A stretch of 64,000 nt of DNA from positions 160,001 to 224,000 of the forward strand of contig JBGTLG010000041.1 in the NCBI GenBank assembly GCA_041744215.1. The letters are read 5' to 3'. Every line of letters starts with the position of its first letter. Within the stretch, counting starts at the first letter, position 1. Origin of the DNA: Fimbriimonadales bacterium. Its GTDB lineage: Bacteria; Armatimonadota; Fimbriimonadia; Fimbriimonadales; ATM1. Below are positions 1 through 64,000 of this stretch, one piece after another. The notes under the pieces are model-generated. The model saw only the letters and a list, made by a program, of their open reading frames with translations, had not been told where the DNA came from and searched no databases. The position numbers and the translations under genes were made by a program.

Positions 1-2
1 GC

Positions 3-278
3 CTCAGCGGAGATGACGGAGATGGGCACCTGGTAGACATGATCCCGGATAGCAATGGGGTGAACCCTGAGGAAGCTGTAATGAAAAGCCGGGGACTTGG
101 AAATCTGCACGACGCTATCAAGCACTTGCTAAGCGACTTGGAGCGCAAGGTTCTCAAGTGTTATCTCGAGGGCAAGTCGTATCGAGAGATGTCGAGAGAG
201 CTCGAGTGCCAGCAGAAGTCAATAGACAATGCTCTACAGCGAGTCAAGAGGAAAGTTCTCTACTTCCTCCACGACTAG
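3..278 (+). CDS. sigH: RNA polymerase sigma factor, SigH-like (3' part; 5' end outside window)
   Basis: Region-4 HTH sequence LSDLERKVLKCYLEGKSYREMS...KSIDNALQRVKRK is typical of SigH. The frame is open from position 3. Confidence 0.8.
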   Translation, partial: LSGDDGDGHLVDMIPDSNGVNPEEAVMKSRGLGNLHDAIKHLLSDLERKVLKCYLEGKSYREMSRELECQQKSIDNALQRVKRKVLYFLHD

Positions 279-328
279 GCCATCCGGGCGATGTGACGAA
301 GGTTTCTGCTATATTAGTGCAAGCCGCA

Positions 329-988
329 ATGCAAGAACAATCAAGTGCCCCTGTGTCTCCGGCGACTGGCGAAATCCGCGTTACAGTAGCCGACCCAAAA
401 AAGCTTAACCTCGATGGCCTGACTGCGCTGCTCGGCATGAAGGGCATTCGAGTCGTCGGCTCGACCTCTGATCTCACTGACCTTGTGTCGCTCGTGAGGG
501 ATTCGAGACCTGATGTGGTAATCGTTGACGCGGCAATGGCGAGCCAGGTTGGCGATCAGCAGTGGGTGCGCCTTCAAAAGAGTTTCCCCGGTCTCAAGAC
601 TTTGCTCGTCGCAGATGTCGAAACGGCAGCACGGTACGCGGTATTGGCGCCGCCAGAGACGCGAGGAATGATCCAGCGAAGCCAAGACTCGGATGAGCTG
701 ATGCTGGCGATACGGACCATCGCTTCTGGGCGCATGTGGGAAATGCCGATCAAGAAGCCGTTGAAGAGCGCGCGGGGCCGAAAGATGAGCCCGCTGTCGC
801 CTCGGGAGCGCGATATCGCCGTCCTGATCACGCAGGGCTACGGCAACCGCGAAATCTCTCAGCGGCTTGGGCTCAGCGAACAGAGCGTCAAGAACCTGGT
901 CAGCCGGATCCTAAGTAAGCAGGGGCTCAAGAACCGAACTCAGATCGCCCTGTGGCGCCTGGCCTCGGGCGGCGAAGAGGGGGCGTAA
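329..988 (+). CDS. NarL/FixJ-type response regulator (receiver + LuxR HTH), atypical receiver
   Basis: Receiver-like PDVVIVD, and C-terminal LSPRERDIAVLITQGYGNREISQRLGLSEQSVKNLVSRILSK (LuxR HTH). Start placed at ATG 329. Confidence 0.85.
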   Translation: MQEQSSAPVSPATGEIRVTVADPKKLNLDGLTALLGMKGIRVVGSTSDLTDLVSLVRDSRPDVVIVDAAMASQVGDQQWVRLQKSFPGLKTLLVADVETAARYAVLAPPETRGMIQRSQDSDELMLAIRTIASGRMWEMPIKKPLKSARGRKMSPLSPRERDIAVLITQGYGNREISQRLGLSEQSVKNLVSRILSKQGLKNRTQIALWRLASGGEEGA

Positions 989-995
989 GCTCTCC

Positions 996-1799
996 GTGAT
1001 CGCGAGGGTGCTGACCGCTGCCGTCGGCATCCCGGTACTCGCATTCGCAGCGCTTTCGGAGTCCCTGTGGCCCGTACGCATCCTCGCTGTCGCACTGTTT
1101 GCCCTTGGATCACTGGAGATCGCACGCAGCGAACGCGACGCTCCTCGATTGCTGATGTTTGCGTTCGTTCTGTTGTTTGCGCTCTGCGCATTTATGTGGG
1201 ATGCAGGGGGGGGCATTGCCCTCGCAATTGGGGCTATCGTTTGCAACATCATCTTTTGGTTTGAAGTGCTTGGGGATCGGGGGTCAGGAATCGGGCGCGC
1301 GTTTAGCACTCTACTCCTGCAAGTTGCATGGCTGGGATTCCCGCTACTGCTGCTGATCGTAATCAGAGCGCACGACACTGCCGATGAAGCGTTGCTTTCG
1401 TTATCTCAGGGTTCCGTCCTCATGCTCTTGCTCATCTGCATTTGGGCCTGCGATTCGTTAGCGTTCTTCGTCGGCAGATCGATAGGGAAACGGAAGCTTG
1501 CGCCGACGATTTCGCCGAACAAAACATGGGAGGGCGCGATAGCTGGGGTGCTTGCGGCAGTGGCCGCAGGAATGCTGATAGGTATAGCCTTTCATATTGA
1601 ACTTATACATTCTCTCTTGATTGGCGCGATTGCAGGGATCCTCGGTCAGTTAGGCGACCTGTTCCAAAGTGCCTGGAAGAGGTCGCTCGGCTTGAAGGAC
1701 AGTGGCGCGCTCCTGCCTGGGCATGGAGGTGTCCTCGACAGGTTTGATTCGCTACTGTATTGCGCGCCAGCGACGGCGCTCGTCATTGCGCTGGTGTAG
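996..1799 (+). CDS. cdsA: Phosphatidate cytidylyltransferase
   Basis: Polytopic membrane protein with SPNKTWEG and KDSGALLPGHGGVLDRFDS signatures. Confidence 0.95.
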   Translation: MIARVLTAAVGIPVLAFAALSESLWPVRILAVALFALGSLEIARSERDAPRLLMFAFVLLFALCAFMWDAGGGIALAIGAIVCNIIFWFEVLGDRGSGIGRAFSTLLLQVAWLGFPLLLLIVIRAHDTADEALLSLSQGSVLMLLLICIWACDSLAFFVGRSIGKRKLAPTISPNKTWEGAIAGVLAAVAAGMLIGIAFHIELIHSLLIGAIAGILGQLGDLFQSAWKRSLGLKDSGALLPGHGGVLDRFDSLLYCAPATALVIALV

Positions 1800-3159
1800 A
1801 TTGTGCAAACACGTTTGTTGGCAACCAGACTTTCAAAAAATCTCTTGCTGAGGATGGACAAACGCGAACGTCGCATCGCGACAACCTGCGCACATCATCA
1901 ATTGTTTTGTCGTCCAGAAACACGACATCATCTTTCAACGCGATGTCAGGAATTGCAACGATTCCCATCGGTTGATGCGCTTCAAGTGTTGCTATCAAAT
2001 CTTGCGCAGTGATTAGTCCTGTAACAGTGATGCCTTGACCAAAGAAGTTGTTTTTTACCGCGATCACTTCGACATCGAGATTCTCAACTTTTGATATCCG
2101 CTGCGCAAAGTCTTCGATCACCCTCGCCGCGAGCTCCCCGGTGATTAGCGTGATCCGCTCCGGCCTTGCGATCGAGGTTGGGAGCAATCCGTAAGCGGAC
2201 TTCGCTTCGTCCAGAAACTTGCGGCACGTGCCCACCCCGTCTTCAAACTGGGGGAAGTCCTCATAGAACGCTCGGCCAGGGACCTTCTTTTCGGCATAGA
2301 AGAACCACTCATCTGTCGGGAAAACGAACCTGGTTCCGAGCTTCGAAGTGAACTCCTCGTGCCATCTTCTGGTCGTCGCCAGGAACTGGCGCGCATACTC
2401 GGGAGTCACCTGCTGAATCGGGTAGAGATTGTGCCGAAACTGCGTCAGCCCTACGGGGACGACCGCTACGCTGAGTACTCCAGCCCGGTTTCCGGTGCAT
2501 TCACTATGCAGTTGGGCGAGTTCGTGGACGGTTTGATCGATCGCGGGCCCGTCATTAAGGCCTGGGCAGAGGACAACCTGGCAGTGGACGCTGACGCCTG
2601 ATTCGATGAGTTCGGTAAGTCTTGGCAGGATCGGCTCCGCCGCCCCTCGTCCGAGCATGAATCCCCTAAGACGAGGATCCGTTGCGTGAACGCTCACGTA
2701 CAGCGGCGAGAGTCCCTGCCCTTTCGTCCGCTCGAACTCCTCTTCAGACATGTTGGTCAGCGTCACGTAGTTGCCGTGGAGGAAACTCAAGCGGAAATCG
2801 TCGTCCATGAGATAGAGCGACTTGCGCATGCCCTTCGGCATTTGGTGGATGAAGCAGAAAACACACTTGTTGTCGCACGTATGGATCTGATCGGCGAGTT
2901 CGAATGTGAATCTAAAGCCCAGGTCCGCGCCCCATTCCCTGGTTATATGTACCGTTTGGTACACTCCGTCCCGCACGAACTCCACATCGAATTCCTCCTC
3001 GCTTGTGCCGAAGCGAAAGTCGATAATGTCATCAACATCTTCGCCGTCAACTCGCCGCACGACGTCACCGGGCAAGAAACCTGCGAGATCGGCAGGGGAT
3101 CCCGCTTCGACTTCTTTGACCACGAGGCCCTTTGTGCGGAGTTGGAGAAGTTCACTCAA
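1783..3159 (-). CDS. PDZ + radical-SAM-like DUF512 protein
   Basis: N-terminal PDZ-like segment (GSPADLAGFLPGD), CDNKCVFC (CxxxCxxC), DDDFRLSFLHGNYVTLTN, YVSVHATDP, PQFEDGVG. Confidence 0.85.
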   Translation of the reverse strand: MSELLQLRTKGLVVKEVEAGSPADLAGFLPGDVVRRVDGEDVDDIIDFRFGTSEEEFDVEFVRDGVYQTVHITREWGADLGFRFTFELADQIHTCDNKCVFCFIHQMPKGMRKSLYLMDDDFRLSFLHGNYVTLTNMSEEEFERTKGQGLSPLYVSVHATDPRLRGFMLGRGAAEPILPRLTELIESGVSVHCQVVLCPGLNDGPAIDQTVHELAQLHSECTGNRAGVLSVAVVPVGLTQFRHNLYPIQQVTPEYARQFLATTRRWHEEFTSKLGTRFVFPTDEWFFYAEKKVPGRAFYEDFPQFEDGVGTCRKFLDEAKSAYGLLPTSIARPERITLITGELAARVIEDFAQRISKVENLDVEVIAVKNNFFGQGITVTGLITAQDLIATLEAHQPMGIVAIPDIALKDDVVFLDDKTIDDVRRLSRCDVRVCPSSARDFLKVWLPTNVFAQSTPAQ

Positions 3160-3168
3160 ACACGAAGA

Positions 3169-5871
3169 TTAAACCCTGCTCAGGTCGACCTCCGCGTCGC
3201 AGTTGGACGGAAGATTGAGTCGGTAGTCGAAGCCGCTTGGCCCGTACCACCACTCGACATTGATGGGACCACGCACCGTTGGGACGGATCCTGAGCATGA
3301 TTCGAGCCCATTTGGTACCGGCCGAAAGAGGACTCTTTCGTGGGCTGTACCATTTCGTACAATTCCGAGCGCGATTCGTGAAAGAAAGTAGGGGGGACCT
3401 GCACTCCATGCGTGGCAGTGACTTCGAGTCCATCGACCGCCAGGCATATACCCTGGAAACAGCTCCCAGCATGTGGTCGCGCCTTTATCGACCATGAGGC
3501 CCCACTTATCTTCGATTATCTGATAAATCCGCTTGTATTCGCCGATTCGTTCAAGAAACTCCATGATGAAAAACTGAAAGAAAGGCGTCCCGGGCTGCAC
3601 AAATCCCTCTGTAACTTCGCCACTTATGATGCTGTTCAGCCTGGCCTGTCGCTCCGGAGGTGGTAGCCCGGCCAGGGACAACACACATTGGGTCTGCGCG
3701 CTGAAGACCTCTGATCTGCTTCCGTCGTAGTGAATGCAGTCGACGTATGCGCCCCGGTCAACATCCCAAAGATTGCTGTTGACGGCTTTGGCAATGTGAT
3801 CAATCGCCCGTAGGTCTGACTCGGCGTCCGCGTCCTGCCCGAGGTGCTTGGCGATCGCCGCACTCGACTTGAGCGCCCATGCAAACCACCCTTGCCCTGC
3901 CGTCACGACCCCTCGGCCAGGCTGATCCATTCCGGACCAATCTGTGAGATTCCAGGCCTCAATCTCGAATAGCCCGTCGGAGTTTATGAGCTCCAGAGCG
4001 TTGTCGGTCTGGCGCCTGATGGAAGGGTAGATCTCCTTGAGGAACTTCTCGTCGCCTGCATATTGATAATGCTCCCAGCACGCGATCTGCCACAGAAAGC
4101 TCCAGGCCGGGATAATCGTTTGCCAGCCGCTTGGAACCTGACTGTTCACCAGTCCGCCGGACTGAAGACTCTCAGCGGCTAGGTTCCAACACCGCTTCAC
4201 AAAGCTCCAATCACCGGAAACAGCGTAGTTGATCAGCGCTTCGTTGCGCGCATCACCGGCCCAAAAGGTCTGCTCGTAGGTCGGGCAGTCCACAAAGGTG
4301 TCCTCGCTGCACAGTTGAGCGGTGCGGGCGCTGATCTTGTGGATCTGATTGAGATCTGGCGACGAAGAATTGAATCGGCCGCCCCTCTTCATTTGAAGTG
4401 TCGATTCCAGCACTTCGACATTCCGTATTGTGCAGCTTTTTGCCTGAAACAATAAGAATCGCGCGCCACGACGTTGCAGGCTCCTCAAGATGTGATTCCC
4501 GGCCGGGATGGACTTTTCGAATGTGTTCGCCATCTCCCAGCAAAAGTCTAGCTGACCATCCTGAATCGACTCAAAACCGTTGACGATGATGCGCGCTGGC
4601 TCCTCAGCTTCGACCTCGAACTTCCAGTAGCCAACAGTCATGCGTCCAAGATCGAGGATGATCTGGGTTTCCTCTTCTCCAAAAACGAGGTCTGCCAGGT
4701 CAGAGGGAACCTCGCTGAGAACCTGGGCATGAGCCGTCCGCACAAACGCTGAGTCAAGCATCACGTCAGGGGCCGACAGATGAAGAGCCGTAGTAGCCTC
4801 ATGCGCGGCAATCTCCTGCGATTCCGCACGAGCGTACAGCTCCAACCGCTCCGGCTCCATGAGCGGACCCGTTACGAGGACTGGGAAGTCCAAAATGAGT
4901 TCCGCATCATCGACTGAAATCGTGAAGGTCCATTCATGATAGTGGCCGCTGACGTCGAGGATGAGCGTGTTTTGGCCCTGTCGAACTTCACCACGTAGTG
5001 CAGGCGCCGCTTCGAACGTGTTTCGCCTTGACGGACAACTCTCCAACGGGACCCCATTCAGCTTGCCCTTTGCCTGGACCCAGAACCAGTCTCGCGGGAG
5101 CTCGAAGATGACCTGGCCACTTTGTTTCACGTGAAACACTAGAGTAACGAGGGCAAAGATCTCCTTTGGGCCAGCTTCCACGTGGCCCGGCAAGAGCGCA
5201 CGGCGGAGGGCTAGCGTCCAAATCGTAGCTGGGGCTCGAACAACGCGACTACACACAACCCCGACTGGCTTCACGCTGTCGACGACCTCGCATTGGACCT
5301 CAGATTGCGACAGACGACGTGCGTCTTCAACCGCAACACACTTCACCCAGCCTTCTTCCCCGAAGCCGGGCAGGGTCCAGGACAGATCGGGTCCCAAGGC
5401 CGCAGGCTCAAGCCAGCCAAGCTGACAGGACATGCGTAGGTCCTTCGGCGGGCCGAACGGATCCGGCAGGCAACTCCACGTCTCATCGGTGGAGATGACA
5501 ACCGTTCCGCCTCCAACAATCTCCGCGATCACCCCCGCGTCACCGAGTACGTATCGAAACGTCGAGATGCCATTGGCCTTCGCTAGAATCGCAATTGAGT
5601 TCGCTCCAGTTCGAAGGAATTGATGAACTATATATCTATCGTACTTATAATTATCCGGAAATCCTCGCGATGGGCCCTGGCCAACCCATTCGCCGTTGAC
5701 CCACACGGCGTACTCCGCGTCAGCTGAGATGAGAAGCGCCGCATCATCCGGAACCAAGTTGACCTCAAAATCCCTCCGAAACGCGCACCAGTGGTTCCAT
5801 TCGCGCCTCGAATCCGCTGAGTCCCAGATCCATCGCGCTGACAGCACCTTCTCTGCTTCGACACGGGGCAA
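3169..5871 (-). CDS. Alpha-L-rhamnosidase (GH78 family)
   Basis: LISADAEYAVWVNG, DTFVDCPTYEQTFWAGD, GATTCWE and SHCHAWSAGP motifs. Confidence 0.85.
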   Translation of the reverse strand: MPRVEAEKVLSARWIWDSADSRREWNHWCAFRRDFEVNLVPDDAALLISADAEYAVWVNGEWVGQGPSRGFPDNYKYDRYIVHQFLRTGANSIAILAKANGISTFRYVLGDAGVIAEIVGGGTVVISTDETWSCLPDPFGPPKDLRMSCQLGWLEPAALGPDLSWTLPGFGEEGWVKCVAVEDARRLSQSEVQCEVVDSVKPVGVVCSRVVRAPATIWTLALRRALLPGHVEAGPKEIFALVTLVFHVKQSGQVIFELPRDWFWVQAKGKLNGVPLESCPSRRNTFEAAPALRGEVRQGQNTLILDVSGHYHEWTFTISVDDAELILDFPVLVTGPLMEPERLELYARAESQEIAAHEATTALHLSAPDVMLDSAFVRTAHAQVLSEVPSDLADLVFGEEETQIILDLGRMTVGYWKFEVEAEEPARIIVNGFESIQDGQLDFCWEMANTFEKSIPAGNHILRSLQRRGARFLLFQAKSCTIRNVEVLESTLQMKRGGRFNSSSPDLNQIHKISARTAQLCSEDTFVDCPTYEQTFWAGDARNEALINYAVSGDWSFVKRCWNLAAESLQSGGLVNSQVPSGWQTIIPAWSFLWQIACWEHYQYAGDEKFLKEIYPSIRRQTDNALELINSDGLFEIEAWNLTDWSGMDQPGRGVVTAGQGWFAWALKSSAAIAKHLGQDADAESDLRAIDHIAKAVNSNLWDVDRGAYVDCIHYDGSRSEVFSAQTQCVLSLAGLPPPERQARLNSIISGEVTEGFVQPGTPFFQFFIMEFLERIGEYKRIYQIIEDKWGLMVDKGATTCWELFPGYMPGGRWTRSHCHAWSAGPPYFLSRIALGIVRNGTAHERVLFRPVPNGLESCSGSVPTVRGPINVEWWYGPSGFDYRLNLPSNCDAEVDLSRV

Positions 5872-5907
5872 ATGAAACCCTTGAATGCGATAGGTATATT
5901 GCGCCGA

Positions 5908-6891
5908 ATGGCAGCTGTTGTTGCCGAGAACCTCACGAAGACATACTTCACGGCTAAACGCGAACCCGGCGTGCGCGGCGCAGTGCGTGCATTGTTCAGA
6001 CCGCAGAAAACGCGCGTCGATGCAGTTGTTGATGTTTCATTTGAGATCGCAGAAGGCGAGCTCGTCGGATTTCTTGGTCCAAACGGCGCAGGAAAGACGA
6101 CGACACTTAAGATGCTGACAGGCATACTCTTTCCGACAAGTGGAAGAGGGCTTGTACTCGGTTACGATTCGAGCAAACGTGATCGCGAAATGCAGCGTCG
6201 AATGTCGCTCGTAATGGGCAACAAGATGCAGCTGTGGTGGGACCTTCCGGCATGGGACGGATTCGAGGTTCTGAGGGACATTTACGAGGTCCCTGAAGCC
6301 GAGTTTCGACCTCGAATCGAGGAGCTGATCGAGCTGCTGGATCTGAAGGAGAAGATACGGATCCAGGTCCGGAAGCTGTCACTTGGCGAGCGCATGAAGT
6401 GCGAGCTGGCTGCAGCGCTTTTGCACAATCCGCGCGTGCTGTTTCTCGACGAACCCACTCTTGGTCTCGATGTGATTTCACAGAAACGAATACGTGAGTT
6501 TTTGAAAGACTACAACAAGCGTTACAAGACAACAATTCTTTTGACAAGCCATTACATGCAAGACGTTGTTGAATTGTGCGAACGAGTTATTGTTATCAAT
6601 GAGGGAAAGTTGATTTTCGATGGATCGCTGTCTTCGCTCACCGCGAGATTCGATCCGACCAGGCAGTTGCGCCTTACGTTTTCGTCGCCTGTGGACGCAG
6701 ACCTATCGGAGTACGGGCGCATCGTCTCTCAAGACCCGAATCAAGCGGTGATCGAGGTGAGCCGCGCAGATTCAACGCAAGTCGCCGCTCGCGCCCTAAA
6801 CAGCCTCCCCGTCCAGGACATCTCGATCGACGAGCCAGACATCGAGGACGTCATTCGCGATGTTTTTACTAAGAATCGGACTCGCCCGTAA
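5908..6891 (+). CDS. ABC-2 type transporter ATP-binding protein
   Basis: Walker A GPNGAGKT, signature LSLGE, Walker B LFLDEPT, SH switch. Confidence 0.92.
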   Translation: MAAVVAENLTKTYFTAKREPGVRGAVRALFRPQKTRVDAVVDVSFEIAEGELVGFLGPNGAGKTTTLKMLTGILFPTSGRGLVLGYDSSKRDREMQRRMSLVMGNKMQLWWDLPAWDGFEVLRDIYEVPEAEFRPRIEELIELLDLKEKIRIQVRKLSLGERMKCELAAALLHNPRVLFLDEPTLGLDVISQKRIREFLKDYNKRYKTTILLTSHYMQDVVELCERVIVINEGKLIFDGSLSSLTARFDPTRQLRLTFSSPVDADLSEYGRIVSQDPNQAVIEVSRADSTQVAARALNSLPVQDISIDEPDIEDVIRDVFTKNRTRP

Positions 6892-7020
6892 AAAGAAGTA
6901 TGTTATTGTTTTTTGCTACTACTTGTACATTTCCCGGTGCTCGGTGATTGTCACTTCCCCCAAAGATCGCTCAGGAGGTGATGTTGGGCGGGGGACCCGA
7001 GCCTGGTAAAACCATTGAGG

Positions 7021-7632
7021 ATGCAAACAGACATGAGTGAAGCCCCGACACTTGATCAAATCCGGGAGCAGGCGAGCCAGTGCTCCGCTTGCGGCCTCGC
7101 TGTGCGCCGAACCCATGTGGTTTTTGGGGAAGGAAATCCTAATGCGCCGCTTGTTCTGGTCGGCGAGGGACCTGGCGAAAACGAAGACAAGACCGGGCGG
7201 CCGTTTGTGGGCCTCGCCGGCCAAGTTCTCGATCGCGCGCTGCTTGACAACGGCCTCAATCGTGACGATGTTTACATCTGCAATATCGTAAAATGCCGTG
7301 CATGCGACTGGAAGGGAAAAACCGCTTACAACCGCCCTCCAACCCCACAAGAAACGGAATCATGCGCCAAATGGCTACATGCGCAATTGGGCGCAATTCG
7401 TCCAAAAGTGCTCCTTTGCATAGGGTCGCCGAGCGCGAACAAACTCATCAGGAAGGGGTTCCAGATAACCAAGGAGCGCGGCCAGATTTTCTCATGCGAG
7501 TTTGCTCCGGTCGCCATCGCAACCCTTCACCCAGCTTACATCCTCCGCCAGCGTGGACAACGAAGCGATGGCGGATACTCACTCCTGGTCGAAGACATTG
7601 CGCTGGCGTGGATGCACGCAAACTTCTCTTAG
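7021..7632 (+). CDS. udg: Uracil-DNA glycosylase family 4
   Basis: CSAC Fe-S ligands, VGEGPGENED, GRPFVG, NIVKCR, HPAY. Confidence 0.92.
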   Translation: MQTDMSEAPTLDQIREQASQCSACGLAVRRTHVVFGEGNPNAPLVLVGEGPGENEDKTGRPFVGLAGQVLDRALLDNGLNRDDVYICNIVKCRACDWKGKTAYNRPPTPQETESCAKWLHAQLGAIRPKVLLCIGSPSANKLIRKGFQITKERGQIFSCEFAPVAIATLHPAYILRQRGQRSDGGYSLLVEDIALAWMHANFS

Positions 7633-9278
7633 ATGATGGTATCGCTTGAAAGTTGGTTCGTATTGTCGCGAATAGGCTTCAATGAAATGACGTTCTCTTC
7701 ATCGTAGTCGAGGAGCTTCAACCAGTCTTCAACGGAATCGTTTTGGGGGAATATCTCGTTTTCCTGGTATTCGGCCCGAATAGCCTCTCTAAGGTCTTCT
7801 AGGCGTATTCCATGGCCTTTCTTGGGATCCGCAATTGCGCGCTTTATGGCGTAATCTTTCGCTCGATCCACAACGGATCGTATCAGTGCGCCGCTGATTA
7901 GATCCTTCCAATACAATGACTCGCTTCCACCGTTTCGGAAGTGGACACGCAGATACTCAGACTCGCGACTATCGCGCCAGATGTACGCTGTGATCGTGTC
8001 GAGCATGCAATCTCGAAGAGAATCGATGTCGCCTCCTTCCGCAGCCAGCGCGTCCGGATCGAGGGGGATGTTTGGGTGGAGATAGATGCCAAAGATGTCA
8101 CGCGTGGCCTCGCGAGTTGGGCGGTTTATCTTGACCTTCCGGTCGATTCGCTCGGGGCGGAGGATTGCAGGATCAATGTAGTCGGGCCGGTTACTGGTGA
8201 GAATGAGCACCACGTTCTCAAGCGAAACGAGTCCGTCGAGTTCCGCGCAAAACTGCGGCACCACGGTGTTCGAAATGTTGAGCCACCTTGAATTCGACCG
8301 TGTGCGGAGGACGCTTTCGGCCTCATCGAAGAAGATGAATACGAGTCTGCCCTCCTTCGCCTTCTCCCTGGCGGTTTGGAAGATTTCGCGTACCATCCGC
8401 TCAGTCTCCCCGAGCCACATATTGAGGATTTTCGGCCCGGAGATGTACATGAAGTACTCCTTGACCTCATGACCCACGCGCTTCGAATACTCTTTGGTCA
8501 GGTTATACGCCGTTGCCTTTCCGATTAGCGTCTTTCCGCATCCCGGGGGGCCAAAGAGCAGGATGCCTTTGATCGGCTTCTTTTCAAATCGCTCGTAGAT
8601 TTCGGGATAGAGAAGCGGATGCTCGATGGTGTCCTTGATTAGCCGGATCGCTTCCGCCTGCCCGCCAATGCTCTCCCAGGCGATCTCCGGAACGTCCTCG
8701 AAGAAGTACTCTGTTCCCTCTGATTGCGGGAAGTGCTCGATGGCGACTTTGAAGTTCGGCTCGATCCTCACCTCGTCGCCCGCTTTGATGTCCACGGAGC
8801 GAAGCGGTTGACTGCGGTACACGATCCGGCCGACCGTACCGGTAGAGTCCTGGCTCACTCGGATGCGTCCGTCGTCGTAGCTCTCGGACACCTTCATGAC
8901 CTGACCGCCACCGTGGGGTGGCAAGTAGCCCACAATGGCGTAAGCGTCATTCACCTTGACGCGCACGCCAGTGCACAGCTCTGCCTGGTCGATCTTAGGA
9001 TCGACCGAGACCACGAACTCGGTTTCTCCGAGCGCTATAAGTCCGAGGCCTTCGTCGACATCACTGAGGTAGACGGCCGTTCGGTTTGCCGGGGCGGTCA
9101 GTTTCTCGTAGGCTTCTTCGTACTCGGCCACGAGCCGCTCAGCTTCCATCCGCCTCGTCTCGTCCTCCTGCAGGGCTTTTTCGAGGGCGAACAGATAGTT
9201 CCGAAGGCGCTGGTTTTCTTCGGGAATCATCTCGATCGCTTCGGCCAATATCCGAAGCGACTGGCGTTCATTTTCCAT
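7629..9278 (-). CDS. arc: Proteasome-associated AAA ATPase, ARC/Mpa family
   Basis: N-terminal coiled coil, OB-like region, GILLFGPPGCGKTLIGKA, GPKILNMWLGETER, FFDEAES, NTVVPQFCAELDG, SNRPDYIDPAILRPERID. Confidence 0.9.
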   Translation of the reverse strand: MENERQSLRILAEAIEMIPEENQRLRNYLFALEKALQEDETRRMEAERLVAEYEEAYEKLTAPANRTAVYLSDVDEGLGLIALGETEFVVSVDPKIDQAELCTGVRVKVNDAYAIVGYLPPHGGGQVMKVSESYDDGRIRVSQDSTGTVGRIVYRSQPLRSVDIKAGDEVRIEPNFKVAIEHFPQSEGTEYFFEDVPEIAWESIGGQAEAIRLIKDTIEHPLLYPEIYERFEKKPIKGILLFGPPGCGKTLIGKATAYNLTKEYSKRVGHEVKEYFMYISGPKILNMWLGETERMVREIFQTAREKAKEGRLVFIFFDEAESVLRTRSNSRWLNISNTVVPQFCAELDGLVSLENVVLILTSNRPDYIDPAILRPERIDRKVKINRPTREATRDIFGIYLHPNIPLDPDALAAEGGDIDSLRDCMLDTITAYIWRDSRESEYLRVHFRNGGSESLYWKDLISGALIRSVVDRAKDYAIKRAIADPKKGHGIRLEDLREAIRAEYQENEIFPQNDSVEDWLKLLDYDEENVISLKPIRDNTNQLSSDTII

Positions 9279-9326
9279 GGATCACCCGTATCTACGCGCG
9301 AAACCTATGGATAGGTCGCGGCTTTC

Positions 9327-10529
9327 TTATCTGGAAGGCAAGAATGCACTCAATGTGATCCTTGCGATTTCTGTTGGCAATTCGCCGAGCGACAGTGACG
9401 AAGACGCTACTGCTTCGCCATCGCGAAGCCCGACGACGGTCACCGCTTGGGCGCCTTCGGCTTCCGACTCGATCACGTTGAGAACCTGAAGCTTGGCGCC
9501 AGTTGCGAGCTCGAGCGCTTTTGCCGTTGCCTCCGCGACCGCGACGCGGGGCGATCTTGAGGGCTCGCTGACACCTGTAAAGAGTTCGCCATCGACTGAG
9601 AGGACTGCAACGCCCCGGTAGCCGCCCGCGAACTGTTCTGAAGTCGCGCTCACCAGGTCGACTGTAGCGGAATCCAGGCTTACGCAACCACTTGGCACCG
9701 GCTCCTGCGCCGATCGGGACTCCTTCATCGCCGTGGAGAGTCTGCTTGCCTCGTTGATGAGATTATCAAGTGTTGCCGCAAAGTGGGTTCCCTCTCGCTC
9801 TTTCGTGCGGCGGCCCCCAAAGACGCCGTGGGAGATGCTTATCGGCAGCAGCGCTCCTTCGATTTCGAGCCCCGTGATCTTCGACCCTATCGATGAGGCG
9901 AGGTACTCGGCCTCGCCGCGTGGGCGCAGCGTGCCGATTGCGAACTCATCCCCGCCATAGCGGCAAAGGAGGTCCATAGCAGGAGCAACGTTGCTTCGCA
10001 ATTCATCGGCAACACGCCGAAGCACTTGGTCCCCGACCATGTGACCGAACCTCTTGTTAAAAGGACCAAACTCGTCGAGGTCGAAGAAAAGGATCGTGAT
10101 CTCGTGCCCGGCCTCAAAGTTCTTTAGCCCCCACTCCCGAAGCGCATCGCTCCATGGCAGCTGAGTCAGCGGGTCAAAGTTCCTTCCGATGTCACGGAGT
10201 AAATCGTGCGCCGAGACGATTCCAAGAAACTGACCATCCTCGACGACAGGAATGCGAGGGAGGTTCTGGCCAGTCATGAGTTCGGCCACTCGCCTCAGCG
10301 TCGTGTTCGGGTCAACAGCCTCGAGGTCGGTTCGGACGAACTGAGACACCGGCGTGTCTTCTGACACACCGGCTAAGTCCTCGATGTACAAGACACCGGC
10401 GAACTCTTTGCCCTCTATTACGCCCAGGCCCGCCACCCCGTGGCCTCGCATGAGAACCAACGCGGTGCGAACCAAATGTTCCGGATTTACCCAGATGGGC
10501 CAAAGGGGTAAGTCTTTGACCTGCTTCAT
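9327..10529 (-). CDS. CBS-pair + GGDEF diguanylate cyclase with extra C-terminal domain
   Basis: Two CBS repeats, DPLTQLP, FDLDEFGPFNKRFGHMVGD, RYGGDEF. Start assigned to ATG 10529. Confidence 0.88.
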   Translation of the reverse strand: MKQVKDLPLWPIWVNPEHLVRTALVLMRGHGVAGLGVIEGKEFAGVLYIEDLAGVSEDTPVSQFVRTDLEAVDPNTTLRRVAELMTGQNLPRIPVVEDGQFLGIVSAHDLLRDIGRNFDPLTQLPWSDALREWGLKNFEAGHEITILFFDLDEFGPFNKRFGHMVGDQVLRRVADELRSNVAPAMDLLCRYGGDEFAIGTLRPRGEAEYLASSIGSKITGLEIEGALLPISISHGVFGGRRTKEREGTHFAATLDNLINEASRLSTAMKESRSAQEPVPSGCVSLDSATVDLVSATSEQFAGGYRGVAVLSVDGELFTGVSEPSRSPRVAVAEATAKALELATGAKLQVLNVIESEAEGAQAVTVVGLRDGEAVASSSLSLGELPTEIARITLSAFLPSR

Positions 10530-10641
10530 TCCCGGCAGGGTGCCCTCGGTGCGTACTCTATCCCCTGCAGTCGCAGGATACGACGATACATCTGCTAGGT
10601 TTTCCTCAGCCAGGTAGAAGTGCGAGTCGGGTTCTTGTGAG

Positions 10642-11607
10642 TTAAACATCACCCAGCCTTCGGCAGATCATCCGTTTGGACGCTTCGAGTTTTCGTCCAA
10701 AGTACGCGTCATCGTTTATAAGACGCTCACGAGCATCGCGCAGAAGCCTAAATGTCTGGCCAGGGGTTATTCCCAAGTATTTCGCGACGTTAGCCTCAGC
10801 GAGGAGAGCTTCACTTCTCAAAACGAAGGTCGTCAGCTGGTCCTGAAACGCGCCGTCTCTTTGCCGCTCGCGCCTCGATAGCGATTGGCAGACACAGTCG
10901 ACCACCACATCGCGCAGGTCAAATCCTATGTCCTTGGCAATCAGCGGATCTAGGACGCCAACTGCCCGAATCGGAGAGATCTCACCCGTTTCACGGCGGC
11001 AAGCGAACTTCAGCAGCTTGATAGCCCCTCGGAGAGTTCGGCCATCTCCACGAATTAGCTTCGAGATCGCACGTACGACGTCGTCCGCCAGCTTGAGGTC
11101 CTCGTCGCGCGCCACCGCGCGGATAATGCCCTCGCGCTCTTCGAGCGAAGGCTCACGAATCTCCTCGTGACGCCAACGGCGAGGAAACGGGAGCAGCGAC
11201 CAGACTCGCTTCGGTGCGCTTGAGGCAGCACACAGGGTCGGGCGTCCAGACCGCACCCGCCTCTCAAGCTCGATCGCCAACCTGTGTCGGCACTTCGGTG
11301 TTGCCGAGTTGGCTTCGATGTCATCGACGATGAGAATGTCTGGCCGACCGAAGCCATATGACGGCCGATCCAGGTCAGACGCGGAAACCAGCCCCACGCT
11401 GGCACCGAGATTGGAGTGCGCCTCCTGTGCCGCCTCGCGGAGAAGGTGAGACTTCCCGCAGCCGTGAGGTCCGGAGATCGCGCCAAAGCGCTCCTCTCCA
11501 TGTGCAAAATCCATGGATAACCTGTGGGCGCCACTGTTGCATGGCAACACCTCGAAGCTCACACTCTGCGACATATCACTCGAATTACGCGAATTTCCAA
11601 CAGCCAT
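10642..11607 (-). CDS. DnaA/Hda-like AAA+ protein (truncated DnaA paralog)
   Basis: SFEVLPCN start of a DnaA domain III, Walker A GPHGCGKSHLL, Walker B ILIVDD, EPSLEEREGII, GDGRTLRGA. GAGGGG Shine-Dalgarno (SD) before ATG 11607. Confidence 0.75.
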   Translation of the reverse strand: MAVGNSRNSSDMSQSVSFEVLPCNSGAHRLSMDFAHGEERFGAISGPHGCGKSHLLREAAQEAHSNLGASVGLVSASDLDRPSYGFGRPDILIVDDIEANSATPKCRHRLAIELERRVRSGRPTLCAASSAPKRVWSLLPFPRRWRHEEIREPSLEEREGIIRAVARDEDLKLADDVVRAISKLIRGDGRTLRGAIKLLKFACRRETGEISPIRAVGVLDPLIAKDIGFDLRDVVVDCVCQSLSRRERQRDGAFQDQLTTFVLRSEALLAEANVAKYLGITPGQTFRLLRDARERLINDDAYFGRKLEASKRMICRRLGDV

Positions 11608-12110
11608 CAATGTCCCCTCTCTGCTCTGAAAGACCCTGTGGGTCAGCCGGGGCCAGTATCCGCGCACGGGGAAAGCGAAGGCAAGGCTGCCTGAGCGCAA
11701 ATGAAGTCACGCATCCTCGCTCTTTCTCAGTTTTTTGCCTGTTTTCCTCGTTGTTCACGGTCCGTTGACAAAGTTGAATGAGGTTTTCAACACTGGAGGA
11801 GGAAGTACCCATTCAGTCGAGATTGAGCCTTTCCGGCTGGGCGCAGTTAGGTAAGCGCGCGTATCTTTCAATCGATTCAGGAACTAAGTGGCTGGTAGTT
11901 TAGCGAGTTGGTACCTAGTGAAAGTGATGAGGTGACCGGCTCTCCAGCGTGGAAAGCACCTACCGGACACGAGTTTTCCACAAGCCATTTGGGATAAGTG
12001 CCGGCAAACCAGCAATATTGCCTGGATGGGGGATGCGGTGTAAGTGGAATCACAGCCTTTGAGCCGGGGAAACCCGTGTCAATTTCTGAAAGCACCGGAG
12101 GATCGAATAG

Positions 12111-12455
<345 letters not shown>

Positions 12456-12474
12456 GGGCGTAGCGGCTTGATCG

Positions 12475-12512
12475 AAGAGGAAGGCGGCCGAAGGGCTGCC
12501 CTCCTCTTCTTG
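12475..12512 (+). terminator. Stem-loop after the major pilin (terminator or mRNA stabiliser)
   Basis: AAGAGGAAGGCGGCC-GAAG-GGCTGCCCTCCTCTT inverted repeat followed by CTT. Confidence 0.6.
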
Positions 12513-12533
12513 ACCATTTCATAGGAGCTTCCA

Positions 12534-12992
12534 ATGACCCAGGCGAAGCAACGCAGAGTACGAGGCGCATTGCTGATCGAATCGCTGTTTGCGGTGTTTC
12601 TTGTCGCGATCGTGGCAACGATCATTGCCGCAACGATGCCTCTTGCCAACAACAGTCGAGCGCGTGCCGATATGCTGAACAAGGCCGTGAGCATTGCGCA
12701 GAAGCAAGTGGAGAACGTGAGAGGTGTCGGTTATCCGAATCTAAACGGTCCTCAACTGCTCGCGGCGGGCTTAGTCGAATCTTCGACCGCCGACGGCAAT
12801 GGAAGATTTCATTTCACCAACGTCGATTCCGCCGCATTCGACGCCCCAGCGCTCGTCTTGCCGAGCGGAAAGGGCTATCTCAAGATCGAGCAAGTGGGTC
12901 TTGATTTGCGGCTCGTCACAGTGCGTGTCGAATGGACCGATCGCGGCAAGCCGCGTCACACAGTTTTGTCAACCATGATCGCGAATCTGTAG
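12534..12992 (+). CDS. Minor pilin, PilV-like
   Basis: RG|ALLIESLFAVFLVAIV prepilin motif, VTVRVEW C-terminal strand. Confidence 0.8.
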   Translation: MTQAKQRRVRGALLIESLFAVFLVAIVATIIAATMPLANNSRARADMLNKAVSIAQKQVENVRGVGYPNLNGPQLLAAGLVESSTADGNGRFHFTNVDSAAFDAPALVLPSGKGYLKIEQVGLDLRLVTVRVEWTDRGKPRHTVLSTMIANL

Positions 12993-13005
12993 CATGGAGG
13001 TGCTT

Positions 13006-13575
13006 ATGCCACGACGTAAAGTACGCGGCGCCACGTTGGTGGAAGTCGTTTTTGGAATCTCTGTCAGCGCGATTGTGATCTTCGGCGGAATGATCGCGCT
13101 CGTGAGCACTCTCGGTGGCTGGAGTCGAGGACAATCGAAGATCGAAGCCGAGCTGGAGGCGACGCAAGCGATGCGCCACCTCCGGGATACTTTGCGCGAG
13201 GCGATGGTCATTCAGGTTGACATTGATGGAAAAGGGATGACCTATAGACTTCCTTTGCGCGATGGCGACGGCGACTACCAGCAACCCGCAGCTTGGGACG
13301 GGATAACACGCCGATTCGAGGTGAGAGATACCGGCGAACTCGTTGCAGTCAACGACGGAGTCGAGCGGACGCTCGTAAAAGGCGTAGCTGTTCTCGACCC
13401 TCGGAATGGGAACCCCGCCCCTTACCATCCATTCCAACCTGGTCCGGGAGCGATTGTGAGACAAGTGGTTGTTCAAATCGTGACGGAGCGGCAGATTCAC
13501 CGAGAAGGGACGAAGGCGTACGGACGCAATCGTGAGACGATCATTCTGCGAAACACGCCCACCCTCATCAACTGA
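13006..13575 (+). CDS. Minor pilin, PilW-like
   Basis: RG|ATLVEVVFGI prepilin motif. GGAGGTG SD before ATG 13006. Confidence 0.8.
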   Translation: MPRRKVRGATLVEVVFGISVSAIVIFGGMIALVSTLGGWSRGQSKIEAELEATQAMRHLRDTLREAMVIQVDIDGKGMTYRLPLRDGDGDYQQPAAWDGITRRFEVRDTGELVAVNDGVERTLVKGVAVLDPRNGNPAPYHPFQPGPGAIVRQVVVQIVTERQIHREGTKAYGRNRETIILRNTPTLIN

Positions 13576-13624
13576 TCCTGACCCATACTCACATCGGCTT
13601 TCAATCACCTGGAGGTGAGTAAGA

Positions 13625-15424
13625 GTGAAACGAAGAAACCGCAAACAACGTGGCATGGCGCTAATCTCGATATTCGGTGTTTTAACCGTTGTCGCGATTG
13701 GAACCACCGCTTATGTCAATAGTGCGACTCAAACGATAAGGATTGCGCGTTCGAATGAACTCGAAGTGCGACTTACGAATGTCTGTGAGGCGGGAATCCA
13801 GGATCTGCTCCTCTCGCTTTGGAAGCCATTCCGAAACTACCAGGCTTTCAATGACTTGGACTTCGCCCTCACGGGCGCCAGCCCCGGTTCTCCCAAAGGA
13901 ACCACTACGGGATCAACGCATGACAATAACGTCTACTCCGCAGGCGTCATTGGCTACACGGACCCCGATACGTACAACCGTATCGTGACAATCAGAGTCG
14001 TCGCATGGCAAGACACCAACAACAACGGCGCCCTCGACGCCAACGAAACGCAAAAGGTCGTAGACGTCTCGACGGTCTTCAGCCTAACTCGAAGCCAAGT
14101 GTTCGACTACACGTACTTCGTCAACAATTACGGTTGGATGAGCGGATTCAGTGCAGCCCAGCTTATCGTTAACGGCGATATGCGCGCTAACGGCAACTTT
14201 GATTTCAGCGGCGGTTCTCCCACTATTAACGGATCGGTCTATGCTTCAGCAAATGATCGGCTCGTTCCTCCAGCGCAAGGACTCGTCAACATTACGCCAA
14301 CACAACAAACCAACTCTGCTTACAACGGAGTCAGTGACCCACGAAGGCGGCAAGGTTATGACCCGCTTGTTCACGGAGCCAAAGGCTCCGATGAGTACGA
14401 GAATTGGCGTGACTTCATCTACGACCAGTCTGGACAGATCGTAAACAACCGCATCAGCGGCTCGGTAGTCGGCGACTCGCGAGGATACAAAACGTATCCT
14501 GGCGTCCTGCTTGACTCGACACCGACGCATGAAATCACGATGCCTGACTTGAGCGACATCACCCGATATGTTTCGCTGAGCACATCCTATGTAGACCAAA
14601 AGCAAACTTTCGAAGACGGCACGACGAACCCCAACTACGGACTGGGAGCGTATGTCGAGGTGTGGAACGCCGTTCTCGGTGAGTACGTGCGCGTCGACGT
14701 GAATGGAGTCGTCCCGGGATCTGCAGCCCTGATTGGCACTTCTGACAAACCGATTCGAATTCACGGCCCGGTGACATTTCTCGATGACTGCGTCATCAAG
14801 GGCTTTGTCGAAGGCCAAGGTACGTTGTACACGGGTCGCAACGTTCACATCGTTGGTGACATCAAGTACAAGAACCCACCCGACTTCCGAGGATCAGATC
14901 CGCAAGCGATCGATAATGCGAACAGCTCAAAGGACCTGCTAGCGTTAGCGGCGCGGGGCAGCGTGATCATCGGCAACGTAAAACAGTTCAAGAATCCATA
15001 TCCCCTCAAGTACATGACGCCACCCTTCACGAAGGGGCGTTACGACGACTGGGGCAACTGGATTCCACCGTTTGACGCGATGCAGTTCGACTACACAGGA
15101 AGGCGCCGATACCAGAGTACGTTTAGCGACGACTACATCAACAGCATCTCATCGTCTGTGAACCAAATGGACGCTGTGCTGTACACGAACTACCTCGGAG
15201 GCGGTCAACTTGGAGTTGGCGGCGGAGGCGTCGCGTTCAACGGCTCGATCATTTCGAAGGACGAAGCGATGGTCATCTATTCACTTCCCATGAGAATGAA
15301 CTACGATCATCGCATTCGCGAGAGGAGGATCAGCAAAGAACCGTTGATCGACCTCAACCTTCCGCGAACGCCAGCCCTCTTGAGAAGCACATGGCAAGAT
15401 CGAGGAATGAGCTTCGGCTACTAA
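13625..15424 (+). CDS. Large PilX-like tip pilin
   Basis: QRG|MALISIFGVLTVV (no E5, as in PilX/GspK), DTNNNGALD Ca-binding-like motif, large beta-rich body. Confidence 0.75.
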   Translation: MKRRNRKQRGMALISIFGVLTVVAIGTTAYVNSATQTIRIARSNELEVRLTNVCEAGIQDLLLSLWKPFRNYQAFNDLDFALTGASPGSPKGTTTGSTHDNNVYSAGVIGYTDPDTYNRIVTIRVVAWQDTNNNGALDANETQKVVDVSTVFSLTRSQVFDYTYFVNNYGWMSGFSAAQLIVNGDMRANGNFDFSGGSPTINGSVYASANDRLVPPAQGLVNITPTQQTNSAYNGVSDPRRRQGYDPLVHGAKGSDEYENWRDFIYDQSGQIVNNRISGSVVGDSRGYKTYPGVLLDSTPTHEITMPDLSDITRYVSLSTSYVDQKQTFEDGTTNPNYGLGAYVEVWNAVLGEYVRVDVNGVVPGSAALIGTSDKPIRIHGPVTFLDDCVIKGFVEGQGTLYTGRNVHIVGDIKYKNPPDFRGSDPQAIDNANSSKDLLALAARGSVIIGNVKQFKNPYPLKYMTPPFTKGRYDDWGNWIPPFDAMQFDYTGRRRYQSTFSDDYINSISSSVNQMDAVLYTNYLGGGQLGVGGGGVAFNGSIISKDEAMVIYSLPMRMNYDHRIRERRISKEPLIDLNLPRTPALLRSTWQDRGMSFGY

Positions 15425-15439
15425 GAAGGACAAAAGACA

Positions 15440-15859
15440 ATGAAGCCTCTCAGACTACTTGTGGTTTGCGGACTCGTCGGCGTATTCGCCGGCGCGTCCG
15501 CCGACTGGATTCAGGCGACAGAGCCTGCGCCGCACAACCCGCGTTTCAACGACGAGGACGCAGCTGCCCAGCAAACAGAGACCCCTGTGATTCCGTCCAG
15601 TGGTTCGTCAGACTCCCTCTCGCGGCCGACAGCGCCCTCCATATCAAACGATTCTGGAGGCGCGGACGCGATCGCGAAGTCGAACATCAATGGACAGCAG
15701 GCCCTTGCGGCGGCAGAGCGCACCGTATCGTCGCCCAATCGGCGTAAGCCGTGGCTACTACCAGTCGTCGGATTAGGTTGTGCGATGCTTGCGGTGGCGC
15801 TTGTTTGGCGAGTACGTAGCTGGGCTGACAAAAACGCGCCGCATTCACATAAGCACTGA
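15440..15859 (+). CDS. Hypothetical exported protein with C-terminal membrane anchor
   Basis: Signal peptide (…AGASA), Ser/Pro-rich linker, C-terminal TM helix, AAGGA SD. Confidence 0.7.
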   Translation: MKPLRLLVVCGLVGVFAGASADWIQATEPAPHNPRFNDEDAAAQQTETPVIPSSGSSDSLSRPTAPSISNDSGGADAIAKSNINGQQALAAAERTVSSPNRRKPWLLPVVGLGCAMLAVALVWRVRSWADKNAPHSHKH

Positions 15860-15869
15860 CTCGGTCAGT

Positions 15870-17180
15870 TCAGAGTTGTTGCGTTGCTTTGACGTCCAAA
15901 TAGTAGTTCACGAGATTGGTGCCCAGCGTATCCGGCTCTGAGTCGAGGGTTCTAACACCCGCGGCGTTGAGCAAACGCTGGGCCTTTTCTCTTTCCTCAT
16001 GAAACAGATTCGCTGATGTTCGCAGATAGGGACCGACGGGATCGTCCAGGTCTGCCTGACGTTGTGATTGCAGGCCAGGGTCTGCGACGCTCACCACCAG
16101 GCAAATGTGTCGGCGAGCCAGGGGACCGAGCACTGACAGCAGTTTGCGTGCCTCGTCCGGATCCTCGATCTCCGTAAAGACCACCATAAGACTCCGTCGT
16201 TTCCAACGGGTCGCGAGGTAGTTGAACGAATCCCTGGCGTTTGCCTCGATCGGCTCCGCTCTTAGGGCATGCAGTGCCTCAATGATGTGGCCGAGTTGCC
16301 CTCTTCCGCGCTTCGGCGCGATCCAGCGCTCTACTCGGTCAGCATAAACCAAGAGGCCAATCTGATCGTTTGCCGTTGAGGCCGCGTTTCCGAGCATAAG
16401 GGCCGCATCCAGCACGTAATCGAGTTTCTCGATAGAGCCGACCTCCGCCATCATCAGCCGTCCGTAGTCGATGACCAACAGCACTGGCTGGTTGCGCTCT
16501 GCTTCAAACTCCCTAACGATCAGCTTTCCGCGCCTCGCTGTGGCTTTCCAGTCCATCTTCCTATAGTCGTCGCCGCTCGCGTAGTCGCGTAGCGCATCGA
16601 AGTCCGTTCCAACCCCCTTCAATCGCGATCGGCGGATGCCGATCTGGCGCAAGTGCCCGCGCTGTTTTAGGAGGTCGAATTTGCGGAGAGCGAGAATGTT
16701 CGGATACACCCTTACAATCTGCCGTGTCGGGATTCGCGACTGGCGGGCGACCAGTCCAAGAGGACCATCCGCGCGAACGAACGAATCTCGAAAGAAGTAG
16801 TCTCCTCGCTCCGACGGCGAGACGTGATACCGGTACTCCTTAGTTTGGCCTGGGAGCAAGTCGACATCGAATTCCTGTTGATCAGCTACAAATTCTGGCG
16901 GAGGCTCATCGCGAAGCCGGAACTGAAGTCGCGAGGTCCCTTCGTTCGTAACGCGCAGTCGAACCAAGTTCTCGGTACGCACGCTTAGCACCCGGTCCAT
17001 CCGGCGATCGATCCGAACATCCCGCCCGCTTGGAGCCATCGCGTAAGCAAGAAAAGCCAAGCCGAACACAGCGAGGTTGAATGGCCAGACAAAAGCGAAA
17101 AGCGAGGGGTCGATTGATCCAAGCACCGCGATCAGCACGCCGCCAGCTAAGAGCGCAAAGAATTTCCATCGGAGAATCAC
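15870..17180 (-). CDS. DUF58 (MoxR-associated, vWA-like) protein
   Basis: GTDFDALRDYASGDDYRKMDWKATARRGKLIVREFEAERNQ. Start assigned to GTG 17180. Confidence 0.9.
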   Translation of the reverse strand: MILRWKFFALLAGGVLIAVLGSIDPSLFAFVWPFNLAVFGLAFLAYAMAPSGRDVRIDRRMDRVLSVRTENLVRLRVTNEGTSRLQFRLRDEPPPEFVADQQEFDVDLLPGQTKEYRYHVSPSERGDYFFRDSFVRADGPLGLVARQSRIPTRQIVRVYPNILALRKFDLLKQRGHLRQIGIRRSRLKGVGTDFDALRDYASGDDYRKMDWKATARRGKLIVREFEAERNQPVLLVIDYGRLMMAEVGSIEKLDYVLDAALMLGNAASTANDQIGLLVYADRVERWIAPKRGRGQLGHIIEALHALRAEPIEANARDSFNYLATRWKRRSLMVVFTEIEDPDEARKLLSVLGPLARRHICLVVSVADPGLQSQRQADLDDPVGPYLRTSANLFHEEREKAQRLLNAAGVRTLDSEPDTLGTNLVNYYLDVKATQQL

Positions 17181-17210
17181 CCAGATACCCCCTGAGGTAC
17201 CCTCGAATCG

Positions 17211-17957
17211 GTGCCGATTGAATACGCAGTCCTGACACCTGAGAAGGTCGCCGTAAAGTATCCGCTCGCTGGGATCGGGTCGCGGGTTTTTGCGTACCTC
17301 ATCGACTTTGTCGTGATAATGATCCTCCTTCAAGCAGTCGCCGTCGGGGTCGCACTGTTAGGAGTATTGTCGCAGGGTTTCGCGATGTTCGCGATGGCGA
17401 TTTTGGGCCTATCAGTGGTCGTCGGCTATCACATAGTACTCGAAGCTTTTTGGAACGGACAGACGCTCGGAAAGAAGGCGCTGGGCGTCCGGGTGAGGAT
17501 GGCGGATGGATCGCCGGTAACGCCGGGCGCGGCATTCCTGCGGAATGTGCTTCGGCTCGGGGACTTCCTGCCAAGTTTCTATACAGTAGGGCTGATGGCG
17601 ATGTTCTTCACCGAAAAGAGCCAGCGACTTGGGGACGTCGCAGCGAACACCATCGTCGTGAAGGAGCGACGCAACGTGGATCCGATCCCCCTCAGCAGCC
17701 CCTTGACCGAAGAGGAGCACCCCTTGGAGGAACTCGTTGGCGACCTCCGCGGCATGACTATCGAGGAGTACCTCGCGGTGAAGACGTTGTGCGATCGGTA
17801 TCCGGACTTGCCCAGAGAGGTCCAGCAGAAACTTGTGCGAGAAGTGTGGCTGCCGGTCGCGAACCGCCACGGAGTCGGAGCGTACTACGACGTTCATCCG
17901 GTGTACCTCATGGAGGCGACGGTGATGAAGTACGCCCGCAGGAACGGACTTCTGTGA
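17211..17957 (+). CDS. RDD family membrane protein
   Basis: AGIGSRVFAYLID, GQTLGKKALGVRV, QRLGDVAANTIVV. Confidence 0.9.
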   Translation: MPIEYAVLTPEKVAVKYPLAGIGSRVFAYLIDFVVIMILLQAVAVGVALLGVLSQGFAMFAMAILGLSVVVGYHIVLEAFWNGQTLGKKALGVRVRMADGSPVTPGAAFLRNVLRLGDFLPSFYTVGLMAMFFTEKSQRLGDVAANTIVVKERRNVDPIPLSSPLTEEEHPLEELVGDLRGMTIEEYLAVKTLCDRYPDLPREVQQKLVREVWLPVANRHGVGAYYDVHPVYLMEATVMKYARRNGLL

Positions 17958-18145
17958 ATAATCGTGTTGGAAACTTTGGTGTTCGGGTGTGGTCGGCTGC
18001 TACGCCTCCAGGGACTGGGGATAACTGGCCCGATTCCGCCTGCGTTATCCACATCAAACCCGGTACTTTTCCCATGCACAAGAGGCCAGCTTCTTATTCG
18101 AGTTGCCGACTTGTCCACATTAGGCCGGCTCTTAACAATCACAAC
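17953..18145. promoter_or_regulatory. DnaA-box cluster (candidate oriC or DnaA-binding locus)
   Basis: TGTGAATAA 17953-17961, TGGGGATAA 18016-18024, TTATCCACA 18045-18053, TTGTCCACA 18111-18119. Confidence 0.6.
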
Positions 18146-18158
18146 GAGGAGCAGTTAA

Positions 18159-19277
18159 GTGCTTCTTGAATCATTCCGGGAATGTGGAGAACCGACTCGG
18201 TTCAAGACACTTCAGCTCAGGGACTTCCGGAACTACGAGTCCCTTAAGATTGAGTTCGGCGACACGGTCAACCTCATTATTGGACCGAACGCACAAGGCA
18301 AGTCGAACCTCCTTGAGGCGTTGTCTGTCATCTCGGTGACCCGCTCCTTCCGTGGTGCGAAAGATCGGTCGATGGTGCGCAGCGGTTGCGAGGTGGCTCT
18401 GGTTGGATCCGAAACCGAGGCAGGGGAGGTTTCGATCCGGATCCCAAGGCAAGGCAGGAGGTCGGCAGCTATAGGCGGGTCGGCGATCCCGCGTGTGCAA
18501 GATTTGATTGGCCGATTGCCCACCATCAGTTTCTCGTCATCGGACATCGAGCTGATTACTGGAGAGCCATCCGCACGGAGACGGTTCCTTGACCTCGAGT
18601 TATCGCAGCTCAGCCCGAAGTATCTGGTCGCGTTCTCGGATTACCGGCGAGCTCTCGACCAGCGCAATGCATTGCTTAAGCAGATACGTGAGGGTTGGGA
18701 AGAGCCAGCTACATTGGACGTTTGGGACCACAAGCTGGCTGTCGCGGGCGCTTTAATGCGCCTTCACAGGCGAGCATTCGTCGAGTCGCTCTCATCGCTT
18801 GCGGCAACGAGGCACGGGGACCTGTCAGGGATCGAAGAGAGGTTGACTGTTCGGTACGCAAGTCAGGACGAAAGCGAGACGGAAGCAGAACTGCGTCAGA
18901 AACTCGAGGAGAAACGGAAGACGGACATCGTTATTGGATCTACCTCGGTAGGCCCGCATCGTGATGACCTAGTGATCGAGATAGAGAGCCTTGGCGCTTC
19001 TGCGTTTGGGAGTCAAGGCCAGCAAAGAACCGCACTTCTCGCGATCAAGTTAGCTCAAGTCGACTACTGGCGCGCGCGCGAGGGACGGATACCAGCCCTG
19101 CTCCTTGATGACATTCTCAGCGACCTCGACGCCGCTCGACGTCGCCAGGTATTGAGCGTGTCCGGATCACTAGGGCAAGTCTTTGTTACTGCGACGGACC
19201 TCCAATCCGTCAGCGATAGTGTATCAGGTTCAGCCTCAATCTTCAACATATCCCAGGGGAAGGTCTCAGGGGCTTGA
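18159..19277 (+). CDS. recF: DNA replication/repair protein RecF
   Basis: LRDFRNY, GPNAQGKSNLLEA, GPHRDDL, GSQGQQRT, LLLDDILSDLD. Confidence 0.96.
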   Translation: MLLESFRECGEPTRFKTLQLRDFRNYESLKIEFGDTVNLIIGPNAQGKSNLLEALSVISVTRSFRGAKDRSMVRSGCEVALVGSETEAGEVSIRIPRQGRRSAAIGGSAIPRVQDLIGRLPTISFSSSDIELITGEPSARRRFLDLELSQLSPKYLVAFSDYRRALDQRNALLKQIREGWEEPATLDVWDHKLAVAGALMRLHRRAFVESLSSLAATRHGDLSGIEERLTVRYASQDESETEAELRQKLEEKRKTDIVIGSTSVGPHRDDLVIEIESLGASAFGSQGQQRTALLAIKLAQVDYWRAREGRIPALLLDDILSDLDAARRRQVLSVSGSLGQVFVTATDLQSVSDSVSGSASIFNISQGKVSGA

Positions 19278-19720
19278 GGCGAGAACCAAACAGCATTCAA
19301 AACCTGATGATGTCGGGTTTCGGCCGGCCGGAGATCGTGCGGCTTGTCAGGGCAAGGCGCGTGTGGGCTCGCTGGAGCGAGGTAGTCGGCGAGGCGCTCG
19401 CTACGAAGTGCGCGCCGAGTCGTTTTGCGACAGGCACGTTATGGATAAAGGTGTCTGGCGCATCGTGGGCGCAAGAGATGCGAATGCAAAAGAAGCTTTT
19501 ACTTGCAAAGCTCAATGCAATCGAAAACGTTTTTGAGGATCTGCGATTTGAGGTCGGCTCAGTCGATGCGCAAGTTGTTGAGAGCGATGCTGTTCACGAG
19601 CCGATTGAACCGGAAGAAGTCGATGTGCAATTCAAAGTAGCGGAGTTTGAAGAGGTCGGGCGACGTGTTCTCGGAAAGATGAAGGCGTTGTCGCGCAAGC
19701 GCAATGTGGAAGAGAGTTGA
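19274..19720 (+). CDS. dciA: DUF721/DciA family protein
   Basis: Follows recF. WSEVVG…GTLWIKVSGASWAQEMRM pattern. Confidence 0.75.
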   Translation: MRREPNSIQNLMMSGFGRPEIVRLVRARRVWARWSEVVGEALATKCAPSRFATGTLWIKVSGASWAQEMRMQKKLLLAKLNAIENVFEDLRFEVGSVDAQVVESDAVHEPIEPEEVDVQFKVAEFEEVGRRVLGKMKALSRKRNVEES

Positions 19721-21161
19721 GAATCGCTATCCTCACTTTTGCCATAGGCCAACAGTAGCCTGTTTACCGTCGTTCTTTGCGGGTTTATTGGCAATCTATT
19801 CGTTCTGGTTCCTGTTGCTCGTTCCGATATCTTGCTTGTTTGCTCGACGATACTTGCTGCTTGCCGCCTCGCTTTTTGCGCTGGGTTTTCTGCGGAGTGT
19901 GTTTGCCCCTATCCCTGGCCCTGCGCTAGTACCTGGCGAATATGAAGTGACGGGCATAGTGACGCAGACACCAAACCTAAGGCTCAACACACAATCGTTT
20001 GTCATCCGTTCTGAAGAAAGGAAGTTACTGATCACGGCGCGGGCATCGCAGTGGGTTATGGCGGGTGACTGCGTGAAGGTTACTGGCACGGTATTGCCAA
20101 TCAAAAGCGAATCGCGTGCGTACTGGATACGCAGGGGCGTGTCGCAGTCCATGTTCGTGGTGTTTGGAGGCTCTGTCGAGTTGATAACGCCAGGCAGAGG
20201 GCTAGCAGCGATCGGCTCGGAGTGGCGCACAAGGACATGGTCGCGATTAGTCACGCACCTACCGAAGGAGCGTGCTGGCTTGGCAATGGGAATAGTCGCA
20301 GGTCAGCAAGGTCTCGTTCCCCCTCAGACACACGAGAATATGAAGCGCGCCGGAACATTGCACCTCCTCGCCACTAGTGGCTTCAACGTGCTGCTACTGG
20401 CAGGTGCGTTGATGTTTTTGATTGCCCATCTCCCAGTTCCGAAACCTGTACAGTGCGCGTTAGCAATCGCACTACTTCTGATTTATTGCTTCGCAGTTGG
20501 CTCAAAACCCCCTGTTCTCAGGGCGACGGCCATGGCGAGCACGTTCTTTGCGATTCAAGCCTTTCGGCGGACGCCAGACACGCTCTCACTCCTCGCGCTC
20601 GCAGCAATCGGGTTCGCCCTGCTCGAGCCCGCAGCGGTTCTCGACGCTGGATATCAGCTGAGCTTCCTTGCCGTTGCGGCGCTAATACTGTTTTTCCCGC
20701 CTGCTAACCGGGCCCTAGTCAAGAGAACGGCGAGCGTTCGGAGCGGCGTTGCTAAGATGGTGGCGCGGTTAGTCGGAGCTTCGCTTATCGTGACGGTAAT
20801 CGCTCAGCTCGGATCCGCTCCAATCCTCGCGTATCACTTCGGCGGAATCTCGATCGTTGCGCCGATCGCAAATCTGCTCACCGCTGCGACGGTTCCCTTT
20901 GTCTACGCTGGGGTCGGGCTTGGGCAGCTGTTCTCCTACGTTCACGATTCGGTGTCGTACGGCTTTGATTTCGGTGTTGCGGGTGTCGCATGCTCCTGGA
21001 TCGAGTGGATCAACTCCGCGCTCGGCTCGCCCGCATGGTCGTTTCTTGAGTTCGAGCCCATTCCGGGCTGGGCGGCCGCGACTTTGGTGGGCATTTTCCT
21101 CTTGTCGAGCCGGCCCTACGTTGTGAGACCGGATGAAATGGTCGACGAAGATATACTGTGA
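19704..21161 (+). CDS. comEC: ComEC/Rec2 competence membrane protein (no metallo-beta-lactamase domain)
   Basis: AGTLHLLATSGFNV, PVLRATAM, DAGYQLSFLA, ANLL motifs. Exact start uncertain. Confidence 0.88.
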   Translation: MWKRVENRYPHFCHRPTVACLPSFFAGLLAIYSFWFLLLVPISCLFARRYLLLAASLFALGFLRSVFAPIPGPALVPGEYEVTGIVTQTPNLRLNTQSFVIRSEERKLLITARASQWVMAGDCVKVTGTVLPIKSESRAYWIRRGVSQSMFVVFGGSVELITPGRGLAAIGSEWRTRTWSRLVTHLPKERAGLAMGIVAGQQGLVPPQTHENMKRAGTLHLLATSGFNVLLLAGALMFLIAHLPVPKPVQCALAIALLLIYCFAVGSKPPVLRATAMASTFFAIQAFRRTPDTLSLLALAAIGFALLEPAAVLDAGYQLSFLAVAALILFFPPANRALVKRTASVRSGVAKMVARLVGASLIVTVIAQLGSAPILAYHFGGISIVAPIANLLTAATVPFVYAGVGLGQLFSYVHDSVSYGFDFGVAGVACSWIEWINSALGSPAWSFLEFEPIPGWAAATLVGIFLLSSRPYVVRPDEMVDEDIL

Positions 21162-21165
21162 TTCA

Positions 21166-21543
21166 ATGCCGTAGTCGCTTGAAGACTACGCCAACGCAGC
21201 TCGTGAGACGGTTTCCGAAATCCAACCCGTTGACGTCGAACGCTTCGTTTCTGAGGGATGGATTCTGCTGGATGTTCGCGAACCGGATGAGTTCAGCGAA
21301 GGACACATCGAAGGCGCATACAATGTGCCAAGAGGAATGCTTGAGGTGCGAGCGGACCACGAACACCGTAAGCGCGACCCTAAGCTGCAAGATCGGGCAC
21401 TTCGGATTGTATGTTACTGCGGCGGTGGCTATCGTAGCCTCCTTGCCGCAAAGGTTCTGAAAGAGATGGGATTTGCGGATGCAGTCAGTTTGTCCGGCGG
21501 CTGGCGGAGTTGGACGAAAGCAGGATTACAGACCACTCGCTAA
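21166..21543 (+). pseudogene. Rhodanese-like sulfurtransferase with in-frame TAG at codon 3
   Basis: ATG CCG TAG TCG CTT…, then an uninterrupted frame: LLDVREPDEFSEGHIEGA…YCGGGYRS…LSGGWRSW. Confidence 0.75.
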
Positions 21544-21655
21544 GGCGACGATCGCGATTTACAACACCGACTCGCCCTGCCCGTTACCGATCCCCCCACA
21601 TTCTCTATGACACTGAAAACTCAATATGCTGAGTTGCGCCGCGTCATTCCAGAAC

Positions 21656-22960
21656 TTAAGGCTGCAGTTCGACGACGAAGCGCGCATAGCTCTCGTAGCC
21701 TGACCGCCGCCCGGTTCTCGCATCGGAAGACGAAAGGCTCACGCCCGCGCTGTGGACGACCAATCTGTTGCCAGTAACGAGGAACTTCAGCGGATCATCG
21801 CTGAGTGGATCTGCGGGGTCGACACCCGCGAGGTCCGCGGCCTCCGATAACGTTGGCCACGCGCCTGCTTCCTGCCGGAGCCGGACCGCAGCGACCCCGA
21901 TGCGCGTGACTTTACAGGCCGCGCTCGCCAGGAGAACTTGCTCGGCGACCCGGTGGAACCGCGGCGCTAACCACTTTGCGAGGCCCATGCCCGGATCGAG
22001 GAACGCACTCGTGGCGCGGAGCTTGCGTCGAACTTCGGTCAGCGCTTCCGGATCCGGCCAAACGCACGCACTTTCGACCGTGTACACAGCCAGAGCCTCC
22101 TCTGCGCCTCCGCCGCCCCTCACGTAATACCAATCATGAACGCCTCCGCTTCGATGCATGTACGAAGACGCTGGCCGCTCAGAGTTACGAATCTCTTGAG
22201 TTGCGTGACGGAGGCCCGCCAGTTCTTCGCCAAGGACATTCGGCGAAATGTCAATGTTAAGTTGGTTCGCCACGCTCTGTAACTTTGAGAGCCCCTCTGC
22301 GTTCTGCTGTAATCCAACTGTTGCAGCAGCGATTGTATACGACAGCGAATGCAACGTGGAAGCTGTCGCAGTTGTGCCGGCGAGAAACGGTTGCGCGTCC
22401 ATGATCTTGATGATTTGGAGGCAGGACTCAAAGTCGTCGATCGCTCCGTCAGCATCGTCAAGTCGGGCGCACAAAACCGCTCGAGCGGAGATGAGCAAGA
22501 TCGCATCACGAAAGTCTCCTAGTTCAGGAAACAGCTCGGAGTACGGACCGCTCCACTTCTTCTCTTGGACAAATGGGCCCAGCGCTGCCGCCTCCTTGTA
22601 GAGCTTAATCTTGTCGCTCGCGGCAGCCATCACGATCTTTGCTGTGCGGAGGTCTGTGTGCTGGCGCACTCGCAGCCCGCGCACCACCTCCGCGGGTCGG
22701 ATGCCCTCGGGGAGTGCGCCGAACGCCGGTGCAGCTCGAGCCCTTGCCCACGCCTCCTCGGCGCGAAGGTTCGGCCCCGGGAGGGCGGCTACCATTTCCT
22801 CAAGATCGGTGACGAGACCCATTGATTTCGCCTCGGACAGAGCGTCCTCCAGCGGACCGGCTGCCCCCCCGTTGGCAATGATGCGCGCGATGGCAAGCGC
22901 CGCCATACCCAGGAGAAGAAGCGCGAACCCTGTTCCGAGAAGAAACCTTCTGCGGGTCAT
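21656..22960 (-). CDS. Hypothetical membrane-anchored protein
   Basis: N-terminal TM helix, helical body, C-terminal G-x-WP…DP…L-V-H-S-A-G motif reminiscent of pseudopilin C-termini. Confidence 0.65.
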   Translation of the reverse strand: MTRRRFLLGTGFALLLLGMAALAIARIIANGGAAGPLEDALSEAKSMGLVTDLEEMVAALPGPNLRAEEAWARARAAPAFGALPEGIRPAEVVRGLRVRQHTDLRTAKIVMAAASDKIKLYKEAAALGPFVQEKKWSGPYSELFPELGDFRDAILLISARAVLCARLDDADGAIDDFESCLQIIKIMDAQPFLAGTTATASTLHSLSYTIAAATVGLQQNAEGLSKLQSVANQLNIDISPNVLGEELAGLRHATQEIRNSERPASSYMHRSGGVHDWYYVRGGGGAEEALAVYTVESACVWPDPEALTEVRRKLRATSAFLDPGMGLAKWLAPRFHRVAEQVLLASAACKVTRIGVAAVRLRQEAGAWPTLSEAADLAGVDPADPLSDDPLKFLVTGNRLVVHSAGVSLSSSDARTGRRSGYESYARFVVELQP

Positions 22961-23000
22961 CTTGCATTCATACGTATTTGCGGCGCAGAACGTAAGCAGG

Positions 23001-25613
23001 CTACATAGCTCGAAACTGAGAGATGCGCGTGTTCATTTTGTCAATTTGCGCTTCGAGGCTTCCCACCGCTTGCTGGTCGCGCTCAACGATTTCGGGCTTT
23101 GCCCGCTCGACGAAGCTTGGGTTATCGAGCCGCGCGCGAATCGGTTTCAGTTCTTCTTGCAGCTTGGTCATCTCCTTTTCCAGCCGCGCCAACTCTTTCG
23201 CCGGATCCACGAGGCCCTCGACCGGGAGGTGGATATCCACGCCTTCGACGGTCGAACTGACGTGCACTGCGTGCGGAGTGGACTCTTCTATCTTTTCAAA
23301 CCTCGCCTGCGTACGGATCATTTCTGTGTCGCCGTCAAAACCGACGACGTGCAGCGTTGGCAAAACCAGACCGGGAGATAGTCCGAACTCTTGTCGCAGG
23401 TTTCTTGCCGAACGAACGATCTCTTGCCTTATGGCCATTTCCGCTTCCGCAGGGCTGTCATGCCATTCCTCTGGCGCTTCTGGCCAATCTACGTAGTCGA
23501 GGAAAGCTCCGTCGTCGACGCCTGGGAGCTTGTGCCAGATTTCCTCTGTGATGTGCGGCATAAACGGGTGCATGAGCCTGCAGAACGAATCCATGCACGT
23601 GTAAAGCACTCGCTGTGGCGTCACCCGACTTGCGTTATCTGCAAGTCGGGACTTCACAATCTCGATGTACCAGTCGCAGAAATCGCTCCAAAAGAATTCA
23701 TTGAGCGCTTTGCAGGCGTCCATCATGTTGTAATTCTTTAGGGCGTCATTAACCGCCTTAGAACACCCGTAGAGCCTTGAAAGAATCCATTTGTCCTCAA
23801 GTTTTAGATCGGTTAGTTCACCGTGCTCATAGCCTTCAAGATTCATTAGCACGAACCGGGATGCGTTCCAAATCTTGTTGCAGAAGTTTCGGGCCTCCTC
23901 GATGCGCTTATCACCAAATCGTATCTCTTGGTTGTGTCCGGTTTGAACAAGCAACGAGAAGCGCATTGCGTCTGCGCCGAAGTTGTCGATGTAGGCAAGC
24001 GGATCCACCCCTGTTCCGAGGGACTTGCTCATGCGCTTCCCGTCGTCGGTAAGCACGGTCGCGTAAACATATACGTCGCGGAACGGCACTTCTTTCATCT
24101 GATCGAGTCCGTCCATGATCATTCTTGCAACCCAGAGATAAATGATGTCGCGTGCTGTCACAAGAACGTTCGTCGGATAGTAGTCACGCAGCGTATCGGT
24201 TTCCTCTGGCCAACCGAGCGTTGCGAATGGCCATAGCGCGCTCGAAAACCACGTGTCGAGCACGTCCGGGTCCGCCGTTACTGGCTTTCCGGCCTTCACT
24301 TCGGCCTCGCGCTCGTTCATAGCCGCGACGGCCGTGCCGTCATCTGTGTAGTAGACAGGTACTCGGTGGCCCCACCAGAGTTGCCTGCTCAGGCACCAGT
24401 CTCGGATGTTCTCCATCCAGCTCAGATACACATCAGTATAACGTTCCGGCGTAAACTTTACATTTCCAGATCGAACGGCCTCGATCGCCGGTGCTGCGAG
24501 TGCTTTCATCCTGCAGAACCACTGCTCGCTTAGCAGCGGCTCAATCACCTGCCCGCTGCGGTCACTGATCTTCAGAGGAATGTCGTAGTCCTCGATCTTC
24601 TCGACAAGGCCCTGCGCCTCCATTTCGGCAACGATGCGCTTTCGCGCTTCGTAGCGATCCAATCCGTGAAATGGAGTGCCCTCCGCTATCACCTTTGCGT
24701 TTTCGTCGATGCAAACAGGAACTGTGTTGATGTCGATTCCCATTCGCATTCCAACTTCATAGTCGTTGGGATCGTGAGCCGGTGTTATCTTGACTGCACC
24801 GCTTCCAAACTCTGGGTCTGGGTATTCATCCAGAATCAGCGGTATCTCGCGATCCGTCAACGGTAAGCGCAACATTTTGCCGGTGAGGTTTTTGTATCGC
24901 GCATCCTTTGGATTTACTGCGACTGCAACGTCGGCGAGCATCGTCTCGGGCCGGGTCGTCGCGATGACCACATGGCCGGATCCGTCGGCGAGCGGATACT
25001 TGAAATGGTATAACTTTCCTCGCCTAACTTCATCATATACTTCGATATCGCTTACGCTGGTCTTTAGGCCTGGATCCCAATTCACGATGCGCTTTCCTCG
25101 GTAGATGAGGCCCCGTTCGTACCAGTCGATGAACACTTTCAGAACTGCGTCGTGGTAAGCGGGATCCATCGTGAATCGCTCGCGGCTCCAATCGTAAGCG
25201 AATCCCAATCGTTTGAACTGCTTGAGAATGGTTCCGCCTGATTCGTCTTTCCACTTCCACACGCGATCGACAAACAGTTCACGGCCCAAATCGAATCGCG
25301 TTTTTCCTTCCGCTTTGAGTTGCGCTTCGACAACTTTTTGCGTTGCGATTCCCGCGTGATCGGTGCCAGGAAGAACAAGCACTTCAAAGCCTTGCATTCT
25401 TTTCCATCGCCCTAAGACGTCTTGAATGGAGTAACAGAGGGCATGCCCCATATGAAGGCTGCCAGTGACGTTGGGCGGCGGGATCGTGATGCAATACCGC
25501 CGGTCAGACCGGCGATACTCTGGCCGGAAAAGCCCGGCAAACTCCCAATTGCGATACCATTTTTCTTCCACCTGCTTCGGATCGTAGCGGGTGGAAAGCG
25601 TCGAATCCGTCAT
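23001..25613 (-). CDS. valS: Valine--tRNA ligase
   Basis: PPPNVTGSLHMGH, ATTRPETML, DWCLSRQLWWGH, RMSKS, C-terminal coiled coil. Confidence 0.98.
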   Translation of the reverse strand: MTDSTLSTRYDPKQVEEKWYRNWEFAGLFRPEYRRSDRRYCITIPPPNVTGSLHMGHALCYSIQDVLGRWKRMQGFEVLVLPGTDHAGIATQKVVEAQLKAEGKTRFDLGRELFVDRVWKWKDESGGTILKQFKRLGFAYDWSRERFTMDPAYHDAVLKVFIDWYERGLIYRGKRIVNWDPGLKTSVSDIEVYDEVRRGKLYHFKYPLADGSGHVVIATTRPETMLADVAVAVNPKDARYKNLTGKMLRLPLTDREIPLILDEYPDPEFGSGAVKITPAHDPNDYEVGMRMGIDINTVPVCIDENAKVIAEGTPFHGLDRYEARKRIVAEMEAQGLVEKIEDYDIPLKISDRSGQVIEPLLSEQWFCRMKALAAPAIEAVRSGNVKFTPERYTDVYLSWMENIRDWCLSRQLWWGHRVPVYYTDDGTAVAAMNEREAEVKAGKPVTADPDVLDTWFSSALWPFATLGWPEETDTLRDYYPTNVLVTARDIIYLWVARMIMDGLDQMKEVPFRDVYVYATVLTDDGKRMSKSLGTGVDPLAYIDNFGADAMRFSLLVQTGHNQEIRFGDKRIEEARNFCNKIWNASRFVLMNLEGYEHGELTDLKLEDKWILSRLYGCSKAVNDALKNYNMMDACKALNEFFWSDFCDWYIEIVKSRLADNASRVTPQRVLYTCMDSFCRLMHPFMPHITEEIWHKLPGVDDGAFLDYVDWPEAPEEWHDSPAEAEMAIRQEIVRSARNLRQEFGLSPGLVLPTLHVVGFDGDTEMIRTQARFEKIEESTPHAVHVSSTVEGVDIHLPVEGLVDPAKELARLEKEMTKLQEELKPIRARLDNPSFVERAKPEIVERDQQAVGSLEAQIDKMNTRISQFRAM

Positions 25614-25650
25614 TCGATTTCACCTTCCTGTCGCGAAAGCTGGCGGAAGT

Positions 25651-26142
25651 TTACCTTTCAGAATCGATGACGGTCTTGATCGCGTCGTAAGACTCTTCGA
25701 GGCTCTGCGGCAGGACCCGCACCTCACCGACAACCGGCATAAAGTTGGTATCGCCCGACCACCTTGGCACGATGTGCCAGTGGAGATGATCCTCTATGCC
25801 TGCCCCTGCGGCTCGGCCGAGATTCGCTCCTACATTGAAGCCCTCTGGGTGATATGCCGCCGACAGCCAACGGATGCAGTCGCGGACGAGCTGCTGTACC
25901 TCAAGCAACTCACTATCATCGAGGTCAGCCATGTCAGATGTGTGTTTATAAGGCGCGACCATGAGGTGGCCATTGTTATAAGGAAATGCGTTCATGATAA
26001 CGAACGCAGTTGTGCCGCGAAAGATGATGAGGTTTTTGCGGTCGTCCGATTCAGCGGGCAAGTCGACGAAGATGCACTCGCCCCCCCCGTCTTTGGCGGC
26101 TTTGATGTAAGCGTATCTCCAGGGGGCCCAGAGCCGATCCAT
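25651..26142 (-). CDS. HIT family hydrolase (Ap4A phosphorylase-like)
   Basis: LWAPWR, CIF, NAFPYNNGHLMV, HLHWHIVPRW. Confidence 0.92.
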   Translation of the reverse strand: MDRLWAPWRYAYIKAAKDGGGECIFVDLPAESDDRKNLIIFRGTTAFVIMNAFPYNNGHLMVAPYKHTSDMADLDDSELLEVQQLVRDCIRWLSAAYHPEGFNVGANLGRAAGAGIEDHLHWHIVPRWSGDTNFMPVVGEVRVLPQSLEESYDAIKTVIDSER

Positions 26143-26558
26143 CAGTCCTTCACCGGCGAATTGACAATGAGGATACGTGTTACCTGCTCGTCTGCCGAGA
26201 TCTCGACCTTGATGTAGCCTCCTGCGCGCTCAAAGGTGAGTGATTTCGGTCTGGCGACCTCAATGTCCGGCTCGCCCAGCTTTTCCCGGTAGAACGCTTC
26301 GACTTCCTTCGCGATTGACTTCGTCGCGAACTCAGCGCGCTTGAGGGTTCCGGGGCCTTTAATCTCGGTTGTGAATGATATGACGTCAGAGCCTGGGAAG
26401 ATCGGCGCGCCCAGATCCTGCTCCGTGACTGTAGGCGTGTACATCGTCGGCAGCTTTCTTTGGCGCGGCGTGGTGTCGCTGGCCGGAGCATCCGATTCGA
26501 GCGACGCTCCGCAACCCACCGAAACAGCGATAGTCAGCGCCGAAAGCAGCATTCTCAT
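26142..26558 (-). CDS. Hypothetical lipoprotein
   Basis: Lipobox SVGC after a hydrophobic stretch. Leaderless-type TACAGT 8 nt upstream. Confidence 0.7.
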   Translation of the reverse strand: MRMLLSALTIAVSVGCGASLESDAPASDTTPRQRKLPTMYTPTVTEQDLGAPIFPGSDVISFTTEIKGPGTLKRAEFATKSIAKEVEAFYREKLGEPDIEVARPKSLTFERAGGYIKVEISADEQVTRILIVNSPVKD

Positions 26559-26616
26559 GACGGGAAACTGTACCTTCCAATGTTGCTGTCGCCCAACTGT
26601 CGAGTAAGATTGTCGC

Positions 26617-27159
26617 GTGGCAGTGATCAGGCGGTATCGAAGTCTCGCTCCTTTCACAGCCGAGGAGTTGGTGGACGCGGCAAACCGCTTGCTCCGCACC
26701 GGTCGCGGGAGGGAGTTGACAAAACGGACCGTGCGCTACTACGTGTCCCAGGGATTGATCCCCCCACCGCTAGGTCCATCCAAGTTCGCGAGGTACACCT
26801 ATCAGCACCTCCTCCTGCTTCTAATCGTGCGCGCCTCGCTCGACCACGGCCACCGTTTAGAGCTCATCGCGAAGAACCTTGCTGACCTTGAAAGCGCTCC
26901 GGACGAAGCCCTCGAGGCCGAGGCGGCTAGATGGCTAAGGGGGGAGCACAGCGAACAACACAAGGCATTCGAATCCTCATTCGCAGCCGGCATGGTCATG
27001 GAGCCTGCGCTCGAATACGCTTCGCCGGGCCCTGCCTTTGGGAAGCTCGTCCTTCGGATCGAACTGACTCGGCATACGACGCTCGAGGTCGATGCGGGCG
27101 CCGACCTCCGATCGGAGCTTCGTGCGGCACTAGCAGAACTTAGAAGAAAAGTCGATTGA
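26617..27159 (+). CDS. MerR-like HTH transcriptional regulator
   Basis: LTKRTVRYYVSQGLIPPP…ARYTYQHL. Confidence 0.85.
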   Translation: MAVIRRYRSLAPFTAEELVDAANRLLRTGRGRELTKRTVRYYVSQGLIPPPLGPSKFARYTYQHLLLLLIVRASLDHGHRLELIAKNLADLESAPDEALEAEAARWLRGEHSEQHKAFESSFAAGMVMEPALEYASPGPAFGKLVLRIELTRHTTLEVDAGADLRSELRAALAELRRKVD

Positions 27160-27163
27160 CCTC

Positions 27164-27192
27164 TTGACAGTTCACGACAGTTGCGGTACACT
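27164..27192 (+). promoter_or_regulatory. Sigma-70 promoter of the vWA gene
   Basis: TTGACA (27164-27169), 17 nt, TACACT (27187-27192). GAGGAGG SD downstream. Confidence 0.75.
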
Positions 27193-27241
27193 ATAGCTGT
27201 CGTGCAACTGTACGGCAATTCAAAATGCGAGGAGGTCGCAC

Positions 27242-28675
27242 ATGAAGCACCAAGAAGTCCCCCTTTCTGCGGAGGTCATCGCCCACAAGGACGAGGCTTG
27301 CCGCTTACTTATGATTCGCGTGTCTGCCGCAGAGATCGAGAGCGAGACACGCCCTCCCGCTCGTGTAGCTATCGTCCTTGACAGGAGCGGTTCTATGTCT
27401 GGTGGCCCGATAACGGTCGCTCGATCAGCGGCAGCGCGTCTGATCAGGTCGCTGGACAAGCAAGATAGGGTCGCCGCGGTCGCTTTCGACCACATCGTGG
27501 AGCAGCTTGCCCCGATGGCTGCTCCGTCGGAGGGCCTGGCCAAGTTGGTCGAGCGTATCGAAGTGAGAGGAAGCACCAATCTCCACGGTGGTTGGCTTGC
27601 CGGCTCGAAGTCGGTCGGCCGTGGTGGGCGCGTGATTCTGCTTTCAGACGGACACGCGAACGCAGGCGCTCACGTTGACGCCGAGGCGCTCGCTCGCCAA
27701 GCTAGCCGCGCTTACTCAAAGTACAAGGTCACGACCACGACTATCGGAGTCGGAGTCAACTACGACGAGTCGCTGATGGCTGGCATGGCGAGGCAAGGAG
27801 GAGGCTCCCACTACTTCGCCACGGATGTCGAGTCGATCATGGCTGCATTTTCTCAGGAGAGAATGAACATCGGCGAGATCGTCATCGAGCACGTCACGGC
27901 TACTGTCGCGGGTGAGGAACGTCCGCTGGGTCACTTTTGGTCTGGAGAAACGAAGACGATTGTAATCCCCGTTGAGACAGACGCTCCTGTGCCGATTCTC
28001 GTACGCTACACGCTCGCCGGGTCCGATGAAGAATTGCTGCTTCTCCCGGCGTTCCCGACCGAGTTCGGCAAGAACGACGAGGTTACGCTTGAGTACTCTT
28101 TCTCGATCGCGGCGGAGATCGAAGATGAAGTGGCGGGAGTTCACAGTTCTGAACACGCTGGCGCAGTTCGCCAGCGCGCTCGCGACTTGCAGCTATCGCT
28201 CCTCAACCATCCTCTTTCGGAAACCACGCCAGCCCAGGCGGTCATCGAAAGGATGGATCAGCTGATCGTCGCAATGGAACAACTCGAACGCGAGTACGAC
28301 GAAGGCTTCGCTGTGTATCAGCGCAAGCGGGGCGCGCAATACGCTCACAATTTCCTCGAGTCGACGAGGGCGTTCGGACTCGTTCGTGAGGACGCCGAGA
28401 TACTGGCGGGCCTTCGCGCGCGCAGCGTGACGGAGGCTCGTTCGATCGAACCAGATCCTTCCGCGCTTCAGCTCGCGTCGCTGGAGCAGTGGGAGAAGTG
28501 GAGCGCACTGCCGATCGATTGCTCGAGGTCGGTTACAGTCGCGCTCGAGAACCCTCAAGACGGGTTCCTACTCGATGAGATATCGAAAGCGATTGGCAAG
28601 CGCGTTCGCGCGTATCGAACAGCCGTGCCGGTGGCGACTATCCAAGCGGGCTTGCTCAAGTTAGGGCATGCGTGA
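27242..28675 (+). CDS. vWA domain protein with C-terminal T2SSE_N-like domain
   Basis: MIDAS VLDRSGSMSG, GSTNL, ILLSDGHAN. C-terminal LPI…VTVALENPQD…LDEISKAIGKRV. Confidence 0.85.
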   Translation: MKHQEVPLSAEVIAHKDEACRLLMIRVSAAEIESETRPPARVAIVLDRSGSMSGGPITVARSAAARLIRSLDKQDRVAAVAFDHIVEQLAPMAAPSEGLAKLVERIEVRGSTNLHGGWLAGSKSVGRGGRVILLSDGHANAGAHVDAEALARQASRAYSKYKVTTTTIGVGVNYDESLMAGMARQGGGSHYFATDVESIMAAFSQERMNIGEIVIEHVTATVAGEERPLGHFWSGETKTIVIPVETDAPVPILVRYTLAGSDEELLLLPAFPTEFGKNDEVTLEYSFSIAAEIEDEVAGVHSSEHAGAVRQRARDLQLSLLNHPLSETTPAQAVIERMDQLIVAMEQLEREYDEGFAVYQRKRGAQYAHNFLESTRAFGLVREDAEILAGLRARSVTEARSIEPDPSALQLASLEQWEKWSALPIDCSRSVTVALENPQDGFLLDEISKAIGKRVRAYRTAVPVATIQAGLLKLGHA

Positions 28676-28682
28676 GGCAATT

Positions 28683-28709
28683 CCGGGCGGAGGCGCGTCC
28701 TCCGCCCGG
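28683..28709 (+). terminator. GC-rich hairpin after the vWA gene
   Basis: CCGGGCGGAGG-CGCGT-CCTCCGCCCGG perfect stem; no U-tract. Confidence 0.5.
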
Positions 28710-28724
28710 GTAAAACCCTGGTCT

Positions 28725-29786
28725 ATGAACGCGAAGCTGCTGCAAAAGCTAACTGAAGCCCACGGCGTGCCCGGACAAGAAGATGCTATTCGCGAGATAG
28801 TCCGCGAAGAGCTTGATAAGATCTGCGAAATCTCCATTGACACGATGGGCAACATGGTTTGCGTCAAGTCTGCCACAGAGAAGCCAAAGAAGGGCGACCC
28901 CAAGAAGCTCATGCTCGCCGCGCATATGGATGAGATCGGATTCATGGTCAAGTTCATCGACGACAAAGGTTTTCTGAGGCTCCAGCCGCTGGGAGGTTGG
29001 GACCCAAGACAGATGGCATCACAGCGCGTAATTGTCCATACCAAGAAAGGCGCGATTAACGGCTTATTGGGGCTCCAAACGAAGCCAAAGCACATGCTTA
29101 CGCCTGAAGAGGCAAACAAGCCGGTAACAACGGACAGCTACTTCGTAGATATCGGCATGGATGGCGGTGCAGCGAAGAAGAATGTCCGACTCGGCGATAT
29201 GGTGACGATGAATCGGAAATTTCAACAGATGGGCAAGCTTTGCACTTGCAAGTCCATGGACGATCGCGCTGCGGTCTACACGATGATCGAAGCAGTCAAA
29301 TCTGTAAAGAAGCATTCAGTCGATGTCTATGCGGTGGCGACCGTTCAGGAAGAGATCGGACTCAGAGGCGCCACAGCGTCGGGCTGGGCGATTAAGCCTG
29401 ACATCGCCGTCGCGATTGACATAACACTTGCAAACGACATTCCCGGCATACCTGAAACCGATCACGTCACAAAACTGGGTGAAGGCACCGCGATAAAGAT
29501 CATGGATTCCTCGCTCATCTGTCACCCGCGCATGGTGGACCACTTCCGAGAGCTTGCGGAGAAACACAAGATCAAACATCAGATGGAGGTTCTCCCGTTT
29601 GGAGGAACGGACGCTGGTGGGGTACAGCGATTGCACGGCGGCATTCCCTCATTCACACTTTCAATCCCGACACGCTACGTTCACACGGTCAATGAAACCG
29701 TCCATTCGGACGACGTAGACGCCAGCGTAAAAATTCTTTCTGCGTACATCGAGGATGCACACAATGGAGACTACTCGTATCGCTAA
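28725..29786 (+). CDS. M42 family metallo-aminopeptidase
   Basis: AAHMDEIG, MDDR, QEEIGLRGA, GGTDAG, RYVHT. Confidence 0.93.
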   Translation: MNAKLLQKLTEAHGVPGQEDAIREIVREELDKICEISIDTMGNMVCVKSATEKPKKGDPKKLMLAAHMDEIGFMVKFIDDKGFLRLQPLGGWDPRQMASQRVIVHTKKGAINGLLGLQTKPKHMLTPEEANKPVTTDSYFVDIGMDGGAAKKNVRLGDMVTMNRKFQQMGKLCTCKSMDDRAAVYTMIEAVKSVKKHSVDVYAVATVQEEIGLRGATASGWAIKPDIAVAIDITLANDIPGIPETDHVTKLGEGTAIKIMDSSLICHPRMVDHFRELAEKHKIKHQMEVLPFGGTDAGGVQRLHGGIPSFTLSIPTRYVHTVNETVHSDDVDASVKILSAYIEDAHNGDYSYR

Positions 29787-30498
29787 TCGGCTGACAGAAT
29801 CGGAACGAAAGTTCGCCGACGCCAACGGATACTTCGTACGCCGAAAAGTCTTTGCTGCGCAAGAAGTCGCAGACATGATCGAACATTACATGGCGATCAA
29901 TGCTGCCGGATCGCATCCTGGCGATTTTGCCGGAGTTCCGCGCAAATCGAAGTCTGACGAACCCGATCCGCTCGAGCAGTATCCGCGACTGATCCAGATG
30001 CACCACTACGACAAGAAAACAGAAGAATGGATGAACGACCCCAGGCTTACCTCGCCCGTTGGCGAGTTAATGGGGCAAAGAGCGGTGCTGATTCAAACGA
30101 TGCTGTACTTCAAACCGCCCGGCGCAAGGGGACAGTCATTTCACCAGGACAACCTGTACCTGCGAACGACTCCGATTGCCGCCGCTTGGGTGGCGCTCGA
30201 CCGCGCAGACGAGGAGAATGGGTCGATGCTTATGGCGGATGGAAGCCACAAGCTTGGCCTGCTCGAAAGGGAAGAGGCGGATACTGATTGGAGCTTCACC
30301 AGCGATGCGACAAAAATGCCGGTCGGCGCAAATCTGACGCCGACCGTGCTTGACCCAGGTGATGTTATGTTTTTCGGCGGACTCGTCATTCACGGAAGCT
30401 ATCCGAATCGTACAAAGGATCGCTTTCGCAGATCCTTCATCTGCCACTATGAAGGCGAGAACGCTACGAAACTTTCAGGCGAATCGCAACTTCACTAA
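29764..30498 (+). CDS. Phytanoyl-CoA dioxygenase (PhyH) family protein
   Basis: YFKPPG…FHQD, WVALD…ENG, GDVMFF…HGSYPN…RR. Confidence 0.9.
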   Translation: METTRIANRLTESERKFADANGYFVRRKVFAAQEVADMIEHYMAINAAGSHPGDFAGVPRKSKSDEPDPLEQYPRLIQMHHYDKKTEEWMNDPRLTSPVGELMGQRAVLIQTMLYFKPPGARGQSFHQDNLYLRTTPIAAAWVALDRADEENGSMLMADGSHKLGLLEREEADTDWSFTSDATKMPVGANLTPTVLDPGDVMFFGGLVIHGSYPNRTKDRFRRSFICHYEGENATKLSGESQLH

Positions 30499-32153
30499 TC
30501 GGGAACTCGCTCGCGCCAGCTGCGCCGCTTGAGCGACACTATCGACTCGTCTCCAGGCATCCCAGGAGGAAGGTTTTTCGCTAGTGAAGGCACTTGGTAG
30601 ATGTTGGGAACGTTTGTTCCCATGTCGTAGTAGTTCGCGACAAATGTTCCCGCGATTTGGTTTTGCTTTCGACTCGTTACTGTCCCTTGGGCGTAGTAGG
30701 CTCCCATCATCGACAATTGTGCGTCGCCCGGACCAGTCGCCAAATTGATGTTTCGCAAGGCTATGAACCCGAGTGCAGTTTGCGTTGGGAACAGTTTGCC
30801 GTCTACGGGCAGAATGTTCGAATGAACATCGATGCTTCCGGTCGCGTAGAGAGATCCTCGGCCGTCAAAACGGATGTCCATGTTCTTCTCGCCGAGATCT
30901 AGGTCGCCAGCGATCTTCACGATTCCATTTACGATTAGTTTACCCGGCTGACCATCGCCTGGAGGCGTCCAAGAAATGGAATTCCCGTCCAAATCAGAAT
31001 AGCTGAAAGCGGCTGTTGTGCTCTTGATCGAACTGACCGCTACTGTCAACGAATTGGCCTCCAGGAACGCTTTGTGATTTGCATACAGGACGTTGTTGCC
31101 TGGGTATCGATACGGTTGTGAGCCTATACCTTCGATCAGCGGGAACCTCACACGGTCTCCCAAGTCGTACTTGTCACCCGTTCCATTGTCCGATGTGACG
31201 CCGCCTGCTCCCGGGCTGCCTGTGTATCCGTCGTTGACATAGGAACCCAGGATCGAGCCCTTATCTCCGGTCGCTGGGCTCGTTTGTCCTATAGTCGCTG
31301 CGCCTTGCAGACGGATCAGCCCGTGTTTCACTCGCACTTCGGTGCTGAGCGAGCGAAGACCGTTGTCCATCGGGATGGTCGGAATCCGATTTGTGAGCAA
31401 GCTCGGCATACCGTTGTAGTTGTTTCCGATATGCGCTGTGCCACTGAAAGCAGAGTTGAGTTCGGTGACCGTCAGCGGTGGATCGTACATTCCGTTGCCA
31501 TTGCTGTCGTTGTACGGTTCTTCTTGAGTGTAGACACCATCGCCGTTTACGTCGACGAAGGGTTCGCCCGGATCCCAACGGCCATTCCCATTTAGGTCTG
31601 TGAACGGCTCTGCAGCGTCGCGGACACCGTTCCCATTCAAGTCCTCGAAAGCTTCGCCATCTCCAAGCAGGTGCACTGAGCCACGAATATCTACGTTGCC
31701 GTTTATCGCCTGTCCAGACGCACCAGTGCCAGCGAAGATCGCGTTGTTCCAGATGCCTACATCTCTAGCGTTCACGAGAACACGGACACTTCGACCGACT
31801 CTGCCTTTGCTGGCATCTGCCGTGATCCACGCCGCGGTTCCGCCGTCGACCGGTTGAATATGGACCGTGCCTTCAACTCCCTCAGGGAGTTCCATTGGCA
31901 TATCTGCCACATCGATATACTTTTCGTAGATCGTGCCGCGGTTTTTTTCAGCGTCCTCGATGACAAGTTGATAAGCGAAGTCCGCTCCTGCTTGCGCTAT
32001 CTGAAACGATTGCGCTGCATCGGCTTCGCTCTTGCTGCGCAAGATGCTACCTCCAGCAAGCTGGCTGACAGCCAACATCGAGAGCAGCACGAGCATCATG
32101 ACAAAAAGCAAGAGTGTGGATGCCGCCCCTCGGGTTTGGTGATGTTTTCTCAT
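30495..32153 (-). CDS. PilX-like tip pilin with tandem Ca-binding repeats
   Basis: RG|AASTLLLFVMM, AQAGADFA, four EPFxDxNGNG repeats. Confidence 0.78.
   Translation of the reverse strand: MRKHHQTRGAASTLLLFVMMLVLLSMLAVSQLAGGSILRSKSEADAAQSFQIAQAGADFAYQLVIEDAEKNRGTIYEKYIDVADMPMELPEGVEGTVHIQPVDGGTAAWITADASKGRVGRSVRVLVNARDVGIWNNAIFAGTGASGQAINGNVDIRGSVHLLGDGEAFEDLNGNGVRDAAEPFTDLNGNGRWDPGEPFVDVNGDGVYTQEEPYNDSNGNGMYDPPLTVTELNSAFSGTAHIGNNYNGMPSLLTNRIPTIPMDNGLRSLSTEVRVKHGLIRLQGAATIGQTSPATGDKGSILGSYVNDGYTGSPGAGGVTSDNGTGDKYDLGDRVRFPLIEGIGSQPYRYPGNNVLYANHKAFLEANSLTVAVSSIKSTTAAFSYSDLDGNSISWTPPGDGQPGKLIVNGIVKIAGDLDLGEKNMDIRFDGRGSLYATGSIDVHSNILPVDGKLFPTQTALGFIALRNINLATGPGDAQLSMMGAYYAQGTVTSRKQNQIAGTFVANYYDMGTNVPNIYQVPSLAKNLPPGMPGDESIVSLKRRSWRERVPD
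31481..31656 (-). repeat. Four 15-aa coding repeats E(P/A)(F/Y)xDxNG(N/D)Gxx
   Basis: EAFEDLNGNGVRDAA / EPFTDLNGNGRWDPG / EPFVDVNGDGVYTQE / EPYNDSNGNGMYD. Boundaries approximate. Confidence 0.8.
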
Positions 32154-32725
32154 TGCACATTCCTTAGCAGGGCCTCTGTGGACATGCGGTTTCTCTGAGT
32201 GCCACTAACGGTTTCCCGCTCGGCGATGACAGTGATCCGCAACGATTGCCGATTTGAAAGCTTTTCCAAGCTGAAGACTGGATACGGCTGATTGTAGTGG
32301 GCCGACTCGGGATCAGGATCGAGATCCATAACGCCAGCCATGATTCTCCGCGGAGCGGAGGTACCGACTTTGTACATTAGGTCTCCGTCACTCGACACGT
32401 AGTAGCGTCTGTCGATCCCATCGGTAACGACAGGTGTCGCATATTCGTATTCCCCTGTTACTGGGTCAACGTGGGTATTGCGAAGTGGCAATTCAAAGGC
32501 GACTTCGCGTCCGGAGGAGAGGATATCCACGACGACTGCGGAACGGAGTTCCTCGGAGATCTTTCGGAGGGCGATGGCGCCTTCGTCACTCATCTCGATT
32601 CGCTTATCCGTCTTGTTGAATGAGCGTAGCGAAGTCGATAGCAGCGCGAGTGCGGAGATGATCAGCATTGAAACAAGCACCGTTGCCGTCATCACTTCAA
32701 CGAGAGTCGATCCACGGCGCTTCAT
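32150..32725 (-). CDS. Minor pilin, PilW-like
   Basis: RRG|STLVEVMTATVLVS. Paralog of 13006-13575. Confidence 0.82.
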   Translation of the reverse strand: MKRRGSTLVEVMTATVLVSMLIISALALLSTSLRSFNKTDKRIEMSDEGAIALRKISEELRSAVVVDILSSGREVAFELPLRNTHVDPVTGEYEYATPVVTDGIDRRYYVSSDGDLMYKVGTSAPRRIMAGVMDLDPDPESAHYNQPYPVFSLEKLSNRQSLRITVIAERETVSGTQRNRMSTEALLRNVQ

Positions 32726-33174
32726 TAATCTCTCCCAACGAGAGTTGACAGCATCACTGACCGGTCATTGCCTGCGGGCGACTTCCACTTGACGGTCACG
32801 CGAACCTCGCGTATTGAGTCGCTTGCGTCTTCGATCACTAGTTCCCCAACGCCGTCTCTCAATTGTAGAGAAGGAGAGAATCGACCTGATTCAACATTGG
32901 GCGCGGTCGTGAAAGTCATCGGGCCGCTTCCGTTCCAGTCGTCGACGAGGCCCAAAGGGTAGAGCCTTTCGAATGACAAGTTGAGGAATCCTGCCTGGCG
33001 GACCTGCTCGACTTGCCACTGCGCGATCTGTACCGCCTTAGACTGGTCGTCGGCCACCTTCTGCGATCTGCTTACGACGGGAAGGGCCGCTGTAAAGCTC
33101 AGTGCTCCCATGAGCAGCACCATCACTCCGATCATAGAGTCGATTATCGTGAAGCCTCTGTTTTTGCGTTTCAT
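32725..33174 (-). CDS. Minor pilin, PilV-like
   Basis: NRG|FTIIDSMIGVMVLL. Paralog of 12534-12992. GGAG SD before ATG 33174. Confidence 0.82.
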   Translation of the reverse strand: MKRKNRGFTIIDSMIGVMVLLMGALSFTAALPVVSRSQKVADDQSKAVQIAQWQVEQVRQAGFLNLSFERLYPLGLVDDWNGSGPMTFTTAPNVESGRFSPSLQLRDGVGELVIEDASDSIREVRVTVKWKSPAGNDRSVMLSTLVGRD

Positions 33175-33327
33175 ACGGTACTCCACTTCGGTCAATGCCG
33201 CACCGCCGCCGCGCCTTCCCTGGCAAAGATGACCGAACGTTCGAAAACCTCGCATCCATCTCTAATCTTCGGTTTCGGGTGAGAGGATTTGAAGCACCGC
33301 TCCGCGAGAAGCTAAAATGGAGAGGTC

Positions 33328-33402
33328 GCCGGCGTAGCTCAGTGGTAGAGCGGCTGTTTTGTAAACAGCGGGTCGCGGGTTCAAATCCTGTCGCCGGCTC
33401 CA
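33328..33402 (+). tRNA. tRNA-Thr(UGU)
   Basis: GCCGGCG acceptor stem, AGCTCAGTGGTAGAGC D-arm, GCTGT-TTTGTAA-ACAGC anticodon arm (TGT), GGTTCAAATCC T-arm, encoded CCA. Confidence 0.97.
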
Positions 33403-33428
33403 GGTATTTGGGGGTAAACTCCGCCCAT

Positions 33429-33459
33429 GGAGCAGGGGTAGACCCCGCTCCTAATTTTT
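33429..33459 (+). terminator. Putative intrinsic terminator after the tRNA
   Basis: GGAGC(A)GGGG-TAGA-CCCCGCTCC followed by TAATTTTT. Confidence 0.55.
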
Positions 33460-33473
33460 CGCCCGGAGAGTAG

Positions 33474-34916
<1,443 letters not shown>

Positions 34917-34919
34917 CGA

Positions 34920-35321
34920 ATGGCATCCACGTTCCAGCTATCAGTCGTTTCGCCAGACAAGACCGTCGTCGATGAGTTTACAGACACGGTCGTCGCACCC
35001 GGCGTGACCGGATACCTCGGCGTGCAGGCGAACCACGAGCCGCTGATCACACAGCTGAGCGTCGGGGTTTTGGAGTTTAGAGACGCAGGCGGCACGATGC
35101 AAAAAGTTGCGATCGCTGGCGGGTTCCTTGAGACCGATGGCGAGCACGTGATCGTGCTTGCCGATGCAGCCGAGCGCAGCGGAGAGATCGACCGTGCTCG
35201 TGCGCTTCAAGCAGCTGAACGCGCCAAACAAAGGCTGCTGGAGAAGTCGAGCGATTTGAACTTGGACCGAGCGACTGCCGCGCTCGAAAGAGCGACCAAC
35301 CGATTACGGCTGGTTGGTTGA
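34920..35321 (+). CDS. atpC: F1 ATP synthase epsilon subunit
   Basis: Follows atpD. VVSPD, GYLGVQANHEP, C-terminal helical hairpin. Confidence 0.95.
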   Translation: MASTFQLSVVSPDKTVVDEFTDTVVAPGVTGYLGVQANHEPLITQLSVGVLEFRDAGGTMQKVAIAGGFLETDGEHVIVLADAAERSGEIDRARALQAAERAKQRLLEKSSDLNLDRATAALERATNRLRLVG

Positions 35322-35339
35322 CGTGCTGCTCAGAGCGCT

Positions 35340-35795
35340 CTAGTCAGGCAGCATCTGTGAGTGTGTGAACTTCCAACCTTGCGGCGTCCGCACAAGCGTC
35401 TCTGCAAACTTGCCGGTGAAAGACACCGGAACCCATTTGTTGCCGTCCTTTACCTTGAAGTCCACGCGCATCGTAATCCAGGCGACGACTTCGGTTCCGT
35501 GATCGTGGATCACATTTACGACGCACTTTGACTTCGCGTCCCTCGTGGACTCCAGTACCTGCTTGTGCTCGTTCTTCATTTGTTCCTTATTCATCGTTTT
35601 GCCTTCTGCGTCGACTTGGATGAACGAGTCGTGAACCATTTCGAAGATGCTTTTGGTGTCGCCTTTTGCAACGAGCGCGTCAAACTTCTTGTAGACTGCC
35701 TCGATCTCTTTGCGCAACGCAGGGTCTTCGGCCTGGGTGAGGCAGACGGTAGGCAGCATCACGGCCAGTAGCGCTATCAACTTGGTAAAAGTCAT
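35340..35795 (-). CDS. Exported NTF2-like (DUF4440/SnoaL) protein
   Basis: Signal peptide, …KGD…, C-terminal TLVRTPQGWKFTHSQ. Confidence 0.75.
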   Translation of the reverse strand: MTFTKLIALLAVMLPTVCLTQAEDPALRKEIEAVYKKFDALVAKGDTKSIFEMVHDSFIQVDAEGKTMNKEQMKNEHKQVLESTRDAKSKCVVNVIHDHGTEVVAWITMRVDFKVKDGNKWVPVSFTGKFAETLVRTPQGWKFTHSQMLPD

Positions 35796-35830
35796 CAGGA
35801 ACCTCCTAATCGATCACCCAGCATACCCGC

Positions 35831-36949
35831 CTATTCTTGCGGCACGATTCGCATGATTCGGTCGTCGTTTCCTGCGGGACGCCCACGCCCATCCCTGTTC
35901 GAAGTCGAGAAGTAGATCGCTCCATCTGGCCCTTCAGCAACTTCACGGATTCTCCCGAGTTCCTTGAGGATCTTCTCCTGAGTGACCACGCGCCGCCCGT
36001 CGAGTTCGACACGGATGATGCCGGTGCCTACCAGACACCCGAAAAAGAAATTGTTTTTGAATTTTGGGAGGAGATCGCCTCGATAAAACGCTCCGCTCGC
36101 TGGCGCCTCGGCGGGCGAATACTCGAGCAAGGGCGCTTCCATTCCTTCACGCGTCATGCGGTGGTGAATGATCGGCCAACCGTAGTTCTTCCCTTTCTCA
36201 ACGATGTTCACCTCGTCGCCTCCTCCTCCCTTTCCTTCGAATCCTGAGGGCCCATGTTCAGTCGAGAAGAGAAGATTCGTACCGGGTTGCCAGTCAATCC
36301 CCTGAGGGTTTCGGTGTCCATAAGACCAAATCTCAGGGCGCGCGTTCGATTGATTGACGAACGGGTTGTCAGACGGCGGGGTTCCGTCGTCATTAAGCCG
36401 CAAGATCTTCCCGCCAAGCGAATCTAAACTCTGCGCGATGTTCATATCGAGCGCATCGCCGGTTGTAATGTAGAGCTTGTTGTCCGGTCCGAATCTGATT
36501 CGACATCCCGCGTGGTTTTGCGCCGCAGGAATGCGCGAGATGATCACTTCCGGATCGACGAGCAGAGTCCCGTTGTCGCGATAGCGAACGACGCGAACCG
36601 TTCCGTTTTCTCTCGCGGAGGTGTACGCAAGATAAACAAGCTTGTTCGTCGCATAGTTTGGGTGCAAGCACATGCCCATAAGGCCCGCTTCACTTCGAGC
36701 GCGAACATCGTCCAGCACGATCATCGGCTCGCCCCTAAGTCGCCCATTCTCATAGAGCCGAACTCTTCCTGCGCGCTCAGTAAAGAGCATCCTGTCTTTC
36801 GAGGTGAACACGATCGACCACGGAACTTCGACGTTTTCGACGACGGTTTCGACCTTGAAATCGGCAGTTGATTGCGGCTGTTCCGCTGCCGTGCTTCCGC
36901 ATCCTACGGAGAGCAGAACCGAACAAATCGCAATGTAGGCCTTTAGCAT
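35831..36949 (-). CDS. PQQ-dependent glucose/sorbosone dehydrogenase family lipoprotein
   Basis: Lipobox SVGC, HAGCRIRFGPD, GKILR, SYGHRNPQG, GKNYGWP. Confidence 0.92.
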   Translation of the reverse strand: MLKAYIAICSVLLSVGCGSTAAEQPQSTADFKVETVVENVEVPWSIVFTSKDRMLFTERAGRVRLYENGRLRGEPMIVLDDVRARSEAGLMGMCLHPNYATNKLVYLAYTSARENGTVRVVRYRDNGTLLVDPEVIISRIPAAQNHAGCRIRFGPDNKLYITTGDALDMNIAQSLDSLGGKILRLNDDGTPPSDNPFVNQSNARPEIWSYGHRNPQGIDWQPGTNLLFSTEHGPSGFEGKGGGGDEVNIVEKGKNYGWPIIHHRMTREGMEAPLLEYSPAEAPASGAFYRGDLLPKFKNNFFFGCLVGTGIIRVELDGRRVVTQEKILKELGRIREVAEGPDGAIYFSTSNRDGRGRPAGNDDRIMRIVPQE

Positions 36950-37057
36950 GATTACAAGTTGAAGACGCGGATTGGTATGTTCGAAGTTCCGCCTACTAAC
37001 CCGGAAGAGGCTGATTCCGTAAAGACTTACGACCTGTGCCAGACTAGTGAATTGAAG

Positions 37058-37927
37058 ATGGGTTGGTTCTACGAAGCGATAGAGTGGATCAATGAGCCGA
37101 GATTCAGGTTCGGAGACCTGGAGTTCTCAGTCGCTCGGATCCTAACGGTCATCCTTGCCATTCTTCTGACCTTCGTTGTTGCGAGAGTCGTTCGACGTTT
37201 GCTTCAAGCGAGACTGTTTAAAAAGTCGACGATAGACCAGGGTGTCCAGAATGCCGTGTCGACCCTAACCTACTACATCCTCATTGTTGTAGGGCTATCG
37301 GCGACCATTTCTTACATTGGCCTCGACCTTACAAGTATCGCGCTGTTTTCGGGTGCGCTTGGACTGGGCATTGGTATTGGGCTGCAAGAAGTCGCAAAGA
37401 ACTTTGTCAGCGGAATCGTGCTGTTGTTGGGTAGAACCGTTCGTCCGGGAGACCGGATCGAGGTTGGGGACTTAGAGGCTGACGTGAGCAAAATCGGTGG
37501 CCACTCTACTGTGCTGATAACAAGAGATCAGGCGGCAATTGTAGTTCCTAACTCGTGGCTGCTTTCGAGCAACCTTATCAACTGGTCGTTAACCGGAACC
37601 GTTCGCCGATTGCGTCTCAATATTGGAGTTAGTTACCAGAGCGATCCCGACCAGGTCATAAAAGCGCTCATTGCCGCTGCGCTCCGTGCGGAAGGCGTTC
37701 TTGAAGATCCGGAGCCTTATGTGCTGCTCATGGGTTTTAGGGACTCGAGCATAGAGTTTGGTTTGACGGTCTTCACAAGCTCACATTTGCGAAAACCGAC
37801 AAGGCTCAAAAGCAATGTCTACTCGCAAGTCCTTAACGAATTTCGCGAACAAGGCATTGAAATTCCGTATCCGCAGCGCGATCTGCATATCCGAAGTTCA
37901 GAGGTTCCATTCAGGGATAGCGTTTAA
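37058..37927 (+). CDS. mscS: Small-conductance mechanosensitive channel
   Basis: GALGLGIGIGLQ…NFVSG, VPNS, INWS, GIEIPYPQRDLH. Start assigned to ATG 37058. Confidence 0.92.
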   Translation: MGWFYEAIEWINEPRFRFGDLEFSVARILTVILAILLTFVVARVVRRLLQARLFKKSTIDQGVQNAVSTLTYYILIVVGLSATISYIGLDLTSIALFSGALGLGIGIGLQEVAKNFVSGIVLLLGRTVRPGDRIEVGDLEADVSKIGGHSTVLITRDQAAIVVPNSWLLSSNLINWSLTGTVRRLRLNIGVSYQSDPDQVIKALIAAALRAEGVLEDPEPYVLLMGFRDSSIEFGLTVFTSSHLRKPTRLKSNVYSQVLNEFREQGIEIPYPQRDLHIRSSEVPFRDSV

Positions 37928-38008
37928 GTGTACGTCGTGCCAAGATTTGGTCATTAACTTTGGGGCTCTGCAGCACCGAGATGCGGGTCTTGTGTCCCAC
38001 CTGTCACC

Positions 38009-38443
38009 TCAATCGATGTCCAGCGACTGAAACCGCTTCAATCGCGCATCTAACCTTGGAAGCAGCACTTCGTATGCCTCTTGTACCCGCAAGTGAACCG
38101 CGGCGGCCTTCCTCCGCTCCTCGCTGCCCGCCGGGAAGTTCGTCGGCAGACTCCGCTCGAACAGGCGGTTATATGCGGATTTGAGCTCGCTCAGCGTCGC
38201 GTCGGAAGATAGATCAAGCACCTCGTACGCCGTCGCAACCGTCATCGGCATCGTTGGATCATCGGCTTCCGCTGTGACCTTTGCATCGTCGGGTATCGGT
38301 GGCGGTTCACCCGGAAGCTGCGGCCCACGCAGGTAATCGGTCAGTTCCTTGCGTGCGTCTGCTTCAAAAATTGTTTCCAGCCGATCCCAGTGATGTCCGA
38401 TGTAGGCGCGAAGCATATCGTAAGCGCGTCGTCCAGTACTCAA
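38009..38443 (-). CDS. J-like domain protein lacking HPD
   Basis: AYEVLDLSSDATLSELKSAYNRL…VQEAYEVL. The HPD position reads LPT. Confidence 0.75.
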   Translation of the reverse strand: MSTGRRAYDMLRAYIGHHWDRLETIFEADARKELTDYLRGPQLPGEPPPIPDDAKVTAEADDPTMPMTVATAYEVLDLSSDATLSELKSAYNRLFERSLPTNFPAGSEERRKAAAVHLRVQEAYEVLLPRLDARLKRFQSLDID

Positions 38444-39174
38444 CTTTCAAAACCCTCCAGATTCAATGCCTTTGTAGACTCTTCCATGGTACGGCTAAGC
38501 GTCTCTAATCGCTGCGCCATCTCCATCAATTCTTGTCGATCGTACTCCCTCTCTGCATCGGCAGAGTCGGCAATCGTTTTGATCACGCGCGACTTCAACT
38601 CGGACAGTGTCGACTCTGCGCTAACGATAGACGCCTCGATCCTTTCGTCAAGCAGCTGCAATCGATTGTAGTTCTCTACCTCGCTGCGACGTGCAGCGAT
38701 GGCCTCGTTGAGCGAATCCGCAATCTGCGGGTCGCTCGCAGTCGCACGCTTTGCTTCGAGTGACGATAACTGTGACTTTGCCATCCCAACTCCAAACATC
38801 AGCTTTCTCAGCTTGCCTCTCGCCGCAAGCAGGTCTCCTGCCCGAGAAATCACTTGCATTACTTCCGATTCGATGTCGATCGACAGCACGGAAAGTATAG
38901 GGTTGCCCGTATTTTTCTGCAATAAACCCCGAATCTCCTCTTGGGACTTGAGAAGGGGCCTCAGCCGCTGCCGAAGGTTCGGATGCAGGTCATCGACCTG
39001 ATCCAGCCCAGTTCGCATCGGGTCTCCTGCAGAGCTGTTCCTCGCGAGTGATGCAATGCCAAACAGAGCGAAGGCGCCCAAGCCAGCAACGATCCCAAAG
39101 GCGGGGCCTGCTATGAGGCCAACGAGTCCGCCAACGACGAATCCCAGTGCGAGCGCATAAAGCCCGCCCCTCAC
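38440..39174 (-). CDS. Hypothetical membrane protein with coiled coil
   Basis: N-terminal TM hairpin, then a long heptad-rich helical region. Overlaps both neighbours by 4 nt. Confidence 0.75.
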   Translation of the reverse strand: MRGGLYALALGFVVGGLVGLIAGPAFGIVAGLGAFALFGIASLARNSSAGDPMRTGLDQVDDLHPNLRQRLRPLLKSQEEIRGLLQKNTGNPILSVLSIDIESEVMQVISRAGDLLAARGKLRKLMFGVGMAKSQLSSLEAKRATASDPQIADSLNEAIAARRSEVENYNRLQLLDERIEASIVSAESTLSELKSRVIKTIADSADAEREYDRQELMEMAQRLETLSRTMEESTKALNLEGFES

Positions 39175-40046
39175 AATCGAATCCTCAAACCCAAACCGAT
39201 TCGCCAGCCGTAGTTCTCGTAATAGCGAACGCTAGGAACAAAGAAGACTTTCTCAGCTGCAGCAAGTTGCGCCGCCAGCCGAAGGTTTACGGAAGGGTCG
39301 CGAAACGCGTAAGTAACCTCGCCTTCAATCTGCGGGCCGAAGGGAAACTGATACTGTGCGCGCATATTCAAAATTTCTTCATCGAAGTCGGCGACTGTTT
39401 CGCCGTTTCGAAGCCACAGGTACTCGATGGAGGTGGCGAGACCCCCGAACGAGTGTTCGACATCCGCCCCCAGCACCAGTCCGTGGCCACGACCGATGCC
39501 CGGGCTTTCCTCCGGGGGCCGGATCTGTGTGAAAGCGGTTCCGCCGATTCCGAAATGCTTTCCAATCGCAGCCGACAGCCCGAACGACGCGCCTGCTCGT
39601 CCTACAAGCCCTTGCTGTTTTCCCGACCCATTGTGAATGTAGCCTACAACTACCGGCAGATCGCCCAGAAGCAGCGTCGTGTCGGCCACCGCGCCCAGCC
39701 CGGACTCCCTCAGCAACCGACCGCCGCCGAACGGAACGTAAATTTTCCCAACCTTCCACCAGCCGGGCCGCTCGAGAAATGCTTCCTCGGTGCCGGACTC
39801 GTCGGGGTCGTCATCAATCTGCCCAATCTTCTGGTAGATGCGTGCGACCCAGCCGTTCTCCAGCATCACCCCTAACCTAACTCGCGAGAATTGGCCCTCG
39901 TCGTTGTACATGCGAAACCGGCCGGCCCCCTCGGGCGTGAAGCTGAGTTGAGGATTGAAGTCAGCGGAGATCGTCACGTGCGGCGATTGCGCCCAGAGGG
40001 CGGTGAAGCCGAGCAGTGCCCCCGCAGCGCAGCCGAGTCGAAGCAT
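39171..40046 (-). CDS. Hypothetical outer-membrane beta-barrel-like protein
   Basis: Signal peptide, alternating aromatic/Gly strands, C-terminal GWRIGLGLRIRL. Confidence 0.65.
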   Translation of the reverse strand: MLRLGCAAGALLGFTALWAQSPHVTISADFNPQLSFTPEGAGRFRMYNDEGQFSRVRLGVMLENGWVARIYQKIGQIDDDPDESGTEEAFLERPGWWKVGKIYVPFGGGRLLRESGLGAVADTTLLLGDLPVVVGYIHNGSGKQQGLVGRAGASFGLSAAIGKHFGIGGTAFTQIRPPEESPGIGRGHGLVLGADVEHSFGGLATSIEYLWLRNGETVADFDEEILNMRAQYQFPFGPQIEGEVTYAFRDPSVNLRLAAQLAAAEKVFFVPSVRYYENYGWRIGLGLRIRL

Positions 40047-40056
40047 CGGTGCGAGT

Positions 40057-42594
40057 TTACTTCGGGCGGTACTTGCGGAGCCGCAGAGCGTTGGTGACCA
40101 CCGAGACGCTCGATAGCGCCATTGCCGCGGAGGCGAGGATCGGGCTAAGAAGACCGAATGCCGCCAGTGGGATGCCCAGCGTGTTGTATATGAATGCAAA
40201 GAACAAGTTGCCCCGGATCGTGGCCATGGTCGCGCGGCTCAATAGGAGCGCATCGGGAACGCCGTTCAGGTTGCTCCGCATCAGTGCGACATCTGCTGTC
40301 TCAAGCGCGATGTCCGCGCCGCTGCCCATGGCAATCCCCACGTCAGCTTGCGCGAGCGCGGGCGCATCGTTGATGCCATCTCCGACCATAGCGACGACTC
40401 TGCGTTCCGACTGGAGCCCCTTGATCGCATTCGACTTGTCCTCCGGCAGCACTTCTGCCATCACGTTGGTGATTCCCACGCCTTGGCCAATCGCGTCAGC
40501 AGTGGGGCGATTGTCCCCAGTGATCATCCAAATGTCGGTTACAAGTGCTTTCAGTCTCACGATTGCGCCCCGCGCCTCTTCTTTAGGCGTGTCCGCCAGC
40601 GCGATCACAGCAACGGCGCGGTCGTCCAAGCCGAAGTACACAGCTGTCTGCCCCTTGCTTGCAAGTTGGTTCGCACGCTCGACAAAACCGTTCATCGCGC
40701 AGCCAGAGCGTTCCAGAAATGCGCGAGTCCCAACAATAACCCGGTGACCGTCGATCACGCCTTCAAGGCCATTTCCTGCAACTGATCGGAAATGATCGAC
40801 CTGCTTTAACTGAAGACCGCGCGAGCGCGCTTCAGCCACCACCGCTTCGGCAAGCGGGTGTCCGCTTAAGTTCTCCAGCGACGCTGCAAGCGTAAGCATT
40901 TCGTTTTCGTTTCCGTGCTGTGTCTCGACCGCAGTGACGACAGGCTTACCCAACGTAACTGTCCCCGTTTTGTCTAAAACCACCGTGTCCACTTTAGCAA
41001 GCCTCTCAAGCGCTTCAGCGTCCCGAACCAGTACGCCCAGCTGCGCTGATCGACCCGTACCGACCATCACAGCGACAGGCGTTGCCAAGCCGAGCGCGCA
41101 TGGACACGCGATGATCAGAACTGCCACCGACGGAACCATCGCCCCAACGATTGAGCCCGGGGTGACAAATCCAAACCAGATAGCGAACGTCGACGCTGCG
41201 ATCATCAGTACAATCGGTACGAAGATCGCGGTGATCTGGTCGGCGAGCTTTTGGATCGGAGCGCGCGATCCTTGCGCTTCTTGAACCAATCGTACGATCC
41301 GCGCAAGAGCAGAATCCTTGCCGATCGCCGTCGCCCGATACCTAAACGCGCCCTCCCGATTGAGAGTGCCGCCATAAACTTTGTCTCCTACCGCTTTGTC
41401 AGCGGGGATGCTCTCGCCGGTCAGCATGCTTTCATCGATTGCGCTTGCCCCATCGACCATTACGCCGTCGACAGGTAGGCGCTCTCCGGGCCGAACGACA
41501 ATCAGATCGTCGGCGTCGACGTTCTCTACAGGAACCTGCTTTTCCTCATTGTCACGGACGACTCGCGCCGTCTTCGATTGCAACTCGAGCAGTTTTCTGA
41601 TCGCGTCACCCGTCCGACCTTTCGCTCTCGCCTCCAGCCATCGACCCAAAAGAATCAGCGCTATGATCGCAGCAGCTACTTCATAGTAAACGTCGGCGTG
41701 ATGTCTGAGCGGAAACGTCTTTGTGAGGCTATACGCGTACGCAGCGCCTGTGCCAAGCGCTATCAACACGTTCATGTCCGCGCTGCGATAACGTAGCGCT
41801 TTCGCAGCCTGAACAAAAAAATGACCGCCGGCCCAAAACAACACAGGCGTCACGAGAATCAACTGAACCCATGGAGGCATCATCGGGACGCCAGGTACGT
41901 GCATCGATGTCGCGACAACTGGCGCCGTTAGAATAAGCGCAGTCCAGAACTTCGCTCCGAGGAGTTTCGCCTCTTTCGCGCGCTCCGCGTCGCGCTTGGC
42001 GTCGCTGTCCGCCTTTCGTTCGCTCGCCGTGTAGCCGGTTTTCCCAACGGCTCCTATCAGAGTGTCCACCTCGATGCCATCGGCAGTACGAACACGCGCG
42101 GTTTCGGTCGCAAGATTGACGCTGCAATCGATAACGCCGGGAATCCGGCGCAGCCCCTTTTCGACGCGACTGACGCAAGCCGCGCACGTCATTCCGCCGA
42201 TGTCGAGTTCGGTCGTAGTCTGAGGTGCGCTGGATTCGACGACGAGCGTTCCCCGATACATCCCCATCGAGCAGGTGAACGCAAACTCCCCACTCTTATC
42301 GGGCGTGAACTCGATGAGAGTCTTCTCGAACGCAGGCAATGATCGGGTAATCCCAAAGTCGGGAAACGAAACCTGATCGGAACAGGTCTCGGTCTCCTGG
42401 CGGTCGAAGATCAGCCTGACCGGACGCCCAGCGACAACGGAGACTTTGCTCGGCGAATACGCTCCGCTAACGGTGATTAAGACCTCTTGCACTCCGCCCT
42501 TGGAGTCAGCCGTTACCACCTTGCGAGGTCCAAAGAAAAACCAAGCGATGAACCCGATTGCCGCAAGCGCTGAGGCTATGACGACGAACGTCAT
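40057..42594 (-). CDS. copA: Copper-translocating P1B ATPase with N-terminal cupredoxin + HMA domains
   Basis: FTCSMGMY cupredoxin, GMTCAAC, CPC, DKTGT, HP, GDGINDAP, YN and MALSS. Confidence 0.95.
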   Translation of the reverse strand: MTFVVIASALAAIGFIAWFFFGPRKVVTADSKGGVQEVLITVSGAYSPSKVSVVAGRPVRLIFDRQETETCSDQVSFPDFGITRSLPAFEKTLIEFTPDKSGEFAFTCSMGMYRGTLVVESSAPQTTTELDIGGMTCAACVSRVEKGLRRIPGVIDCSVNLATETARVRTADGIEVDTLIGAVGKTGYTASERKADSDAKRDAERAKEAKLLGAKFWTALILTAPVVATSMHVPGVPMMPPWVQLILVTPVLFWAGGHFFVQAAKALRYRSADMNVLIALGTGAAYAYSLTKTFPLRHHADVYYEVAAAIIALILLGRWLEARAKGRTGDAIRKLLELQSKTARVVRDNEEKQVPVENVDADDLIVVRPGERLPVDGVMVDGASAIDESMLTGESIPADKAVGDKVYGGTLNREGAFRYRATAIGKDSALARIVRLVQEAQGSRAPIQKLADQITAIFVPIVLMIAASTFAIWFGFVTPGSIVGAMVPSVAVLIIACPCALGLATPVAVMVGTGRSAQLGVLVRDAEALERLAKVDTVVLDKTGTVTLGKPVVTAVETQHGNENEMLTLAASLENLSGHPLAEAVVAEARSRGLQLKQVDHFRSVAGNGLEGVIDGHRVIVGTRAFLERSGCAMNGFVERANQLASKGQTAVYFGLDDRAVAVIALADTPKEEARGAIVRLKALVTDIWMITGDNRPTADAIGQGVGITNVMAEVLPEDKSNAIKGLQSERRVVAMVGDGINDAPALAQADVGIAMGSGADIALETADVALMRSNLNGVPDALLLSRATMATIRGNLFFAFIYNTLGIPLAAFGLLSPILASAAMALSSVSVVTNALRLRKYRPK

Positions 42595-42601
42595 TTCAGC
42601 A

Positions 42602-42805
42602 TCACGCGATCTCGAAGCCGGCTTCGTCGATCGCGGCCTTGATCTGTTCTGGATCGGTCGTCTCTTCGATATCGACTTGGATCGTCTTCGCGTCAACGTC
42701 TACGCGAACGTCGTGAACGCCAGGCAGCGGGGAAACGGCGCGGACTATGCTGGCAGCGCAGCCGTCGCAATGGATGTCGTTGGAGGAATAGGTGAGTGTG
42801 TTCAT
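42602..42805 (-). CDS. copZ: Heavy-metal chaperone, CopZ-like
   Basis: IHCDGC, C-terminal EAGF, 67 aa. Confidence 0.88.
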   Translation of the reverse strand: MNTLTYSSNDIHCDGCAASIVRAVSPLPGVHDVRVDVDAKTIQVDIEETTDPEQIKAAIDEAGFEIA

Positions 42806-42827
42806 AGTTGATGTCCGCTGTGAATCG

Positions 42828-43193
42828 CTAAAGTTGACCATAGCTCCTGGCGCATTGACCATCGATTCGCATACCGAGCCTTTTTTGCAGCCGGTCCCGA
42901 TCGTTAGCAGTCCATTCGTTGTCGTGGTCGAAGAACTCGAAAAGCCGCGCGATGTTATCCTGCGTATTCGGGGCGATCCGATAGTAAACCCACGTCCCAA
43001 CCCGGCGCGTGTCTACGATCCCAAGATCCCGGAGCTTGGCGAGGTGATTCGAGAGTGTCGATTGGGGCAGGTCGAGGGCATCGGCAAGCTCGCAGACGCA
43101 AAGGTCCGACTTGACCAAGCACCGGGTTATCCGTAGCCGAGTCTCGTCAGAGAGAGCCTTGCAAACCTTCTGTAGCGTCACAGAGAACTCCAT
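42828..43193 (-). CDS. ArsR/SmtB family metalloregulator
   Basis: KALSDETRLRI, LCVCEL, QSTLSNHLAKLRDLG, RVGTWVYY. Confidence 0.92.
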   Translation of the reverse strand: MEFSVTLQKVCKALSDETRLRITRCLVKSDLCVCELADALDLPQSTLSNHLAKLRDLGIVDTRRVGTWVYYRIAPNTQDNIARLFEFFDHDNEWTANDRDRLQKRLGMRIDGQCARSYGQL

Positions 43194-43216
43194 TATATCC
43201 TGATATGAGGATATAA
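43193..43216. promoter_or_regulatory. ArsR-type operator (inverted repeat) between divergent genes
   Basis: TTATATCCT-GATATG-AGGATATAA, overlapping a TATAAT on the minus strand. Confidence 0.7.
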
Positions 43217-43274
43217 GCCGCGGCGACTGGCCCGGTAGCGTAAAATGAGGTGAATTGGAACGAAGGAGATTTTG

Positions 43275-43841
43275 ATGATTACGACGATTCTTGCCATGGC
43301 CGCTTTGTCTGTCCAGGGAACTGCGCCTCAGACGATCTGCCCAGTCGGGCAGCACGATTCCACAGGCATGGGACTCGATTACTTCTATCGAGGCGTGCAG
43401 TACACGCTTTGTTGTGAAGGATGCATTCCAAAGTTCAATGCTGATCCGATCAAGTACACGAAGGAGTGGAAGGACGAAGGCATCATCGGTGTCGCGCAAT
43501 TCGACGTGATCTCAAAAAAACGAATCGACTACAAGAAGGCGACAGCGCACAGCGATTACAACGGCGTCCGCTATTACTTTGTGACCGAAGCGAGCAAGAA
43601 AACTTTCGATGCCGATCCCAAGAAGCTGTCAGCGGTTCCTGAGAAAGAAGTGATCGACAGGTGCCCTGTGATGGGCGAAGCGATCAATATCGCGAAACTT
43701 CCAGATTACGTCGATCATGAAGGCGTGCGCTATTACTTCTGCTGCGCGGGATGCGGAACGGCATTTTCGAAAGATCCCGCGAAATATGCGTCGTCGGTCA
43801 CGCCAAAGACCGCTGTTGTGCACAAGCTGCCGGAGAAGTAG
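43275..43841 (+). CDS. Exported triple-YHS-domain protein
   Basis: Signal peptide, ICPVG…CCEGC…F.ADP, YNGVRYYF…FDADP, CPVMG…YYFCCAGC…F.KDP. Confidence 0.85.
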   Translation: MITTILAMAALSVQGTAPQTICPVGQHDSTGMGLDYFYRGVQYTLCCEGCIPKFNADPIKYTKEWKDEGIIGVAQFDVISKKRIDYKKATAHSDYNGVRYYFVTEASKKTFDADPKKLSAVPEKEVIDRCPVMGEAINIAKLPDYVDHEGVRYYFCCAGCGTAFSKDPAKYASSVTPKTAVVHKLPEK

Positions 43842-43926
43842 GACTCGACGGCAACGTCACATCGGTGATAGTTCCCAGCGAGCTTCTGTTGGGGGGGCAG
43901 TAATGCCCGCTACTGTTTGCCGTGAC

Positions 43927-44376
43927 TCAGGAAAGTGCAGCCAGCACTTCTTCTGAGTTCTGATCGGGGCTTGCCTTCTCCCAAGCCGCTCTCACGATCC
44001 CGTGCTCGTCAAACAGAAACGTCGACCGCTGATTGCCCCAATACTTCTTCCCGTACAAGCTCTTTTCCACCCACACACCGAACATCTCCGCGACCTTGTG
44101 CCCTTCGTCCGATAGCAAAGTGAACGGCAGCGAATACTTCTCTGCGAACTTCTTGTGCGACTTCACGCTGTCTGGACTAACTCCGAGCACCCGAACTCCT
44201 TCGAATCGCGAGAACGAATCGCGAAATGCGCAAGCCTGTTTCGTGCACCCTGGCGTATCGTCCTTCGGATAAAAGTAGACAACGAACCGCTTGCCAATCA
44301 GATCACTCGAAGAAACGACGTTCCCGTCCTGATCCGCAAGCGAGAATGCTGGAACCCGGTCGCCCACTTGAAGCAT
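43927..44376 (-). CDS. bcp: Thioredoxin-dependent peroxiredoxin Bcp
   Basis: VYFYPKDDTPGCTKQACAFRD. Confidence 0.95.
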   Translation of the reverse strand: MLQVGDRVPAFSLADQDGNVVSSSDLIGKRFVVYFYPKDDTPGCTKQACAFRDSFSRFEGVRVLGVSPDSVKSHKKFAEKYSLPFTLLSDEGHKVAEMFGVWVEKSLYGKKYWGNQRSTFLFDEHGIVRAAWEKASPDQNSEEVLAALS

Positions 44377-44380
44377 CGGC

Positions 44381-45259
44381 CTATTCGCTGCCACCATTCG
44401 ACTTGGCTGGAGGCATGAGTTTGTTTTCATACTTGAAATCATCGCGCAGCTTCTGTTGCAATCGCACTTGCGCCCGCTGAAGAAAGATGTTCTTCGCCGC
44501 CTCAAGCTCGTTTGGCGGCGGTGGCCCAGCATTCTCGACGAGAACGACGACGACTCCCGACGCAGTCTCAAACGGACCAATGACATCGCCCGATTTCGCT
44601 TCGCCGGCGGCTTTTGCCATGTCTGGCGTCATGTCTTGTGGCGCAATCCAACCCAGATTGCCGTTGAGCGGTTTCGTGGACTGATCTTCGCTATATGCAT
44701 CGACGAGAGACGCCCAGGTCTCGCCTCCCCTCGCCCAAGAAATGATGTTTCGCGCGCGAAGTTTCGCTTCATCTCTCGCTTGTTCGCTGAAGTCTTTCGG
44801 CTTCAAAACTATGTGCGAAATCTTGCGCAGCGTGGCCGGATCGAAATCCTTCATCGCAATCTTATCGAAGAGCAATCCCTGGCGAACCTGCACCCATACT
44901 TGCGAGTACGGCATCCCCATTGCGCGAAGATGCTGCTCGAATGTGCGCCCCTCAGGCACACTGGCGCGGTACTGCGCTACCTGCTTTTCGACCTCGGCTT
45001 CTACCTCCTCATAGGTGACCGAAACGCCCGCTGTTTTCGCGGCTTCCTCGACCATCACCATGCCGATCACTTGCTGAGTGAGCGGATAGCCGACCCAATC
45101 CCAGAGTACTTTCTCAACCTCCGACGCGTGGATTGGCCTCCCATTCACCGTCGCGATCACGTCATTCCCGGAGGGAGGTTTTTGCATCTTTGATTCCGGG
45201 ACCAGCCCCGATAGGCTGACGGCTTGGAAGACTGCGGCGGCCCAGATAACAGCGTTCAT
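44381..45259 (-). CDS. Parvulin-type peptidylprolyl isomerase (PrsA/SurA-like)
   Basis: IATVNG, ISHIV, YSED…NGNLGW, GPFETASG. Confidence 0.88.
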   Translation of the reverse strand: MNAVIWAAAVFQAVSLSGLVPESKMQKPPSGNDVIATVNGRPIHASEVEKVLWDWVGYPLTQQVIGMVMVEEAAKTAGVSVTYEEVEAEVEKQVAQYRASVPEGRTFEQHLRAMGMPYSQVWVQVRQGLLFDKIAMKDFDPATLRKISHIVLKPKDFSEQARDEAKLRARNIISWARGGETWASLVDAYSEDQSTKPLNGNLGWIAPQDMTPDMAKAAGEAKSGDVIGPFETASGVVVVLVENAGPPPPNELEAAKNIFLQRAQVRLQQKLRDDFKYENKLMPPAKSNGGSE

Positions 45260-45330
45260 GATTTAGAGTTCTCCTGTGGTGGCGGTTTTGTAGACGCCTC
45301 AGCGGCGCGCACGGTTCTGGGTCGCGCCTC

Positions 45331-46278
45331 CTACCTCGGCACAGGCAGGTTCTCAAACAACCCAAGGACGATTTGGTCGGGAGTCAGCCCTTCGATCTCC
45401 GCTTCCGGTCTCAGAAGGATTCGGTGGCGCAACACAGGAAGCGAAACGTCCTTCACGTCATCGGGCGTGACAAAGTCCCGGCCGCGAATCGCGGCAAGTC
45501 CTTTGGAGCAGAGAAGAATCGCGATGCCCGCACGGGGAGACCCGCCAACGGCCACGAGATCATTGTTCCGAGTGGATCGAACCAGCTTGTTGATGTAGTC
45601 GATGATCTGATCGTCGACCCGCACCCGGCTTACCTCTTCGCGAAGGGTCTCCAATCCGCCGGCATCGAGCACCGACTGAACTCCTGCCTGCTCCAGCTTC
45701 TGTGCCCGGAAGCCTTGCGAATACCTCTGGAGGACCGTGATCTCGTCTTGCTCGTCCGGATACGGAACGACGATCTTCATCAGGAATCGGTCCAGCTGAG
45801 CTTCGGGCAGCGGATACGTGCCTTCAAACTCGATCGGATTCTGAGTCGCGAAAACGATGTACGGAGGCGGCAAAGGATAAGGGGCCCCGTCAATCGTCAC
45901 GCGTCGCTCTTCCATCGCCTCAAGCAGAGCAGCCTGGGTCTTGGGCGGCGTTCGATTGATCTCGTCAGCAAGAAGGATTTGAGTGAAGATGGGGCCCTTG
46001 CGCAATTGGAACTCGCCGGCCTTCTGGTCGAACACGTTGGTACCGATCACATCGCTCGGCATCAAGTCCGGGGTGAATTGGATTCGTGTGAACTGAAGAT
46101 CCAGGGTCTTCGCGATCGTTCGAATGAGGAGCGTTTTTGCGACGCCCGGCACACCTTCGATGAGCGCGTGACCGTCGGCAAAGAGGGTGACGAGAACGTG
46201 TTCGACAAGCCGCCCCTGGCCGACGACGGCCTTGGAGACTTCCGTTCTGACTTGCGCCGCTGCTTCTTCGACTCTCAT
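45331..46278 (-). CDS. moxR: MoxR family AAA+ ATPase
   Basis: EGVPGVAKT, RIQFTPDLMPSD, LADEINRTPPKTQAALLEAM, ATQNPIE…YPLPEAQLDRF. Confidence 0.95.
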   Translation of the reverse strand: MRVEEAAAQVRTEVSKAVVGQGRLVEHVLVTLFADGHALIEGVPGVAKTLLIRTIAKTLDLQFTRIQFTPDLMPSDVIGTNVFDQKAGEFQLRKGPIFTQILLADEINRTPPKTQAALLEAMEERRVTIDGAPYPLPPPYIVFATQNPIEFEGTYPLPEAQLDRFLMKIVVPYPDEQDEITVLQRYSQGFRAQKLEQAGVQSVLDAGGLETLREEVSRVRVDDQIIDYINKLVRSTRNNDLVAVGGSPRAGIAILLCSKGLAAIRGRDFVTPDDVKDVSLPVLRHRILLRPEAEIEGLTPDQIVLGLFENLPVPR

Positions 46279-46299
46279 CCTTGGCGGCGAAGTATATCC

Positions 46300-46947
46300 C
46301 TAACCTTCACTTGGAGGGTCTGCGGGCTTGCCCGGCAACCTGGGCTCTCGCACCTGGCTTGCGCCAAAGTCGCGTTTTACAGGGCCGGATCCGTTGACGA
46401 ACCAAAACTCCAATCTGCGTTTTGACTTTTGGGGCGAACCGTCATCCAAAGTGATCTCGACATCCACCCGAATCGCTTGCGCAGATCCAGTCGCTAACGA
46501 CACCACCTCGGTTTGGGTGGTGCTGACGGCGGTTGCATTCACGCCACGCGTCGCCCCGAATCGCTGAGAGCCCTTCCACTCAACCTTATCGCCCTCTTTC
46601 GCAGGGAATCGGATCAAGGTGAGCGGGGGATCGAACTGATCTCCTTCGCCCGGCCCGATCCGCGCCAAAGCGATACCTTGATCATCGACCTGATAGACCT
46701 CTTTCTCGATCACGACCTCCTCGTTTCGAATAAGAAGCGTCCTCTCTCCGTTCTTGGCTTCAAAGTCCAAGTGCGCTTCAGCAAGAACGATTCCACCAAG
46801 GTTCATGGTGATGGGCTGTGATTCCAGAGTCGCCGGAAACAGCTCGGCGCCTGCGCCGATCGGGGATCCGCCCGATCCGCGCGAACAGACGCAGCCCGTC
46901 GCGAATAGGATCAGCGCAATGGCGACGACCGGCGGTGAGTACTTCAC
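46300..46947 (-). CDS. Hypothetical lipoprotein (paralog 4 of tandem array)
   Basis: ATGC lipobox, LFP, E.VSLATG..QA, WFVNGSGPVK. Confidence 0.75.
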   Translation of the reverse strand: MKYSPPVVAIALILFATGCVCSRGSGGSPIGAGAELFPATLESQPITMNLGGIVLAEAHLDFEAKNGERTLLIRNEEVVIEKEVYQVDDQGIALARIGPGEGDQFDPPLTLIRFPAKEGDKVEWKGSQRFGATRGVNATAVSTTQTEVVSLATGSAQAIRVDVEITLDDGSPQKSKRRLEFWFVNGSGPVKRDFGASQVREPRLPGKPADPPSEG

Positions 46948-47552
46948 GGCGTCAGGCCCTCGGCGCGAATCAAAATGAACACAACCTTCGCTCCATCTCG
47001 AACTTCCATTGACTGCTCCGAGCGCACGCGCCCGATTCCCTCGGCGTACCAGTCGGTGATTTTCGTCTTGATCATCCCGGCGCCCTCGATGTGCGCCTCG
47101 CCCTGCCGCGTGATTTTGATAGCGTCGACCTTCTTGCCGAGCGCTTCGACCTTCTCAATCCCGTTCACGACGTATGTCGACTTCTCGGCAGCCCTCCCGC
47201 CCAGCAGCACCGTCTCTCCTGCGAACTCCCATTTTTGATTGCGCTTCGGATCGATCGGGAGAAATGGCATCGGCCGGGGTAACAGCTTGCCGTCCTGGCT
47301 CCCCATCACAGCGTGAAATCCCTCATGCTCGCCATAGTACGAAACCGCGTCGAGCTCTCCATCGATCCACGTCTCCATTGGGGACACAAGCTTCCCCCCA
47401 ATGTCGACCGGCGCCTTCGTCTTGACGACAAACCTCGAGGGGGCCATCAGCGCGGCACCCTGAATCGAGTATTCCCATTCCGCGCCAGGTGTAAGCGGGA
47501 AGTAGTTGCCCGCGGGGGCGGTTACGAGGGCGGCGGTGAGCGCAAGGATCAT
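46944..47552 (-). CDS. Hypothetical exported protein (paralog 3)
   Basis: YFPLTPGAEWEY, EKVEALG…DA, WYAEGIGRVR. Confidence 0.75.
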   Translation of the reverse strand: MILALTAALVTAPAGNYFPLTPGAEWEYSIQGAALMAPSRFVVKTKAPVDIGGKLVSPMETWIDGELDAVSYYGEHEGFHAVMGSQDGKLLPRPMPFLPIDPKRNQKWEFAGETVLLGGRAAEKSTYVVNGIEKVEALGKKVDAIKITRQGEAHIEGAGMIKTKITDWYAEGIGRVRSEQSMEVRDGAKVVFILIRAEGLTP

Positions 47553-47562
47553 CGTGTTTCTC

Positions 47563-48273
47563 CTACTTGATGGCCAACATTTCGACCTCGCGGTCGACTT
47601 GCTGATCTCCCGTCTTGCCTCGTTGTCGGCCGGTCATCTTAACAACGCCAACTCCGTTCACAAGCCAAGTCTTCCCAGTCGCTGTCAGGTTCAACGCTTC
47701 TGCGGACAGCGTTCCGGTTTCCTCGATGAGGATGGCGTCGAAATCGCCGAGAGGCACGGAAACCTTCTCGGTCCCAATCACCTTGGCCGTCGTGGATACC
47801 TTGATCTGCTGGCCCATGTTTGAAATTGTGTACTCATAGGTCCACTGCTTCCCTGCTGACAAGTCGGACGGCATATATAGCACCGGCGGATCTATCACGT
47901 TTCCAAGCAGTTGGCTCACTCGGATTCCCTCCGGCGTTACTTCGTACGATTCCGGGCCGAATTGACTGCTGCCCTTCCACTCGCCGCCGACGGTAACCTT
48001 ATCGCCCTCCACGGCTTTAACCGTGAACGTCCGCGTAATCTCGATGTCGCCTCCGTCGAATCCAGTCGCCTTATAGGTGATCGGTTTGTCGAAAGGCGCG
48101 CCAAGAGCGCGGAGGGGCGCAGACATAAGCTCTTCGGGAATCGTGACCTTCGCGGGTTCGTCAGGTGCGCTTGTAGAAGGCCGAACAGACGGTTCCTCCG
48201 TTTCGGTCGGCTTCCTAGCGCACGCTCCGAACAGGAGCGAAATGCCGAGCAGGATCAAAAGATTGCGGTTCAT
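47563..48273 (-). CDS. Hypothetical lipoprotein (paralog 2)
   Basis: FGAC lipobox, EKVSVPLGDFDA, WLVNGVGVVK. Confidence 0.75.
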   Translation of the reverse strand: MNRNLLILLGISLLFGACARKPTETEEPSVRPSTSAPDEPAKVTIPEELMSAPLRALGAPFDKPITYKATGFDGGDIEITRTFTVKAVEGDKVTVGGEWKGSSQFGPESYEVTPEGIRVSQLLGNVIDPPVLYMPSDLSAGKQWTYEYTISNMGQQIKVSTTAKVIGTEKVSVPLGDFDAILIEETGTLSAEALNLTATGKTWLVNGVGVVKMTGRQRGKTGDQQVDREVEMLAIK

Positions 48274-48283
48274 CTTTCCTCCA

Positions 48284-49012
48284 TCATTTCACGGTATGGC
48301 TCTTGAGGCGCCACGTGCTTCGCTGGACATCGGTACCGTTCGTCAGCGCCTCTACGAGACGAACGAGCCCGATTTTTGGTGCGAACCAGCTTCTCTGGCT
48401 CGCAATCATCCCGGAACCGTCATCGCGTAGGTACTTCTGAGTGCTGTCAAAGCAGTGAGAGGCGAACCGCTCAGTCGCGGCATCCGCCTCGAGGACCCCG
48501 CGATAGAAGTTCGCCCCCTCGATCGACCCCATTACATCTGTTCCTGGCAGAGGTCCCCTCGAGTTGTACTTCAGCTCCGAGTCGACTTCGCCGCCCCAGT
48601 TCGCCCAAGGTAGCGGATCTGCGTACGCCCGCTCGTTTGCTGGTAGGCCGATCGTTGTTTGGAAGATCCCTTCCTTGTTGACGAGAAGTTTCAACGCTGC
48701 GACCGCCGTCTGCTTTTCGTCGTAAATCGTCACGGACCCTACCGTCCCCTCCGCTGTGTCCTCGACCTTTTCAACTTTGAACGTGCGCTCGAACGCTTTG
48801 TTGTCGACTATACGGCCCTGCTGCTCGGTCTCGACGTTCACGAGGTAGGTCCAAGCGTTGCCTACGGTGAGCGGGAAAAGATCGGCAGGTCCGGTTGCTT
48901 CGGTGGCCTTTACTTCCTTCTTATCCCCCGTTCGCCCCGGGGTTGGAGCAGGGCCGCAACCAGAGAGGACAGCGAGAGCAAGAGACGTTGATAAGAGAGT
49001 TCTGATTATCAT
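48284..49012 (-). CDS. Hypothetical lipoprotein (paralog 1)
   Basis: LSGC lipobox, LFPLTVGNAWTY, WFAPKIGLVR. Confidence 0.75.
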   Translation of the reverse strand: MIIRTLLSTSLALAVLSGCGPAPTPGRTGDKKEVKATEATGPADLFPLTVGNAWTYLVNVETEQQGRIVDNKAFERTFKVEKVEDTAEGTVGSVTIYDEKQTAVAALKLLVNKEGIFQTTIGLPANERAYADPLPWANWGGEVDSELKYNSRGPLPGTDVMGSIEGANFYRGVLEADAATERFASHCFDSTQKYLRDDGSGMIASQRSWFAPKIGLVRLVEALTNGTDVQRSTWRLKSHTVK

Positions 49013-50142
49013 GGTTTGGACGCGTGGGTTCGGTTGATCAGGTCGACGGCCTGACGCGCTAGATCCTCTTCTTGGATGTTTGTGATGGCCGCTGTATAGT
49101 ACATCATTTCGTGCTGGACGACCGGGGCCGCGATGGCGATCCCGTCCACAGTGAAGAGAAGCTGGCACCCGGGATTGCGGCGCGTGTACTGCCAGAGTCG
49201 GTCACGGCCGTCTCGCTCCAGGTTGAGGTTGATGGTGTAGCTGTCACCCTTTCCGTCAGCTTTCGCAACAACCTCCAGCCCTGCGCCCTGCAAGAGATCC
49301 TCCGTCACGAGGACGGTCACTCGCGACAGCAGGCGCGTCGCCGACCCCGACAGCGCGTCCAGCCGATCGGGCGCGATGAACGATTCGAGCGACTGACGAA
49401 CCTTGAAGCCGCCAGCCGACTCTTGCCAGACCTCCTCGTACACCAGGGCCAGAGTTCGCGGGTCCACTTCAAACTTCTCGCGAACCAGCGGGTGAGCCTG
49501 CACCTTGCGGACAAGCTCCGTAACATATGGCAGAGTGATCGACGACTCCACCCTTTTTGAGCCCTCAGCCGACGGCACCTCGACGGCGATCGGCAGGCGG
49601 ATCCAGATGCCCGTAAACGTCAGTTGGCGGCTGATCGTGTCGGCGGGTTCGCCTTCGAGAGTGGTGTTCAGGTCTGACTCGAGCCTCTTCCTCATCGCCG
49701 CGTCGCCGTCAAGCGCGCGCCGAATGTCGCTCGCATTCCATGTCAGCGACTCATCAGGAAGAATCTGGTGCTCGATGCGATTGAGTGACATCACAAGCTC
49801 TTCGACGCCATCCGGGTTGCCCTGGAGCGACCCGACCAGCGCTGCCATCGGAATCTTTGCGCCCGACGCCCCAACGGGCTCGCCGCCTGTCTCCGCTCTT
49901 CCGAACCCCGCAGAGTCGTCCTGGACCAGCTGAGCGATCCCGTTCGAGACGACGATTCTCTCGCCCGCCAACCGAATTCCCAGCAGGTTCACGTTTTGCG
50001 GAGGGATCGCCGCGAACACCTTGTCGCCCACGGAAAAACGGTAGCACGCCCAGTTCCCGGCGAAGTACGCGCCGAAGAGCGCGCCGATCACCAGACCGAA
50101 GAGGATGCCCCCGCGGAAGCGTTTGTAAATGCTCGTTGACAT
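49009..50142 (-). CDS. Membrane-anchored protein with C-terminal SecDF P1-head-like domain
   Basis: N-terminal TM helix. C-terminal GRDRLWQYTRRNPGCQLLFTVDGIAIAAPVVQ…AITN resembles the SecD P1 head. Confidence 0.7.
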   Translation of the reverse strand: MSTSIYKRFRGGILFGLVIGALFGAYFAGNWACYRFSVGDKVFAAIPPQNVNLLGIRLAGERIVVSNGIAQLVQDDSAGFGRAETGGEPVGASGAKIPMAALVGSLQGNPDGVEELVMSLNRIEHQILPDESLTWNASDIRRALDGDAAMRKRLESDLNTTLEGEPADTISRQLTFTGIWIRLPIAVEVPSAEGSKRVESSITLPYVTELVRKVQAHPLVREKFEVDPRTLALVYEEVWQESAGGFKVRQSLESFIAPDRLDALSGSATRLLSRVTVLVTEDLLQGAGLEVVAKADGKGDSYTINLNLERDGRDRLWQYTRRNPGCQLLFTVDGIAIAAPVVQHEMMYYTAAITNIQEEDLARQAVDLINRTHASKP

Positions 50143-50349
50143 CTGAAATGCGCTCCTGCCGGCAGGAGCGATGAATTCTACTACGCCGGTCCGCCGCGAG
50201 CGGTTTGCCCAGTCGGCACACGCTGTGCCGAATCACCCAATCGCTCGAATCCTGGCCGGGCAATTGGCCCCAAAACGCCAGCCTTCGGTCGCGATTCAAG
50301 TGCGTTTGTTGTATCCTCTTAAGCTCGGCATTTCCGGAGAGGGTTGATC

Positions 50350-51711
50350 ATGACAAAAGCAGTACCGATAACGATTTCGCTGGCTGGAGCAACGTTCGCA
50401 CTCGCATTGTGGGCGGCTACAGCGCAGGGCGGTTCCCAGCACACCCCAGCCGCGCCCCGCGCAATCACCTACGCAGGCGACGTCGCAGAGATCCTCTTCG
50501 AGCACTGCGTCGAGTGCCACCGCCCTGGGGAAGTCGCGCCCTTCTCACTATTGACCTACGAAGACGCGATGAAGCGCGCACCCCTGATCGCATACTCGGT
50601 CGAATCAAAACTCATGCCGCCGTGGAAAGCAAAGCAGGGATACAACGAATTCCACGACGCGAACGTTTTGTCGCAGGACAAAGTCGCCGCACTGCGAGCT
50701 TGGGCAGATGCCGGCGCGCCGATGGGAGATAAATCTAAACTGCCGAAGCCGCCCGAATTCTCCTCGGCATGGGCGCTCGGGGAACCCGACGCGATCCTCT
50801 CTTCGCCAAAGCCCTACAAGATTAGCGCTGAAGGCCGCGACGATTACCGCAACTTCGTCATCAAGACCGACTACAAAGAAACGAAGTGGATTCGTGCGAT
50901 GGCGGTACGGCCAGACAACAAACGCGTGGTCCACCACGTCATTGCGTTTCTGGACGATTCCGGGCGCGCAATAGAATTCGAGAAAAGGCAAAACGACGGG
51001 CAGCCTGGATACTCGACATTTGGTGGCGTAGGAGTGGTGCCCAGCGGCGCGCTCGGCGGATGGGCGCCAGGGCTTCGGCCAAACGAAACACCCGATTACG
51101 CTGCTTTCGAGCTAAAACCGGGCACGACGATCGTCTTGCAGATCCACTACAACAAGACAGGAAAAGAAGAAGTCGATCAAACGCAAATCGGACTCTATTT
51201 CGCAAAAGAACCGCCGAAGCAAAAAATGAATCTCGCATGGCTCGCAAACATTGGTTTGCGCATCCCTGCCGGAAAGGAAGATCATGTTGCTAAGTGGCAA
51301 ATGAGAATCCCCGCCGACGTAACGCTTTATGGCGCAATGCCGCACATGCACCTTCTCGGCACGTGGATGAAATCTCATGCGATAACTCCCGATGGCAAGG
51401 AAGTTCCGCTGGTGTGGGTCGAAGATTGGGACTTCAATTGGCAGCTGCAATACCAGTTCGCCAAACCGATCAAACTTCCTCGTGGAAGCGTGATTCATGT
51501 CGAAGCAGGCTACGACAATTCTTCGGATAATCCGAGACAGCCCAGCGACCCCCCCCGCGAAGTGCGATGGGGCGAACAAACGACCGACGAAATGATGCTG
51601 CTCATCATTCCATACACCGTCGATGGAGTCGGTATCGCAGATAATCGCGATTACAATTCTCCGTTTCGCCCGTTCGGCGGCTCGCCCCTCGGTGGCGCAG
51701 ATCGAAACTAA
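50350..51711 (+). CDS. Exported c-type cytochrome + copper type II (PHM/DBH-like) monooxygenase
   Basis: Signal peptide, CVECH heme motif, MPPW, VVHHV, QIHY, PHMHLLG, WDFNWQ, DEM. Confidence 0.85.
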   Translation: MTKAVPITISLAGATFALALWAATAQGGSQHTPAAPRAITYAGDVAEILFEHCVECHRPGEVAPFSLLTYEDAMKRAPLIAYSVESKLMPPWKAKQGYNEFHDANVLSQDKVAALRAWADAGAPMGDKSKLPKPPEFSSAWALGEPDAILSSPKPYKISAEGRDDYRNFVIKTDYKETKWIRAMAVRPDNKRVVHHVIAFLDDSGRAIEFEKRQNDGQPGYSTFGGVGVVPSGALGGWAPGLRPNETPDYAAFELKPGTTIVLQIHYNKTGKEEVDQTQIGLYFAKEPPKQKMNLAWLANIGLRIPAGKEDHVAKWQMRIPADVTLYGAMPHMHLLGTWMKSHAITPDGKEVPLVWVEDWDFNWQLQYQFAKPIKLPRGSVIHVEAGYDNSSDNPRQPSDPPREVRWGEQTTDEMMLLIIPYTVDGVGIADNRDYNSPFRPFGGSPLGGADRN

Positions 51712-51750
51712 ATCTTCCGATAAGCTGCGAATGGCGAAAACCCGAAACAG

Positions 51751-52854
51751 TTAGAACATCCAACCGACTTCCAACAGGAATTGCGGATACCTTCGCTCCT
51801 GAAACCGACCCTCGAGAATCAGCTTGACCGCAGAATCTCCGAAGGGAAGCACAAAACTCGTATACGGCGAAATCATCGGCCGAAAACCTGGCGCATCGCG
51901 ATAGTCGAGCCTCGCTCCGAATGCAGTAGAGAAAGAAGGAATCCAATCGATGCCCGCGCTAAGCCGCCACTCCGACGCTCCCTGTGTCGTCGCGTGCGAA
52001 AAGCCGCCGTCAAAGAAAAGATCTCCACAATTGTACTGCGCTGCAGTGCCAATCAAAAATCGTTCGTTGTTGCCCACGAATGCATGAACTCCAACTGATT
52101 GCAGCCCACGGGCCTCGTATAACTCTAAAAATGCGCCCTTTGGATTCGGCTCGAATTCGAAACTTGCAGTTGAGCGAGCTTCACTAGTAAGCGGAATGCT
52201 GAATTCACCAGGAAACGGAATGGTCAAGGCAGCATTCCACGTGCCCGCAAATTGGTGCATCGCTCTTATCGAAGGGGATCGACCAGAAAGCGAAAAGCCT
52301 CGCAACGATGTCTTGCGCGAGTTGCTTCCCGAAGTGCCGGGAAGAGAGGCCGAAAAGCTTGTAGGCTCGCCAAGATTCAGTCGGAGTGAAACGTCCAACT
52401 GCGACAGCGCGCGATACTGCCCGAATTGTAGTTGAGTGGATTTGTTGACGTCGTAGGTGAAAAACAAATCTTCAAACCGACCGCTGCGGTCACGCTTGCT
52501 GCCAGAGGAAAGCACCTCCTTGCTCAGCGCGCGCCACTCAACAAAGTAAGACCACCTATTCGACTGCCCTGCCGAAATCAACTCGATCCGATTGGCTACT
52601 CCCCGAACCGTCTTAGGATCGTTCGGGACCGTTTGAGCCATTGCACTCAACCAAAACGAAATGGGTAGGACGTCCCGGATCTTAGTCCGCGGCGGAGAGT
52701 AGTTTGAATCCGCAAAAAGCTGCCCCTTCAGATTCAGTTTTGGCGGCTGCGTGTGACAGTCCGCACAGGCCATCTTATACTCGCGGGCGAATTGCGGAAT
52801 CGCGCCTGCAATTACCGCCAGAAACGTCAAAACAACAGCAATCGATCCTCTCAT
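51751..52854 (-). CDS. Putative outer-membrane beta-barrel with N-terminal CxxCH
   Basis: Signal peptide, AIPQFAREYKMACADCHTQPPKLN, beta-strand body ending in C-terminal Phe. Confidence 0.75.
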   Translation of the reverse strand: MRGSIAVVLTFLAVIAGAIPQFAREYKMACADCHTQPPKLNLKGQLFADSNYSPPRTKIRDVLPISFWLSAMAQTVPNDPKTVRGVANRIELISAGQSNRWSYFVEWRALSKEVLSSGSKRDRSGRFEDLFFTYDVNKSTQLQFGQYRALSQLDVSLRLNLGEPTSFSASLPGTSGSNSRKTSLRGFSLSGRSPSIRAMHQFAGTWNAALTIPFPGEFSIPLTSEARSTASFEFEPNPKGAFLELYEARGLQSVGVHAFVGNNERFLIGTAAQYNCGDLFFDGGFSHATTQGASEWRLSAGIDWIPSFSTAFGARLDYRDAPGFRPMISPYTSFVLPFGDSAVKLILEGRFQERRYPQFLLEVGWMF

Positions 52855-53019
52855 GATGCCACCTTCAGGCCACAAGTGTATCGCATGCTACATTTCTTTG
52901 TCAAGTCTCATAAAGTGAGCCTATGCAAATGTAAACGCTTGAGGATTTGAGGCCTTCCGCTGACGCCTTTTATCCCCCCTCCTCGTCCCTTCCAACGGAA
53001 GCCGCATACGGAGGTGCGC

Positions 53020-53346
53020 ATGGCAGACATAGACGGCGAACTGTGGAAACACAACATGGCGAAGATCACGATCGTGGACGTAAGTGAGGACTACCGCCAT
53101 ATGCTCGACCCGATGCCTTCGCACATGTATCCCGTGGTCAAAGAGGTCTGGCTTCCCAAATACAAATTGGCCGAGCGCCTGCTCGAAGAAGGACTGATCA
53201 CAGGCTACCAATACGACTGGCATGAGGTTCCAATGGGCCGGCACGATGTTGAGCACTGGTACGTCGGAGTCGTCGCCGATGCCCTCGCGGCAGTTTCAGA
53301 CCTTGGTGCTGGCTTCCGTCCGGCGTTGGCAAATGTCATCCCTTGA
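53020..53346 (+). CDS. Hypothetical protein
   Basis: GGAGGTG SD, 108-codon ORF with genome-typical codon usage. Confidence 0.7.
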   Translation: MADIDGELWKHNMAKITIVDVSEDYRHMLDPMPSHMYPVVKEVWLPKYKLAERLLEEGLITGYQYDWHEVPMGRHDVEHWYVGVVADALAAVSDLGAGFRPALANVIP

Positions 53347-53371
53347 CGGAGGGTACAAAGTATGATAGACT
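53343..53371 (+). promoter_or_regulatory. Sigma-70 promoter of the VKOR/peptide operon
   Basis: TTGACG, 17 nt, (TGa)TAGACT, then AGGAG SD and ATG 53391. Confidence 0.65.
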
Positions 53372-53390
53372 CTCAGTACCAGCAGGAGAG

Positions 53391-54572
53391 ATGGGCTTGA
53401 TAAATCGCCTTGAAAGGTACACCACTACTCCCTTCATTGATGCCCACATAGGTCGCTGGTGGCGGTATCGGCTCGCGGCATACATTTTGGGCCTCGCCGG
53501 GATTTTCGTAGCGGGGACACTTTCGCTGTCTCATGTCTGGCACGCTCCGCTTCCGTGCGGTGTTGGTTCTGGCTGCCAAACCATATTGAACCACCCCTCG
53601 TCCTCGGTTCTGGGGGTTCCAGTGGCAGTTTACGGTCTATTCGCTTATGGTCTGATATCTACGCTGCTCGGAGTTCAACTCTTTAGAGGCAGGCTGGGGA
53701 CCCCGGATACCCTCGCCTACCTTCTTGCAGGATTCGGTGCCGTAGTAAGCCTCACGATGACCGCGTACTCGGTTGGTGTAGTCCGCCAAGTGTGCACCTG
53801 GTGCTTGGCTTCCGCAGTCATAATGTGTCTGTTGCTCTTTTGTATGGGACGGTACCATTACTTGAGTGCAATATCGAGTGATTTTACGGGACAAAATCGG
53901 GGGGGGGCTGAAACCTCGCGGGAGTGTGTTTACTGTTACCGCTCTTCCAGTCATAGTGCTGGGTGCCCTCGTATGGCGAGCCTTCACTCTCCCCCATGGG
54001 GGTGATCGTGGAGTTGATCAGTCCGTTTTATCAAACATTCCTCTCTCCGATCTGATAACGACAGACTCGCGTCGCTTTGGGCCCCTGGTGCTCCATACAC
54101 CCTGATCGTCTTTAGCGACCTCGGATGCCCCGCCTGTCATTACTACTGGCCGCATGTGGTGCGAGTAACAGAGGAAACCGATAGGCTCGCCGTCGTGCTG
54201 CGTCATTTGCCATTGCGTCTGAATTCTCCGGCATTTTCTGCGGCTGTGGCCGCAGAGTCTGATTGCTCAGATGCAGAATTCTGGCGGTTCCTGTGGACTG
54301 CGGCTCGGAATGGGCTGCATAGCTCGGAGGACTTCGGCACCGCGTTAAGAAGTATATGTGGCGACGGAAGCGAACGACTGTTGAGCGTTGCGGGTCAGCA
54401 GCGTGTCATGCGCGACCGCGCGCTCGCGGCAGATCTCAAAGTGCCTGGAACACCCTGGATGATCCTGATTGGCCCCGGTGACTCTTTTAGGCAAGAAGTT
54501 TCCATGGAACAACTCGTTGAGCTGGTGGGTGAGAAATCCGTCGCTTCTCCGACGAGGGCAGCAGAATACTAG
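53391..54572 (+). pseudogene. VKOR-DsbA fusion disrupted by two frameshifts (or sequencing errors)
   Basis: VKOR motifs PCGVGSGC…GVPVAVYG…CTWC. Frame change at the G9 run 53899-53907, a TM/linker in the shifted frame, a second change near 54078-54085, then DsbA APYTLIVFSDLGCPACH…RHLPL…GTP. Confidence 0.8.
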
Positions 54573-54605
54573 ATTTTGTGACAGACAACACCGGAGGTAA
54601 AACCA

Positions 54606-54854
54606 ATGATGAAACCAAATGAAAAAATCGGCCGCAACCGATCATCAAGAGCGAAAATCCACGCTCTTGTGTGTGTTGGGGCGCTCTTGGCGGCGGTCGC
54701 CGCCCTCGCTGCTCCTCTTGCGCTGGACGAGGATCCTCTCCCTCCTGTTCCGTGCAGTAACGGCCCAGGGGCGACTTGCGTTGGGACCTGTGACAACGGT
54801 AACGTTTGTCACAGGCCTTCGAGCCCTGGTAACTGCACTTGCAACTGGAGCTAA
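54606..54854 (+). CDS. Small secreted six-cysteine peptide
   Basis: GGAGG SD, basic N-region + hydrophobic signal, C-x7-C-x3-C-x5-C-x8-C-x-C. Confidence 0.75.
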   Translation: MMKPNEKIGRNRSSRAKIHALVCVGALLAAVAALAAPLALDEDPLPPVPCSNGPGATCVGTCDNGNVCHRPSSPGNCTCNWS

Positions 54855-54856
54855 CA

Positions 54857-56926
54857 ATGAGTGGAAGATGGGCGCGATTCGCGGTCGCATTTGTGCTCGT
54901 GACTTGGCCGGCGCTCGACGGCCTTGCGACGCCATGCGAGTCCGTCCGCGCCCATCTACTAAGTTTATCGGATGATCCAAAGCGGCCTTTGCAGGCAGCT
55001 AATCCTCTCGCGAACGAAATTGTCATCCTCGACCCGGGTGATGCGTCGACGCAGGAGATACTCGACAGGCTGGCGTTCGTGTTGCGTGCAACTTGGAAAG
55101 ACAAAGAACTCCGTCGGGATTCAGAGGCAGTTCAGGCGTTGCAATCTTTGGATCGAGATGCACGGATAAGGACAATAACTGCATTCCTGAAAGAGGTGAC
55201 TGTCCTTCCAGACACCAACAACGTGAATGCCTACGCGAGCGCGTTTCGCGCGTCGCTTGACTCAGCTGAAGAGCTTATCCGAAATGGGTACACCTCGGTC
55301 ACACAGCCGAACTCGGCGCTACGGGTCCCAGCGTGGGACCATGTTCAAACGCCAGCACGAGTAACACTTGCCAGAGTTCTTACTGCGCTCGGCTCGGAGA
55401 CGCTGGCAGACCTGCCTCGCTATGAAACCGTCGTTTTTTCAGATCGCCCCACGGCCGTCCAACGTGCGATGCCCGATGCGGCGCAACTGAAGAGTTGGAT
55501 TGCGCAACTCGCTCCGCTTGGCGCGGAAGCAGTTCGCGACCGTCCCCCGGGCGAAGCCATAACCGATGGCATCGTTCTGTCAACTGAGAGGCTTGTCCAG
55601 TCCGTAAACCAAGGCGGCATTGCGCGAATCCACCTTTTTCTTACTCGGAGAGCGGATGAAATCACCTGTCTTCTGATGTTGTATGGAAGCCGAGGAGAGG
55701 AGTTGGGCATTGCCGGTCGTGCGGTGCTGCGAATCCCCATCCAGCCTCGTGGCATGCGAGTCGCGCCAGACATTCCTGACGTAGACGGCACTCTCCCACT
55801 CTCAGGCGCGAACCAGGAGTTCCATCTAATCTCCGGCCTTGGCCTCCCAACGACTCCAATAGGAATCGAGCAGCTCCGACCGAGTTTCGAGTTTCAAGAG
55901 CGGATGTTTCGTCCGACCAAAAACGATCCATTGGGCTTCGGCGTAAATGATGTGCTTTTGGCCATCGGAAGGCGGGCTGGGCTGAGGGTAATGGCGTGTG
56001 TCCAGGATTCCGCATTGGACGCATTTCGCGACTGCGTCAAGAGACAGGTTGTCGATTTCCTCGACTTTCTAGCCGCATTGTCGGACGAGCACGAAATCAT
56101 CGTGCAAGACAATTGGTTGTTAGTGAGGCCCAAAAACTCGCTCGAATCGGAACGTAGCCGCATTCCGCGTGCCGCGTTAGAGAAGCTGATGATGCAGGCA
56201 AACGACCAGAAGCACCTCTCCCTCCGCGCGTGGGCGTTGCACCATTACGAGAGCAAAGTTGCGGCGCATCGTAATCCGATCGCGCGCACATACCGCTCGT
56301 TTATAAACCATCTTTGGCAACGTTCGTATCCTGTCGTTGATTCATTCGAAGGCGACGACTATCCGCTACCGGTGCTGATGTTTTTAGGGTCGCTCTCGGA
56401 AGCGGAGTACGAAGCACTGATGCACGGACGAGCCAGTTTCGATCTAGGGGGCTTGCGGATCGATCAGCGTACGTGGATGCGTGAGATTCTAGGTTACCGG
56501 CACCTACTCTTGAGGAGGGATCCAAGCTCGGACGGCCCCGACTGGTTATTGACCGGTAGCGAAGCCGTGCCAGAAGTCTCCCTCAGAGGAGCGGTGTTGC
56601 GGTCAGACCTGACATCAGCGAAGGCAATCGTAAACCAAACCATGAGTTTCGATGCTATGAAGGGCCTACTGAATTCGCCGAACACGATTGAAGAAGTTTG
56701 GCGGTCGTTCGGTTCGTGGCCAGAATTGGACGTGACCCTAGCCATGAACGGTAGATATGTTGTCGGCCATCAACAGTTTGTCAGGATCACGATAACTGCT
56801 CGAACAGGAATAGTACGGCATTTAGGCATACGCGGCGAGTTCTTGCCTACAACTGAGGCACTCGTGTTTCGTGACTTGCCTGAAGATGTGCGGCGGGCAT
56901 TCGGGGGAAGCGACCGATCAAACTGA
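54857..56926 (+). CDS. Large exported hypothetical protein
   Basis: Signal-peptide-like N-terminus, 689-codon ORF starting 2 nt after the peptide stop, GGAG SD. Confidence 0.75.
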
Positions 56927-57454
56927 TTCGACCGTTATCTTGTCGTTCGAATAAACACAGATATCCGCTGAGATCAGAAGCGCCTCTCGCGCAATATCCT
57001 CGACAGACAAAGTCGTGTGAGCCATCAGAGCACGAGCAGCCGCCAAAGCGAAAGGCCCACCCGATCCAATTCCCGCAACCCCTTCGTCAGGCTCGATCAC
57101 GTTGCCATCACCAGAAACCAGCAACAGCGCATCCGACGACGCAACGATCATCATCGCGTTCAGTTGCCGGAGAATCTTGTCCGTCCGCCAATCCTTGGCA
57201 AACTCCACAGCCGCGCGCCGCACGTTCCCAGCGTACTGCTCGAGCTTCGCCTCGAATCGCTCCGTCAAAGCCTGAGCGTCTGCGACGCTCCCAGCGAAAC
57301 CGGCGATGACATTTCCACCTGGCCCTATCCGCCGCACCTTCTTCGCCGTATGCTTGATCGCGACACCCTGATCGCCAAGCGTCACCTGCCCGTCAGCGCC
57401 AACCGCAACCTTCCCATCTCGCATCACGCCGATTACTGTCGTCGAACGAATCAT
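56918..57454 (-). CDS. hslV: ATP-dependent protease subunit HslV
   Basis: [43 protein letters not shown]. Confidence 0.96.
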
Positions 57455-57518
57455 CTCACGGAGTTTACCGATACGCTCGCCAGACGGGAGTGGAGTCGGT
57501 TAGTGCCAGAATCCCCGC

Positions 57519-58793
57519 GTGCTAAGGCACACCGATCTAAGACCCCAGTGGCTCGTCGCGGTCGTTGCCGCGATCGTTATTCTCGCGGCGATGGCCTTCA
57601 GCCTAACAGGCGCATTCCCAGGAGGCGTCTGGTGGCTCGGATTCGGCGCCCTCGCAGCATCCCTCGCGATGATCGGTGCCCTCACCCGGATGCGCTCCGC
57701 CGCCCAGGACTGGATCAGGGAACTGCGATCCGCCAAATCGGAATTGCGCGCTCTCACAGCGGAAATCGACGCTTCCGAACGCAGGATGCAAAACCTCGCC
57801 GACGGACTCGACGCGCCCGTTTTTGTGTGCAGCCGCGAAGGCGCGATTCGCTGGGCGAACGAAGCCGCAAAGAGGTTCTTCAACTTCGAAGACCTCATCG
57901 GGCGCACCCTTCTCGAGGTCTCCCTCAGCGTCGATCTTCAACAGCTCGGCATCCGCGCAGCCCAAGAGGACGCGCTCGTCAGGGGCGAGATCCAGCTGAG
58001 CCACCCGCAAGAGCGCATCGTCGAAACAAAGGCCTACCCCGCCGCGGATGATCCAGAACTCCTGTTTGTCGTCGCTAACGATATCACCGAGCTTCGCCGC
58101 CTCGAACGCGTCCGAACAGACTTCGTCGCCAACGCAAGCCACGAACTGCGAACCCCCATGGCCTCCATCAGGTCCATGGCGGAGACAATTCTCCAGGACG
58201 ACGAACTGCCGGAAGAAACACGCCAGCGCTTTCTTAGCCGGATCATCTTCGAGGTCGACCGCCTAACCGCGCTCTCAGAAGACCTGCTCGTCCTCTCAGC
58301 AGCAGAGTCGCAAAAGTCGGCAGTCGAATCGCTCGATTTCGCAGACGTCGTCCGCTATGTAGCGCAAGACTTCATAGTCCGCGCCAAAGACAAGGGAATA
58401 CAGTTCGAAGTCGAAGCCCCGGAAACGCTCCTCCTTTATGGCGACGAAGGTCAACTGGTCCAAGTGGTACAGAATCTCATGAGCAACGCCGTCCGATATA
58501 CACAAGAAGGAAGAATCGATGTATCACTTCGCACCGACGGCAATGAATCGATCCTCGAGGTCAAGGATACGGGCCTCGGAATCTCGAGCGAGCACGCGCC
58601 CCGAATTTTCGAACGGTTCTATCGCGCGGATCGTGCGCGTTCCCGCGAGACCGGAGGTACCGGCCTCGGGCTTTCCATCGTAAAGCACATCGTCAGCGCC
58701 CATGGTGGAACGATCGAGGTCGAAAGCGAACTCAACGTCGGCTCGATGTTTCGCGTTAGGTTGCCGCTGCGCCGGGGCGATCAGGCGGCATAA
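57519..58793 (+). CDS. PhoR-like sensor histidine kinase (TM-PAS-HisKA-HATPase)
   Basis: RTDFVANASHELRTP, NLMSNA, DTGLGI, IFERFYRAD.ARSRETGGTGLGL. Confidence 0.92.
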   Translation: MLRHTDLRPQWLVAVVAAIVILAAMAFSLTGAFPGGVWWLGFGALAASLAMIGALTRMRSAAQDWIRELRSAKSELRALTAEIDASERRMQNLADGLDAPVFVCSREGAIRWANEAAKRFFNFEDLIGRTLLEVSLSVDLQQLGIRAAQEDALVRGEIQLSHPQERIVETKAYPAADDPELLFVVANDITELRRLERVRTDFVANASHELRTPMASIRSMAETILQDDELPEETRQRFLSRIIFEVDRLTALSEDLLVLSAAESQKSAVESLDFADVVRYVAQDFIVRAKDKGIQFEVEAPETLLLYGDEGQLVQVVQNLMSNAVRYTQEGRIDVSLRTDGNESILEVKDTGLGISSEHAPRIFERFYRADRARSRETGGTGLGLSIVKHIVSAHGGTIEVESELNVGSMFRVRLPLRRGDQAA

Positions 58794-58795
58794 AA

Positions 58796-64000: not shown

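Follow-up and report, generated by a model that had tools for sequence, protein, structure and literature searches.

Bacterial VKOR oxidases are found as VKOR-thioredoxin/DsbA fusions of the Synechococcus type and, in mycobacteria, as separate VKOR and DsbA proteins, and their hallmark motifs are a loop cysteine pair and a CxxC where the fourth helix begins. In the excerpted text of PMC11208910, DsbA is described to oxidise exported proteins and to be re-oxidised by DsbB or VKOR, and the general role of the VKOR/DsbA oxidase is outlined there and in an excerpt of PMC12421883. That an oxidoreductase can be encoded together with a small exported peptide is exemplified by the sublancin (glycocin) cluster of the Bacillus subtilis prophage SPbeta, sunA-sunT-bdbA-sunS-bdbB, which according to the excerpted part of PMC4336743 carries its own thiol-disulfide oxidoreductases.

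Here, we have analysed a 64,000-nucleotide stretch of DNA (the window) from a hot-spring Armatimonadota bacterium of the Fimbriimonadales type, where coding sequences for a VKOR-DsbA oxidase, a six-Cys mini-protein and a large protein follow one another on the + strand. On balance, we lean towards the reading that they form an accessory cell-envelope cassette of Fimbriimonadales-type Armatimonadota, composed of a private oxidase, its mini-protein substrate and a large protein as the core. The block is flanked by a small hypothetical gene (53014-53346) and a convergent hslV (56918-57454, with a Proteasome Pfam match), as a first-pass annotation made from the sequence alone had placed it. That annotation also described three tightly spaced + strand genes; there are indeed three close coding units, but the VKOR-DsbA region is not a single gene. 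The promoter proposed ahead of them, TTGACG-17-TAGACT (53343..53371, + strand, 9/12 matches), is present with a TG ahead of its -10 element and is suitably positioned for a transcript start ahead of an RBS-like AGGAGAG and the ATG at 53391, but such sites occur at chance level (2 observed in 52800-57600 vs 2.1 ± 1.5 in shuffles), which gives it no statistical support. Similarly, the cassette genes have more A/T-ending codons than the immediate flanks (GC3 0.556-0.592 vs 0.635-0.717), as had been noticed by eye, but remain inside the range of the genome (median GC3 0.625, sd 0.048), at its 3rd to 20th percentile. Neither direct repeats around the cassette nor a prepilin-like gene was found in the window, and positions 52000-58000 gave no Rfam match.

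The VKOR reading frame encodes 204 aa from its ATG (53391..54005, + strand). Pfam PF07884 (VKOR) matches residues 46-167 of ORF 53343-54002 with 63.1 bits against a cut-off of 27.5, the translation contains the loop cysteines (PCGVGSGC) and the active-site CTWC, and the ORF is 43% identical to the intact fusion encoded on a related metagenome contig, L053. The VKOR core is intact to about position 53898, and the last ~35 codons are an out-of-frame read-through to a TGA, the stop codon of this frame lying at 54003-54005. The first frameshift site is a G9 homopolymer run (53899..53907, + strand). Beyond it, the linker, the fifth transmembrane helix and the first part of the DsbA domain are encoded in another frame (53908..54084, + strand, inside ORF 53866-54105), until a second, compensating frameshift site, GGGCCCC (54079..54085, + strand), brings the DsbA-like thioredoxin-fold domain (54090..54572, + strand) back into the first frame. 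This detached domain, which matches Pfam PF01323 (DsbA) over 54090-54569 with 33.6 bits against a cut-off of 25.6, is open for 160 codons but has neither its own start codon nor its own membrane anchor, and its CPAC active site and GTP cis-Pro loop align with those of the cassette and housekeeping copies. What had been called a VKOR-DsbA fusion turned out to be three pieces spread over two frames, and a straight read runs into two TGA stops; a single polypeptide of VKOR core, fifth helix and DsbA domain is absent from the window and present in the relatives L053 and G015.

We regard both frameshifts, at the G9 run and at GGGCCCC, as real because the other-frame piece aligns to the intact L053 fusion (BLASTP, 27/67 identical, 40%, E 3e-14). 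When the probable source run was assembled independently (X1, a Logan contig at depth 20), the sequence was identical to that of the window, and a contig from a second sample (X2) covers the GGGCCCC site unchanged. Recoding of TGA instead of frameshifting is rejected by the homology of the other-frame piece to the intact L053 protein, and also by the G009 copy, in which TGA, TAG and TAA stops are all present. The breaks are likely to be recent, since the VKOR loop cysteines, CTWC, CPAC, the cis-Pro loop and the 160-codon DsbA frame have been kept. In annotation, the oxidase of this genome should be labelled a frameshifted gene and not a fusion protein.

VKOR-DsbA is found in 139/151 genomes of the order, mostly as a single copy. 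In this genome (G000), a second copy at C33 is intact, being a 383-codon open frame with no stops. When non-cassette loci were read, a mnmA-like gene was found to follow VKOR-DsbA in 22/26 and a six-Cys ORF in 0/26. The five DsbA domains of cassette type group in a single clade (support 0.886), separate from the housekeeping copies; the window and L053 are sisters in this tree (0.997), and the genome's own second copy is placed elsewhere. The large-protein tree, ((window, L053), (G001, G015)) with G009 outside, has the same branching order as the DsbA tree, showing that the two proteins have diverged together. These comparisons argue that the cassette oxidase is a private paralogue beside the housekeeping VKOR-DsbA. 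The oxidases of L053 and G015 are intact, with the fifth helix joining VKOR and DsbA in one protein, and the G001 copy is interrupted by one frame change.

The second gene encodes the 82-aa precursor of the six-Cys mini-protein (54606..54854, + strand); it is recognised from its relatives and from a GGAGG ribosome-binding site (54593..54597, + strand) 8 nt ahead of the ATG. The precursor has a basic N-region, a hydrophobic helix at about residues 18-40 and then the mature part, with cysteines C50, C58, C62, C68, C77 and C79. It had been described as a secreted peptide with six Cys; we count seven in total, six in the C-terminal 33 residues and one in the hydrophobic N-terminal part. Cleavage of the signal peptide was judged by eye, and the peptide could stay membrane-anchored. 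A search of 5.8 billion proteins places the peptide in a family of 8 clusters. All of the distinct members (9/9) end in C-x-C, and the mature part contains 6 or 8 Cys in 8/9 and only 5 in the remaining one, P0158. When the peptide is compared with its closest relative, P0157, residues 1-43 hold 18/20 differences and residues 44-81 the other 2, so that the cysteine domain is near-unchanged and the signal part has diverged. The GGAGG site, the cysteine pattern of the family and the distribution of these differences indicate that the 82-aa ORF is a real gene under selection.

The peptide has no match in Pfam, NCBIfam or PHROGs, and its best ESM Atlas score (0.80) is uninformative. By inspection, its spacing C-x3-C-x5-C-x8-C-x-C resembles C1-C5 of EGF, with the sixth cysteine placed differently, and a profile of 6 peptides reached only E 0.3-1.1 against the EGF chains of Notch and factor VII. 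In the order, the peptide profile has nine weaker matches that span only its hydrophobic N-terminal part; eight of them are in other genomes (E 0.0015-0.0096) and one is in G000 at C15 (E 0.0039). A further match, in G129, was rejected as it sits inside a prepilin-like 325-aa ORF.

The third gene (54857..56926, + strand), which shares its last 9 nt with the convergent hslV, encodes a 689-aa protein of an unnamed, Armatimonadota-rich family. Its earlier description as an exported protein with no recognised motif holds: the N-terminus is hydrophobic, which is consistent with export, and no Pfam, NCBIfam or PHROG match was obtained. The family comprises at least 3,637 representative clusters (50% identity) at E<=0.001, mostly from Armatimonadota, and four further distant paralogues are found in this genome with no peptide beside them; a word-based homologue search with the large protein returned only itself and P0002. 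The large proteins have few cysteines and none that is conserved, and therefore nothing in them calls for an oxidase.

AlphaFold2 models of the large protein (pLDDT 84.5, pTM 0.84) and of its residues 296-689 (pLDDT 92.0, pTM 0.90) had no Foldseek match at E<=0.001 in PDB or BFVD, and with VIA-align wide neither model reached Z>=5 against any of 48,161 chains. Residues 25-96 superpose weakly on the STN subdomain of PupR (6ovm_R, Z 4.2, rmsd 2.6, 65 aligned) and also on the N0 domains of PilQ and EscC, and residues ~305-430 superpose weakly on EscC, the GspD N0 domain, VirB7 and several baseplate proteins (Z 2.6-3.3). ESM Atlas points to an STN-bearing cluster at 0.87. The models would suggest that two domains of the large protein weakly resemble N0/STN, with Z of 2.6-4.2; Pfam, its STN profile (PF07660) included, gave no match in 14 family members or 50 representatives, and a PDB sequence-profile search gave matches at chance level only.

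A lack of conserved co-occurrence of the three genes had been named beforehand as a result that would refute the cassette, and this refutation failed. The order VKOR-DsbA, Cys-rich ~80-aa ORF and ~700-aa protein was found to recur in G001, G015, G009 and the metagenome contig L053. Among 21 large-family loci whose surroundings were read, oxidase, peptide and large gene are together in 5/21 (the window, G001:C15, G015:C223, G009:C6 and L053), peptide and large gene stand without the oxidase in 1/21 (G115), deletion derivatives account for 3/21, and neither oxidase nor peptide is present in 12/21. A related-locus search with a 5-sequence alignment yielded 5/19 candidate stretches in genome contigs, only known loci, and 2/132 in metagenome contigs. 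The stop codon of the peptide gene and the ATG of the large gene are 2 nt apart in the window, and the two ORFs overlap in L053 and L014. Because the cassette order recurs, the DsbA clade is separate and the trees agree, it is fair to read the oxidase as dedicated to a small disulfide-locked exported protein. The cassette for oxidative folding proposed in the first-pass annotation survives to this extent, but in this genome its oxidase is broken as a fusion. A literature search gave no description of this cassette or of Fimbriimonadales VKOR among the matches listed. We would also like to point out that a degraded terminase gene adjoins the L053 cassette, and that prepilin-like genes and secreted genes with 12-13 Cys are near the L017 and L053 loci.

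Comparison of the loci shows how the cassette is lost. In L054, a 1,219-nt deletion takes most of the oxidase gene and the entire peptide gene, and the large gene with its downstream flank is 99.2% identical to L014. L017 lacks oxidase and peptide between flanks common to L053, and both are also deleted in L018. This pattern argues that the large protein is the core, with peptide and oxidase as a frequently lost add-on. The add-on appears dispensable, because the oxidase is broken here and in G009, where the copy has two frameshifts and five in-frame stops, is interrupted in G001, and has been lost from three loci by deletions that also took the peptide. In this genome, the cassette may be in decay. 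The stronger statement, that what we see is a decaying remnant with an oxidase pseudogene and with peptide and large genes that are failing or already functionless, we consider unlikely. The two frameshifts of the window, the stops in G009, the three deletions and the degraded terminase gene would all fit it, but the peptide and large ORFs of the window are intact, the VKOR and DsbA active-site motifs have been kept, as expected of recent breaks, the mature part of the peptide is near-identical in P0157, and the intact second oxidase could serve the peptide.

It is rather improbable that a dedicated oxidative-folding cassette makes a bacteriocin, signal or inhibitor here, with the large protein as its receptor, immunity factor or partner, as the first-pass annotation had proposed. 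The idea draws on the small exported disulfide-rich peptide adjoining a private oxidase, for which the oxidoreductases within the sublancin cluster, as given in the excerpt of PMC4336743, are a precedent. The cassette proteins have only 27-46% identity between same-genus genomes vs 64-97% for flanking proteins, a divergence that fits conflict genes, as does the presence or absence of oxidase and peptide differing between near-identical strains. Against it, the six cassettes hold only oxidase, peptide and large gene (five) or peptide and large gene (one): according to their ORF lists, an ABC exporter, a C39 or leader peptidase, a modifying enzyme and a small membrane immunity gene are absent from all six, and there is no Pfam, NCBIfam or PHROG match of the kind found in bacteriocin or RiPP clusters. 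The N-terminus of the precursor is of Sec type and not a double-glycine leader. Sec would provide passage across the cytoplasmic membrane only, and the cassette has no gene for outer-membrane passage, if these bacteria have an outer membrane. A putatively exported protein of about 700 aa, from a family of thousands mostly without the peptide, which persists after oxidase and peptide are deleted, is also unlike an immunity protein; the receptor or immunity reading probably has the dependence the wrong way round.

With a similarly low probability, the homopolymer tract in the linker between VKOR and helix 5 could be a phase-variable contingency switch of the oxidase fusion, and hence of mini-protein folding. 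The G9 run lies inside the coding region, exactly at the first frame change of the window; the single frame change of G001, in the equivalent linker, coincides exactly with a C12 run, where a change in run length would yield an in-frame fusion; and a T7 run is found at one of the two frame changes of G009. G/C runs of >=9 are rare in the 2.68-Mb genome (8 found vs 42 expected from composition). However, length variation of the tract is not seen among the contigs, the sole one that spans it, from run X1, reading G9, with 53826-53970, G9 run included, left uncovered by those of X2 and X3. In the window, the catalytic domain would still be out of frame because of the second frameshift, which has no long run at its site. 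The oxidases of L053 and G015 are intact, and long tracts are also plain mutation hot spots in a gene under relaxed selection.

A more elaborate proposal places the large protein in a new class of periplasmic N0-domain proteins, widespread in Armatimonadota, and makes the mini-protein its disulfide-locked ligand or subunit. Folding of the mini-protein would be gated by a slippage-switched private oxidase, and the whole would be a contingency system altering an envelope structure, e.g. one that is phage-exposed or associated with a pilus or with secretion. Taken as one joint claim, we think this very unlikely.

Returning to the accessory cell-envelope cassette, we propose the following. The cassette would be inherited as one unit, and its first gene would encode a VKOR-DsbA oxidase that is a private paralogue of the lineage's housekeeping copy. 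VKOR would take oxidising power from the membrane quinone, and the fifth helix would put the DsbA domain outside the cytoplasm. The second gene would give a ~80-aa precursor exported by Sec via its N-terminal signal or anchor, and the ~40-aa C-terminal part would be locked by three disulfides (four in some relatives), presumably as the dedicated substrate of the cassette oxidase. The third gene would be translationally coupled to the second, and its product would be an exported protein of ~665 aa that has several domains, two of them weakly N0/STN-like. As suggested by gene position, the mini-protein most probably binds the large protein as a ligand, subunit or regulator. In this genome the oxidase fusion is cut by two frameshifts, and therefore, if the peptide is still made, its oxidation must fall to the intact second VKOR-DsbA elsewhere in the genome.

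The locus is a first entry point to a "dark" protein family of very large size, for which there are confident models and no solved counterpart. Some members of this family go together with a private oxidase and with what is probably a tiny three-disulfide protein, so that three genes of uncultured thermophiles, all of which can be cloned, would allow partner and function to be tested. It would also be a clear case of a lineage keeping substrate-specific VKOR-DsbA copies that are quickly gained, broken and lost.

Like the bacterial VKOR-thioredoxin/DsbA oxidases, the cassette has a VKOR core and a DsbA-like domain, joined through a fifth helix in L053 and G015. Unlike a typical VKOR-DsbA, the cassette copy is a second paralogue beside the housekeeping copy, and two frameshifts break it up in this genome. 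The large protein has a weak likeness, every Z being <5, to the N0/STN domains of secretins, FecR/PupR-type anti-sigma regulators, VirB7/DotD lipoproteins and the baseplate hubs of phages, but it has no secretin barrel, TonB-dependent barrel or anti-sigma module, and the rest of its 689 residues matches nothing solved. As in the sublancin cluster, insofar as the excerpt of PMC4336743 describes it, the cassette would encode a small disulfide-bonded exported peptide beside its own thiol-disulfide oxidoreductase. In the same excerpt, the sublancin cluster includes genes for immunity, for a glycosyltransferase and for an ABC transporter that comes with a leader protease, whereas the cassette has none of them and carries a gene for a ~700-aa, putatively exported protein in their place, and its oxidase is of the VKOR-DsbA type whereas BdbB of sublancin is DsbB-like.

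The cassette is a set of closely spaced + strand coding units bounded on one side by a small hypothetical gene (53014-53346) and on the other by hslV (56918-57454), which is convergent and identified by its Proteasome Pfam match. The genome (2.68 Mb, 42 contigs, 93% complete; window at C41:160001-224000) comes from a source whose sequencing runs containing the window DNA are labelled hot springs metagenome. The promoter proposed in the first-pass annotation, TTGACG-17-TAGACT, is present at 53343-53371 (+) with a TG before the -10, and downstream of it come an RBS-like AGGAGAG and the start codon ATG at 53391, but such sites are no more frequent than in shuffled sequence (2 in the region against 2.1 +/- 1.5). 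The 3' ends of the large gene and hslV overlap by 9 nt (56918-56926), and no terminator-like site was seen between them. A pair of CxxCH-bearing exported proteins lies at 50344-51711 (+) and 51751-52875 (-), one with a weak Cu2_monoox_C match (E 0.0032) and the other without a family; the pair is kept beside the locus of the same-genus genome G001 (86% and 64% identity).

That the three genes belong together came from reading the surroundings of 21 loci of the large-protein family. The full triple of VKOR-DsbA, peptide and large protein is found at five of them and the peptide with the large protein alone at one, so the co-occurrence on which the first-pass annotation had staked its proposal is conserved; three loci are deletion derivatives and 12 have neither oxidase nor peptide. 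VKOR-DsbA itself is present in 139 of the 151 genomes of the order, mostly in single copy, and at the 26 non-cassette loci read, a mnmA-like gene lies downstream in 22 and a six-Cys ORF in none. Since the DsbA domains of the five cassettes group in a single clade (support 0.886), with a branching order that agrees with the large-protein tree, and no six-Cys ORF occurs at the non-cassette loci read, we conclude that the cassette moves as one unit. Between the window genome and G001, flanking proteins are 64-97% identical, and the cassette proteins 46% (VKOR), 38% (DsbA) and 27% (large protein); the two cassettes are on opposite sides of hslV. The 3.6 kb cassette of G001, on contig C15, has a ∼53-bp direct repeat of a histidine-kinase start region at both ends (L013:2080-2134 and L013:5776-5830), and no repeats were found flanking the window cassette. 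The anticipated codon-usage deviation was borne out: the cassette genes have a GC3 of 0.556-0.592, lower than their flanks and than the genome median of 0.625, though still inside the genome's spread. Judged from sequence, the cassette is an old unit, yet a highly variable one.

The oxidase gene of the window is not the one open frame that had been described, as two frameshifts divide it into three pieces. The VKOR core is intact (PF07884, 63.1 bits; loop PCGVGSGC; active site CTWC). Beyond a G9 run at 53899-53907 (+), homology carries on in another frame; within an ORF at 53866-54105 this frame encodes the linker, membrane helix five and the beginning of the DsbA domain. By sequence and frame reading, the first frame is resumed at GGGCCCC (54079-54085, +), and the CPAC DsbA domain found there (54090-54572, +; PF01323, 33.6 bits) lacks its own start codon. 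A straight read through the gene meets two TGA stops. Both the other-frame piece (27/67 identical, E 3e-14) and the rest of the gene (43% identity) align with the intact fusion of the metagenome contig L053, so these are two frameshifts in a once-single gene: the parts are VKOR and DsbA family members, and the fusion as such is absent in the window. Over 53300-57000, a Logan contig from what is probably the source run has the same sequence as the window at depth 20, and a contig from a second sample spans the second frameshift site unchanged; the frameshifts are therefore no artefact of a single assembler. Record lengths of ∼151 suggest short reads. Elsewhere in the same genome, contig C33 carries a second VKOR-DsbA that is intact.

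Among related genomes, the cassette oxidase of G009 has two frame changes flanking the same helix and five stops of all three kinds, and in that of G001 (L013) the frame changes once, precisely at the C12 run of its VKOR-DsbA linker; those of G015 and L053 are intact. Plain decay, by which the window cassette, with its two frameshifts and its open peptide and large-protein frames, would be a remnant, is an unlikely reading. Long homopolymer runs coincide exactly with cassette-oxidase frame changes in three genomes (G9 in the window, C12 in G001, and T7 in G009, at L015), and G/C runs of at least 9 are rarer than expected in the window genome (8 vs 42). Such a run may be a phase-variable tract, but a homopolymer-driven switch of the oxidase seems quite unlikely to us; from contigs, the tracts can be read as switches or as mutation hot spots alone.

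The six-Cys peptide ORF of the first-pass annotation holds up at 54606-54854 (+): a GGAGG precedes it by 8 nt, and its product has a basic N-region and a hydrophobic helix, with six Cys among the last 33 residues. Relatives occupy the equivalent position in G001, G015, G009, L053 and G115, and among 5.8 billion proteins the peptide profile found eight clusters, two of them hypothetical proteins under one Fimbriimonadales MAG label. All nine distinct sequences end in C-x-C; the mature part has 6 or 8 Cys in eight and 5 in the relative P0158. Compared with the relative P0157, 18 of the 20 differences of the window peptide fall in residues 1-43 and two in 44-81, the pattern of a quickly evolving signal and a mature domain under constraint. 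The peptide profile also matched EGF domains weakly (E 0.3-1.1), and no claim here is built on this.

The large-protein ORF (54857-56926, +) starts 2 nt beyond the peptide stop codon, and in L053 and the cassette locus L014 the two reading frames overlap. Searches of Pfam, NCBIfam and PHROG gave no match for the window protein, nor for 14 family members and 50 further representatives. Among 1.84 billion representatives, the family profile has 3,637 matches at E≤0.001, of which 1,594 reach E≤1e-30; almost all are 650-780 aa long. The Atlas clusters are named 'hypothetical protein', most commonly from Armatimonadota. The protein is matched in 22 of 41 related genomes (including the unpublished G011), in up to 7 stretches per genome, which are matches and not copy numbers. 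The window genome has four further, more distant paralogues, none with an adjoining peptide or VKOR. The closest relative, P0002, is 66% identical; P0002 and the G001-type peptide P0155 each list 5 contigs, the longest of 29,291 bases, and the two cassette types may sit together in a single organism. AlphaFold2 models are confident for the whole protein (pLDDT 84.5, pTM 0.84) and for residues 296-689 (pLDDT 92.0, pTM 0.90). Foldseek against PDB and BFVD found nothing at E≤0.001, and VIA-align, run over 48,161 chains, had no match with Z≥5. Weak matches link residues 25-96 to the STN subdomain of PupR (Z 4.2) and the N0 domains of PilQ and EscC, and residues ∼305-430 to EscC, the N0 domain of GspD, VirB7 and proteins of phage baseplates (Z 2.6-3.3). 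This N0/STN-like resemblance is the sole coherent signal, and a weak one.

Loss of oxidase and peptide is seen at the three deletion derivatives. Compared with L014, L054 has a 1,219-nt deletion through which the oxidase gene is mostly lost and the peptide gene wholly, and the large gene and downstream flank remain 99.2% identical; L018 has the same gene order as L054. At L017, oxidase and peptide are absent between flanks common to L053. Between these two, the large gene is 88% identical over its initial ∼170 nt (L053:3489-3661) and only 42% over the remainder at the protein level; the gene is a mosaic of a conserved 5' end and a body replaced or fast-evolving. Directly upstream of the cassette site is a phage terminase large-subunit gene in L017 (6256-7701, -; phrog_2, E 2e-44), and the homologous stretch in L053 (∼400-1826) is degraded, without a long open frame. 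Prepilin-like and 12-13-Cys secreted genes are close by in both.

To the demonstrated anatomy, conserved order, co-divergence and decay pattern of the cassette, we would add a likely mechanism. Following established Dsb biology, Sec would export the peptide precursor and the private VKOR-DsbA would form three disulfides in its ∼40-aa domain. From the tight coupling and constant adjacency of the genes, the folded mini-protein would work with the large exported protein, most simply through binding. A bacteriocin or signal peptide, with the large protein as immunity factor or receptor, is distinctly unlikely, since exporter, leader protease and immunity gene were not found in the cassettes. In our proposed mechanism the large protein is the core and the peptide and oxidase accessory, because loss of the add-on leaves the large protein in place and most of its family has no such add-on. 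In the window genome the accessory oxidase is cut; the second VKOR-DsbA may stand in, or the module may be disappearing.

In the literature searched, no description of the three-gene set, the mini-protein family or the ∼700-aa family was found among the matches listed. The function of the cassette is one that we infer, and the partner is a dark protein family of real interest. As a concept, a peptide encoded with thiol-disulfide oxidoreductases of its own is already known from the sublancin cluster (PMC4336743), and the cassette proposed here would resemble that cluster in encoding its peptide together with its own thiol-disulfide oxidoreductase.
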